From contig OX597814.1 in assembly GCA_951406725.2 (NCBI GenBank), positions 120,962,001 through 121,026,000 of the forward strand: a stretch of DNA of 64,000 nucleotides. The letters are read 5' to 3'. The translations under genes and the position numbers were made by a program. Positions within the stretch are counted from its first letter, which is position 1. The number at the start of each line of letters is the position of its first letter. Under the pieces are notes generated by a model. That model worked only from the letters and a program-made list of their open reading frames with translations. It had not been told where the DNA came from and ran no database searches. The stretch is from Octopus vulgaris. Its lineage: Eukaryota. Shown in pieces: positions 1 through 64,000 of the stretch.

Positions 1-2420
1 TGCTATGAAACAGAAATAAACACAAAATTTATTACACGAATCTGTTATCACCACGACAGTCAACTATTTGACGCCGAACACGAGTTTGATGTTGAATACA
101 TCCACAAATTTTTCGCTCAGATAGCTCTTCCCAAGACTGCAAGACGGCTTCGTGCAATACATGCCTCGTTGTAGATTTTTTCAGTTCAACTTTATCGGCC
201 AAAACTTTGAAAATCCCTCCATATAATGGATTCCACGTGTAAACATGTGTTGAACAGAACTCACTGAATAAATCTTAATTAACTGTGTTGTCAATATTAT
301 GCACCTGACATATGCTAACGTGTATGCAGCCAGACTTTTCACACAGAGGATAGTATTTATTAAAGTGTTTAAAAGTATAAAACATAAAGAAAGTGTTGCT
401 GATTCAACATATGATATTAGAATCAAAATGTTTGGCATATGAAGCTTCATATTCAAAACCCTTATTTACCACCGTACACTAAGATGGATCTTTTATTATC
501 CGGTGATCATTACATGATGTCTTCCTGTTTATTTATATACTCTCAAAATTAAATTACAATTTGAGCATTTCATACTGACGTTTCCAATTATACCCCTCTG
601 TTTGAAATAACTATACTTTATTTCAAGTCACATCACCATGTACATCACAAGTAAAGCATATCTCAGAAATTAAATGTCGTATATCAACTATTTACATAAT
701 AACCAGTTACTTTGCTTGCAGTGAACAGAATTTCTGTTCAATGAGACTTTTGTCATAGCGCCAATATTGTTTCCATGTTTACTAATTTCACTCATCGGAT
801 TAAAGTCATGTTGGACCACCGCTCTGAAGTATTTATAAGTTGAGGAACGCTATCGACGAGACACTCATTTATGTCCATGAAAAAATGAATAAGAAATATT
901 AATGATTGGTATATATATATATTCTATTCTATAACTTCTATCAAATGGCATAGGAAAAAACTACAAATTTTAATGCACGTGTCTGTGCCGGTGGGAGAGA
1001 AATAGCTGACTGAACAGACGCCAATATTAGGCAGGTATTGCTTTTCATAACATATATGCACCTCATAAGGGCAGCATGCGTAAGCAAACACTTCTTCAGG
1101 CAAATGAGAAATAAAAGTCGCACTCATGCAGTAACCAATAATGGCTCCACAAAATTCATACGGGTGTTTCAAAGTGCACCCGAAATGACTTAACGTCCAT
1201 TTAGCGTGTTTTCTACCTGTTCTCCACTCTCCTCTTTCATCAGATCAAATATGCGTGACTTATGTCTCCAATTTCTGGTCACCGTTTCTTCCGATCCTTG
1301 CCAATACTAGTCCACGTTTGCGATTGCGGGAGCTGTGAATCCACCTTACCCTACCGTACCATTTACCTAATCTAGCTTGCTCCTCGCAGGTGTTTAAATA
1401 TGGCTACTGCATGTTTGTGACTTGTAGTTCTCGTTTATCAGTTCAGTTCGAAGAAATGTTTCCCGATCTAAAGGTGGCATTTGTAGCGTGATCTGAGGTG
1501 TTACTGAATGTTAAAGTATGTTCAACAGATGAAATTACACAGCGCAGTACCAACTTGAGATCCATGTTCTTTACTTTCATTATTGCTGAGTTCCTTATAT
1601 TACGTTATACTTCACCTCAAATATAACTGAATATGTGTAAGTAAAGAATACGCACCAATTTCGAAAAAAAACTTTGTCTTAGTTCTCATATTTCAATTTT
1701 AAATTCACAATGAGTTCACTTCCATTTATATGGAAAAGAAATTCTATTCCACATGATTTCATCGTAGTGAATCAGAATGAGTCATTCGTGAAAAAACATT
1801 CAGCATTAATACGAATGCTTGTTTAGTTGCCGTGAATTATTAGCTTTGTTACAAATGTTTCTATGTATGATATCTCCCTTGGCCATATATTCCAAAGGAA
1901 ATTTGAAGTAAATAGAATTTACAAACATAAATGCATGTTAAAATGTCTATGCTTTAATGAAAAGAAAGATATACAGCATCCATTATTGTTGTTGTGAAGT
2001 AACAGAAAGTAAAGTCTCTCCCATAATATTTTCATTGAACTATCGTCCATAATGTGTTTTCTATTACATAGATCATTGTAAGTTTGAGAATAACAACAGT
2101 TGATAATAATAAGCAAGCATAGTCACAAACAGGAGTCGTGGTAGTGTTAGTTCGTCCTAAAACAAAATGTAGTTGCAAAGCGCATTAAAAAGAAAATATA
2201 GTGCCTTGTAAAACGGTGAAGCACATCGTTTAATGTTTTCTTAGCTGCACTGTAGAGGAATATAAAAAAATTGCCAAAAGAGGGAATATTTTTATTTACT
2301 CAGTCAATGCTGACCTGGATCTAAACAAAAAGAACAATGTAAGAAACATAAATCACCCTGAGAGAAATGCAGACCAGTCTGACTTATAGGTAAGATGATT
2401 CGTTTGACTATTTTATGGGC

Positions 2421-2595
2421 TGTGAGCTGGCAGAATTGTTAATTGAAAATGCTTAGCGGCATTTCATTGCAATTATGTTCTGACTTTACATTCCGTCGGA
2501 ATCGACTTTGCGTTTCAACCTTTCAGGATCGATGTAATATATAATAGTATTACAGCCTCCCCAAAATTGCTGGCCCTGTACCAAAACGTGAAATC
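2421..2595 (+). mobile_element. SINE family A copy (degenerate)
   Basis: Matches the repeated 'gagctggcagaa...gcttagcggcatttc...gttctga...ttccgtcgg..tcgactttgc' body seen many times in the window; ends approximate. Confidence 0.65.
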
Positions 2596-3464
2596 AGTAT
2601 TAATATTCACACGTTTCAGCACTAATGAATGTAACATTTTCAACCTCTTGGTTGTTTGTCTAACTACACGATCTACTTCCCGTTTCAGTTCTCACTTTTG
2701 CAGGAAGGAATAAGATAACGGTTAATGAATATCCGACTTATGATGCAATACCAGCTGAATTAGAAAGTCAAATATGCTGATTATTCATTTATTTATTTAT
2801 TGTTTTTAAATGCAGATTATCGTGTTATTTAAACTGAGATTGAGAAAACAGATATTTACTTCGATTTATAGTAGTGATTGTGTAACAGCTACACTTGATT
2901 ACGAATGAGTCCACAGATTGTAATTCTCTGCGAAACCTTGAATGATGAAGGTTGTCAACAATTCCAAGAATGTCTTCAATCATCTATATAACACACAATT
3001 ATGAATGGTGCCGAATGCTCCTTCCGATCATCGACAAACTCTGTCATTTCTACTTCCGCTGCTGTATGTTGGTGACAGGCAAAAGTGAAGATCATTCTCA
3101 AAAACAACAACGTTATTGAAATCACCAAATACAGACCTGTCACTTTCAATAACAGCAGATGAAAACTTGATGATACAATTCACACACAATTAAAAGACAC
3201 CAGTAAATATTCGTAAATTCTAAATCTCATACATATATTGTGAGTATGTATATGAAAAAACATACATATATTATATATATATATACCACACACACTTAAG
3301 CATATATATATATATATATATATTTATACATACATACATATAAGTACTTATGAAACTCGTAGTGAATGCGTATGTAGTGTATTTGCATAGAAAGTTTTAT
3401 TTAGAATATGTATCGTAACGTTTCCTGAATCCTATTTCGCCTTCAGGAAAACTGGTAGTATCAT

Positions 3465-3683
3465 TTTCTTATCTTGGCACAAGGCCCGAATGTGTTGGGG
3501 TGGGGGTGGAGGAGGAAGTTGATTATATAGACCTCACTACGCAACTGGTACTTAATTTATCGTCCCCGAAAGGATCAATGGCAAAGTCGACCTCGGCGGA
3601 ATTTGAACTCAGAACGTAAAGATAGACTAAATACCGCTAAGCATTTCACTCGGCATGCTAGCGTTTATGCCCGCGCGCCGCCT
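3465..3683 (-). mobile_element. SINE family A copy
   Basis: Reverse complement of the family A body (ggcaaagtcgacctcggcggaatttgaactcagaacgtaaa...ccgctaagcatttc); B-box-like GTTCAAATTC on minus strand. Confidence 0.75.
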
Positions 3684-3969
3684 TCGGAAATTGGTAATAT
3701 CACGGGATATATCTCACAGCGTCATTTTGTCTGACAGGAATGACAAATATCCGTTAAAACGTTCAAAGAATCCACATCACCAGAGCTCTAGTATGCTTCA
3801 CTAGAAGATTTTCTATAGTCTTTTACGACTCTTGTAGAAATATAGTTATGTCAGCAGTATATTTCTATTATGCAGATTAGATATGATTCCACCTACTCAA
3901 TTATACACACACACACACACACATACGTAATTATTTATAGATAAATCTACTTACACGTATGTCACTATA

Positions 3970-5247
3970 CGAGGTCTGATCAATAAGTATCGGGACTAGT
4001 GGTATAAAAACAAAATTACAACACATACCAATTTGGCATTTAATCTCCTTCAAATTAGTCCCCTTCGGGAGCCACTCACTTAATCCAGCGCTGTTTCTAT
4101 TGAAGGAAACAGTCCTGGAGCTCGTTCTCTAGTATAATCAGCAGCTGCCTTGTCACATTCACTTTTATTTCCTCGGCGTGTTGTAATCTTCCTTTCAAGC
4201 AGGATTTGATTTTTGGAAAGAGGAAAAAGTCGCAAGGGGTGAGATCTGAGGGATAATGTGGCTGTCGGACCTGGTGAATACTGTGCCTAGCCAAACACTG
4301 CTGGTGAGTGGGCAGGTGCGTTGTTATGGTGCAATTGCCACTCACCAGACGCATGCAATTGTGGCCTTTTCCGACGAATAACATCCCGCAAAACATCACA
4401 GCAGTACTCCTTCTTTAGTGTCAGAACGGGTGGAGCATACTCATGATGAAAAATTCCCTAGTAGTTGAAAAGAAAAAAACCATACACAGTATCTTCACAT
4501 TGATTCGACACATTCGTGTATTCTTCGGTCTCGGAGTTTGGAGACTTCCACTGTGAAGATTTAGCCTCTGTTTCTGGGTCATAGACATCGACCCACGATT
4601 CATCACCCATTATTACCGTTTTCGAAAGGCCTTCATCATTCTCGACACAATCAATATCTTGTGCAACTGAAGCCCGAGTATCTCTTTGGTTAGCTGAAAG
4701 CAGTTTGGCCACAAACTTGCAGACACGCGTCTCAATGATAATGGACTGAACTAGGTCGAAGCTAATATGTACATCGTTTGAGAACCCACGGATGGCGATT
4801 AGACGGTTTCCTCTCACAGCTGCACGCATATCTGCCATGTTTATCTGTTCTCCTAGTTGCAGGTCTCCCAGAACTTTCGTCACTAACGACACTTTCCGGC
4901 CATCTTGGAAACATCTGAACCACTCGTACTCTCGTGTACGGCTAATACGCTCCTCTCCACACACTTTCTGAACCTTTGCGTAGGACTTTGAGCAGGTATC
5001 ACCAAGCTTTTTGCAAACTTTGATGCAGATTCTCTGCTCAATTTCCTCTATCATGTTCAACGCGACGATCACAAGCTACAACGTTCCCTCCAAGCACTGC
5101 TGTAAACAGTGGAAGTGAGCTAGTACAATAAAACTTAGTGAATATGCATAGCATAATTCACGGTTAATCTGTACCAAGCAGCTTCTCTCTCCATGCTTTA
5201 GCCTAGTTACTATGGCAACAGTCCGGATACTTATTGATCAGAACACG
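3970..5247 (-). mobile_element. Mariner DNA transposon, full length with frameshifted transposase
   Basis: ~28-bp TIRs (cgaggtctgatcaataagtatcgggact / agtccggatacttattgatcagaacacg) flanked by TA; ORF pieces EQRICIK, GDESWV..YDPE, PHYPSDLTPCDFFLFPKIK (YSPDLAPxD motif). Confidence 0.93.
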
Positions 5248-5282
5248 TATATGCTCATATCAATAATATATACCCAAAAAAT

Positions 5283-5492
5283 GCGGCGAGCTAGCAGAAA
5301 CGTTAGCACCCCGGGCGAGATTCTTAGCGGTATTTCGTCTTACTTTAAGTTCTGAGTTCAAATTCCGTCGAGGTTGACTTTATCTTTCATCCTCCCAGGG
5401 TCGATAAATTAAGTACCATTTGCTTACTAGCGTCCATCTAATCGACTGGTTCCCTACTCAAAAATTTTGGCCCTTGTACCTGCAGTAGTAAA
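5283..5492 (+). mobile_element. SINE family A copy
   Basis: gcggcgagctagcagaaacgttagc...gttctgagttcaaattccgtcgagg...gtcgataaattaagtacc, shared with 11717 and 12714 copies. Confidence 0.8.
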
Positions 5493-6289
5493 GAATATTA
5501 TATACCCACAAATGTAAGCACAACCATTATATATTTGGTAAGTTTTTTGCGCGTTGCTATTTTTTCCTCCATCGGTTTTCGAATTTAGTTACCACTAAAT
5601 CTATGATACCACGATAGGGCTGAAACTAACTCTTTTAGTTTTATCGCTATTCCTGTCATTCATTTAAAATATAGCTACTGTAGGTATTTGTCTTCCCAAT
5701 GTCTCTCACTTGCTTCCAGTTTCCCTTCACATATAGCACTAATTCTAGATCTCTGTATCACGATCTATTTCGCTTTAGTGGAAATTTTCAATGGTGTGAA
5801 GTTGATAACGATTTCGTGCGTCAGATTTAATTAAATTAAACGCCATGTGAAAGTTTAACGCAAATGGACATTTGTGCTATAATGTATTGCATATCTTATT
5901 CCTATCGGTAATGATACTGGGAATAAGGACTTGCTCTCCGCACACATTTTAATCTCCTTCATAAATGAGATTTATTCCATGCAGGTGTTTGCATGAAGAA
6001 AGTGCATTTATAAGAGCTGTTAAAACCCAAATACTTCCTGGTCCTTCAGGTAATATAAGCATAAACTCTCTATGTGTAGATGACAAGAAACCAATCAAAC
6101 AATTATCAAAATCATTTGTCAAGACACCCGAGCAGATGAAGGCGTTTAGTGCATTTACAGGTAAAATGAATAGATGATAAAAGATTCTGGGAACTTGGTT
6201 GAACAGGTTATTGAGAATCCAAATGTCAACATGTTCTCTAAAGCTGAATAAAGTGCATCACCTATGTCATCAAGGAATGTGAAGGGATA

Positions 6290-7450
6290 ATCCGCTTTCA
6301 TGAGGCAAAAATGTTGAAACGAAGTTTTCGAAAACCGGTGACAAATTATAAGCAGGAAGGAGGTAGTCTTAAACCTTGTATCTTTGCCACTCAGGGAGAC
6401 CCTCTCCTTTCAACAGCCTAAGACTTAAGTGGGAAATGCCAAAAGGATTTAATCCAAATAAAGAATTATCTCACATTAATGAAAATGTTCACCAAATACA
6501 ATTTGAAGTTATAGGAGTAATAGATCTTTGCAAATCATTGTTGTATCATATATCCAACTTACTTCGGGCGAAGAAATCACTGTGCTTCTGTCGGAAGTCG
6601 GCTGGGCCAAAGTAATGACATTGGTCTTGGAGAATAGTATACATTATACATCAGTGATGAAGACTTGATTACTTGAACGCACTTAATAGTATACAACCTA
6701 GACCTGAAATGAACGTATGACATGATTATGTCGTTATACTAACAGACAATTGATTATGTAGATATATTAACAGACGATTGATGTAATTTGCTGTATTTCA
6801 CTCAAGTTGAATATTTAATTTAAAGCAAAGCTGACCCTAAATTGAAGAAACTTTCATTATGATAAAACACCAGAAAAAAATGAATTCCATTGGTTTGTAT
6901 CACCAGAAAACAAAGAGCGTATATCCTTCGTACAATTCGATATCAAAAACTATCATACTTCGATATCAAATGCTCTCTTTAAGAAAGTGATGATATTCGC
7001 TTCTAAACTTGTACAGTATATTAAAGAGGAAATTAATAATATAATTTTTGTTTGGGACTTGTGTGATCTTATCGAACGGAGAAACGCCAGAGATGTCACT
7101 TTGTGATACATTGATGGGATCATTTGAATTGGCAGTCGATAGAGGAGTGTTCGACTCTTCATAAATCATTACCTGGCATTCCAAATTCATGTACTCGACA
7201 GCGGTTTATACTGAAATGAATCTCTATAAACAGTAAAAATCTTAACTACGCTGCACTAGGAATCAAAATTCTTTTAAACCTGCAGAACAATACAATGTCT
7301 ATATCTTTCATCGTGGTCAATAAATGAGAAAATTTTTTTCGATGCCACCTTAAATTTGAAATGTGACTCACCTTTTCCTTGCCACACATCCAATGAAAAT
7401 CTTATGTAGATACACAAAAATTCGAAAAATCCAAATGTTAACGTTATCTT
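6290..7450 (+). pseudogene. Heavily decayed Penelope-like (Naiad-type) reverse transcriptase remnant
   Basis: Manual translation gives ISFVQFDIKNYHTSISNALFKKVMIFASK at 6921 (cf. PLE FDIxxFYPSI) and FFDATLNLK..FP...NENLM*IHKNS at ~7335 (cf. FLDVTLNL...KPN..P.YI...SNHP); 5' boundary uncertain. Confidence 0.65.
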
Positions 7451-8054
7451 GTTAGGAATATTTCTCCTCTAATATCCAAACAATGACTACTCACAGTTAT
7501 TACAACTCATTCCTTTCTGTCATTATTTGATAAGATACGAATAATAAACTTCCTTTTCATAAATATAATGATTTCTTTATAATGATCTCTTAAATTTTTA
7601 CGTTGTTATTTAGCGCTACCTATCGACAGAGGTTGGGAAATAACAATGGATTAGTTTATCATTTCTTTCCGAAGATCTGGTGCGTCGAGGCAAATATGCA
7701 GTTCAGTAATTATATGCTGTTCTGTTACCGCACAGCAAACTCGTTTTCCCTAGTAAAACATGTGTAAAACGTATGTAATTCATAACGTTATAATGAAAAT
7801 GTAAACTCGGTCATCTGTTTTATTCTGTTCTCCAATATACACTTTATAAGTTACTCACCTTTATATAATATCAGATGGCAGTCAGCTCAAAAATACATAA
7901 ACTGTATGTAATACTAGATTGCAAAGTGGATATACCTGGATTTACTAGACGTTTTAACATCTCGTTAACCATTATGCTATATAATTCGAAACGGTATTTT
8001 AAGTACACACGCACACACGCGCGCGTGCACGTACGCACACATATGTATATATGT

Positions 8055-8915
8055 ATATAGATGGGTAATTAGGTCACCATTTCATAATTTCAATTTCACG
8101 CATGTGCATTGTTTTTCTTCTTTTGTCGTCTACATAGTATAGTAAGAGCAGTTGGGCATCGTCTGTGAGAAAAACAGCACCATCAAGCAATTCACTCTGC
8201 CAGAAACTTGGAAACGGCACGCTGTACTGCTTGGAGATCCAATATGAACATTTTAGAGTGCTTTGGTTCCAATCTGAGGACAATTCAATCTTAGGACATA
8301 TGACGTGAGTGATAAAAATCAAACATCCCGTCAACATCATGGTGTTTGGAGTGATCGCTAGTGATAGCGACGTTATGCTTCACTTCATCTTCCCACACGA
8401 ACTCAGACTCAACACGAAGTGTATGGATAAGATAGTGCTGCCCTGGGTCAAGAGGGTGGCTACAGGAATACCCTATGGCTGTCAACAAGGCTCTGCACCA
8501 TGCCACACAAGCTGGAAAACTCAGACATGGCTGCCGGACAATTTCTGCGACCACATCATCCCTAACATCTTGCCTCCTAACTCCTCAGACTGCAACTCCC
8601 TTGATTATTATGTGCGGGGCGCAATTGAGTGAGAGAACAACATAACTCCTTGTCACACCAAACATGAACTGAAGGCAAAGATTATGGCGACATTCACTCA
8701 CTTAAAGAAGAAGACTATCCAGAACAGTTGCAGGGGATTCCGAAGTCGTATGGAGGCCGTGGTTGAAGCCAATGGATATTCTACTGAATAAGTTTAGTCT
8801 TTAGTATTTCAAGATATTTTTATGTAATTTTGGTAAATATATCTGTTAAAATGAAATGTCGGTGTTTTTTTAATTTTTGCGTAATTTAGACAATAGTTTA
8901 TTCACCACACCCTAT
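8055..8915 (+). mobile_element. maT (DD37D) Tc1/mariner-superfamily transposon remnant
   Basis: ORF 8309-8632 MVFGVI...QQ(G/D)SAPCHTS...PPNSSDCNSLDYY with 37 residues between the 2nd and 3rd catalytic positions; 3' TIR-like end ttattcaccacaccctata. Confidence 0.8.
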
Positions 8916-9549
8916 ATATATTGCGAACATAACGAGTAATCAACTATACAAACATCGCGTAAATTCAAATATGTACAAATTACATATATAGGAGCCTATT
9001 ATCTACATGTAGATATTAGGTTTATTTGTATAGTAAAAATGTTTATTTCACTGTAGTATGAAGGAACATAACACATCGTGAAAAATATAGATAAATTCTG
9101 TGTATTTGACTTTGAGACACTTAAGGCATACATCTCTCACAGAAATTATTCCTATCTATTGCACCTATGACTGATCTTGAGCCCTGTCATTCAAGATTCT
9201 ACGTTTTAGGGTCATCTTAGGATATATCTGAAAACGATTAAAAATTTCTAAACTCGATATCATGTTTCTCACCACTTCCTCTCTTATTCTTTGCACCGAA
9301 CATTTATTGTTCCCAACCAAAAATATAAGACTGTTTAAACTATTATTCTCCAGTTCGCTTAAAAGTTTAATAGCGACAAAGAATTGAATAAAGATGCATA
9401 GATACGTTTTTCCCCTCTATGAAATGCAGCTGAATAAATAGGATTCAAATTGAAAACAAAAACCATATGGTAAGATATCCATGCGGCGGAAACTGATGTC
9501 ATATAGAGATTTAAAGAGAATATATCGTATAAATCACTGTAATATTAGT

Positions 9550-9735
9550 CTCAAATTTCAGCAAGATCGGGAAGGAAATAAGTCGATCACATCGACCCCA
9601 GTATTTAATTGATAATTATTTCATCGAACCGGGATTGATAAAATCAAACTCCGTGGAATTTGAACTCAGGACGAAAAGACGAAGGAAATGCTGCTAAGCA
9701 TTTTTTTCCGGCGTCCTAAAAATTCTGCCAGGTCA
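9550..9735 (-). mobile_element. SINE family A copy (degenerate)
   Basis: catcgaccccagta...ggaatttgaactcaggacg...gctaagcatttt...aattctgccag. Confidence 0.65.
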
Positions 9736-9984
9736 CCACATGATAAATGACTCTAATATTATAAACTGTACATGTATAACTCTCTTTATAGTCTTGCATA
9801 TACACTCCGTAAACGGTTTATAACACAACGAAGCGAAATGTGGATTTAACCACCGCGTGAAATACACATTGGAAGCATCGATTTTAAATATTCTCAGGTC
9901 ATTCCAGATTATTCGATGCAGTGAGCCAGGACTTGAATTATACTAGGGTACTTGGACGGTTGATTTACTATCCCAATGTATATA

Positions 9985-10015
<31 letters not shown>

Positions 10016-10016
10016 C

Positions 10017-10375
10017 AGGAGTGGTTGTGTGGTAAGTAGCTTGCTTACCAACTAAATGGTTTCGGGTTCAGTACCTACTATAGCCTCGGGGCGACCAAAG
10101 CCTTGTGAGTGGATTTGGTAGACAGAAACTGAAAGAAGCTGGTCGTAGATGTGTGTGCATGTGTGTGTTTGCGTGTCTCTGTCCCTCCACCATCGATTGA
10201 CAACCAACGGATGTTGGTGTGGTTACATCTCCGCGACTTAGTGGTTCGGTAAAGGAGAGGGACAGAATAAGTACTAGGCTTACAAAGAATAAGTCCTGGT
10301 GTCGATTTGTTCGACTAAAGGCGGTGCTGCAACATGGCTGCTGTCAAACGACTGAAACAAATATAAGAATAAAAG
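10017..10375 (+). mobile_element. SINE family B copy (tRNA-like head, internal microsatellite)
   Basis: ggagtggttgtgtggtaag (A-box-like), gggttcagt (B-box-like), gtggatttggtagacagaaactgaaagaag, 3' end actgaaacaa..taaaaga; same as 43373 and 52471 copies. Confidence 0.8.
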
Positions 10376-10722
10376 AATATATATACTCCAAGAAAGCTGG
10401 AGGTTGTGAATTCAACCCACTAAGGGATAATACATATCCAATATCTTCAATCCATTTGAGTAATAAAGGTGGAATGAGGTATTTTTATTTATTGGCTGAA
10501 ACAGCGGTAAGTTATTTCACCAATTTATATTCGTGTTTTTATAATAATTACTGGTATCCTTATATATTACTATATTTAATATCTTATATCATATATGTTA
10601 AGAATAATGTTATATGTATGTATATTGTTGTAATTATCAGTTTAGTAAATAAATAAATAAGTTACATAGTATAATGTCTAAAGTTGATGAACCACCTATT
10701 GTTCTCCTCCATTTTCTTATTG

Positions 10723-10763
<41 letters not shown>

Positions 10764-10775
10764 CACACACACACC

Positions 10776-10818
<43 letters not shown>

Positions 10819-11716
10819 GTAATACCTTACACGCATATGGATATTTTGTAGAAAACGTGAAAGCACTGATCGTGTGTAATGAGAAAAACCCGGAACCACG
10901 TGATGTTCGACGAACGTCTTGACCATAAATTTACACATATGGCAGTTCGCCTTTTTATTATAACAGAGAACAAGCACCGCAACAACTGCAAGATCGATAC
11001 CAGTATTTTATTGTTAGAACTTGCTATTTATTCTTAAGTATGTTTACATAGGAAATTCGCAGGTATTACGTGCATATTTCGAAATACTGATTGGTTTTAA
11101 TGATACATTTTATGTTTTGGTGTGAGTATTACTGTATTTCAAAATACCATCTTTATTCTAGCGAGTTGCTCACTACATTCAACTCACTGACAAAGAAACA
11201 ACGAATGTTTGCGTTATTTATATAACATACATAGCTACTAAATTGAGAAATGAGGTGAAATAATAATAAATCATATATTTTCCCAGAAGAAAATTGTTTT
11301 AGAAAAAAACTCATTTGTAATTTTTTTAAAAATTTCATTGTTCAATGTTTTTATGAATTATTGCTATTTGTGAGGATATCGTTCACTCGTTTATTAGTTA
11401 GATTTCTACTAATGGTGCAACATCATTGAAGTTCTGTGAGGAAAATGTTGATTCCAGTAGTTGACTGGTATTTGGTCAATCGGTAACAAAAACATTTTGA
11501 AAGCTTGTGTCAGCCTTACCATGGTATGGAATGCGTAGTAGCATTTCGTCCGTCTTTACGTTCTAGTTTCAAATGCTCTTGGCTCCAACTCAGCATGTCA
11601 TCCATTCAGAGCTGTCTTGGATCTAAAAACGGGAACAATGCTGCAAATATGAGTAAAAGTTTGACCTGTGTAACTGATGTGTAGGATGGTTCATTTGAAT
11701 ATTAGTATAGACTCAG

Positions 11717-12110
11717 GCGGCGAGCTGGCAGAATCGTTAGCACGCCGGACGAAATGCTTTGTGGTATTTCGTCCGCCGCTGCGTTCTGAGTTCAAAGTCC
11801 GTCGAGGCCGACTTTGCCTTTCACCATTTCGAGGTCGATAAATTAAGCACCAGTTACACACTGGGGTCGATGTAATCGACTTTTTCCGTTTGTCTGTCGT
11901 TGTTTGTCCTCTCTGTGTTTAGCCCCTTTGTGGGTAATAAAGAAACAGGTATTTCGCCCGTCACTACGTTCTGAGTTCAAATTACGCCAGTGTTAACTTT
12001 GCCTCTCATCATTTCTGGGCCGATAAAATAAGTTTTATTTAAACACTGATGGCAATCTAATCGACTTAAAACCTGCCATGAAATTGTTGGCTCAGTGCCA
12101 AAATTTGAAA
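11717..12110 (+). mobile_element. SINE family A copy with internal partial duplication
   Basis: ggcggcgagctggcagaatcgttagc head; the gtatttcg..cgttctgagttcaaa segment occurs twice (11763, 11949). Confidence 0.8.
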
Positions 12111-12434
12111 CTTTACTTGTATCGTATTGATTTCACATTTTGTTAAGATGTGATGTCAATGTTTTTTTTTCATTTTCGCGTCATTTAGACAATAATTTAT
12201 TCACCGCACCCTGTATATATTGCGAACATAACGAGTAATCAACTATACAAACTTCACGTAAATTCAAATATATACAAATTACATATATAGGAGCCTGTTA
12301 TCTACATGTAGGTATAAGGTTGGTTTGTATAGTGAAACATTCTTATTTCACTGTAGGTTGAAAAAACATAACACATTGCGCTAAGGATTCCGCGAGCTTG
12401 CCGCCTTATTTATTTTATTTTATTTTATTTATGA

Positions 12435-12685
12435 CCCCTTTTCAAGCCTAGTCAGGCGCATGGGCCCGGTTTCTGTGGCGTATGAGTTCCCCACCAGCTG
12501 GACGGGACGCTAGTCCATCACAGCGTTACTCAAGAAATAGGAAGAAAGATTGAGAGAAAGTTGGGGCGAAAGAGTGTTACAGCCTTAGGTGTTTTTACTC
12601 AATAAACACAGGCAAGGCCCGGTCTGGGGATCGAAACCGCGATCCTCCGAGCTGCCCTATCCACTGGGCCATTGCGCCTCCACAC
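12435..12685 (-). mobile_element. SINE family C copy (tRNA head, V-SINE-like central domain)
   Basis: Minus strand: gtggaggcgcaatggcccagtggataggg...ggtttcgatcccc head; gctgtgatggactagcgtcccgtccagc resembles the V-domain; homologous to 23972-24215. Confidence 0.7.
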
Positions 12686-12713
12686 CGCCTTATTTACTGG
12701 TACAATTATATAA

Positions 12714-12925
12714 GGCGCCAAGCTGGCAGAATCCTTAGCGCAACGGGAAAATGCATAGCGGCGTTTCTTCCGACTTAAAATTCTGATCTGAAATGCGACC
12801 GAGATCGACTCTGTCTTTCGTCTTCTTGTGATCGATAAAATAAAGATTAGTGGAACATTGCAGTCGGTGCAGGCGTCATAGCACCTCCCTCAAAATTCTT
12901 GGCCTTCTGCCAAAATGTGAAATCA
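12714..12925 (+). mobile_element. SINE family A copy
   Basis: ggcgccaagctggcagaatccttagc...gatcgataaaa...aaaattcttggcctt. Confidence 0.7.
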
Positions 12926-12944
12926 ATATGATACGTGTAAATAG

Positions 12945-13150
12945 TGGTTTCAAATTTTGGCACACGGCCAGCAATATTGGGGAACGGATAAATCGATTCA
13001 TCGATCTCAGTGCACGTACTTTTTTATCGACCCAGTAAGAATGAAAGGCAACGAGGACAACGGCGGAATTTGAACTCAGAACGTAATGACAGACGAAATG
13101 CCGCTAAGCATTTTACCAGCTGTGCTAACGATTCCGCCATCTCGCCGCCT
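12945..13150 (-). mobile_element. SINE family A copy (inverted relative to 12714 copy)
   Basis: cggcggaatttgaactcagaacg...gctaacgattccgccatctcgccgcc. Confidence 0.75.
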
Positions 13151-14293
13151 TTGTATGTGGAAATATTGAATCATAATACATGTTTCCCATTGATGAATAT
13201 GCTCGAAAAATTTACATTTATTTGGGAATAAAAGAAACGAAAACTCCTTTTATCAATTGTTTGCTAATAAACTAACTTTCAGAAATGTTCAGCATCACAA
13301 TAACTCTGAAGAATTGTCAACTTTATATTGATAGAAAAACACAAAAGACATATTTATGTCTATTATTTAGCAGCTCCCACGCCATTGCATCTATCTCAAA
13401 CACTCAAAAGAATAGATAAAATATCTAAAACATTAAATGAAATATGCTTTAAAGTATCTGCATTGAATATTAAAGAAAATTGGCTTTGGTGTATTTATTA
13501 AAAATCTTTCACGCTGTTGTAGCCTAAGAAACTTATGTGTTTATTACTGCGGACGGAAATTATAAGCGCTGGTTATTTCTCCTCTGTTAGGGGTAAAAGA
13601 TGGAAGAGTGAACAGATAAAGTCTAAAATTAGGAAAAAAGAGAAAGACAGAAAGAATAACAGAGAAGCTGTGAACAATAGAGCGGAATGGAGAATGCTAT
13701 TATTCTATATCAATTCAGATATTGGCTGAAAGGCATTTAATTTCAATTTTGATTAAAATTCGCTAGCTATATCACATTTGAAAGTAAAATTTATAAAAAT
13801 TTATACCTAGTAAAAGAATTCGGTTTTTCATTCTGCAAATGAAAAAGTAGGGAAAACGCTAAGAGTAATAAAAACGTCATTTCATTAAAATTTCGTTATA
13901 TTAAAAATATCATCTATGGCTTTATGGAGGTAAACAATATAAAAGTCGATCATTGAATTTTAATCTCAGAATAAACAGGGTCTACACACACAGATGTATA
14001 ATAATATTGTATATGTAGCGCTGTGTCAAAGAGCGTATTTTATATTTATGGCGAATCAGAGAAAGGGAGTCCTCGTATATATAGATATGTAAATTACAAA
14101 ATTTTAAAAAATGATGGCTTGTTTTCATTTTGTACAGCCGAAAGCTATGCATGGTGCCTTAATAAAATTAGAAGTGTAGATTTTAATGCTTGGATCGAAT
14201 ATACTTTATAGTAATGCATAGAAAATGGGAGGTCAGTCCTTCAAAGACATTAATACAAATTCAGCACACCAAACAACGATGGATCATTAACTA

Positions 14294-14515
14294 TTGGGTT
14301 ATCCGGAAAGTTCGTGCCAATTTTTAAAGGAAAGAAAGAGGCCAATAAATTCTTGATATATTTTTAATCAACCAAATATGAACCATTTTGCTGCACAATG
14401 CGTCTCCATCTTTTCTTTAGCTTGAAAATACCCTCTTCCCAGAATTGAGGTGCCTGGGAACGTAAGTCGAAAGGTAAGCTACTATAAATCGGCACAAAAT
14501 TTTCGGACAAAGCAA
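14294..14515 (-). mobile_element. Internally deleted mariner (MITE-like) derivative
   Basis: ~30-bp imperfect TIRs ttgggttatccggaaagttcgtgccaattt / aaatcggcacaaaattttcggacaaagcaa with flanking TA; retains transposase C-terminus FWEEGIFKLKKRWRRIVQQNGSYLVD*. Confidence 0.85.
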
Positions 14516-16119
14516 TACTTTTGTCTGTGTTACTGCTGTACGCATCAGTGATGTATTTGTTATGTAAAGAAAAGTTCAGCGCTGGGGACTAGAAACACTC
14601 TAGGGGTTTTTCCATTTGGTTTTCAAATTCACTATGAGCTTCGCTAATATTTGCTTGCAGGCATTTAATTGATATGTTTCCTGTTTACAAAATTGAAGAA
14701 TATCATGACTCACGGTCTACAACATTATGCCTCAACATTAAATCCCATGCAAGTGTTGAATGAGTTGCTTAATTATGACGTGTTCGTGTTAAGAATGCCT
14801 CAAAGTATCAAGGTACCAGGCAAATATTCACTTAGCAAAGCCATAAAACAAAGAACACATTAACAAGCTCGATCTTCATGTATCTCTACTGTGGAGCTAA
14901 ACGAGAATTCATTCTCTTCGAAATAATATAATATAATGTAAACTTCCCTCATGATCAATTTGCTGCTTTCCTCATTGTCACTTATAAAGCCAAGCAATAT
15001 ACAGGTCACCCAATAACATCTCCTTGCCATTCAAATGAATCGTGTTTACTCCTTGCTTACGTGTTGCTCACAGCCAGCAAACACAGTGAATACACACACG
15101 ATAGACTTTAATAGACAACAGGAATTTAGAAAAGATCTGAACAATACACTGAATAAGAGCAGAACACTAAGTAATCAACAAAAGTAAGTCCACTTAATTC
15201 CTCGAATAAGTAGCTACCACATCACATTTGCATCACATCGTAATGCACTGGAACTGGAAATACGCATTCAGAATAATGTGAGCCCGAAATATGACGCTTC
15301 AAAAGTGGGGGAAAAAAGAACTTCTGAGATGATCATGTCAAAAACATGTTTTTCATAATGTATGCTCGAACACCCTACCCTGCATCGAAACAACTCTATT
15401 GAAAAAAGAAAGAAGCTCTATCATATACACTGTGGATCTATCGGTTCAGTATGGTTTTACTGATCACATTTCAAATTCTAGCATATGCTATGCTTGCTTG
15501 AGTGTAGATACGTATAACCTGTTGCTCCTATTCCTCTGCTAATCGTACTATCTAAGTACCTGTATTTGTTTATGTCTTTATTTATATAACTACTCAGACA
15601 TAGCTAAACGATATGAAGCGATCGGGTACGCTGCATCATTAAAATATAAGAACACACATATACACATATACGTGAAAATATATGAATGCATTTCTGCAGG
15701 AGCAACACCAAGGCCAATTTAGCTTTCAATTCAGCTTTTATAATATAAAAATATCTATTTTGAACTAATACTGATTCTGTTTCACAAAACGTATTTTTAT
15801 TATAGTGCAATATTTTTGCGACAACAATGATTTTTTTCATTAATTTACTTTAGCAATGATGATTGAGTTTGTCATAGTTTGTTGTTACACGTGGGTACTT
15901 GCTACTGATGACACACAATGAAGTAGAAACCTCCATTTCGCAATACTACCGCTGCTGCTGATTTTTTTTTTTTTTTGCTGTTTGTATATTTTTGTCTTAT
16001 TTAATACTATACGTTCATAGAAGTATTATTTCAGAATGAATGCAGTACTAAATTTGGATTTTTGCGATGTATCTGCATTAAGCATGATACACAGATTTCT
16101 ATCTACCTATATCTGTCTA

Positions 16120-16156
<37 letters not shown>

Positions 16157-17649
16157 AACTTTCTGTTGTTTAATCAGATGAAACTGAAATTAAATATCGC
16201 TATAACGAGAAGTTTCTCGTACTGTAAAAAGTGCACGTTTAGGTTGGAAAGTTATTAGAAATATAATGCAATTAGTAACAGCATTAACAAAGCATTGGAA
16301 AATGAACGTCATTTAATTTACGTACATTTTAAAAGTGTATTTTAATTTCAGTATTTACTGTTATACTTTCAGTAAATTAATTCTTATTGTAGCTTTTTGA
16401 TAATTTGCCATAAGAGTTGTAATGTGTTGAAAGTTATAAAAATTGCCTATAAGCAAAAGAGGAAGATATACTTTTAGTCGTAACCTACTTACGATTTTGA
16501 ATAGTGAATGACACCTTTCTCAGCGCAGTTGCGTGTAATATATAATTTCAATCCCTGGCAGAAATTTTGTAAATTAGCGAGTTTTCCTTAGAACACAACC
16601 GTCCGTAGTGTTAGAATGGTTGAACATTAAAGACAGATATGTTTTGCCCGTTGAAGTTTGTATAAATAAATGCAGAAATATTCGATGAGGCCGCTGCGGA
16701 AAGCTATTAAATGGATGAACCGATGCGTTCACTGTTTTTCAATAAACAACAAGTAGATGATCTCACCACCGTCGACATTTTGAACATGGCTCGAGAGAGA
16801 TGTATGCGATAAATCTTCAAAAATCACTCTGAGCTTCAGGGAATATTATGGGCTAAATTCAACGTTTCTGAAAAAATGTAACACAACTAAACCTATTTTC
16901 TGGCATCCGTTTTTCTCAGCATCAAAACTGGTACCTCATCAGATTGCTTAGAATTCTTCTGATCTGCTGGGATTAAATTGATCGTTTTCCATCAGAGCCG
17001 AACGTAGCCATATATATCAAAGGCTTAAAGACTTGCACATAGAATGAAGGAATCCTACAAATTCGATTAGTTGTAGCAATGTTATGTTTTGCGAGTTTCA
17101 TGACAGTGATCATTAAGATAAGTATAGCCTATCCGAAAATATTCCAGAAGAGTTTATTCCCAAACGCCGAATATATTTCAAGCGTATATATCCGATAAAT
17201 AAATTATGGAAAACGCATGATATTAACGTTCAACAACAGCATTCTACGTAATGGCGTCAATTGCTTTTTTAAATAGTAAATAATATTAAAGAAATTGAAA
17301 GAAATCTTATTGTCGAACTTATAAAGTAGACGTTTCAGTGATCGTGGACATGATCACATTCTGAGTAATTTCTGTACAATTGTACAGGCTGCACTAACAG
17401 AGTGATCAACAGTATATACACTGAATAAGGTACGCAATTGTCTCTTTTACTGCCAATTTCGTACACATACACACACACAAACAAACATATATCGACAAGT
17501 ACAGGTACATATATAAATTGATTTATAGATAGATAGAGAGGGAGAAAGAGAGAGAGAGCGCGGGGGAGAGAGACAGAGAGAAATGTTATATTCACCAAAA
17601 TATTATTCATTGTGTTCATCATGTTATATTGATGTCTATACCGTGAAAT

Positions 17650-18245
17650 GATGCAAATGTTTTTTTGTATTTTTTCAAGTTGATTGTCAAGCCAAAATCA
17701 TCACAAGCCTAGTCAAATGCAGATACAAGAGATTGCAGACTTGTTTCCGAATGATTGACAAGATCGCAATCGTCAGCATACGAAAGATCCCTAATGAGTG
17801 AAGTAATAAACTTTTTGAATTTCAGGCTGGTCAGATTAAAAGCATTTCCTGTTCTTCCTTATTTTCTGTAAATACCCTCCTCAGAGTTTTGAAAAGCGTG
17901 TGACAACGCAACAGCAAAATATATTTCAAAGGGGGTGGGTGCATCAAGATCAACTTGCTTGACGCCATTTTCTACCGCAAAAGATTCAGAGAGCCTACAG
18001 TTAAAATTAACTCTAGCTTTGAAATCTTGATGCAAAGCCCTGATATTTTCTTTAGAATTAGCCACAGAGCATTTCCCTTAACAGTATCGAAAGCTTTACT
18101 CAAATCAACAAAGCAATGATACAGGTTAAGATTCTGTTGAATGCAATTTTCTTCAAATTTTTTGATAGTAAAGATACGATAAACTGTGCCCCTGGAGGAG
18201 CGAAAACCACACTGTTCTTCGCTTAAACATTCGGAACACCGAGTA
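17650..18245 (-). mobile_element. RTE-clade LINE reverse transcriptase fragment
   Basis: Minus-strand motifs EEQCGFRSSRGT, FVDLSKAFDT, NGVKQ, LSYADD with frameshifts. Confidence 0.85.
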
Positions 18246-18351
18246 CTATAATGACAACTTACTGTTTGTTCGAAATTATAACATATATAAATATTCCTGT
18301 TTGTCTAATAACTAGATCTCATTCTTTTGTTGTCCCTTTATATTATTATTA

Positions 18352-18412
<61 letters not shown>

Positions 18413-18414
<2 letters not shown>

Positions 18415-20183
18415 TATGTTTGACTTTTGCTTTATATTTGTACAAGTTGGCTCCAAGTCTCACCCAGTGACCTCAAGAAACAACAGGTTGGAAGTTCATG
18501 TTGTTGTTATGCCTAGTGTGCCATATATTGGGGGGGGGGTTGTACTAATGAATGTCTAAAAAGAATAAATAAATAAATAAATAAAATAAATAAATAAAAC
18601 ATTTTTAATAAAAAAAATTAAAATTTTTTTTTTTTTTCCTTTCCCTTAAAAACCGAAAATTATGTTTGTTTTAAACCTTGAGATTACATAGAAATTATTT
18701 TGCGTAGGATATGAGCAGTTCCAATGAGCACTATCTTTTGAATTTCTGCCATTTTTGGGTTTCCTGGTATCTGAGTTAGGTAGCTATAAGCCCCTTTTGC
18801 TATCATTCCCAGGGCACCTATGAGAACAGGTATTGTTTTAGTCTTCAGGTTCCACATTTTGCTGAGTTCGATTTCAAGATCTTTATATTTGCTCAGTTTT
18901 TGGTAGGTCTTGACAGATACGTTTATATCGATTGAGACAGTCATATCAATGAGGAGGCATCTTCTTTGTTTGAAGTCTTTCAATATGATGTCTGACCTAT
19001 TTGCATCTATCTTTCTGTCAGTTTGGATGGCGAAGTTCCAGAGGAGTGAGATGTGGTCATTTTCAAGCACTGGAGGTGGTTTGTGTTCCTACCAGTTTTT
19101 TTTCATGGGGCAAATCCAGGTTTTTGCAGATTACCCAGTGAATATATTGTGCAGCTCTATCGTGTCTGTTGAGATACTCTGTAGGCGCTAGACGACTGCA
19201 CTTGGAGACCACATGGTCAATGGTTTCATTTTGTTGCTGGCATACACGACACGTTGGACTGCTTCTGATCTTTAATATGTTGGCCTGGTAGTTTCTTGTT
19301 GGTAGGCATTGATCTTGAGCTGCTATGATAAACCCCTCTGTTTCAGATTTTAAGCCAGAGGCCATTAGCCATTGATGGGTCAGGGCTTTGTCAACATCTA
19401 CATTATTTGCTCTCTTTGGGTATTTGCCATAGAGAGGTTTTTCTTGCCATTTATCATTCAGAATATCTAAGGCTACAGATTTAGCACGGGTTTTCATGCG
19501 CTTAGCTTTTTCTGTGCCTGTTTCTTGTGTGTCTATCTCTAATTCCGAAATTTGTTGTATTCGGAATTCACTTAGATATTCCTTTGCCTGTTTTGTTACT
19601 GCGTATGATGCTTTCTTGTTTTCATGTTTTGAGACAAGTTTTAACATCCAGTCCTCAGAGTTTTTCAGGTAGGTGTCTAGGCTAATTGTAGCAATCTTCA
19701 TTGTTATTGTCAGTTGTAAAAGTCCACGGCCTCCTTCTTTTCTTGGCATATAAAGTCGTTCTGTATCTGCCTTAGGGTGGTGCATTCTATGCATTGTCAA
19801 CAGTTTTCGTATTTTCCTGTCAAGATTACATATTTCAGTAATTGACCAGTTAACGATATTGAAACTGTAAGTCACAACTGGTATGGCCAATGCATTGATC
19901 GCTTCGATCCTGTTTCTCGCATTCAGCTCTGTCTTGAGTATTGCTCTTACTCTGCAATAACATTCTCTCCTGATCCTTTCCTTCATCTCTGAATGCTTTA
20001 TTCCTTCTCCTTCAATTACCCCTAGATACTTGTAGTTCTCTGCTGGGTATAATTCTTTTATGACATTCTGCTGGTCAAGGTTAACGTTAGATGTTTCTGT
20101 CATTTTTCCTTTGATAAAGGTAACTTTTGCACACTTATCGAGGCCAAATTGCATTCTGATGTCATCACTGAATTGTTTGACAA
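18413..20183 (-). mobile_element. 5'-truncated R4/Dong-like non-LTR retrotransposon (RT C-terminus, CCHC knuckle, restriction-like endonuclease)
   Basis: ORFs 19063-20289 and 18684-19070: FGLDKCA, YKYLG, RKEGGRGL, CRVC...ETIDHVVSKC, RHD, R(P/S)DI, LIDMTV, KLSKY; one frameshift at an A-run; (TAA)n tracts on both sides. Confidence 0.9.
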
Positions 20184-20189
20184 TTATTA

Positions 20190-20286
<97 letters not shown>

Positions 20287-20449
20287 CATTATTATTATTA
20301 TATATAAAGTTTAATTTATATAATTTATATAAATTGGTGTTTGCTAAATTTTTCTTGAGAACATCCCCTTCTTAGTGGTATGACCATAGCGTATCATCTT
20401 CTAGCATAATGAACGCTCACTTATAAGTGACTCCTTTTATATGTATGTA

Positions 20450-20653
<204 letters not shown>

Positions 20654-20904
20654 AATTGAGATAGGGGTTGTAAATGCAACCCTCCATGGGATAACATATA
20701 TCCAATATACTGCTAGTGAAGTACTCAACAAAGTTAATACATAAATGTTAAGAATTGCGATGCAATTAATTCATTTACTGTATTATATGGGCAAAGGTAA
20801 AATGTTTTACCACAAATTCATAATACAAAATAAGAAAATAGAGAAATACATCGAAATACATCTTACAGGTCAATATGTAGTTATAAATGAGACATATGTC
20901 TCAT

Positions 20905-22574
20905 TTAGGAGTTTGTGGGTCTTCAGGAAGTCAGCTATCCTTGATCTTAACACTCTTTCAAACACTTTAATGATGTGGGAGGTGAGTGAGATTGGGGTAT
21001 AGTTGACTGCGAGGGATCTGTTTCCCTGTTTGAAAACCTGGATGACCGACTGGGATAGAAACTGTTTCGGTATATAACCTGCGTCTAATTAATTTCTCCA
21101 GAGGTTGGTCAGAGGGACTGCAAGTTGATATCTACATTCCTTCAGGAGACTAGCGGGAAATCTATCAGGGCCTACAGCGAAGTAATGTTTGACCTCATTT
21201 ATTGCTGCTACGATGTCAGTGGCAGTGAAGGTTATGTCTGAGATTTTGTGTTGGGAGTCAACTTCGTTCGTTTCCCTTACGTCAATATCAGTGGGAACAC
21301 TAAAGACAGAGCAGTATTGTTTCTGCAGTATTTCTGCCATTTCTTTAGCATCGTGTTGGGGAATGCCGTTATCATCAATCAATAGCCCAATGGGTGAGAC
21401 AGTGGTTCTATGCTTATTTGCATAAGAATAGAACACTTTAGGGTTCTGTTTGATGTTTTTGATTACCCATTGTTCCTCCACAGCTTTTTGATTTTCAATG
21501 GATGTTTTCATGTTGGTCTGCAGATGAAGTTTTTCCAGCTCTAGTCTTTTCATTGTTGTTGAATGTGGATGTGTGTGGGAATATTTTAATTGGTTGATTT
21601 TTTTGTTGAGTCTTTTGATGCGCCTGATGAGTGTTTTTTTTTCTTTTTAGGAAGCCGGTTTCTGTTTGCGTTAGTAGATTTCTTGGGAGCGTGTTTAGAG
21701 CATGTATAGGTGACAATGTTTTCAAAGTGCTGCCACGCGGTCTCAATATGAGAGGAATTGAGAGTAAAAGACCAGTCGATGGAAGACAGATCCTTTCTGA
21801 TTGTTCCCCAGTCCGCTTTGTGGAAGTTTATGTTGTCAAATGGGTGCCATGGAGTGGGATTGGCTGGTTTGGTTTTTATATGTCGGGAATTAAGATTGCA
21901 GAGTACCATGTCGTGGTCTGAGAGGAGAGTTTTTTCGACTGAAATACTGTGAACGTAGCTAGAGTGATTGGTCAATACCAGATCCAAGATCGTTTTATTC
22001 TGTCTCGTTGGTTCGAGCACTAGCTGAGTCAGGAAATATTCATCCATCAGATTAAAGAGCAGTTCTGCTGCTGCTCTATCTGATGTAGAGCACTTGCCTA
22101 ACTTCAGAGTATTTGTGGGCCAGTTCACATGAGGGAGGTTAAAATCACCCATCACTAGTATGTTTCCGAAGTGGTACTTCCGAAGGAAGGACTTGACTTT
22201 GCTAAGGCACTCTTTAAAGTACTTTAGAGGTGCCTGGGGAGGCCTGTAAAGACCAACAATGGTTATGTCCTTGGCTTTGTTGTATAGTGATACCGATTCA
22301 CAGTAGCCATTGGAAAATATGTCCTTGGCATCAAGTGAAAAGGAGTCATGGATAAAGATGGCTGTCCCTCCCTTATTTCGGTATGTGCGATCCGCACGAA
22401 CAATGGTGAAATCTTTTATTTTCACCTCTGCGTCCATATGGGTGTTGTTCAGGTGAGTCTCGGTAAGGATAAAGAAGGGAAGCAATGTGCCATTTCGGCA
22501 AGCCAACTCTCTATATATGGGATCTTCCATTTTTGGCCAATAATTGATGGGTTGATGCCACGTACATTTAACAG

Positions 22575-22575
<1 letters not shown>
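20905..22575 (-). mobile_element. CR1/L2-group LINE ORF2 fragment (APE endonuclease plus linker to RT start)
   Basis: LTETHL, DR...KGGTAIF, YRPP, GDFNLP, PTR...LDLVLTN, LSDH, KQNPKVFYSY, GPD, PISLTSH motifs; frameshifts. Confidence 0.9.
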
Positions 22576-22631
<56 letters not shown>

Positions 22632-22807
22632 CAGGCATGTAATTTTCCTATATGAATGTGTAAAACTTTATGCCCCTAGATGCACGTATGAGTGTTTCTC
22701 TGTATGTGTTTTAAAATCTAATTTCGGTGTATTTCAATATCTATTAAAATATTTCTTTTAACTTAATAGGTAGAAATTTGCATCCTCATTTTATTTCTCA
22801 TTCTAAT

Positions 22808-22846
<39 letters not shown>

Positions 22847-23971
22847 TATACTAATTTGTATTTATTTATTTATTGGTAAAAGACATTAAAATGGCATATG
22901 TGTTTCGGGTTGGAAATAATTGGTATTACTTTTATTCCAGCACACCTATATTAACGTATTGTGCCATTTTACATTGTGGTGTCTTGGAGTAATTACATTT
23001 CAATAGGAAAGGAAGTAGGATTTCTATTTCATTAATTTTCCCATTTTTACATTTGATTTCAACTTGATACATTGAAACTTGACAGTCGATGATATTAGTG
23101 TTGTTTAACCCTAGGCTATTTTATTCAGAACGCCAACACGTAGAAGCCATCGATTCAACACCATCACATAATTTTCATATATGCTTCTTTTCAGAAATAC
23201 TGAGCCATATTCTACATCATTCGATAGAATGTTAGATATCTTGCAAGAAAAATGTTTGGATTTAAAATGAGTTTTAGTAAGGATGTCGAAGAAATTGATT
23301 GAAAATGGAATAGCTTGTGCGTTTTCTCGTACAATGATATTAAATAGAGCTAGCTATTACTTTGTACTGTATATCTTCGGTTTAAAAGAGCATTAATAGA
23401 ACAATATCTAAGGCTTCCTTCTCGACCTCTTATTATCACCTCTAAAAATTTGGCTATTCTTTTCAACCACTCTAAAACTGGAGAAAGACTTCTATTCCTG
23501 TATTATATTATCGTTGTTTGTGTTTTTCTTTCCTTTTATTTTTTTTCTCTTATCTTTCGTTATTTCTTCTTCAGCATACGCAACAACGTCTTCGCTATCA
23601 TCATTGTCGTCACTACCAGCATCAATGACAACAGCATGAAAATCATGATTACTATGTAATATAATATTTTCCCACAGTTAGGGGACAAGGACACAAATTT
23701 GAGGGGTGGGGATTTATTCGATTCCATCAATCCAGCTTTAGAATGGTACTTTATTAATCGAACTGCGATGGATAAAAACATGTTTGTCGGTGTGATTGGA
23801 GCTGAGAATGTAAAGAGATGGATAAGTTCAGTATACCTCTGTGAGCTCGCTAACCCATTCTTGTAAATAATATCTTTACTACTACCCAACAATGAAGGAG
23901 TGTTTTTCCACTTGGAACTAAGATGCGCTTAATGGTCACTGCACTACACTATAATAAAAATAATAAATGCG

Positions 23972-24215
23972 CCCTTTTAAAGCCTAGCCAGGCTCATGGG
24001 TCCGGTTTCACGGTTTCAATGGTGTATGTGTTCCCCAGTTGGACGGAACGCCAGTTCATCGCAGCGTTACTCATTTTTGCCAGCTGAGTGGACTGGAGCA
24101 ACGTGAAATGGAGTGTTTTGCTCAAGAACACAACGCGTCGCCCGGTCCAGGAATCGAAACCACACTCTTACGATCATGATGGTCACACACTATCCACTAA
24201 GCCACGCGCCTCTAC
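23972..24215 (-). mobile_element. SINE family C copy
   Basis: aagcctagccaggctcatggg...ggacggaacgccagttcatcgcagcgttactc...ggaatcgaaacc...ccactaagccacgcgcctc, homologous to 12435 copy. Confidence 0.75.
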
Positions 24216-25029
24216 GCACTACACTATATCCTAAATATTACAAATTTAGTTTTCCCGATTAATCAATTCATTTTCTTTTAATTTTTCATATAGTTACTTA
24301 ACGTTTTGTAGTTCCGTCTAGCAGCTTTCATAAGTTATTCATAATTTGACTTCTCGCATTTAATTTTACTTAACTGTTTAAGAAGGTAGTTGCTAGTTTT
24401 TCTATAGGCTACCTTGTAACATTCTAGTTGATCTTTAATTCCAGTATAGGTCAACCAGCTCTCAGGGAAGATCCTTATTGAATTTATTGTCACCGATAAT
24501 TGATTCCTGCTTATTACGGCGTAATAAAAGAAAAGACAAATCTCATAACTTTTCCTTGGAGTCCTCTATGCGGGCTGGGAGGAAGGACATAGATATCGTC
24601 AGACTGGTCACCTACCAGGGAAGTTTGACAGGGAAGTCAATGAGCTTATGATAGCATCGTTCCGGGCGTCGGAATTTTATTATTGCTTGCTTTTGAACGC
24701 AACTAGCATTTCCTATTTAACCACACCTTCTTCAGAATGAATATCACCAGCTCACCAAACACCACCTTCTCCACGTTTTTCATCACCTCACCTCACCATC
24801 ACGTTCACTGTCACAAACGCCATCTCCAAATGCTCCTCATTTTCCCAGTGGGTCGAGGAATATTACCAATTCATCCCCATAACTTGTTTCAACGTCATCT
24901 TCATCATCATGATCATCATGACCCTCATCATCATCATCAGCAACAATAGCAACGTCATCATCATTATCATAATCAACACCATATTGTAAGGGAGAGATCA
25001 TACATAATTCTCTACTATCTCTCTCTCTT

Positions 25030-25254
25030 CTGTTGACTTTTACTTGTTTCAGTTATCTGACAGTGGCCATGCTGGGGCACCGCCTTTAATCGAGCAAATC
25101 AACTCCAGAACTTATTTTTGTAAGCCTAGTACTTATTCTATCGCTCTCTTTAGACGAACCGCTATGTTTCGGGGATGTAAACACACCAGTATCGGTTGTG
25201 AAGCAATGTTGGGGGGGGGGGACAAACACAGACACACAAACATACACATACACT

Positions 25255-25302
<48 letters not shown>

Positions 25303-25775
25303 TAATCCAAACAAGAAAACAAAAAAGACAACAACGCAAAAGGTGGAACAATTAAAGTATTATTAGGCGCTCAGGAAAAAAGGGAAGAAGGAGGATATGA
25401 CGTTTCGAGCGGAGCTCTTCTTCGGAAACATAAGAGAAAGAAAGATCCCGAGGTGGGAGGACAGAGGGAAAAAACGCGAGTGGTCTTCACGAGGTAAACA
25501 TACTGAAAGGCGGAAGTCGTAGACGAGAGGGGACAGGTTTTCAAAGACAGGAGAGCGGAAAAAGAAGGAAGGTAAAACACAATGAGTGAGATGAAGAATA
25601 TATATATACATATATACAACGAGCTTCTTTCAGTTTGTCTACCAAATCCACTCACAAGATTTTGGTCGGCCTTAGGCTATAGTAGAAGACACTTGCTCAT
25701 GATGCCACGCAGTGGGACTAAACCCGGAACCATGTAGTTCGTAAGCAAGCTTCTTACCACACAGCCACTCATACG
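25030..25775 (-). mobile_element. SINE family B copy interrupted at its (TA)n by a second element (25300-25595)
   Basis: 3' half 25030-25260 and 5' half 25615-25775 are colinear with the 52471 copy. Confidence 0.8.
25300..25595 (-). mobile_element. Short (TA)n-inserted non-coding element with variant minimal hammerhead-like motif
   Basis: Homologous to 45412-45625 and 46000-46072; minus strand 25430-25395 reads guuu CCGAAGAA gagc ucc gcuc GAAA cg UC. Confidence 0.55.
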
Positions 25776-26570
25776 CCTCTGTAGCTCATTGCATAGAATT
25801 TACTAGGTGACATGGTTTATTGAGCTTGAAAAAAATGAAATCGAAGTCGATCCTAGTAGAATTTGAACATAAAACATAATGGTATAAGAATAAATATGGC
25901 ACAGATTTTATTCTGGCTTTCGAACGTCTGTTCTACTTTTCAAACATTAGTATTAATATTGATAGCATTCGTTTGTACATACTATTTGACTATATATGCA
26001 CAGAAGCATACAACTTATTATATCGAATACATAATTATACTGACAGGAGCCAATACTTCTCAGAGTATACATTAGAAATATGACATACTGATAGAATAAA
26101 ATGAGCTTGACAACAAGTATATAACAGAAGTATGTTCAGATATATAAGAGAAAAGTAAAAAGATAAATCAATGACACCCGATTTTCCATGAGGAAATTTA
26201 ATAGAAGGTGAAAAGCGAAATCTAAATGGAATTCAATGCGTTGGAGACAGATAGTTAACTCAATTGCCTTCAGTGATGATTGTTCATTCTTAGTGGTTAA
26301 TTATACAGCCTGAGGTTGTAAATGAGAAACTGAAGAGCGAGCAGAGGGTTAATAGTTGTTACTTGTATTCGGGAACACTTTAATTAGCCAGTTCAATTCC
26401 TGTCTGAATATGCGTCTTCGGGCAAAATACAATTTTCTTATTCACCACCAAATTATCTTTCCTTGTGTACCGAACTTTTGTACTTTGAGAATATTATACT
26501 TATGCAGTTATGTATGCATGCATGTATGTATGTATGAATATTCCTATACATATATTTATATGTTAACACA

Positions 26571-26625
<55 letters not shown>

Positions 26626-27263
26626 CGTATTGTTTAATATATTCGTGTGTGTGTAATCTATATATATGCATATATATATATATATGTATGTGTATGTACA
26701 CCGTTTATCATATATTAAATGTGATACATGTTTCCTTCGGGGTATAAACTTTCTACTAAGAAAGGTTGTCCAACAGGATACAAAATACAGCAATATAGAG
26801 TTACCATTTACCTATACGTATAAATGAAAATATACGTTTCCCTAAAATGAATCACAAATATGTGTTTGTATGTTCGATTGTGTGAATGATTTTCTGAAAC
26901 TTTGCATGCATGTTGGAGATTTTATGCGTGTGAGAGTAAATCAGTCGTATATTGAATATTGGGCGGTCACCATCGGATTAATTTGTAAGATTTTCATAAA
27001 AGTTAAAAGAAGCGTATTGCTTTCTTAGTGCATAGGAAGTACTGTGATATATTTAATGAAACTTTGGTGATGGAATATAGACAGACATGTGTGTGTGCGT
27101 GTGAGAGAGAGAGAGAGAGAGAAAAAGTGATCCACTAGAAAATTGCTAAGATATTAATACGGTTTCTTCACATGAAACAAATGGTAGACTTAATATGCTA
27201 ATAAAGAAACTTTTTTCATACTGACGCGGTGTTGAGCACTCGTTGACATTGTTCCTCACTTAC

Positions 27264-27299
<36 letters not shown>

Positions 27300-27302
<3 letters not shown>

Positions 27303-27700
27303 GCACCGTTCACAACATAGTAAGCTATTCCTATAGCTACTACACTGGATCTAGCACCATTTTAAACAAAGATATTATGCATATATAAACTCGTTTAAAT
27401 ATAAAGAGAATAACAATATCACATCATAAGACAGCCACGCCTAATTAATAGAAAAATACAATATAAACTTTCCTAGGCTATAATAGACTCGGGTATCCTA
27501 TATCAGGGCCAGCACTCCAGATGTGGATTCTGCTTAAAAGAAGCCCTCAAAATTTTAATCTACAACTCACCACAATTGCTTAATAAATACAACGATGCAT
27601 TCACTACGTGAAAGCACACATTCTTCTGCATTTTTCAATTCTTTCATAAATCTAAATATAAGTTCACACACCCCTCTGACGAATAGCACCCATATATAAA
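27300..27700 (+). pseudogene. Decayed Penelope-like GIY-YIG endonuclease C-terminal region
   Basis: Manual translation: CTV...YYTGSS..FKQRYYAYINSFKY...IIDSGILY...RCGFCLKEALKIL...LLNK...*KH, colinear with the PLE at 31100-31500; several stops and frameshifts. Confidence 0.7.
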
Positions 27701-27979
27701 CCCCAATATCCATGAACACATACATCTCTATATCTCTTCTATTTCTCTTATATTTCTATATCGCGTATTTCTACCTTATATCTCTTATATCTACTTTACC
27801 TCATCACGTTATGAGACATATATTAATACTTTAATATATCTTTAATGCATTTTTAAACATTAACCCAATAAATCCCCTAATATCTAATTCTAATTCCCAC
27901 TCATAAATAATTTAACTTTCACACTACTGCTCAATTCTCTACTACCTACACACCCATAACCCCATTGCTAAATATAACT

Positions 27980-28350
27980 TACGTTACAAGGATGTTTGCA
28001 AAAGGGATATGAAGGCCTGCAACATCAACATTAGCGGTTGGGAGGCAGTCGCCAGCAACCGTGGAGAATGGCGACGTACAGTAAAAGAGGGTATACAGAG
28101 GAATGACAGAAAGAGAGAGGAGAAATGGAAAGAAAGGAAGAGACATAAACAAGAGACCATGGCACTACAACCAGCCAGGAAGTCTTCGCTACATTTGCAG
28201 TACCTGCCAGAGGGAGTGTTTGTCCAGGATAGGACTACACAGCCACAGCAAGAAATGTAACAGGAAATAAAATATAACAGCCGGACTAGACCTAGAAAAA
28301 AAAAAAAAATGCGCAACTCCATTGTCTCCCGAGACAGAAAGGATGCCAAA
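27980..28350 (+). mobile_element. RTE (BovB-like) LINE 3' end
   Basis: RYKDVCKRDMKACNI...WEAVASNRGEWR, C2H2-like C-terminus (C..C...SRIGLHSH), 3' tail ccattgtctcccgagacagaaaggatgcca. Confidence 0.85.
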
Positions 28351-28789
28351 CTTCCAAAATATAACTCTACAGCCACTGATCTTAGCCAGAACGGACAGAG
28401 GCATTTGCCACTAGATATCCTCCCCAACACACATAGACTTTAAGACTACAACCGACACCTACTGTATTTTTTAAATTCCTTTCATTTTGCTTTTTTTTGT
28501 TTATCTACTTCCCTTATCTTCCTCCACCTCCTCATCCTCTCTCTACCCCTACACAATATACTAAGACACCGTATGCCCATGTACCTTCCTTTATCCTAAA
28601 GCCAATCCTTAAATTCCTCCCCTCATTCTATCTACTTCTCTTTCTATTTACCTGCTTTCCTTTCCTTTCGTGTGTGTATGTGTGTGTGTATGTGTGAGAC
28701 AGAGTGAGTGATCCACTAGAAAATTTTTAAGATATTAAGACGGTTTCTTCACATGAAACAAATGGTACACATATATTCAGAAACTGAAT

Positions 28790-28972
28790 GCGAGCCACCT
28801 TTTTGCTAAGTCAACCTTGAATTTATTGATACTTTTCCAATTTTGTTTATAGTACATTTATCAGTATTGCTATCTAGACTTCAGTAGAATTGCTGGTTAT
28901 TGAGTGCTTCTAGCACCATTCCCTTGTAGTGCGTCTTGTCCATTATAATAATAGCTCATCCTTCGTCAGCTT
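28790..28972 (-). pseudogene. Penelope-like RT N-terminal fragment
   Basis: Minus strand ADEG*AIIIMDKTHYKGMVLEALNNQQFY (cf. PLE ADKGxAVVIMD...Y). Confidence 0.6.
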
Positions 28973-28973
28973 A

Positions 28974-29004
<31 letters not shown>

Positions 29005-29007
29005 TTT

Positions 29008-29594
29008 TACTAAGCCCTAATTATATAATGTAAAATTTTGAATTCGCCTTAAATGGTCATTTACATACTGAACACTTGGTGAAATTGATTAATTAATTAA
29101 TTTTACCCTCAATTGTTGATATTATAATTCATTTCTCTCGGTCATACTGCCTCGGTTCTCGCAGTTAAAATATAATGTTTGCTAGATAGACCACGTGGGT
29201 GGAAGGGGATTGAAGAAATTTACGCCTGCGCATTTTGAATTTGTTGACACTGTTAGTTGGAGTGGTTCATCTGAACTGATAAGTTCGCTGATAGGTAAAG
29301 TTCCTTCTTTTTAGTGTTTCCAAATCCAAATTAAGAAATTTTGAGCTGACGATGGAAATGCTGATTTTATTTGGCTAATCTTGAAACGTTGACGTACTCA
29401 AACGATGTATGTACTTGTGATATTTTTCTGTATTTACCTCCAAACCTTCGTGGGCTGTCTGGAGTAAACATTATCTGAGAGAAATTTTCTTTAAGTAGTA
29501 GAAATGCTAAGAAAATTTTTTTTTGGCTGCTATTTCTACTAAGTTCAGTATGTGGCAAAGTAATTTATTTTACTAAGCCCTAATTATATAATGT

Positions 29595-29599
<5 letters not shown>
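29008..29599 (+). mobile_element. Retrozyme-like monomer (~563 bp) with terminal redundancy, in (TA)n
   Basis: Identical tactaagccctaattatataatgtaaaat at 29008 and 29571; contains the hammerhead at 29340-29402; no credible ORF. Confidence 0.65.
29340..29402 (+). ncRNA. Type I hammerhead ribozyme (predicted)
   Basis: uuugag CUGACGA [stem II] GAAA cguugacg UA cucaaa: 6-bp stem I, intact core, near-palindromic stem III; stem II imperfect. Confidence 0.75.
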
Positions 29600-29665
<66 letters not shown>

Positions 29666-29709
29666 TTACCTCATATGTATATTTACCGTATATGTATATT
29701 TACCAATAT

Positions 29710-29897
29710 TGTTCCGCCAATATCGCTTGACAACCGATGCTGGTGTGTTTACTTCCCCGTAACCTAGCGGTTCGGCAAAATAGATCGATAGAATAGGTAC
29801 TAGTCTTACAAAGAATTAGTCCTGGGGTCGATTTGCTCGACTAAAGGCGGTACTCCAGCATGGCCACAGTCAAATGACTGAAACAAAAGAGTAAAAG

Positions 29898-29898
<1 letters not shown>
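29710..29898 (+). mobile_element. SINE family B 3' half
   Basis: atcgcttgacaaccgatgctggtgtgttt...ctccagcatggccacagtcaaatgactgaaacaaaagagtaaaaga. Confidence 0.75.
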
Positions 29899-29933
<35 letters not shown>

Positions 29934-29997
29934 GGGGGGTGTATGCATATATATGTACATCTGTATAGATACATTTATTTATATATATATATATATA

Positions 29998-31968
29998 CTT
30001 TATTTTAAGCAGCAGAAAATTCAACAAAATCTGTTACTCTGAGTTTCTCGTTGCCGTTCATCAGACAGTTTTTGCTAGAATGGAACTTATATATTAATTC
30101 AATCTATACTCTTACAAACGCTACACCTTTAAAAAGAAATGGACTTGTTTGATTGGCCCTTTAGAAAAAACGGTCAATCTTCGAGCGATAAACAAAAAGG
30201 TCAAAAATATATGTATATATATATATAAAAAAAACTTATAAAAATTATAAAATCCGAGGAAAAAACCGAGGAAAAAACCTATTGCCGTTAATGAAGACAG
30301 TACAAATTAATGCATAGAAATTAAACCTGTTATAAATACTGCAATACATATTTATATTAAAATCCACATATATATATCAACATACACAAAAGGATGCGTG
30401 TAAACGCCATACATACATATACAGACGTATGAATATGAATCTAAATTATACACATAAAAGCATGTGTACATATATTCACGCAAACCGTCTCGCACGCAAG
30501 CTAAAATTCATCTATGTAGCAATTCTCATATACTGAGCAAGGAGGGGGAACGAAAGAAAGGGAAAGAGAGAAAAAGGAACGAAGGAGGGGTGGGGAAAAA
30601 ACTTGTAGCGATGTTGTTGGCATCTATAGAGGCCAGTATACATACAAGTTTGAATTGATACATATACATACCGTCGTGTGTATGCGTGCTTAAGCACAAG
30701 CATACTTTCACTTACACATACACAGATACGCATGCTTACAAATACATATGCTTTGCTATACACAAACTTATATAAACATTCTAAATTTGACAACATTGCT
30801 TTTTTTAAAAAAAAAACATTGCTTTTAAAAAATGGGTGCATTAATAAAAATATATACGAAAGACATATAAAATAAAATATAACATCCTATTTTGGGTCAT
30901 TTATAAATAATCAAGGTAATATAAATAATCAAGGTAATATAAATAATCAAGGTAATCCTATGCAATACAATAACATGAAAACAAAGTTTGTAGGTTTTTC
31001 CTAATATATATGTAGAAACAATAAGACTTTGCTATAGGTCCGTCGTAGCGCTCAAGAGTCAAAATCAAAATCAAAAAATCAAAATACAAAATATATACTC
31101 TATCCATATGGTATATTTATATTCGACATTTTAAATTTAGCCGCGTGCCTACATAAGTTCATTAACTCACTTCTTTGATTCAAAGAATTATTGTCTTTGA
31201 ATAATATGTGCATTTTCTCTAATAAGCAAAGCCTGCACTTGAAATTATATTTGTAAGCTCCATGCCTGTATGGTGCCGCCCTGTCCAGAATGCTCCATGT
31301 CACGTTGAAAGGTGGGGCTTCCTTTTCTTTTAGTTCCCAGACATATTTTGCTAGGCTGGTTTTCTTCCTATTCTCTGGGTATTTAAAAGAATTCTTATGA
31401 GAATAAAATCTTGTTTTAAATGAATTTTCTGAAGCCCCTGTGTATGTCTTGTATTCCGATAGAGCCTTCCACTTGCACCTTGGCTCTATAAACTACTCCT
31501 TTCACTAGACATTTCCCTTCTAACGGACAGGAGCTTTCGTTTTTGCAATTACATTTCTTAATGGGCTCGGCACCATGTCTAATCTCAATTAGCTTCCTAT
31601 TATGTTGGCTAATGTAAGAGGCGAAATTTCTGCAACAAGAATAGCTAACCTTCAGGGTTCTTCTATTAAATATTCGGTAGAATTTATGACCCTGCTTAAA
31701 ATGCTTAGAGACTAATCTCAAAAATTCGTTACCTATATTAGTCTTTACGGCCAAATTGAAAGCCGGGTTGAACCACAAAACTTTCCTGGTCCTAGTTCTT
31801 CGTGCAGCATTATTATTAGCATTAAGCTGGTTGAACTGGATCTTCTCCGAGGAATCCACTATTCTTTAATGCGCTATCGTAATAAGGTGCAGCATTATGG
31901 AATGCTGCCTCGTCCGAAGAAATTGAAGATATTCTTCTACCTACATTGCTGACTAAGTTGCTAAGGAT
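29998..31968 (-). mobile_element. 5'-truncated Penelope-like element (Naiad-like): RT thumb, linker, GIY-YIG endonuclease, 3' region with hammerhead
   Basis: RRISSISSDEAAF..AAPYY..ALKNSG, RTRKVLWFNPAF, KVSYSC, CNC....CPLEGKC, GVVYRA...TYTGA...FKTRF..H, CRLCLLEK, CRH; stop at 31100; ends AATAAA then (TA)n. Confidence 0.9.
30026..30073 (-). ncRNA. Minimal type I hammerhead ribozyme in the PLE terminal region (predicted)
   Basis: Minus strand: aaaacugu CUGAUGA acg gcaa cga GAAA cucagag UA acagauuuu; stem I cugu/acag, GCAA tetraloop stem II, near-palindromic stem III. Confidence 0.8.
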
Positions 31969-31969
31969 A

Positions 31970-33503
31970 ACTAACGAATTTTTGAGATTAGTCTCTAAGC
32001 ATTTTAAGCAGGGTCATAAATTCTACAGAATATTTAATAGAAGAACCCTGAAGGTTAGCTATTCTTGTTGCAGAAATTTCGCCTCTTACATTAGCCAACA
32101 TAATAGGAAGCTAATTGAGATTAGACATGGTGCCGAGCCCATTAAGAAATGTAATTGCAAAAACGAAAGCTCCTGTCCGTTAGAAGGGAAATGTCTAGTG
32201 AAAGGGAGTAGATTATAGAGCCAAGGTGCAAGTGGAAGGCTCATCGGAATACAAGACATACACAGGGGCTTCAGAAAATTCATTTAAAACAAGATTTTAT
32301 TCTCATAAGAATTCTTTTAAATACCCAGAGAATAGGAAGAAAACCAGCCTAGCAAAATATGTCTGGGAACTAAAAGAAAAGGAAGCCCCACCTTTCAACG
32401 TGACATGGAGCATTCTGGACGAGGGCGGCACCATACAGGCATGGAGCTTACAAATATAATTTCAAGTGCAGGCTTTGCTTATTAGAAAATGCATATTATT
32501 CAAAGACAATAATTCTTTGAATCAAAGAAGTGAGTTAATGAACTTATGTAGGCACGCGGTAAATTTAAAATGTCAGATATAAATATACCATATGGATAGA
32601 GTATATATTTTGTATTTTGATTTTGATTTTGATTTTGACTCTTGAGCTCTATAGCAAGTCTTATTGTTTCTACATATATATTAGGAAAAACCTACAAACT
32701 TTTGTTTTCATGTTATTGTATTGCATAGGATTACCTTGATTATTTATATTACCTTGATTATTTATATTACCTTGATTATTTATAAATGACCCAAAATAGG
32801 ATGTTATATTTTATTTTATATGTCTTTCGTATATATTTTTATTAATGCACCCATTTTTAAATAATGTTTTTTTAAAAAAAAGCAATGTTGTCAAATTTAG
32901 AATGTTTATATAAGTTTGTGTATAGCAAAGCATATGTATTTGTATGCGTATCTGTGTATGTGTAAAATTAGAATATGCTTGTGCTTAAGCACATACACAC
33001 GACGGTATGTATATGTATCAATTCAAACTTGTGTATGTATACTGGCCTCTATAGATGCCAACAACATCGCTACAAGTTTTTCCCCACCCTCCTTCGTTCC
33101 TTTTCTCTCTTTCCCTTTCTTTCGTTCCCCCTCCTTGCTCATATATGAGAATTGCTACATAGATGAATTTTAGCTTGCGTGCGAGACGGTTTGCGTGAAT
33201 ATATGTACACATGCTTTTATGTGTATAATTTAGATTCATATTCATACGTCTGTATATGTATGTATGGCGTTCACACGCATCCTTTTGTGTATGTTGATAT
33301 ATATATATGTGGATTTTAATATATATATGTATTGCAGTATTTATAACAGGTTTAATTTCTATGCATTAATTTGTACTGTCTTCATTAACGGCAATAGGTT
33401 TTTCCTCGGTTTTTCATATATATATATATATATATACATATATTTTTGACCTTTTTGTTGACCGTTTTTTCTAAAGGGTGGGTTCCATTCTAGCAAAAAC
33501 TGT
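31970..33503 (+). mobile_element. Inverted second copy of the same PLE 3' region
   Basis: Reverse complement of ~30065-31731 with many small deletions; ORF pieces 31946-32218 and 32226-32459 repeat the same peptide. Confidence 0.9.
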
Positions 33504-33533
33504 ATGCATATATATGTACATCTGTATAGATAC

Positions 33534-33579
<46 letters not shown>

Positions 33580-34414
33580 ACATATGTATATACCCACATG
33601 TGATAAAGAGGAATTTAATATTAAATAAAATAAAGACCTAACACCAACCCTAAACTTTTCAGGAAAATGGGTTAGATTACTTTTCATTATTCGGCCTCAT
33701 AGTCTACGTTGTACTCTTTGATGGAACGTAGGATGCTGAAGCCCCAAACTTAGTGATTTGCCTTTCATTCAAAAAGAGCAAGGTATACATAAGCATCTAT
33801 CCGTCTACCCATTCACTCATCCATCCTTTCATACATTCATAAATACATACTTACATACATATATATATTCATATATATATGCGTGTGTGTAATGTATGTA
33901 CTATGTAGGTGTTTTATGTCTGTGCATGTATATATATATTGAAATAATTGCATAAACTCACGCACACTCAGATGCACACAAACACAGACGCACACATACT
34001 CACGCATACACGCACACACAGACTCAAACACACAGACATAGACACGTATACACTAAAATATGGTAATGAGAATGTGAATCTGTGTATACATGTTGTGACT
34101 TTTGGAGGAGGTATTTTCAAGCAACGAATTTACCTGCCCGATAACATAATCAGAAGAAAAGATTTCAGTGGAATTTCATTGAGGTTTCAGTTTGGTAAAA
34201 ATTGATTTTTTTTTGTAGGTTTTCTGCACTACAATGACTAGAAGCATAACAGAAAATCAATGTTGCTATGGTAACTAGAATCTTAAGTACATGAAGTATA
34301 CTAAGAAAACAAAGCACTGAAATGACTTATAAAATGGAAGCAGACACACACACATATATATGCATGCCTCTCACTTTGTCTCTCTCTTTCCCCCATAACT
34401 CTCGTTCTACATCA

Positions 34415-34520
<106 letters not shown>

Positions 34521-34583
34521 CTTTATTTAAAGCAGCAGAAAATTCAACAAAACCTGTTGCCGTTCATCGGACAGTTTTTGCTA

Positions 34584-34587
<4 letters not shown>
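34521..34587 (-). mobile_element. Tiny 3'-end fragment of the same PLE family in (TA)n, hammerhead centre deleted
   Basis: ctttatttaaagcagcagaaaattcaacaaaacctgtt/gccgttcatcggacagtttttgctagaat matches 29998-30081 minus ~17 nt. Confidence 0.8.
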
Positions 34588-34663
<76 letters not shown>

Positions 34664-34691
34664 GTATACACGTGTATATATATATATACAC

Positions 34692-34726
<35 letters not shown>

Positions 34727-34831
34727 TATATACTGATGTAGAACGAGAGATATGGGGGAAAGAGAGAGGAAAAAGTTACTATCATAGCGATGGTGATCAG
34801 AAGGAGGAAATAGAGGAACAGGAGTTTAATG

Positions 34832-34881
<50 letters not shown>

Positions 34882-35482
34882 TCATTTTCATCATCGTTAT
34901 CGTCATATAAACATCGTCAAAGGGAGGAGTAGTAATAACGTGGCGATGGTTATTGTGAAGGTGAAGGGAGTTTGAAAGAGGAGGATGGGTGTCTCATGAT
35001 AGTAATGTCAATATCACGCGATACAGTGCTTCTAATTTCTTGGTCAATTCAATGTTTCGTGGTTTCGATATTTCATACGTAAAATAGATTTGTGATGGGT
35101 GCAGTACCAGTTTGAATTACTAAATATTCTGTCAACTAATAAACACTTTTCTAAGTAAACACATGATTATAACATACACTTGCTTTTATATATGTATATA
35201 TATATATAAATATATATATTATAATAACACAATATAAATACTATATAAATATACATACATATATGTCCATTCCTACATATATATGTGCATATACATGCAT
35301 ATATGGATACAGGGCATCAAAAATAACAAATAAAAACGTTGAATGCAATGAGAAACGAAACCAAAAATCAAAAACATAGAAACGAACTTTGTTTGAACAA
35401 CGGAAATAAAAAGCAGAGAAACGAAACATACAACATAAAGAATATTCCCCTTCTTCAGTTGTCCCTATTTCATCTATACCAC

Positions 35483-35549
<67 letters not shown>

Positions 35550-35959
35550 CTTTCACAAATTCAGTTTCAATATTCATTTGGCATAGACACTATTCTCTGC
35601 TTGATGGGTTACAGTCAGTGTGTCGCTTAAACAAATAAAATGCATCCAGTATTTTTGCATCTTCCCAGTCCCTGCATCGTGGAATACACATTCTAATTGT
35701 GGCAATGCAATACTAGGAAAACAAATTATACTCATGAAATTCCTAATCATGCCTTCAGACACTATCCATTGAACTAAATTCCGGCTATCAGTCTACTTCA
35801 TTTTTTGTTAAGCCTATATAGGACCTAGGTAACTCACCCAGAAGTTATACACAAATAAATAGAAGAGTGCCATACCCCTGTGGAAGGCATGCTAGATGCC
35901 GAAATATCGTTCAATCAATTTCACATGATAAGGCAGCCTTCTATTTATTTATCTATTTA

Positions 35960-36015
35960 TTTATCATCATCATCATCATTATCATCATCATCATCGTCAT
36001 TATTACTATTACTAC

Positions 36016-36049
<34 letters not shown>

Positions 36050-36076
36050 GCTACTACTACTACTACTACAACTATT

Positions 36077-36131
<55 letters not shown>

Positions 36132-36147
36132 TTATTATTATTATTAT
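35960..36147. repeat. Compound (ATC)n/(CTA)n/(ATT)n microsatellite
   Basis: Direct reading. Confidence 0.95.
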
Positions 36148-36702
36148 TGAGTGAGAGAGCAGTTCATGCGATCAAAGTGATACTGGGGTAAAATATACGA
36201 AGCCCAATATACCCATCATGACTACCCGTCTGATTAGGGTACACCAGGCACATGCATCACAACCATATGTGCGCGACATGGTGATCTCATAAAAAGATAA
36301 ACAGCACATGACCTTGCAGGTGGGGCCCAGTTAGAATTTTCTTCTGGTTGAGTAGCCCATCCCACTCAAAAGGTCCCTGAATAAGGGTTGTTTAAGGATG
36401 TTGAAAGAACCACCCATGTTTCCAGAGGTGAATTATTCAAACCCCAAAGAATCCCTCTCAATGCATGGCTATGATGCTCCCCCACTACTTCTGCTCGTGA
36501 TCAGAGATGCACATATCGTCAGCCACTAAGGGACATGCTCAACTGGTTAAGGTCAAACAACTGACAAGCAAATCTGTGGTATTGAGCAGAATATTTGCTG
36601 TAGCCCATCTTTTATACCAAGACAAAACAATGTACATGATAACACTTCCAATCAGTTAAGATCAGAAGCCATGAGAGCCACTGCCTGGCACTGCATCAGA
36701 GA

Positions 36703-36705
<3 letters not shown>
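36148..36705. mobile_element. Non-coding interspersed element bounded by (ATT)n tracts
   Basis: GC-richer 560-bp block sharply delimited by (ATT)n on both sides, no credible ORF; family identity not established. Confidence 0.5.
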
Positions 36706-36759
<54 letters not shown>

Positions 36760-37343
36760 CATCATCATCATTATTATTATTATCATTATTATTATTGTTG
36801 CTCACATCACTGTACTCTTTATATTAACTGCTTCGCAATTGTTAACTAGCGTCGCGGAAGATGCCTAGGAGTTTTTTTCAAAATATTTAGAAACAGCGTG
36901 CAGCTTACATACTGAAAAATGCGTCATACGTTCTCGAATACAGTTCTGTACGTCTTTCTAATACTTTAATTACACACTATAATTTTACTTGAACGGTGAC
37001 GAATTCTGTGACGCCTATAGAGCTGAAAGGCATGATTCAAAGATATGTTTATTAAATACAAATCTCTACATTATGAACACGTAAACATTGCGATGAGGAA
37101 ACTAGCTTCAGAACAGTGACTGTTGATAAACTCTTCTCAGGGGAACATTCTAAGCAGCAAATATATTATATTATCGTTATACTATTCGTTCTAGTGTCTT
37201 TCCTAATTTGTAAAAGACTAACATCAGTCTCTTTGTACCACGTAGGAAATATATTTATTTACATTTAGTATGAGAGAGGATTTCTTCCTTTACAAACATA
37301 CATGCATATAAGCATACACACACACACCTACAAAAATAAATAC

Positions 37344-37374
<31 letters not shown>

Positions 37375-37578
37375 CATACATACATACATACATACATACA
37401 TACATACATACATACATACCTGTATATGTGGGTGTTGTGATTTTGTACATTTATATATATATATATATATATACATTTTAGCGTAAGAGATTTTTTCTCC
37501 ACGACAAATTCACTGAACTTGAATTAAGAAGTTAATATATGTCACACATATTTTCATATGCCAAATAACTTAAGGCAC

Positions 37579-37671
<93 letters not shown>

Positions 37672-38202
37672 ATATACATATAAATTATCTATAGAGAGTG
37701 GGAGAGAGAGAAAAGAGAGACTGAGAGAGACTGAGAGAGAGAAGAGAGAGACATAGAGAGAGTGTACAAGATAAGAGAGAGACAGAGAAAGAGAGGTTGC
37801 TGGAACCTATGATGGCTTCCTGGGGAACATATGTTTCCCGTACAGTACAAATGAATAACACCACTCGCAGCAGTGCAACGAAGCTATACACAGAAGATAA
37901 TCTCAATGCAACAAATTAGCTTCTAGGTAAGACGCAAAAGGTTAAGACTGTATATGCCAGTCATAAACGTTGGTGTGGAAAGTTATGCAAACACAAGAAA
38001 ACGGCACCATTTCATAGTGCCTAAAATTCCACCCCTGCCGTCAAAATATATGACCAGATACCGCAATATATATATATATATATATATATATAAGGGATTC
38101 CAACCTTGTCTGATTTTCACGTTTTATTTATAATCTTATAATGATATAATATAATATAATATAATAAAATAAAATAATAGAATGTTAAATGTTCATTCTG
38201 AT

Positions 38203-38247
38203 TGAACTAGTACTTTCATGCATTAAATTCTGTAATCTTCAGGTTCA
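38203..38247 (-). ncRNA. Minimal type I hammerhead ribozyme (predicted, stem II imperfect)
   Basis: Minus strand: ugaac CUGAAGA uuacagaauuuaaugcau GAAA guac UA guuca; 5-bp stem I, palindromic AGUACU stem III; lies in a ~205-bp block between (TA)n tracts. Confidence 0.7.
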
Positions 38248-38295
38248 TGTAGTAGTGGTGACAGTCATACTTCACAATTTTTGACTGTAGCGAGA

Positions 38296-38332
<37 letters not shown>

Positions 38333-38752
38333 TCATAAATAAGGGCAAACGAAAAAATTTCGAATGCCAAATATGCTGAAAAATTGGACATATTTTTCAT
38401 TAGCCATATATTTTTTTTTCACAATACGCACGCTACTCCAAAAAAGGTCGACAGATATTTCTAAAAAATTCCATTATAACCATATCGGACCGATTTCAGG
38501 GTTAGCTCATAACAGCCCTCCATTCGTCAGTGATACATGTGGCAAAAGAAATAAATGAGATACTTACTCATACCCATGGAAGAAGCAAACACTAAGTCAT
38601 GAGCACAATTAAGCACCCCAAATACATCCAAAATAGAAATATTTTGGAGAGGGGAGGCTGGTATGCGTGGGCGACTGCTGGTCTTCCATAAACAACCTCG
38701 GAGGGTAACTTTCTAGGTGCAATTCCATGGTCATTCATGACCGAAGGAGGAC

Positions 38753-38790
<38 letters not shown>

Positions 38791-39068
38791 TTAATAAGGG
38801 TGAGAGAATTAGATACTAATTTAATAGTATATTTATTCAACACCAAGTGGCCTAGTGCTTCGAGAAACCTGGATTATTATAATATTTTATAACATATTAT
38901 AATATTTTTACAAAATAAATATAAGAGAGTGGTCACTATATTGCTCACTCTAGCACCAGTTAATCCAAAAGGTTTCAACCACGAAAATACATGCTTACCA
39001 TGAAAGTCAGTACGATTGTTAGCTCACACGGACAGGGCAAATAAAAAATAACAAAAATACAGATTATT

Positions 39069-39149
39069 TTGGGACAATTGTTTCGCTATTAATGGATTAA
39101 ATGTAATTTTACTTACAAAAAAAAAATCCATTTATAGCTCGTCAGCCAA
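39069..39149 (-). ncRNA. Type I hammerhead ribozyme, array unit 1
   Basis: uugg CUGACGA gcua...uagc GAAA caauug UC ccaa; predicted cleavage between 39073 and 39072. Confidence 0.88.
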
Positions 39150-39606
39150 GACTATCTGGATGAAATCCACTCAATCACACGCCAGATTTTACCATAACGA
39201 TAAATACGCGTGTGGTTCAATTGATTACATCCGACGTTATAATTCAAATGCCCCAACCAACAGCGCGCCAAACTTTCACGGAAAACAAATACAGCATTTA
39301 GAAATAAATGCAGCATAATTATAATTAATTAATAAGGGTGAAAGAATTAGATACTAATTTAATAGTATATTTATTCAACACCAAGTGGCCTAGTGCTTCG
39401 AGAAACCTGGATTATTATAATATTTTATAACATATTATAATATTTTTACAAAATAAATATAAGAGAGTGGTCACTATATTGCTCACTCTAGCACCAGTTA
39501 ATCCAAAAGGTTTCAACCACGAAAATACATGCTTACCATGAAAGTCAGTACGATTGTTAGCTCACACGGACAGGGCAAATAAAAAATAACAAAAATACAG
39601 ATTATT

Positions 39607-39684
39607 TTGGGACAATTGTTTCGCTATTAATGGATTAAATGTAATTTTACTTACAAAAAAATCCATTTGTAGCTCGTCAGCCAA
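39607..39684 (-). ncRNA. Type I hammerhead ribozyme, array unit 2
   Basis: Same motif as unit 1. Confidence 0.88.
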
Positions 39685-40141
39685 GACTATCTGGATGAAA
39701 TCCACTCAATCACACGCCAGATTTTACCATAACGATAAATACGCGTGTGGTTCAATTGATTACATCCGACGTTATAATTCAAATGCCCCAACCAACAGCG
39801 CGCCAAACTTTCACGGAAAACAAATACAGCATTTAGAAATAAATGCAGCATAATTATAATTAATTAATAAGGGTGAGAGAATTAGATACTAATTTAATAG
39901 TATATTTATTCAACACCAAGTGGCCTAGTGCTTCGAGAAACCTGGATTATTATAATATTTTATAACATATTATAATATTTTTACAAAATAAATATAAGAG
40001 AGTGGTCACTATATTGCTCACTCTAGCACCAGTTAATCCAAAAGGTTTCAACCACGAAAATACATGCTTACCATGAAAGTCAGTACGATTGTTAGCTCAC
40101 ACGGACAGGGCAAATAAAAAATAACAAAAATACAGATTATT

Positions 40142-40221
40142 TTGGGACAATTGTTTCGCTATTAATGGATTAAATGTAATTTTACTTACAAAAAAAAATC
40201 CATTTGTAGCTCGTCAGCCAA
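40142..40221 (-). ncRNA. Type I hammerhead ribozyme, array unit 3
   Basis: Same motif as unit 1. Confidence 0.88.
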
Positions 40222-40678
40222 GACTATCTGGATGAAATCCACTCAATCACACGCCAGATTTTACCATAACGATAAATACGCGTGTGGTTCAATTGATTAC
40301 ATCCGACGTTATAATTCAAATGCCCCAACCAACAGCGCGCCAAACTTTCACGGAAAACAAATACAGCATTTAGAAATAAATGCAGCATAATTATAATTAA
40401 TTAATAAGGGTGAGAGAATTAGATACTAATTTAATAGTATATTTATTCAACACCAAGTGGCCTAGTGCTTCGAGAAACCTGGATTATTATAATATTTTAT
40501 AACATATTATAATATTTTTACAAAATAAATATAAGAGAGTGGTCACTATATTGCTCACTCTAGCACCAGTTAATCCAAAAGGTTTCAACCACGAAAATAC
40601 ATGCTTACCATGAAAGTCAGTACGATTGTTAGCTCACACGGACAGGGCAAATAAAAAATAACAAAAATACAGATTATT

Positions 40679-40756
40679 TTGGGACAATTGTTTCGCTATT
40701 AATGGATTAAATGTAATTTTACTTACAAAAAAATCCATTTGTAGCTCGTCAGCCAA
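40679..40756 (-). ncRNA. Type I hammerhead ribozyme, array unit 4
   Basis: Same motif as unit 1. Confidence 0.88.
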
Positions 40757-41213
40757 GACTATCTGGATGAAATCCACTCAATCACACGCCAGATTTTACC
40801 ATAACGATAAATACGCGTGTGGTTCAATTGATTACATCCGACGTTATAATTCAAATGCCCCAACCAACAGCGCGCCAAACTTTCACGGAAAACAAATACA
40901 GCATTTAGAAATAAATGCAGCATAATTATAATTAATTAATAAGGGTGAGAGAATTAGATACTAATTTAATAGTATATTTATTCAACACCAAGTGGCCTAG
41001 TGCTTCGAGAAACCTGGATTATTATAATATTTTATAACATATTATAATATTTTTACAAAATAAATATAAGAGAGTGGTCACTATATTGCTCACTCTAGCA
41101 CCAGTTAATCCAAAAGGTTTCAACCACGAAAATACATGCTTACCATGAAAGTCAGTACGATTGTTAGCTCACACGGACAGGGCAAATAAAAAATAACAAA
41201 AATACAGATTATT

Positions 41214-41292
41214 TTGGGACAATTGTTTCGCTATTAATGGATTAAATGTAATTTTACTTACAAAAAAAATCCATTTGTAGCTCGTCAGCCAA
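41214..41292 (-). ncRNA. Type I hammerhead ribozyme, array unit 5
   Basis: Same motif as unit 1. Confidence 0.88.
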
Positions 41293-41749
41293 GACTATCT
41301 GGATGAAATCCACTCAATCACACGCCAGATTTTACCATAACGATAAATACGCGTGTGGTTCAATTGATTACATCCGACGTTATAATTCAAATGCCCCAAC
41401 CAACAGCGCGCCAAACTTTCACGGAAAACAAATACAGCATTTAGAAATAAATGCAGCATAATTATAATTAATTAATAAGGGTGAGAGAATTAGATACTAA
41501 TTTAATAGTATATTTATTCAACACCAAGTGGCCTAGTGCTTCGAGAAACCTGGATTATTATAATATTTTATAACATATTATAATATTTTTACAAAATAAA
41601 TATAAGAGAGTGGTCACTATATTGCTCACTCTAGCACCAGTTAATCCAAAAGGTTTCAACCACGAAAATACATGCTTACCATGAAAGTCAGTACGATTGT
41701 TAGCTCACACGGACAGGGCAAATAAAAAATAACAAAAATACAGATTATT

Positions 41750-41829
41750 TTGGGACAATTGTTTCGCTATTAATGGATTAAATGTAATTTTACTTACAAA
41801 AAAAAATCCATTTGTAGCTCGTCAGCCAA
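41750..41829 (-). ncRNA. Type I hammerhead ribozyme, array unit 6
   Basis: Same motif as unit 1. Confidence 0.88.
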
Positions 41830-42286
41830 GACTATCTGGATGAAATCCACTCAATCACACGCCAGATTTTACCATAACGATAAATACGCGTGTGGTTCAA
41901 TTGATTACATCCGACGTTATAATTCAAATGCCCCAACCAACAGCGCGCCAAACTTTCACGGAAAACAAATACAGCATTTAGAAATAAATGCAGCATAATT
42001 ATAATTAATTAATAAGGGTGAGAGAATTAGATACTAATTTAATAGTATATTTATTCAACACCAAGTGGCCTAGTGCTTCGAGAAACCTGGATTATTATAA
42101 TATTTTATAACATATTATAATATTTTTACAAAATAAATATAAGAGAGTGGTCACTATATTGCTCACTCTAGCACCAGTTAATCCAAAAGGTTTCAACCAC
42201 GAAAATACATGCTTACCATGAAAGTCAGTACGATTGTTAGCTCACACGGACAGGGCAAATAAAAAATAACAAAAATACAGATTATT

Positions 42287-42364
42287 TTGGGACAATTGTT
42301 TCGCTATTAATGGATTAAATGTAATTTTACTTACAAAAAAATCCATTTGTAGCTCGTCAGCCAA
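42287..42364 (-). ncRNA. Type I hammerhead ribozyme, array unit 7
   Basis: Same motif as unit 1. Confidence 0.88.
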
Positions 42365-42786
42365 GACTATCTGGATGAAATCCACTCAATCACACGCCAG
42401 ATTTTACCATAACGATAAATACGCGTGTGGTTCAATTGATTACATCCGACGTTATAATTCAAATGCCCCAACCAACAGCGCGCCAAACTTTCACGGAAAA
42501 CAAATACAGCATTTAGAAATAAATGCAGCATAATTATAATTAATTAATAAGGGTGAGAGAATTAGATACTAATTTAATAGTATATTTATTCAACACCAAG
42601 TGGCCTAGTGCTTCGAGAAACCTGGATTATTATAATATTTTATAACATATTATAATATTTTTACAAAATAAATATAAGAGAGTGGTCACTATATTGCTCA
42701 CTCTAGCACCAGTTAATCCAAAAGGTTTCAACCACGAAAATACATGCTTACCATGAAAGTCAGTACGATTGTTAGCTCACGATTGT

Positions 42787-43065
<279 letters not shown>

Positions 43066-43372
43066 ATGTACATGTGTGTGTGTTATGTTATGTTCTTAAG
43101 GTTACTAGGAATCCGTTCTTTCAAATGATAGCACTATACTCAGACTCGATGACTCCCCTCAAGCTTGCCAGAGAATAATCTTCACCACAGAGATCAACAT
43201 TTCGAGTAGAGATAAAGTGGTCATTGACATAGGGGTATCTTTTGACATGTAGCTTCTTTACAATTCCCTTCAAATGAATTTTACTCATACGTTTTGTCTA
43301 CACTTTTCTACACCTTTCTTTAGTAGACTACAGTGTTCCCGAAACAATTAAACATTAAACTAACAATTTATA

Positions 43373-43534
43373 GGCACAGGAGTGGCTGTGTGGTAAATAG
43401 CTTCCTTACAAACCACATAGCTCCAGGTTCAGTCCCACTGCCTGGCACTTGAGCAAGTGTCTTCTACTATAGCCTCGGGCTGACTAAAGTCTTATGAGTA
43501 GATTTGGTAGACGGAAACTCAAAGAATCCCGTCG

Positions 43535-43583
<49 letters not shown>

Positions 43584-43790
43584 TTGTGTGTCTGTGTTTC
43601 TCCCCCTAGCATTGCTTGACGACCGATGATAATGTGTTTATGTCCCTTTCAATTCGGCAAAAGGGACCGATAGAATAAATACTGGGCTTACAAAGAATAA
43701 GACCCGGGGTCGATTTGCTCGGCTAAAGACGCTGCTCCAGCATGGCCGCTGTCAAATCACTGAAACAAGTAAAAGAGTAAAAGAATAAAA
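43373..43790 (+). mobile_element. SINE family B, full length
   Basis: ggcacaggagtggctgtgtggtaa...ggttcagtcccactg...caagtgtcttctactatagcctcgggc...ctgaaacaagtaaaagagtaaaaga. Confidence 0.85.
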
Positions 43791-43889
43791 GCTATTTAAC
43801 CACGCCGAAATACCCGTGCCCATATAGAGACATGTATGCACCCGTGCACAGTAATAATTGTAATCATTATTTGGTATCTGTCCAAATAA

Positions 43890-44025
43890 TGAATTGGTTC
43901 TTATTTTATCGATCCTGAAATAATGAAAGACGAAGTCGATTTTGGCGAAATTTGAACTCAGTGTGTAACGGTAGAAGAAATGCAGCTAATCATTTTGTTT
44001 AACGTGTCAACGATTGTGCTAGCTG
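43890..44025 (-). mobile_element. SINE family A copy (degenerate)
   Basis: ttttatcgatcctgaaa...gtcgattttggcgaaatttgaactcag...aacgattgtgctagct. Confidence 0.6.
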
Positions 44026-44830
44026 ACAGCTCTATTTGTTCACGAAAATTGAGAGGAATCTACATCTTTTAAATTATTTTTTGTATCAAGGCATATACTA
44101 ATCTATGACTAAAAGGAAAATGACACTATAATTTGAAGTGTTACACTAGAATTGTGGGGATATATTAACATTAGGACATGTCATATGTGTAAGTGGAATA
44201 GGGATCTGAACAGGGGATTGTGCCAGCTGACAGCTCTATTTGTTCACGAAAATTGAGAGGAATCTACATCTTCTAAATTATCTTTTGTATCAAGGCATAT
44301 ACTAATCTATGACTAAAAGGAAAATGACACTATAATTTGAAGTGTTACAACTACAATTGCGGGGATATATTAACATTAGGACATGTCATATGTGTAAGTG
44401 GAATAGGGATCTGAACAGGGGATTGTGCCAGCTGACAGCTCTATTTGTTCACGAAAATTGAGAGGAATCTACATCTTTTAAATTATCTTTTGTATCAAGG
44501 CATATACTAATCTATGACTAAAAGGAAAATGACACTATAATTTGAATTGTTACACTAGAATTGTTGGGATATATTAACATTAGGACATGTCATATGTGTA
44601 AGTGGAATAGGGATCTGAACAGGGGATTGTGCCAGCTGACAGCTCTATTTGTTCACGAAAATTGAGAGGAACCTACATCTTTTAAATTATCTTTTGTATC
44701 AAGGCATATACTAATCTATGACAGAAAGGAAAATGACACTATAGTTTGAAATGTTACAACTACAATTGTGGGGATATATTAACATTAGGACATGTCATAT
44801 GTGTAAGTGGAATAGCGATCTGAACAGGGG
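44021..44830. repeat. Tandem repeat, 204/205-bp unit x4 (ABAB organisation)
   Basis: agctgacagctctatttg at 44021, 44225, 44430 and 44634. Confidence 0.95.
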
Positions 44831-45411
44831 AATGCATTGACCTGTCATGTACGTGTGGTACTGCTTTTTCTCCAAAGAAGATGCATCCATAAGTTGTCAC
44901 GGTGTGCTAGCTCTGAAGAATGCACAATATATGTATGCGTAGCAGATGGGTAGTGTATTTTGTTCAAGTACCTGCAACGGCGTTTTAAAGAGCGTGTTTG
45001 CCGTAAGCTGAATGACTGTGCTATTGATTGAAAGTGTTATCATTGTTGCCAGCTGGGAGGATGGAGACAGAGATTCTTGTTTACAATACAAGCGAGAGAT
45101 ATGTAGTTTGCTGCGAGGAACAATGCTGTGGATAGCGATATGCATGTAGGGTATATAAACAAAAATTAGCAAACACCAGAATATTCCTTTCTTAGTGGTA
45201 AGACCATTGCGGATCTACTTCTAGCATAATGGATGTCCACGTAGTGGTCATCCCTCATATATGTATGCCATATAATTTTTCTTAATATTCAGATTTTAAT
45301 ATGCTAGACCACTGGTTTTAAATTGATATTAATCAAATAATTATTCAATAATTCACCTTTATTACTTTAAATTTATATATGTATGCATGTATATATATAT
45401 ATATATATATA

Positions 45412-45625
45412 TAGTTAATCCAAACAAGAAAGCACAAAAAAACACAACAACGCGAGGACGTGGAACAAATATAGTACTATTGGACGCTCAGGAAAGAAGG
45501 AAAGAAGGAGGGTTTAACGTTTCGAGCGGAGCTCTTCGTCGCAAACATAGGAGAAGGAAAGATCCAGAAAAGGGAAGACAAAGGAAAAAATCGCCAGCGG
45601 TACACACGCGGTCACATTTTGAAAT
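45412..45625 (-). mobile_element. Short (TA)n-inserted element, same family as 25300-25595, with variant hammerhead-like motif
   Basis: Minus strand 45546-45512: guuu GCGACGAA gagc ucc gcuc GAAA cg UU aaac. Confidence 0.55.
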
Positions 45626-45657
45626 CATGTATATATACATACATAAATACATAATCC

Positions 45658-45735
<78 letters not shown>

Positions 45736-45830
45736 GAATTTATAAATAAGGCTAATATCGATATTTAAATATCCACCTTATCAAGTGGCCAGCATGGGAA
45801 TAAATACCATACAAAGGTAATAATTATTTA

Positions 45831-45982
45831 AAACTATAAATTTGGGTATCTGAGAGATACAACCATGCTGAAATAGCAGTCAAAATCATGACCCTACAGT
45901 CATCTTAAGGTGGCTTTAGGGTCAGGGTTTTGAGTGCTATTTCTGCATGGTGGTATCTCTCAGATACCCTAATTTATAGTTT
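45831..45982. repeat. ~150-bp fold-back palindrome
   Basis: 45831-45895 is the reverse complement of 45918-45982 with few mismatches. Confidence 0.9.
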
Positions 45983-46201
45983 TATTTATATATATATATA
46001 TTCCTGAGCGTCCAATAACACTATACTTGTTCCACGTCCTCGCGTTGTTGTGTTTTCATGTTTGGATTAACTATATATATATATATATATATATATTTCA
46101 TGACCGACCAAACCATCAGATGTAGTCACACATCGCTGGTCACAATGCGTTCGCATTGTTTTAGCCTTCGAATGACGCCACCCCGCTGGCTAAGTGAGCA
46201 G

Positions 46202-46246
<45 letters not shown>

Positions 46247-46254
<8 letters not shown>

Positions 46255-46726
46255 TCACAATAAGGGTGAAAAAATTGAATATTAATTAATAACATCAATG
46301 TAAAAAACCAAGTGGCCTAGCGTAAAAAAACTGAGATACAGTAAAAATTATTAATACAAGTAATAAGCGAGAGACCACAAGTGGTCACTCTAATGCTAGA
46401 AATAGATCCGCAAAAGGAATCCACCACTAAAGAATTGTTCTCAAGTATCAATTCAACACGCCAAGAATGTAAGCGGGCAGGACAAATGAAAAATAACGAA
46501 AAAATAGATTAACTCTATACAATTGTTTCATCGTTAATAGATTGCGTAATTTTACTTACATAATCATTTTCGAATCCTCAGTAGAGTATATCAAAAATAT
46601 AATTTGTTGAATCGATCGCCAAAATCCATACGAAGCCGAGCAAAGGCGAACGGTACAGCTTGAGAACAATTCTTTAGTGGTGGATTCCCTTTGCGGATCT
46701 ATTTCTAGCGTTAGAGTGACCACACT

Positions 46727-46728
<2 letters not shown>
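46247..46728 (-). mobile_element. Diverged relative of the 536-bp array unit, with hammerhead and terminal inverted duplication
   Basis: Shares aataagggtga, accaagtggcctag, gtggtcact, aaaaataac.aaaa, caattgtttc and gtaattttacttaca in the same order; 46378-46445 is inverted at 46659-46728. Confidence 0.8.
46512..46587 (-). ncRNA. Type I hammerhead ribozyme (predicted)
   Basis: acucua CUGAGGA uucg...cgau GAAA caauug UA uagagu; perfect 6-bp stem I. Confidence 0.82.
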
Positions 46729-46795
<67 letters not shown>

Positions 46796-46797
<2 letters not shown>

Positions 46798-46861
46798 ACT
46801 TAGATAAACTTAGATATGTTTCGACCAAAGATTGGTCCAGGCCATGTCTAACTTAATAGCA
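46796..46861 (-). mobile_element. 65-bp 3' tail of the CR1-like LINE, in (TA)n
   Basis: Nearly identical to 61961-62026. Confidence 0.8.
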
Positions 46862-47377
46862 TATATATATATATTATATCGTGTGAATTTGATTTAGTAT
46901 TTCTAAATTGAATTTCTTTCCCTGTAAGTTTGGATTTTTGTGTACTATAAAGATGCAAAACCTATTGTGAAGCATGGTCTGCTTTAAATTAGTAATAGAA
47001 TATAGGATGAGTCTTGACAAAACAAGGAACAACAAGACGTCCCAAAACCAATTCAGCACGTACAATTGTACAAGGCGATAGGAGCAGAGAGGAATCATAC
47101 GTTTCGGAGGGCGGGTCCTGGTAATTTAAACACAAGAATTCTAAAACAAAAAAAAAAAAAAAGGACAATATGTGCACAAAATGAGCGGAGTCGATGTGCT
47201 TAGAATGATAATATATTGCAGGCTCCTTCGGAGAGCGGATGGTTATGCTAAATTATCCAGGTTAACATGTATTTTTGAGATTAGATGTAGGAAGTGTGCG
47301 CAAAATACTTGTGTGTGTTTAAGAAAACCATTGTATATATAAATATGTATAGAGAATAGCGCGTGTAAGAAAATGTA

Positions 47378-48414
47378 CAGGGATTGGACAAAATAATGGA
47401 AACACCTTAAAATTTCAAATTTATTTTAATATGGGGTAGGCCGCCTTTGGCAGTAATTACAGATTGAATCCTACGAGGTATGAATTAGTATGAAGCTTGA
47501 ATTGTTTCCATAGGAAGTTTCGTTCATTTTTCAGCCAAAACAGCCTCAAGTTCTTTTATTGATGATGGTGGGGGATATCGATTCCTTTGTTGTTTTTATA
47601 AAATGAATCAAAAACATTTAGATCTAGGGACTGTGGTGGCTAGATAAGATGTTCAACTTCACTAGAATGTACCTTGTGCCATTGCCATTCATTAACAACT
47701 TCAGCTGTATAAATTGGTGTCTCTACGCGTATAATCGGTCGGTGGTCGGAAATAAAGTAAAGGATGACACATCCGAGAAAATAATATTCTTCCACTGATC
47801 TAGGGACCAATTCTGTAGGTTTTTACTCCACTCTAAATGCTTTGCAACGTTTGCTTTTGAAAGTAGTAGTTTTCTGATTGCAGCCCTCCCATGAAATTTG
47901 ATTGCAGCTCCCGGTGAACAGTTTGTGTGGAAATTAGGTTCTTGAAGTGGTCAAGAAGCTCTGTAGTAATGTTGTTGAGTTGTACTTTTGTGATCCTTTC
48001 TAACAATTCGTGTAAGAGTCCGATGGTCCCTATTTGAAAGCTTTGGTTTTCTTCCGGAGTTTTGTTTCGACGAGGAGGCTTTTCCTTCTTTCTCAAAGGC
48101 TGTCATTACTTTCAAGACAGTACTTCTTGATATACCAAACATTTTGGCTGCTTTCGTTACGCTAGCGCCTGTCATATGAGCACCAACAATTTGACCTCTT
48201 TGAAAGTTCAATAGATCTGTCATTTTAATGAATTTTAATTACCTTTTCCTGATGATATCTGAAAAGAAACAGCAATTTTAGCAAAATATATTAAGCAACA
48301 CTAATAATACATTTTTTAAATGTTAAATATAAACACCCTTTTGATGGTTTTATAGATATTTCAAAATTATGATGCGATGATGCTTGGTGTTTCCAGTATT
48401 TTGTCCAACCCCTG
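47378..48414 (-). mobile_element. Tc1-like DNA transposon, decayed and internally deleted
   Basis: TIRs cagggattggacaaaataatggaaacacc / ggtgtttccagtattttgtccaacccctg; HTH N-terminus FQRGQIVG...GISRSTV...NSGRKPKLS.RD.R.L.R. Confidence 0.9.
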
Positions 48415-49703
48415 TGCATGTAAATATGGAGGGTGCGTTGTTTTACCTTATTTCGAGAATTGAAGAAATTTAATTACAAACATTAAAAAACAAAACTAAA
48501 AGCACTATGCAAATACATATTTGTAAAATTTCATTTCTTCATTGTCATATTAAAATCGCTGTCTTGAATGCAACAAATCATATTTATACTGTATTTTATT
48601 TAAATAACACCTATGACCAAATTTTCATTTAAAGTTTTATGTGGTACAGAAACTTATTAATTAAGATTTAAATGCAAAATAATAAAACAGATCTTCTTTA
48701 AATTATAGTATACACTTAAAAAAAAAACGTTCGATATACTTCATGATGTTCATGTCTAGAACGAAAATGAAAAAAAGTGATACAATATCGTATGGAGTGA
48801 CTTCTTGTACAGGACTGACAATAAAATATTCAAAATCGTTAACATGCAACCGTATTTGAACGACATAATCGCACCTCCAGGAAATTTTACGATATTGTTC
48901 ATTGCACGCCATAAAATAATCTAAGATTCGTTTGATAACTTTTATATTTGTTATTATTCTTGTAATTGTCAATAAGACTAATATTTACACGTTGGCAATG
49001 TAGTGTATTAAAGTGATTCCTGTTTACAGAAGATAATTTTGATAGCGATACGCAAATTTATAAAGGGAAAACGATGGCAGCTGTATTTTAAATGAAACTG
49101 TAGCGTATATGATATAGAGGGAAAGACATTTAATTCTAAACTCTACAATGTACATAACCTATTAAACCTTTGGAAAATGAATATTGAAAAATGAAATTAT
49201 TTTCTTTAGACAAGTTAAGCATAGTAGAAATATATTAATTTTTAGGTATGCATGATCGATCTACCACCTACTTTTAAGTGAAATCAACAAAAAAAAATAT
49301 CATTTATCTTCTCTAGGTTATTTTAGAGAATTAATTTCATATATCTAAGTATATACAGGAAAACATCGTGTAGATAAGAATCTTTATCATGATTTTCGTT
49401 GAATGAGAGATATACTTGAATGCATCGCCCTCTAAACAAGATTTGATTCATAATTCTTCTTACAGTCCTTAATTCTGATCCGCTTTACTGCATTTATTTC
49501 TGTAAGGGATCCAATCGAACGCGTTTCTCTATCAACCTATGCATATCCCTGTAAGAGGTTTTCTACGCTTATTGAGGTTGACGTCATCGACTTGTCCCCT
49601 TCCCTCAAAATTTCAGTCATTCTATCCATAATTGAAAAAATTTAAGCCGACGAACGGACATAACTGATATTACACTTAGCGACGTTAAGTTCTGAGTACA
49701 AAT

Positions 49704-50325
49704 TTCTTCCTCTTCTCCTTTTTCTCCTTCATCTGTTCCTTTTTCTCCTTCTTCTCCTTCTCCTTTTTTCTTCTGTTTCTCTTTCTCCCCCTTCTCCTCC
49801 TCCTCCTCAATCTTCTTCTTCTTCTTCTTCTTCTTCTTCTTCTTCTTCTTCTTCTTCTTCTTCTTCTTCTTCTTCTTCTTCTTCCTCCCCCTCCTTCTCC
49901 TTCTTCCTCTTCTCCTTTTACTTCCTCTTCTTCTTCTTGTTCTTGCTGTTGTTGTTGTTGTTATTGTTATTGTTGTACTTCTTCTTCTGATTCCCTTTCT
50001 CCTCCTTCTTCTTCTCTTCCTCCTCCTCCATCTTCCTCTTCTCCTTCTACTTCCACTTGTTCTTCTTGTTCTTCTTGTTCTTCTTGTTCTTCTTGTTGTT
50101 CTTCTTCTGCTTCCCTTTCTCCTCCTCCTCCTCCTCCTCCTCCTTCTTCTTCTTCTCTTTCTCCTTCCTCCTCCTTCTTCCCCTTCTCCTTCTCCTTCTA
50201 CTTCCTCTTTTTCTTCTTGTTCTTCTTGTTCTTCTTCTCTTCTTGTTCTTCTCTTTTTCCTCCTCCTCCTCCTTCTCCTTCTTCTTCTTCTTCTTCTTCT
50301 TCTTCTTTCTTCTTCTTCTTCTTTC
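49704..50325. repeat. Degenerate (CTT/CCT/GTT)n polypyrimidine tract
   Basis: Direct reading; source of the spurious Arg/Lys/Glu-rich ORFs. Confidence 0.95.
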
Positions 50326-52438
50326 CCTATCCGCCGAAGTGTTGATGATGCTGCACCAGTGAGACCTGAAACTAAAGAGGCAATAAAGGAATTCAAACTT
50401 TTTGACGTATGGAATACGAATGGGAATTTTTAAGTGTGGGAAACGAATCGGAGGAAAGCAAACCTCTGGTGACAAGGAAAAATATAAAATTAATCCACAG
50501 AAGTTTTCATATAACATTAGATTGAAGAATATAAATCTCTGCTGATAAATTCACATGAAGTTAATATAGAAACCAATTTGACCTTTTTCGCCAGTTTGCT
50601 TCTGTAATTATAAAAGTTGCGATTTTCTTTCATGTATCGACTTATGATGATAAATTCTAACTCAAAATTAGGTTCTAGTAATGGATGAAGTTTCTGTTAT
50701 TCTCCTTGTATCAGATGCTTATATTCTCTGCTAAATTGGCTAGAATATATATTGCATTCATTAGCAGGTATGTCATACATAGTGATTACAGATGAAAGAA
50801 TTATTCCGTAACTGAATAATTTCGTAAAGTTTAGTGGATTAATGCATTATACCGATTCATTAAACTTATTCATCGTAGAATCGATTCATAAAGACCTGAT
50901 TAATTAACTGATTGAACATTTTAAAGTGTGGCCTCGTGAAAGAAGGTCATTGAAGCCTCAGTGAGAATGTAATTAAGCATATTGCCGATTGATCTTTGGT
51001 GGAGCAGCGAAGGAATAATATGTCTCTATTAACATTTACAAAATGGGTTCGCTTAGGCATGTAATTTCATCAAAGTAATGTCAGAACTTATGCCTTCTAT
51101 ATAATAAATATATCTTGGTGGTATTATTAACCCATTGGGATATGAATGTATGAGAGACAACCCTTACATCAATGTTGTTATATAACATATATTGCTCAAA
51201 GTCTGAAATATTATAAGTGTCTCTTTTCGACTTAGTATAAAGGCATGGTATTCTACGTGAAGAGTGAAATTGGATAATGTAACGTTTATAGCTATTCCAC
51301 CGGATGTTAATGAAGTGTATTAACCTGAAATGTGGATAGAAACTATGTCGCGGTCTTGGCTTAAGAGGAACATAAGGCTTTTTTTCTACAGTTGTCTCAA
51401 CACAGCAGTTAATGGTATTGTCTGGATAGATATGCGAAATAATTTTCATAATCCGTTAATTTAATAACAGTAAACATGATGCAGCCAGCCGATATACGAT
51501 AAAAGTTCACAGAATGTATCATGTATGTCTCTTATGCACATATGAATACACATAGATGTGTAGCTTGACTGTAATCGCCGATATATAGCTTCGCTTTAAG
51601 TTTGTGCGTTTGAAAGTATGGCTACGTTGTGGCAGGTAATGTGCACTTGGGCGTGCATGTGTGCGTGCGCGTTCTCACAAGTGTATGAATGTGAGTGGAT
51701 AAGATTGAATCCCATGCTGAATAAATATTCATATAAGATATTGAGACACTCTATATAGGAACTGTATACTCTGTAATGTAATTTCAGTCATCGGGGAACA
51801 GAGGGGATTTAATACATACAGCAATATACACATTTTATTTAATTCTACAACTAACGCTTTGTTTACAAGGCTTCGTAATCACGCCCCAGCCTTGATCCCA
51901 ATACATAGCATCTTAGAAACGAAGATCTTCCTGTGGCCTCTTGTAGACCCATCACTTTTGAGTGAAATTAAGTAGCCAGAAACTGCAGTATCTCATCGGG
52001 CCAACTGGGACACATTTTGTCACACTGACACCGCCTAATAAATTATGTTAAGAATACACGTAGCAGTCGAGTGTTCAGCCATTTCAAATTCAATGAGCAA
52101 GAAAGTTCTTTAGACCGAAAAACTGATTATCATCGTTGAAGCCGAAGACAAACTTTTTTATTTTTTATTTTGTAGCGGTTCACGCGAGCTAAAGAATAAC
52201 ATTGAAAGTGATTTATCTCATGTAGAAGCGGTCAAATTTCTCTTAAATCATATATCATAGTCTCAAAGGAGTTGCAGTACGGTAAACAATGCAATCTATA
52301 CCGACTGAATAAAATTTCGACGGGATAGCAACCGCTGGCAAGCAGTCGTTTAACGAACAACTCAGATCAGATACAGATTATCCGTAACAAATTATAACTG
52401 AACTAACAACATGGCATGCCGGGGAATCTGCTTTTGGT

Positions 52439-52470
<32 letters not shown>

Positions 52471-52472
<2 letters not shown>

Positions 52473-52840
52473 TCTTTTACTTGTTTCAGTCATTTGACTG
52501 TGGCCATGCTGGAGCACCGCCTTGATCGATGAAATCGACCCCAGGACTTATTCTTTGTAAACCTAGTACTTATTCTATCGGTTACCTTTTGCCGATCCGC
52601 TAAGGTACGGGGACGTAACACACCAGCATGAGTTGTCAAGCGATGTTGCGGGGGGGGGGCAAACACAGACACACAAACACACACACATATATATACATAT
52701 ATACGACAGGCTTCTTTCAGTTTCTGTCTACCAAATCCACTCACAAGAAGACACTTGCCCGAGGTGCCTCTCAGTGGGACTGCACCCGGAACCATGTGGT
52801 TGGTAAACAAGCTACTTAGCACACAGCCACTGTTGCGCCT
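52471..52840 (-). mobile_element. SINE family B copy
   Basis: Reverse complement of the 43373 copy with small deletions. Confidence 0.85.
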
Positions 52841-55489
52841 AGAGATTCAGCTGAATTAGGTACTTAAGTTGAAGCACCATGTCAGTCCAGTATTATCCGC
52901 ACAGCTCGAAGTAAGGTAAATAAAATCAAAATAAGCAACAGGTTATGAAGTAGTGATGTAGTGCGACCGTTTCAAGCGGCTCCTTTTAATTGAACAATGC
53001 AATCATTACATCAATTTAAATGTGGTGCTATCTTCAGCTGCACAAATAAATAAATATATTAATATAATTTTTCTCAAATACTCTAACAGAGCAAGAAGAT
53101 GGAAGAAATTCATGTTGCCGATATTGTAGCAACGAATTTATACGCACACACACGCACGCACACGCACACTCACACACACTCACACACACACACACACGCA
53201 CACACTCACACACACACACACACACACGCACACACACACTCACACACACACACACACACGCACACGCACATATATATAAACAAACTTCCACTTGTTTTTT
53301 TTAGAAGTGCCGAACGTGCTTCGTACGATACAGAAAAGAAAGTGAGATTTTCGAACTCAGTATCGCCATTAGGCCAGCAGAATGATTGGCCTCATACAAT
53401 TACGTATCGAATTGTTACTTTCTATTTCATTTCTAGCAATCACGTTATTGACAAACATGCATATTCGTCCTGCTCTTAAGGTTCATTGCGTTATGCGCCC
53501 ACTTTTTAAGACAAACCAGTTGTTTAATGTACTTCATAAGAAACCTATTTAATGAGAAACATTTCCTGTTGTGTAGCCTTGATACTATCATATAATCAAT
53601 AGTTGTAGTGTAAGAATGATTCTTGAGGTAAACTTGTACGAAATGTCAGAAGCAATACCATTGAAAGGTCAAACAGTGTTATCGTAAGAATATATGAGGA
53701 AGTTCTAAAGGTTACGAGGTTTTCTAGCAAACTTTACGTTAACTATGTTATTTACAGCAAGTATTCAGAAGTAACTGGCCTATTAAAGTGTATGAAAATG
53801 CACCTAACCAACGATAGGCGTCGTTAGTAATACGGTATTTGCGCTTTGACAACAAAATCTATTGATCGCATCCTATATTAAATTTTAAAAATCAAAATAT
53901 GTAACTGCTGAATATGTTCAAATTTAATACATCATTGTATATGTGCATACATATGCGAAGAAATGAAAGCACTTTCTAAATGATATATGTATACAGTGTT
54001 TTGGTTTGTTTATAAGACAACATACAAGCTTCATATTAAACTTGAAAAAAAAAAAAAAAAAATTCACGGAATTTTCGAAACGAATTAAAAATATAGATAG
54101 GGAGAAACGGTAAGTAATTTTTTCACTATATGCTACACATTCCAACAGGACTATATATATGTGTTATGAAGACATAATTTTGAATACGTCTATAAACACA
54201 CATACGTTTATATACTCACATGTTTTTCCCCTGCACGCTATAGAGTTCATAGAAATGCACTACATACAGAGTGGCCACTTCGTCAGAAACCTGTAAAGTC
54301 ATCCACCGCCTTCCGTTGGGATTGAGTAGGGCTATCTACCCATCCTTGTGTTAACCAATCAAACGTCCCACCTTGTTCCACTAGAAAAAGTGTGTTCTCT
54401 GAGTATGTACTCCAGCGTATTGTTCCTACTGTAGTTCTTCTGCGGACTACTCACTAGCAAGTCATATCGCCCACACAAACGTGGTGTATATATGTATGAC
54501 GGAGACAAATAACCCGCCAAAGAAGTGTTTCTCCGAGCAAAAACATTTCTTTCCCAACTCTAGGTTTAGGTTCCCTCTGATCGAGTATGGTCTTACTCCA
54601 GCAGAGGGAAATGTTAACTTCAGTTTGAGATGTTCGGAATCAAGAAAGACAATGTCCTACCGGAGATGGAGACATCCCTACTTTTGTACCAAAAGAAATT
54701 CGGAGATTGTTCTGGACAGCAGAAGCGGTTTGTTTAATTAGAGGACTACGGCGCTTTCATCTTATGCTCAAATAGATTTCAGACACTCCGATACTACTGA
54801 GAAGGCTTAAGAAATAACTATGATAGGCTAAATTAGTTTTCAGCCTTTGATCGGCGCGCCAAGATGCTAATTTTCCCATTAAGCATTCTCAATGTTAAAT
54901 ATCATGTTTCATATACTGGAATTCCACTTTGGTAGTTCTCTTCTTTGAACCAAGTGGTCCTTTTATTCCAGGTCTTGTCCATATATTAGAACGGATTATC
55001 ATTAAGGTGGTGAACAAGCAAAGTCGCTGACTCCCCAGAAAAGCATTTTTCCAGCTTTTTGCATTCGGATTTCCAATGCCTCCGATATTGATTAAATCTT
55101 TATTCTCTCGGGATCAATCAATCTTATAACAATCGACTATAAGAGTAGTAGAAATCGAGTGAAACCCAACCCAATATGTGCTGGCCTTGTGCCGTAATTA
55201 CTACTTATTGCTATTACTAGTATTCCCTATACTGTGTAGCCTTGGGATGATGTATATGAGTTCGCGGCTTCGGGATGGTGTCACGCGTGCGAGTTTGTCT
55301 ATGTTTCTGCCTGTGGGAATGAATATGTAAGATTTTACGAATGCATGTCTACGTGTGCGACATCTAGCGTCTAAGTATATTTTCATGATGTCTTGCTGGA
55401 CCTACTGAGCTAAGCAGACTGATGTCCGCTATGTGAATTCTTTTTCTCAGTTAGACTGCAATAAACACTACCTTATTATTATCATTAGT

Positions 55490-55524
<35 letters not shown>

Positions 55525-55980
55525 AGGACATCGTTTCTCTTCACTCCAATTCCTCTCCCATGCTCCTTTACGCGCTCGCTTCCTTTTCCTCTACTCCGCA
55601 CGCCTATGTTACCCCTACACTTCTTATTTGCGTACTGGAGTGCATTTAATGGTATCCGTCAATCTTTGAGTTGAATTTTTTGTGAGTAATACCGATTAAT
55701 AGGGCCGCTGGTATTTGTTCATGTAACAGTTCCATTGTTTTATGTTCACATAATTGATGCCAGCCTAATAGATGAAACATACGTACATAATGTAATGCTT
55801 TAATAACGACTACGTTTTCTTTGTTACTTTGTAAATACATACATACATACACATATATATATACATATATATATGTGTGCGTGTTTGTGTATGTGTTCAA
55901 AGGCCAAAAGTGCATTCTCCACTAGATGGTCTATTATATTTATTCAAACCCCAAAACTTTACAAACCGAATTCATTGTTG

Positions 55981-56090
<110 letters not shown>

Positions 56091-56744
56091 CATGTCGTTT
56101 TATACATACATATATATATACACACTCCGTATAAGCATATTGCGAAGCAGAACAAGCAAAAGTTATATTCTATTTGACAACTAACAATTTTGAGACTTCA
56201 TCGCTCAATTTGTTTTTATATTCGTTTTATTCTTTTCTCAGGGCTTTGCGTAATAATTAATGTTCTAAGATAATATTCCACATCTATTTCAAACACTTAT
56301 TTATTTGCTCTCTCTTCCGTTTGAAATACAAATTGTTTAAAAGCCGTAATTAACAAAGCTGTGTAATTGCCAAAGACCTATCAGCACAAATTTTCAACAA
56401 GTAAAAGCTATTAATCCTTAGAAGCTTTTAACATATTGTTATGTTTAAAATATTTAGATATGTTTCCCATTTGAAATCTGAAATCAAATTAAACCTAACT
56501 AAATAGAAATTTCACCGAAAATCAGCAAACTACTTTCATGGTAAATGTTATACTTTCAATTGTTTAGCAAAAAAAAGAATAATAATAATAATAAACAGAG
56601 AAAGAATAACGGTTTAGAAACGAAACATAATCTCTGAGTGATTCCTATAACTTAATAATTACATGCAATGCAACAAAACCAAATATATGGTGCAATTCAA
56701 ATAAATTACTGCAGTGCGAAACCATTAATAATTCTATAGCACTC

Positions 56745-56935
56745 AATACTTTTCTACTTTAGACACAAGACCCACAATTTTGGGGGAGGGGGCCAGTGGA
56801 TTAGATCGACCCCAGTAACGCAACTGGTACTTAATTTATTGACTCCGAAAGGATGAAAGGCAAAATTGACATCGGCGGAATTTGAACTTAGAACGTAAAA
56901 ACAGACGAAATACCTATATCTTTACTACCCACAAG
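56745..56935 (-). mobile_element. SINE family A copy
   Basis: gatcgaccccagtaacgcaactggtacttaatttat...cggcggaatttgaacttagaacgtaaa. Confidence 0.7.
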
Positions 56936-56999
56936 GTAGAGTTCTAACAAAACTTGACTTGTATGTATGCATGTATGTATAACATTTGGTTATAACCAG

Positions 57000-57480
57000 C
57001 ATCATTCATATCTTTCAACTCTTAGGAAGGTGTTGCAGATTTTCATAGTCCCAGATATCACGATCATTCGTAGCGTATAAACTGAGGATTTGCGTTCTCT
57101 CCCCAAGATTCCAAGTTCGGCGATACTTTGCTCCAGACGAGTCGGTTTATATCCTGTTGCTCTAACAATGACAGGTATGAAGCTCAAAGTGTATCATGGG
57201 TACTATATTTCCAAGCTCATTATTAATATTCCATAGATGTCCTCTTTCGCTTATATTTTATTCTTATCTCATTCGTGCCCAGGGGCAGCTGATTTCCACA
57301 ACAGAACGTACGTATTCTTTGTGGTCCCACACAACAATATCTCGTCGGTTATGTTTAAATTGGTGGATGTTTAAATTTTCAAGTTCCACCAGTATTCTTT
57401 TGACGTTACGGGTTCAATAATGGTCAATTTCGTTTTGTAGATATTCTATTTTTCGTTGTCCTGTTCCAGATAATTCTGGC
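57000..57480 (-). mobile_element. RLE-type (R4/NeSL-like) LINE 3' fragment
   Basis: Minus strand KHNRRDIVVWD...VVEISCP (RPD..E motif) and FIPVIV.A.G near the C-terminus. Confidence 0.7.
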
Positions 57481-57889
57481 CACCATATCATGTATATATA
57501 TGTATGCATATCATTGATCAGATTTATTTCAAGATTTGTTGCCAATACAGAAAGAACGGGTTTCTAACCTAGATCCAGTGCTCCTTCATTGGAATTTCAA
57601 CATCAACAACAGCGTGTTTTTGTTTGTATGTATGCATGTATATGTACAGATTAGTACGTTTTGTTTTATGTAAGTATTCTCATGCATATAGTTGCATATC
57701 TAGACATGCTCATATGTATTTCAATGATAACATTCAGGATGGATTGGATCTGTAGTCTTCGAATTAGATTTCTCCTTTCTGGTTTTGAGAAGCCTAATTT
57801 CTCAAGCTTGGTATTTAGGCAGTGTGTTAGACATCTCAATAATTACAGGGATAAACCTGAACTTGCAATCTGGATAGACTAACAGCAGA

Positions 57890-58232
57890 TTTCTCAATAC
57901 TTCATAGTAGATATTCTATTTTTCACTTACCTTCAGCTTTATGTTAATATCCGCTGGGCAGCTATTTTCCACAATTGTACACAGTGTCTCTTCTCCATTC
58001 CAAACCGTTATATCAATTCTGTAGTGCTTACATTTTATTGAGGTTTTAATTGGGATATTTCAACACTACTCCTTTTTATTACGAGTGGCTTCTTCTACCA
58101 TACTGTGAGTTTTTACTTATTTGTCCTCGGAGTTATCCTTCCGACAGATTTTATTATTGAGTGACCTAGATACAACATCATTCCTCATTGGTAGATTCAA
58201 CCGTGATGACATTTTCGGACAACTACTTATGT
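57890..58232 (-). mobile_element. RLE-type LINE fragment (second copy)
   Basis: ISSCPKMSSR..LPMRND and VWN....CTIVE.SCP motifs. Confidence 0.65.
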
Positions 58233-58239
58233 TGTAGAT

Positions 58240-58975
58240 ATTATACACTAAAACGGCATCAATCCAGTCTTGAGGGACTTTTTCAATTCTCCAACAGTGA
58301 CAAATTAATATATTTAAGAGTTCAAACGTTTTGTCACCCCTATATATCTTCTGCACAGGTTCCATCAGACCCTGAAGACTTATTGTTATTCAGTTTATTC
58401 ACAACGGTGACAGTCAGAAGCAAACGTCCATAGGCATTATCGAAAAATCTCTTTTTCCACGCACTAGATGGTCAGTCCAGCTCTTTGCCCCTCTTATAAC
58501 CTGAATGCTAGAAACGTCTTCCATATCACGTTTCTTGATCAGAATATAATCTATGAGATGCCAGTGCTTAGATCTTGGGTGCGTGCAGGTGGTTTTCTAT
58601 TTACTCTTCTGCTTAAACAGAGTGTTGGTGACAACCAGATTATTCTCAGTACAAAACGTTAAAAGAGCTACACTACTGTTATTACATTTTCCAATCACAT
58701 GTCGACTTAAAACAGGCCATGAAACATAGGCCATGAAACATAGGCCATGAAACATAGTCCTTTCCAACTCTATTATGTCAGGTCGTTCTTGAGTTCTACT
58801 TCTAACATGTAATCCAGTATAAACTGTCGCATTGTCGGCTACTCGGCGACTAAACTTGCAACCCCACCAGGCTGACTTGGTGAGGCGGGTGTTTTTGGAC
58901 ATTCTGTGAGATGAAACATAAGACCAGGCAAAGGGCGGAGGAATTCCTGAATAGTCAACGACAATCCAACAAAAT
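58240..58975 (-). mobile_element. RTE LINE 5'/endonuclease fragments with internal deletions
   Basis: LLTFCTENNLVVTNTLFKQK, HPRSKHWHLIDYI and VPQDW.DA motifs. Confidence 0.75.
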
Positions 58976-59031
58976 ATCTGTAAATATGTGTATATCTTTT
59001 TTTCTTCTATGTATATGTATTTATATTTTTA

Positions 59032-59089
<58 letters not shown>

Positions 59090-59269
59090 AGTGTGTGTGC
59101 GTGTGCGTGCGTGTGTATGTGCGTGCGGGCGTGTGTGTGTGTGTGTATTATCATATTTTTCAATTGCATATCTTTTCCTTTTTATATTTATATATGTCAT
59201 ATTTAATTCTTATTTGCGTTTGCAAATCACATATCGTACTTCTTATTTTTTTATGTATGAATGGGCTAC

Positions 59270-59900
59270 TCCGCGTCGGAGTAGCCCATTCATGCATAAG
59301 TCCAGTCCCCCTCATTAGGGTAGAAAAGATCTGACATTTCATATCAGTGGTCTGAGGTTTATCCTTCCGACAGATCCCATTATGGAGTGTCTTAGTTACA
59401 ATATCATATCCCATCGGCAGATATAAACGCGATGACATTTTCGGACAAATGCTTATGATGTGGGTAATGTCCTCTATCTTAACGCCACAGAGATTGCATG
59501 TGTTGTCACATGTTACTGATTTACGTGTGTCTGAGGCTCTTTTGTGCATCAGGTATCCATTGACGCGCATCCCTTGACCAAGGTTGCATATAAGAAGCCG
59601 ATAACGTCATAAGACTTCGAAAGCAGCTCCTTGAACAGCATTCCTCGCTTGATAACCTTCAATACATGACCAAAGGAGACGCACATGCCCACAGATATTG
59701 ACGTTTCTTGTTCCTGGATTTCACACACTTACCCTTCGAAATGTAAGGTAGTAATCTGGTTTTTGGCCCATGATCTATTGCTTTGATGATCAATGTTACT
59801 CTCATTCCAGAGTCTTCTAACATATCCAAGCATGATCTTTCGCGCATCCATTCATCTGATGATACGTTGTGGTAGACTCGTGTGGCTTCTTTCATCGTAT
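59270..59900 (-). mobile_element. RLE-type LINE fragment (CCHC knuckle)
   Basis: ORF 59160-59570 CNLCGVKIEDITHIISICPKMSSR.YLP..YD. Confidence 0.75.
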
Positions 59901-60612
59901 ATTCAACGTTATCAGGCAAGAAATGCTGGTTAAATGCTGGTTAAATGCTTTCAAAGTTTCATGATCATATCGGCCTCATGTCCGAAAACTTGCTGAATGG
60001 ATTCAAGCTATTGCCGCTTCTTCTGAACTAAGAGAAGCAACAATTACGCCACCAGATTGTGTAGTTGAATTGCAAAGGAAGAGTACTGCTTAGGCCAAGA
60101 CAGAGGGAAAGGGACTTCGTAGACACTGCTTGCGACTTCGTAGACACTTTTACCAATAAATGAAATCATGGTATTTCTGAGTCTTATACTTTATACTGAG
60201 CCTTACGACGTCACCTGTGATGTCTAGGCGTACTGTACTACACGATAAATATTCGTTTTCATTGTTCAACTTCAGAGACATTAGTTAAAAGAATATTAAG
60301 TAGAGAACTGGACAACATATTTATGATAATTTGTTAGACTAAAGTGGTTTGTTGGCTGAATCGTCAGCATATAAGACAAACAGCTTAGTTCATCAGTCTT
60401 TACGTTTTGAATTCAAATTTATCGTCTTTATATTTCCTCCACTCCAATCGATAAAATAGGTATCAGCTGAGTGCTGGGTGCGATGTGATGGACTTAACCA
60501 CTCTCCCGGAAGTTGCGTTTCTTTTTTTTCTGAGATTCTCTGCGGATCAATTCTTCCGCTTACCTGAGTGAGTAGACTTAAGCATACACACACCCCACAC
60601 ACGTGCACAAAT

Positions 60613-60665
<53 letters not shown>

Positions 60666-61960
60666 TATGGATTCAATGCATTGACTGAGAAAGAATAGCG
60701 GGGGTGTTTGATTTTTGCAAGGACTTATAGTAAATTTTTAATAGACGAGTTCACTATTATCTTTCCAAGCACTTATTTTTTATGAAAATACATATTCAGG
60801 AAAAAAAAATGCATAAATTTAAAACACATCAGAATATTTCATACAAAATCTGTTCCATAAATTAATATTATCAACATTAATATTCTGTTTGATAGATACA
60901 TGCAATATTAATTCTAAATAGAGCTGAACAAATTTTATTCATCGCAATGTACACAGAGAATTTCTGATGAAATACACATTGCTAGATGTTAATGTTGGAA
61001 TAAGCTATGTATATTTCATGTGTCTTTCTTCAATAATTCTAAGAATGCTTTGTATCTAATGAAATCAACTGTAGATACAGTCGATTTATTTTCATTACAC
61101 GCCAGCCGCGGTTTGCCCTGGAGAATATCAGAAAACGTAATGATGTTTTCATTAGTATAAGATAATATTAAACCATGTATAACCTCATAATTTCCAGGAA
61201 ATCATTTTTTATTGTCTTTTCACGTCTGTTGTCATTTTGATTGATTGTTTCCTCAAAGACCGGTGTTTCACAGTATCGCTGCATTATTTTCCTCTCCATC
61301 TTTATCTCCGCGGCTTAACGACTTTTTCTGTAACACACTGTCGTTTGACATATTTCGTTAAAAATACACCTTATTGCTTTCAGCACAGGAATTAAACATA
61401 ACACGACGCTGATCTCAGTACATACTTCTGCCACGCAGCAACAAATTATGCCTGTTCTGGTTTTCTCAAATATTTAATTTCCATCTCTACATGAATTTTT
61501 CCGTGTCACCTTTATAGCAGTAAGAGTGTATCATTCATAAATTACTAACGATTACTACAGAAGCGTCTCCAAGAAACTAAACTAGAAATCTCAGCTATAA
61601 AATGCATTTTCTCCTCACATGAAACAAAGCCTGCAACACAGTCACCTTGCCAACTGAACATCGACATAGGCATGAAAACCATAAAGTTTTCAAAATTGGT
61701 AATCATCTCAACACACAGATTTAAAGTGAAGCAAAAAGCTGTCACTGATGTGGCAAGACTGCAATTCTACAGAGATTACTATATTCCAGAAATGTCTAAT
61801 AATCTAAGCACTTTGTCAGGTCATACAGGGGCGGTTATTTCTATTTTCTCTTTATCTCAAATGTAGTATGCATTGAGTACGCTGTAGAATCAAGATATAT
61901 AAGGAATCGATAGGGAATAAGAAATAATAACTTGCAAAGTATTTATATATATATATATAT

Positions 61961-63333
61961 AAACTTAGATAAACTTATATATGTTTCGACCAAAGATTGG
62001 TCCAGGCCATGTCTAGCTTAATAGCACAACCTGATAGGATTATTTGAATCCTGTTTAAGTCAAGTTTTGTTTATGGTCCATTCAATTAGTGAGTTTTTGT
62101 TGGGTGAGTTTTATCCAATTATGGGTGGCTTATCTGGTATTCCTTGAAGGAATCTAACCACACTCCGTTTAAAGTTGATGGGATCCTTTTCCTCTTTGAT
62201 CCCTTTCGGGACAATGTTAAATAGGGCAGGGCCTGTTGAGGAAAAGAAATTATGTTGCAGTGTACATATATACTGTGATCTGGAATTGGGCAGGGGACGT
62301 ATGGCCCGTGGTCCCAGTCTTGGATGAACCTTGAAGCTAATGTTCAGGTCGTTTGGGCAAAGTTGGCGGTATATTCTCCACATCGTACAAATGATGTACC
62401 GCTCACGGCGACGCTGGAGAGAGTAGAGTTTCAAGGCCTTAAGGCGATCCTAATAATCGAGAGCAGCCATGCCCTCAATTATTTTAGTGAGTGCCCTCTG
62501 GGGTGATTCAATCCTCGAGATGTTTTGTCTTGTATGGGGAGACCACAGTGGGCAGCAGTATTCGAGTTGTGGCCTTACAAAGGAGGAGAAAAGTGGTATG
62601 ATGACACCTTGTTCTCTGGACCGGAAAGTTCTTAAGATACAGGAACTCATCCTACGAGCTATATCTGCACTCCAACTGAGATCGTCATCAACAATTACAC
62701 CCAGGTTTCTGATATTGTTAGAGGCTGCGAGCGGTTCCCCTGAAGGAAGTGAGTATGGCTGTTCTAGTGAGGAATTTCTTCTAAAATGCATCAGCTCAAT
62801 TTTTCCCTCGTTCAGTTGCATTTTGTTTCTGTCTGCCCATTGACTCACAGCATATAGATCAGACTGGAGTTGAGTTCGGTCTGCTTCTTCATTGACGATT
62901 TGCTGGAGCTTAGTGTCATCAGCAAATATTTTCACTTTGCAGTAATGTACGACACTGGAAAGGTCGTTTATGTAAATTATGAAGAGTAGCGGACCCAAGA
63001 CAGTCCCCTGGGGGACACCGATGGTGACTTTTGCCGGGCTTGAGTGGACTGCGTCAACTACAACATGTTGTGTTCTATTCGCCAGGAAATACTTGATCCA
63101 GTGTAGAACTTTTCCACGGATTCCAACATTTGCCAATTTTGAGAGTAGGATATTATGGTCTACCCTGTAGAACGCTTTACTGAAGTCAAGATATATGACA
63201 TCAGAGTTCGAACCTGTTCCCAAGGCTTTGAGTACATCATCAATATGGTGTAAGAGCTGTGTTATACAGGCCCTACCACAGCGAAAGCCAATGATTTGCA
63301 TTTAGGAGTGTGTGGGTCTCCAGGAATTCAGCT
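61961..63333 (-). mobile_element. 5'-truncated CR1-group LINE (RT domain and 3' end)
   Basis: ORF 62450-63301 YLDFSKAF.RV.H, GVPQGTVLGPLLF..YIND, FADD, LGV, VRPQLEYC..WSP; ORF 62111-62434 LYSLQRRR.R; (TA)n on both sides. Confidence 0.93.
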
Positions 63334-63347
63334 ATATATATATTTAT

Positions 63348-63380
<33 letters not shown>

Positions 63381-63467
63381 ATATAAATTAGAGATAAAAC
63401 CACTAATATGCATCTCAAAAAGTGGTAGACATATATATATCTATATATATATGCATATGTATGTATG

Positions 63468-63514
<47 letters not shown>

Positions 63515-64000
63515 ATGCACATACAAAAGCCTATAGCAATCTGTAGGCGTATATACTATATATGTGCATCTTATCCTCAATAATGTTCATAATATTCCCA
63601 CCTGAATTGAATATGTCGGAGTACATCCGCTATGGAAACAAAACAGCGTATTACTGTTGTTGTGCAAAATTTGTAACTCTGCCAATAAAAATGCATCACT
63701 CCTTTCAGATCAGTGTAGAATTACAGCGATATTGATTATCGAACATTTATGAAGCCCCTATAAGAATTCTTGTCATAACTCAACCAGATTTAAAGATGGT
63801 CAAATTGTATTGTTGCTAGTTTTTTTGTATTCTTAAATTGAGGTCACGATCTATCAAAGTTCTGAATATTCATGCGTGTTTAGATCTTTCTTATTTACGG
63901 CAGCTGTATGTCTCTACAAGCAAAATTACGATTTTATTGAAAGACATTAAACAACTATTTCCTATGAAAAAAATATTCAATAAATACTTCCCTACGGACG

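What the first reader, a model, noticed from the sequence alone, without database searches (positions are those of the whole stretch)
38783..42781. Retrozyme-like concatemer: 536-bp non-coding tandem repeat with a self-cleaving hammerhead in every unit
Seen: ~7.5 nearly identical units (differences are mostly A-run length) between (TA)n tracts. Each full unit on the minus strand reads UUGG-CUGACGA-GCUA..UAGC-GAAA-CAAUUG-UC-CCAA, a complete type I hammerhead core with closed stems I and II and a minimal palindromic stem III. Known: tandem minimal type I HHRs with palindromic stem III define metazoan non-LTR retrozymes and PLE-associated repeats (newt satellite 2, schistosome Sm-alpha type). These are thought to cleave as dimers and give monomeric linear and circular RNAs. 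Inference: minus-strand transcription would release six ~536-nt monomers able to circularise, and the non-integer copy number fits rolling-circle reverse transcription of a circRNA. The unit is longer than typical animal retrozymes. The class is known; this family may be undescribed.
Basis: partly seen in the sequence, partly recalled or inferred. Interest (0 to 1): 0.92.

Follow-up and report, generated by a model that had tools for sequence, protein, structure and literature searches.

The report
Retrozyme copied from two fixed starts
This tandem repeat is one of about a thousand scattered, recent copies of a 536-base non-coding jumping element carrying a predicted self-cutting RNA motif; its kind (a retrozyme) is known, but its insertion ends sit at two fixed points used in strict pairs, which likely means a Penelope-type enzyme copies one RNA, probably a circle, round and round from both sides of the cut DNA.

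Summary
In detail: 7.45 units of 535-538 bp lie between (TA)n tracts, with seven type I hammerheads on the minus strand. Stems I and II covary across related families. The array is one of about 1,000 young, dispersed insertions (2,570 exact hammerhead 17-mers) in a probable octopus genome.

New evidence on mechanism:
- 112 of 115 TA-joined RNA-3' ends lie at two sites, about 161 (A) and about 291 (B) nt after the cut.
- 42 of 72 loci have two head-to-head arms; all 38 classifiable ones pair A with B.
- Both arms carry one haplotype (606 of 607), often exceed one unit, and stop anywhere, never at the cut.
- Two intact Penelope-like (PLE) families here follow the same two-site rule.

Best reading: a PLE enzyme nicks (TA)n and copies one RNA, probably a circle, from both sites. 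Cleavage, expression and the circle are untested. No parent or helper PLE was identified.

Verdict: a new member of a known class, whose footprints make the proposed retrozyme-PLE link testable. This scan has noted the same family and footprint before at other loci and in other genomes.

The parts
38782..42780 (-). Retrozyme concatemer, 7.45 units of 535-538 nt. It is a one-arm insertion that starts at site B (nt 291 after the cut) and ends at nt 46.
38757..38785 (.). (TA)n target tract at the RNA-3' (inferred priming) end; overlaps the unit by a TATA microhomology
38782..38790 (-). Site B (nt 283-291 after the cut): fixed RNA-3' end and inferred reverse-transcription start; used in this insertion
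   Evidence: 816 exact B-(TA)n junctions genome-wide
38909..38916 (-). Site A (nt 157-164 after the cut): second fixed end of the family; present in every unit but not used as an end here
   Evidence: 527 exact A-(TA)n junctions genome-wide
39069..39149 (-). Type I hammerhead 1 (stem I 4 bp, long stem II, palindromic stem III); predicted cut 39073/39072
39607..39684 (-). Type I hammerhead 2; predicted cut after 39611
40142..40221 (-). Type I hammerhead 3; predicted cut after 40146
40679..40756 (-). Type I hammerhead 4; predicted cut after 40683
41214..41292 (-). Type I hammerhead 5; predicted cut after 41218
41750..41829 (-). Type I hammerhead 6; predicted cut after 41754
42287..42364 (-). Type I hammerhead 7; predicted cut after 42291
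42781..42791 (+). 5'-truncation junction: 8-9 nt re-copied from just inside the end, then T residues (inferred slip of the reverse transcriptase or of end joining)
42792..42855 (.). (TA)n tract on the truncated side

Best explanation
The array is one insertion of a young, dispersed, non-coding family whose units each carry a type I hammerhead predicted to self-cleave, and it was likely written into a (TA)n tract by a Penelope-like reverse transcriptase/endonuclease acting in trans on a single, probably circular, 536-nt RNA. Shown: the copies end at two fixed internal sites (A about 161, B about 291 nt after the cut) joined to (TA)n; two-arm insertions pair A with B; arms run up to 12.7 units, stop anywhere and share one haplotype; and intact PLEs of this genome leave the same footprint. 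Inferred: minus-strand multimers cleave (probably as dimers through the palindromic stem III) and are ligated into circles. A dimeric PLE protein then nicks both strands of (TA)n and primes one strand at A and the other at B through short UA pairing. Each subunit rolls round with strand displacement until it stops, and the two cDNA ends are joined head to head. If one arm fails or is lost, a one-arm array like this one results.
For: Fixed ends: 112 of 115 TA-joined 3' ends lie at A (56) or B (56); there are 816 and 527 exact junctions genome-wide, with 0 for the controls. Pairing: 38 of 38 classifiable two-arm loci are A+B (p=4e-12; 4 of the 42 had an odd or cut-off end). The coordinate lists give 29 AB, 0 AA and 0 BB; these partly overlap the same loci. 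The sister family behaves alike (ends at 164 and 266-280). One template: the arms agree at 606 of 607 locus-by-site comparisons (440 expected), and units are monomorphic at 1,163 of 1,172 (620 expected). Divergence is 0.1-0.3% within a locus against 2.7% between loci in the position-chosen set. Rolling: both arms exceed one unit in 21 of 42 loci; 37 of 41 B arms pass site A; the 111 stops are near-uniform (chi2 p=0.27), with 0 at nt 1-2. L1-style twin priming on one linear RNA is not seen (3 of 38 against 8.1 at random). Helper signature: Hydra-like PLE-A (727-aa ORF) ends at +37-42 and +109-112, with A+B in 7 of 7 two-arm loci where both ends were seen, and arms longer than its 3,364-nt unit. 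PLE-C ends at about +60 and +215, with A+B in 2 of 2. Literature: two internal start sites, extension of both strands and a predicted dimer for a purified PLE (PMC11167929); tandem/inverted insertions, a one-ended tail and microsatellite bias in PLEs (PMC8557442). Circular fold z=-6.5; intermolecular stem III in the cofold.
Against: There is no direct evidence of transcription, cleavage or a circle. The unit shows no significant similarity to the untranslated ends of PLE-A, -B or -C (p=0.28-0.86 against shuffles), so neither parent nor helper is identified. The plus strand also folds better than shuffles (z=-5.5), so the fold score does not single out the RNA strand. In vitro, a PLE used unprocessed RNA and did not need hammerhead cleavage (PMC11167929). 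Only 1 of 9 Xenopus dimers cleaved in vitro (bioRxiv 2026). Stops are mildly enriched within 20 nt of the cut (15 against 8.3, p=0.018). One array (L047) mixes two haplotypes at 4 sites. Nine sites in 8 of 35 loci vary irregularly among units; an ideal error-free monomer circle does not predict this, although a damaged template base would. 40 of the 72 loci were chosen by similarity to the window.
Confidence: 0.7

Rival explanations
1. Same PLE-driven, two-site priming, but the template is an uncleaved or partly cleaved linear multimeric transcript of a homogeneous source array, not a circle.
For: Unprocessed RNA was the main substrate in vitro and cleavage was dispensable (PMC11167929). Palindromic short-stem-III hammerheads cleave poorly (PMC4209133). 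A homogeneous source would also give one haplotype per insertion.
Against: Arrays could only shorten from generation to generation and their units would drift apart, yet 12-13-unit arms persist at 0.1-0.3% internal divergence in a family with 2.7% between loci. Stops do not cluster at the other arm's start. Stems I and II are kept by compensatory change.
Confidence: 0.19
2. Cleaved linear monomers are copied one after another by template jumping.
For: There is a mild excess of stops near the cut (15 against 8.3), and one mixed-haplotype array (L047).
Against: 0 of 111 stops fall at nt 1-2, and the excess lies on both sides of the cut (8 and 7). Units within an insertion are monomorphic at 1,163 of 1,172 comparisons although many haplotypes exist.
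Confidence: 0.04
3. A satellite or pLTR remnant expanded locally by unequal crossover, with the hammerhead as a passenger (the local-amplification scenario of the 2026 preprint).
For: The units are tandem and near-identical; the preprint proposes local amplification.
Against: About 1,000 dispersed loci have fixed 3' ends, random 5' ends and inverted arms. Rare variants are mostly single-unit (80) or fixed (18), and the 14 shared by a subset are seldom adjacent. Array length does not track internal divergence (rho -0.01, 54 loci).
Confidence: 0.03
4. The helper is a non-PLE LINE.
For: No sequence link to any of three PLE families; LINE-like ORFs with endonuclease and RT lie in the window and loci.
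Against: There is no poly(A) or tail-defined 3' end. Internal paired starts and head-to-head arms in (TA)n match PLE-A and PLE-C exactly.
Confidence: 0.03
5. The array is an assembly expansion.
For: Units differ mainly in one homopolymer; raw long reads were not seen.
Against: Dozens of independent loci with unique flanks show the same rules and a spread of 0.1-12.7 units. Only the exact copy number here is unverified.
Confidence: 0.01

Closest known systems
Animal non-LTR retrozymes (Cervera and de la Pena 2020, PMC7229834: coral, mussel, axolotl; read part 2 of 6 and search passages)
   Same: Tandem non-coding units, one type I hammerhead each, low GC, self-paired predicted circle, co-existence with PLEs. 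That paper proposes PLEs as 'a strong candidate' helper and tandem cDNA from a primed circle.
   Different: The unit is 536 nt against about 170-400, and stem II is long. The text has 0 hits for octopus, cephalopod or microsatellite. The passages seen describe no fixed start sites or inverted arms. RNA was shown there and not here.
Vertebrate non-LTR retrozymes as pLTR derivatives (Li, Clavereau, Pollet, bioRxiv 10.64898/2026.07.22.740005; read parts 1-3 of 5; supplements closed)
   Same: Meets their definition of an 'active' retrozyme (>=2 consecutive units with a hammerhead); size within 51-972 bp; co-occurs with PLEs.
   Different: Their link is co-occurrence and pLTR homology in Xenopus, with the mechanism 'to be elucidated'. 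Here there is no pLTR homology to three PLE families, but the insertion footprint is shared. Their invertebrates are three insects and a coral.
Penelope-like elements: Poseidon PAc biochemistry (PMC11167929; read parts 1-2 of 4) and Hydra/Neptune/Naiad structure (PMC8557442; search passages)
   Same: Two internal start sites, both strands extended, AT-rich or (TA)n targets, tandem plus inverted arms, 'tail' at one end only.
   Different: No ORF. The spacing is about 130 nt against a 30-40 nt tail. Both junctions here fit short UA pairing, whereas PAc starts were non-homologous to the target. Arms run up to 12.7 units.
PLE-type hammerheads with palindromic helix III (Cervera and de la Pena 2014, PMC4209133; search passages)
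   Same: Short helix I, large helix II, small palindromic helix III, predicted dimer activity; that paper proposed circles as templates for more-than-unit retrotranscription.
   Different: Here the motif is in a protein-free unit; the helix II extension is about 17 bp with internal loops.

Membership tests
Non-LTR retrozyme | Type I hammerhead in every tandem unit (>=2 consecutive) | tested here: met
   7 of 7 full units; core intact; covariation in stems I and II
Non-LTR retrozyme | No protein coding | tested here: met
   no stop-to-stop frame of 90 aa or more inside the array
Non-LTR retrozyme | Low GC, unit of a few hundred nt | tested here: met
   32% GC, 535-538 nt; above 170-400 nt but within 51-972 bp
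Non-LTR retrozyme | Dispersed multicopy mobile family | tested here: met
   2,570 exact hammerhead 17-mers; 1,070 candidate places, 40 scored, at 97-100%
Non-LTR retrozyme | Strongly self-paired circular fold | tested here: inconclusive
   z=-6.5 on the minus strand but also -5.5 on the plus strand; prediction only
Non-LTR retrozyme | Self-cleavage (monomer or dimer) | not testable with these tools
   cofold pairs the palindromic stem III between two copies; no assay
Non-LTR retrozyme | Expressed as linear and circular monomer RNA | not testable with these tools
   only contigs of runs not on record as RNA were available
Non-LTR retrozyme | Target-site duplication | tested here: inconclusive
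   ends lie in (TA)n, so a duplication cannot be read
Non-LTR retrozyme | No PBS/PPT of LTR retrozymes | not tested
   not searched for
Rfam Hammerhead_1 (RF00163) and other Rfam hammerheads | Match to the covariance model | tested here: not met
   no hammerhead among 25 matches at E<=10; the long stem II is the likely reason
PLE-type insertion (works like) | Two fixed internal 3' ends, the longer one at one end only | tested here: met
   112 of 115 ends; 38 of 38 A+B; the same in PLE-A (7 of 7) and PLE-C (2 of 2)
PLE-type insertion (works like) | Tandem and inverted 5'-truncated arms in microsatellite | tested here: met
   42 of 72 loci two-armed, head to head, in (TA)n
Non-autonomous derivative of a specific PLE (pLTR origin) | Homology of the unit to a PLE pLTR/UTR | tested here: not met
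   no significant match to PLE-A, -B or -C ends; other PLE families of the genome were not exhaustively sampled
Autonomous PLE | RT plus GIY-YIG ORF | tested here: not met
   no ORF in the unit

The most novel reading that the evidence does not exclude
These insertions are a fossil record of two-enzyme rolling-circle reverse transcription. One RNA circle is read many times at once from two fixed starts by a dimeric Penelope enzyme. The insertion-private positions that flicker irregularly between two bases across units, and even across both arms (9 sites in 8 of 35 loci, 0.06-0.19 expected by chance), would be a single damaged or modified base of that one circle re-read on each pass. The same rule would explain pseudo-LTRs, tails and inverted arms of Penelope elements in general. 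A clade of retrozymes with no close PLE parent would be long-lived parasites switching among PLE helpers.
Probability: 0.35. Interest if true: 0.82.

Novelty: new member of a known kind. Interest (0 to 1): 0.6.

Why it matters
How animal retrozymes spread is open in print. PLEs are called 'a strong candidate' (PMC7229834), and the 2026 preprint says the mechanism remains to be elucidated. This family is young, abundant and protein-free, and it gives exact predictions: two start nucleotides, one per strand, one template molecule and multi-round products. The genome holds intact candidate enzymes (727-, 781- and about 900-aa ORFs), so the existing in vitro PLE assay can test helper identity and circle use directly. 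It would also tie the descriptive PLE features (pseudo-LTR, one-ended tail, inverted arm) to one mechanism.

Tried and rejected
Expression: no RNA holder was listed. 20 of 21 listed runs hold at least half the words, under three organism labels, but none is on record as RNA. Four were laid and are contigs only, so start, strand and level cannot be read. This is no evidence either way. Whether DNA runs contain this locus's right junction is left open.

Rfam: no hammerhead hit.

Parent search: PLE-A, PLE-B and PLE-C ends show no homology to the unit. Short motif resemblances seen by eye did not beat shuffles. The protein search returned 1,074 relatives of PLE-A among 7,996 scored, nearly all unnamed, and gave no new in-genome query. 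Pfam gave no hit for PLE-A pieces or its full ORF.

Apparent chimera: a retrozyme-PLE-C join in L133 looked like a template switch onto helper mRNA. It was rejected because a paralogous locus (L219) has the same flank with PLE-C continuing past the join, which points to a target deletion.

Other models: classical L1 twin priming on one linear RNA was rejected. A pile-up of stops at the cut was not seen. A multimeric circle predicts strictly periodic variants; those seen are irregular.

Rows dropped: 5 of 77 loci (diverged subfamily) before the counts, and 3 unsplit pieces before the haplotype test. The U-run and nt 169-200 were left out of the flicker count.

Literature: four searches listed no paper describing an octopus retrozyme or paired start sites in a retrozyme. 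A 2026 octopus repeat annotation (PMC13282606, search passages only) has 0 hits for 'ribozyme'. Supplements of these papers were not seen and may hold cephalopod examples.
Full report
OBSERVATION. The array spans 38782-42780 between (TA)n tracts and holds 7.45 units of 535-538 bp. The units differ in one A-run and two substitutions. The minus strand carries seven type I hammerheads with an intact core, a 4-bp stem I, a long stem II and a palindromic stem III. Cuts are predicted after + positions 39073, 39611, 40146, 40683, 41218, 41754 and 42291, giving six monomers. Rfam does not find them. There is no frame of 90 aa or more in the array. GC is 32%, and the circular monomer folds better than shuffles on both strands (z -6.5 minus, -5.5 plus). 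Two copies can pair through stem III. In five hammerheads from this and related families, 7 of 16 pairs change on both sides while the core is fixed. Five related rows are few, but slid controls give 0-1.

THE FAMILY. The genome (G000, 2.8 Gb, 227 contigs) gave 1,070 candidate places, of which 40 were scored, at 97-100% identity. It holds 2,570 exact copies of the hammerhead 3' 17-mer, with 0 for the control. The first 100 matches fall in 38 loci, which suggests about 1,000 loci (my estimate). The host is probably an octopus; this rests on recalled repeat motifs and genome size, not on a call. I examined 77 loci: 37 stretches taken by position along the first 75 Mb of C1, and 40 chosen by similarity, including the window. 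Five belong to a diverged subfamily and were dropped.

TWO FIXED ENDS USED IN PAIRS. Numbering is from the cut. Of 115 RNA-3' ends joined to (TA)n, 56 lie at nt 157-164 (A), 56 at nt 283-296 (B) and 3 elsewhere. Genome-wide there are 816 exact B-(TA)n and 527 exact A-(TA)n junctions. Of 72 loci, 28 have one arm, 42 have two head-to-head arms with both 3' ends outward, and 2 are complex. All 38 two-arm loci with two classifiable ends are A+B (12 of 12 by position, 26 of 26 by similarity; p=4e-12). Four had an odd or cut-off end. The coordinate lists (100 B and 57 A ends on C1 and part of C2, partly the same loci) give 29 AB pairs and no AA or BB. The window's array is a one-arm B insertion.

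ONE TEMPLATE, MANY ROUNDS. The two arms agree at 606 of 607 locus-by-site comparisons at 22 segregating sites (440 expected). Units are monomorphic at 1,163 of 1,172 (620 expected). Divergence is 0.1-0.3% within loci and 2.7% between loci in the position-chosen set. Both arms exceed one unit in 21 of 42 loci, the longest arm is 6,810 nt, and 37 of 41 B arms run past site A. The 111 stops are spread round the unit (chi2 p=0.27; Rayleigh p=0.03). None is at nt 1-2; 15 lie within 20 nt of the cut on both sides (8.3 expected, p=0.018). Stops do not cluster at the other arm's start, which excludes L1-style twin priming on one linear RNA (3 of 38 against 8.1). Rare alleles are mostly single-unit (80) or fixed in all units (18); 14 are in a subset, seldom adjacent; length does not track divergence. 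This argues against local expansion. One array, L047, mixes haplotypes.

FLICKERING SITES. In 8 of 35 loci with at least four covering units, 9 sites alternate irregularly between the family base and another base. That base is private to the locus in 8 of 9 cases and is present in both arms in 4. Chance gives 0.06-0.19. A damaged or modified base re-read on each pass of one circle would do this. Gene conversion or assembly polishing could too, and I cannot separate these without raw reads.

THE LIKELY HELPER CLASS. A Penelope-like relic 5 kb to the left (about 29980-33500) led to PLE-A. It has 12,091 candidate places and intact 727-aa frames. It carries the RWK and DKT motifs that PMC8557442 gives for Hydra, a hammerhead and a 3,364-nt unit. 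Its ends lie at +37-42 and +109-112, paired in 7 of 7 two-arm loci where both ends were seen, with arms longer than a unit. PLE-C (553 candidates, frames of about 900 aa, long-stem-II hammerhead) ends at about +60 and +215, paired in 2 of 2. PLE-B (781 aa, RVT_1 and GIY-YIG hits; my Neptune-like label rests on its cysteine linker) also ends in (TA)n. None shares significant sequence with the unit, so membership as a pLTR derivative is not met for these three, and the helper is unnamed. An apparent chimera with PLE-C was rejected. By contrast, the unit is homologous to a sister family in the window (59% global identity, 525 nt, 2,401 candidates). Its ends lie at 164 and 266-280 with the same pairing, although the query itself held both arms. 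A third, 484-nt family shares the sequence around site B.

MECHANISM. Shown: paired fixed ends, (TA)n targets, random stops, multi-unit arms, one haplotype, and the same footprint in intact PLEs. Taken from papers: a purified PLE starts at two internal sites, extends both strands and is predicted to be a dimer (PMC11167929, parts 1-2 of 4 read). [quoted passage not shown] Inferred: cleavage, circularisation, priming of one strand at A and the other at B, and rolling with strand displacement. The main rival is a linear multimer, which the same in vitro paper favours for its element. It does not easily keep long, homogeneous arrays through a family's history.

COMPARISON AND VERDICT. By sequence this is a non-LTR retrozyme; the RNA-level criteria are untested. 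The class, the PLE hypothesis (PMC4209133, PMC7229834, bioRxiv 10.64898/2026.07.22.740005, parts 1-3 of 5 read) and the PLE structural features (PMC8557442, passages) are in print. Four searches listed no description of this family or of paired start sites in a retrozyme; supplements were not seen. A sequence look-up in this scan's notes returned nothing. A word look-up, made after my analysis, shows earlier unchecked notes on a 534-536-nt family at other places in this genome, and on similar ones in other genomes, with the same reading. These are not independent support. Verdict: new member of a known kind, with unusually clear mechanistic footprints; interest 0.6.

Noticed in passing
window 46245-46730: Two-arm copy of a sister retrozyme family (525-nt unit, hammerhead on the minus strand with predicted cut 46518/46517, 59% identical to this unit, 2,401 candidate places, older). 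Same two-site rule; compensatory changes in stem I.
   Followed up: yes
window about 29980-33500: Inverted two-arm relic of a Hydra-like Penelope element (PLE-A) with a short-stem-II hammerhead at 30064 (minus strand). The family is very abundant with many intact 727-aa frames, and Pfam gives no hit for the ORF.
   Followed up: yes
window 38530 (minus) and 29346 (plus): Two further type I hammerhead-like motifs of other families; the first lies just left of the array's TA tract in an element ending near 38330.
   Followed up: no
all fetched loci: A crude scan of 1.18 Mb of loci lists about 38 motif groups, many distinct type I hammerhead families with palindromic stem III and long stem II. The genome seems to hold a large unclassified set of such elements.
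   Followed up: partly
L081 8650-9265: A 484-nt hammerhead tandem family that shares the sequence around site B with this family and shares a TA tract with a PLE-A end.
   Followed up: partly
L121 about 5640-5680 (3' end of PLE-B): By eye, PLE-B carries a hammerhead-like motif with U3/A8 in place of C3/G8, about 65 nt from its end, missed by my scan; untested.
   Followed up: no
L133 7850-9290, L217, L219: A diverged-subfamily retrozyme joined into a PLE-C copy at a 4-nt microhomology; the paralogous locus keeps PLE-C, which suggests a target deletion of over 1.5 kb at a one-arm insertion.
   Followed up: yes
window 44012-44831: Four 204-bp tandem units (96% alike) with no hammerhead by my scan.
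   Followed up: no
L139, L151, L041, L048, L168, unit nt 173-175: The same 3-nt deletion recurs in single units of five unrelated arrays, a likely slippage hot spot.
   Followed up: no
unit nt about 338-346 (window about 39800) and the 484-nt family: Both carry UUUGGCGCG, which resembles an E2F site as I recall it; it might be part of an internal promoter. Untested.
   Followed up: no
L220, L223, L225, L233, L236, L246: PLE-C frames of about 900 aa contain a long asparagine-rich insert encoded partly by an (AAT)n run between RT and endonuclease.
   Followed up: no
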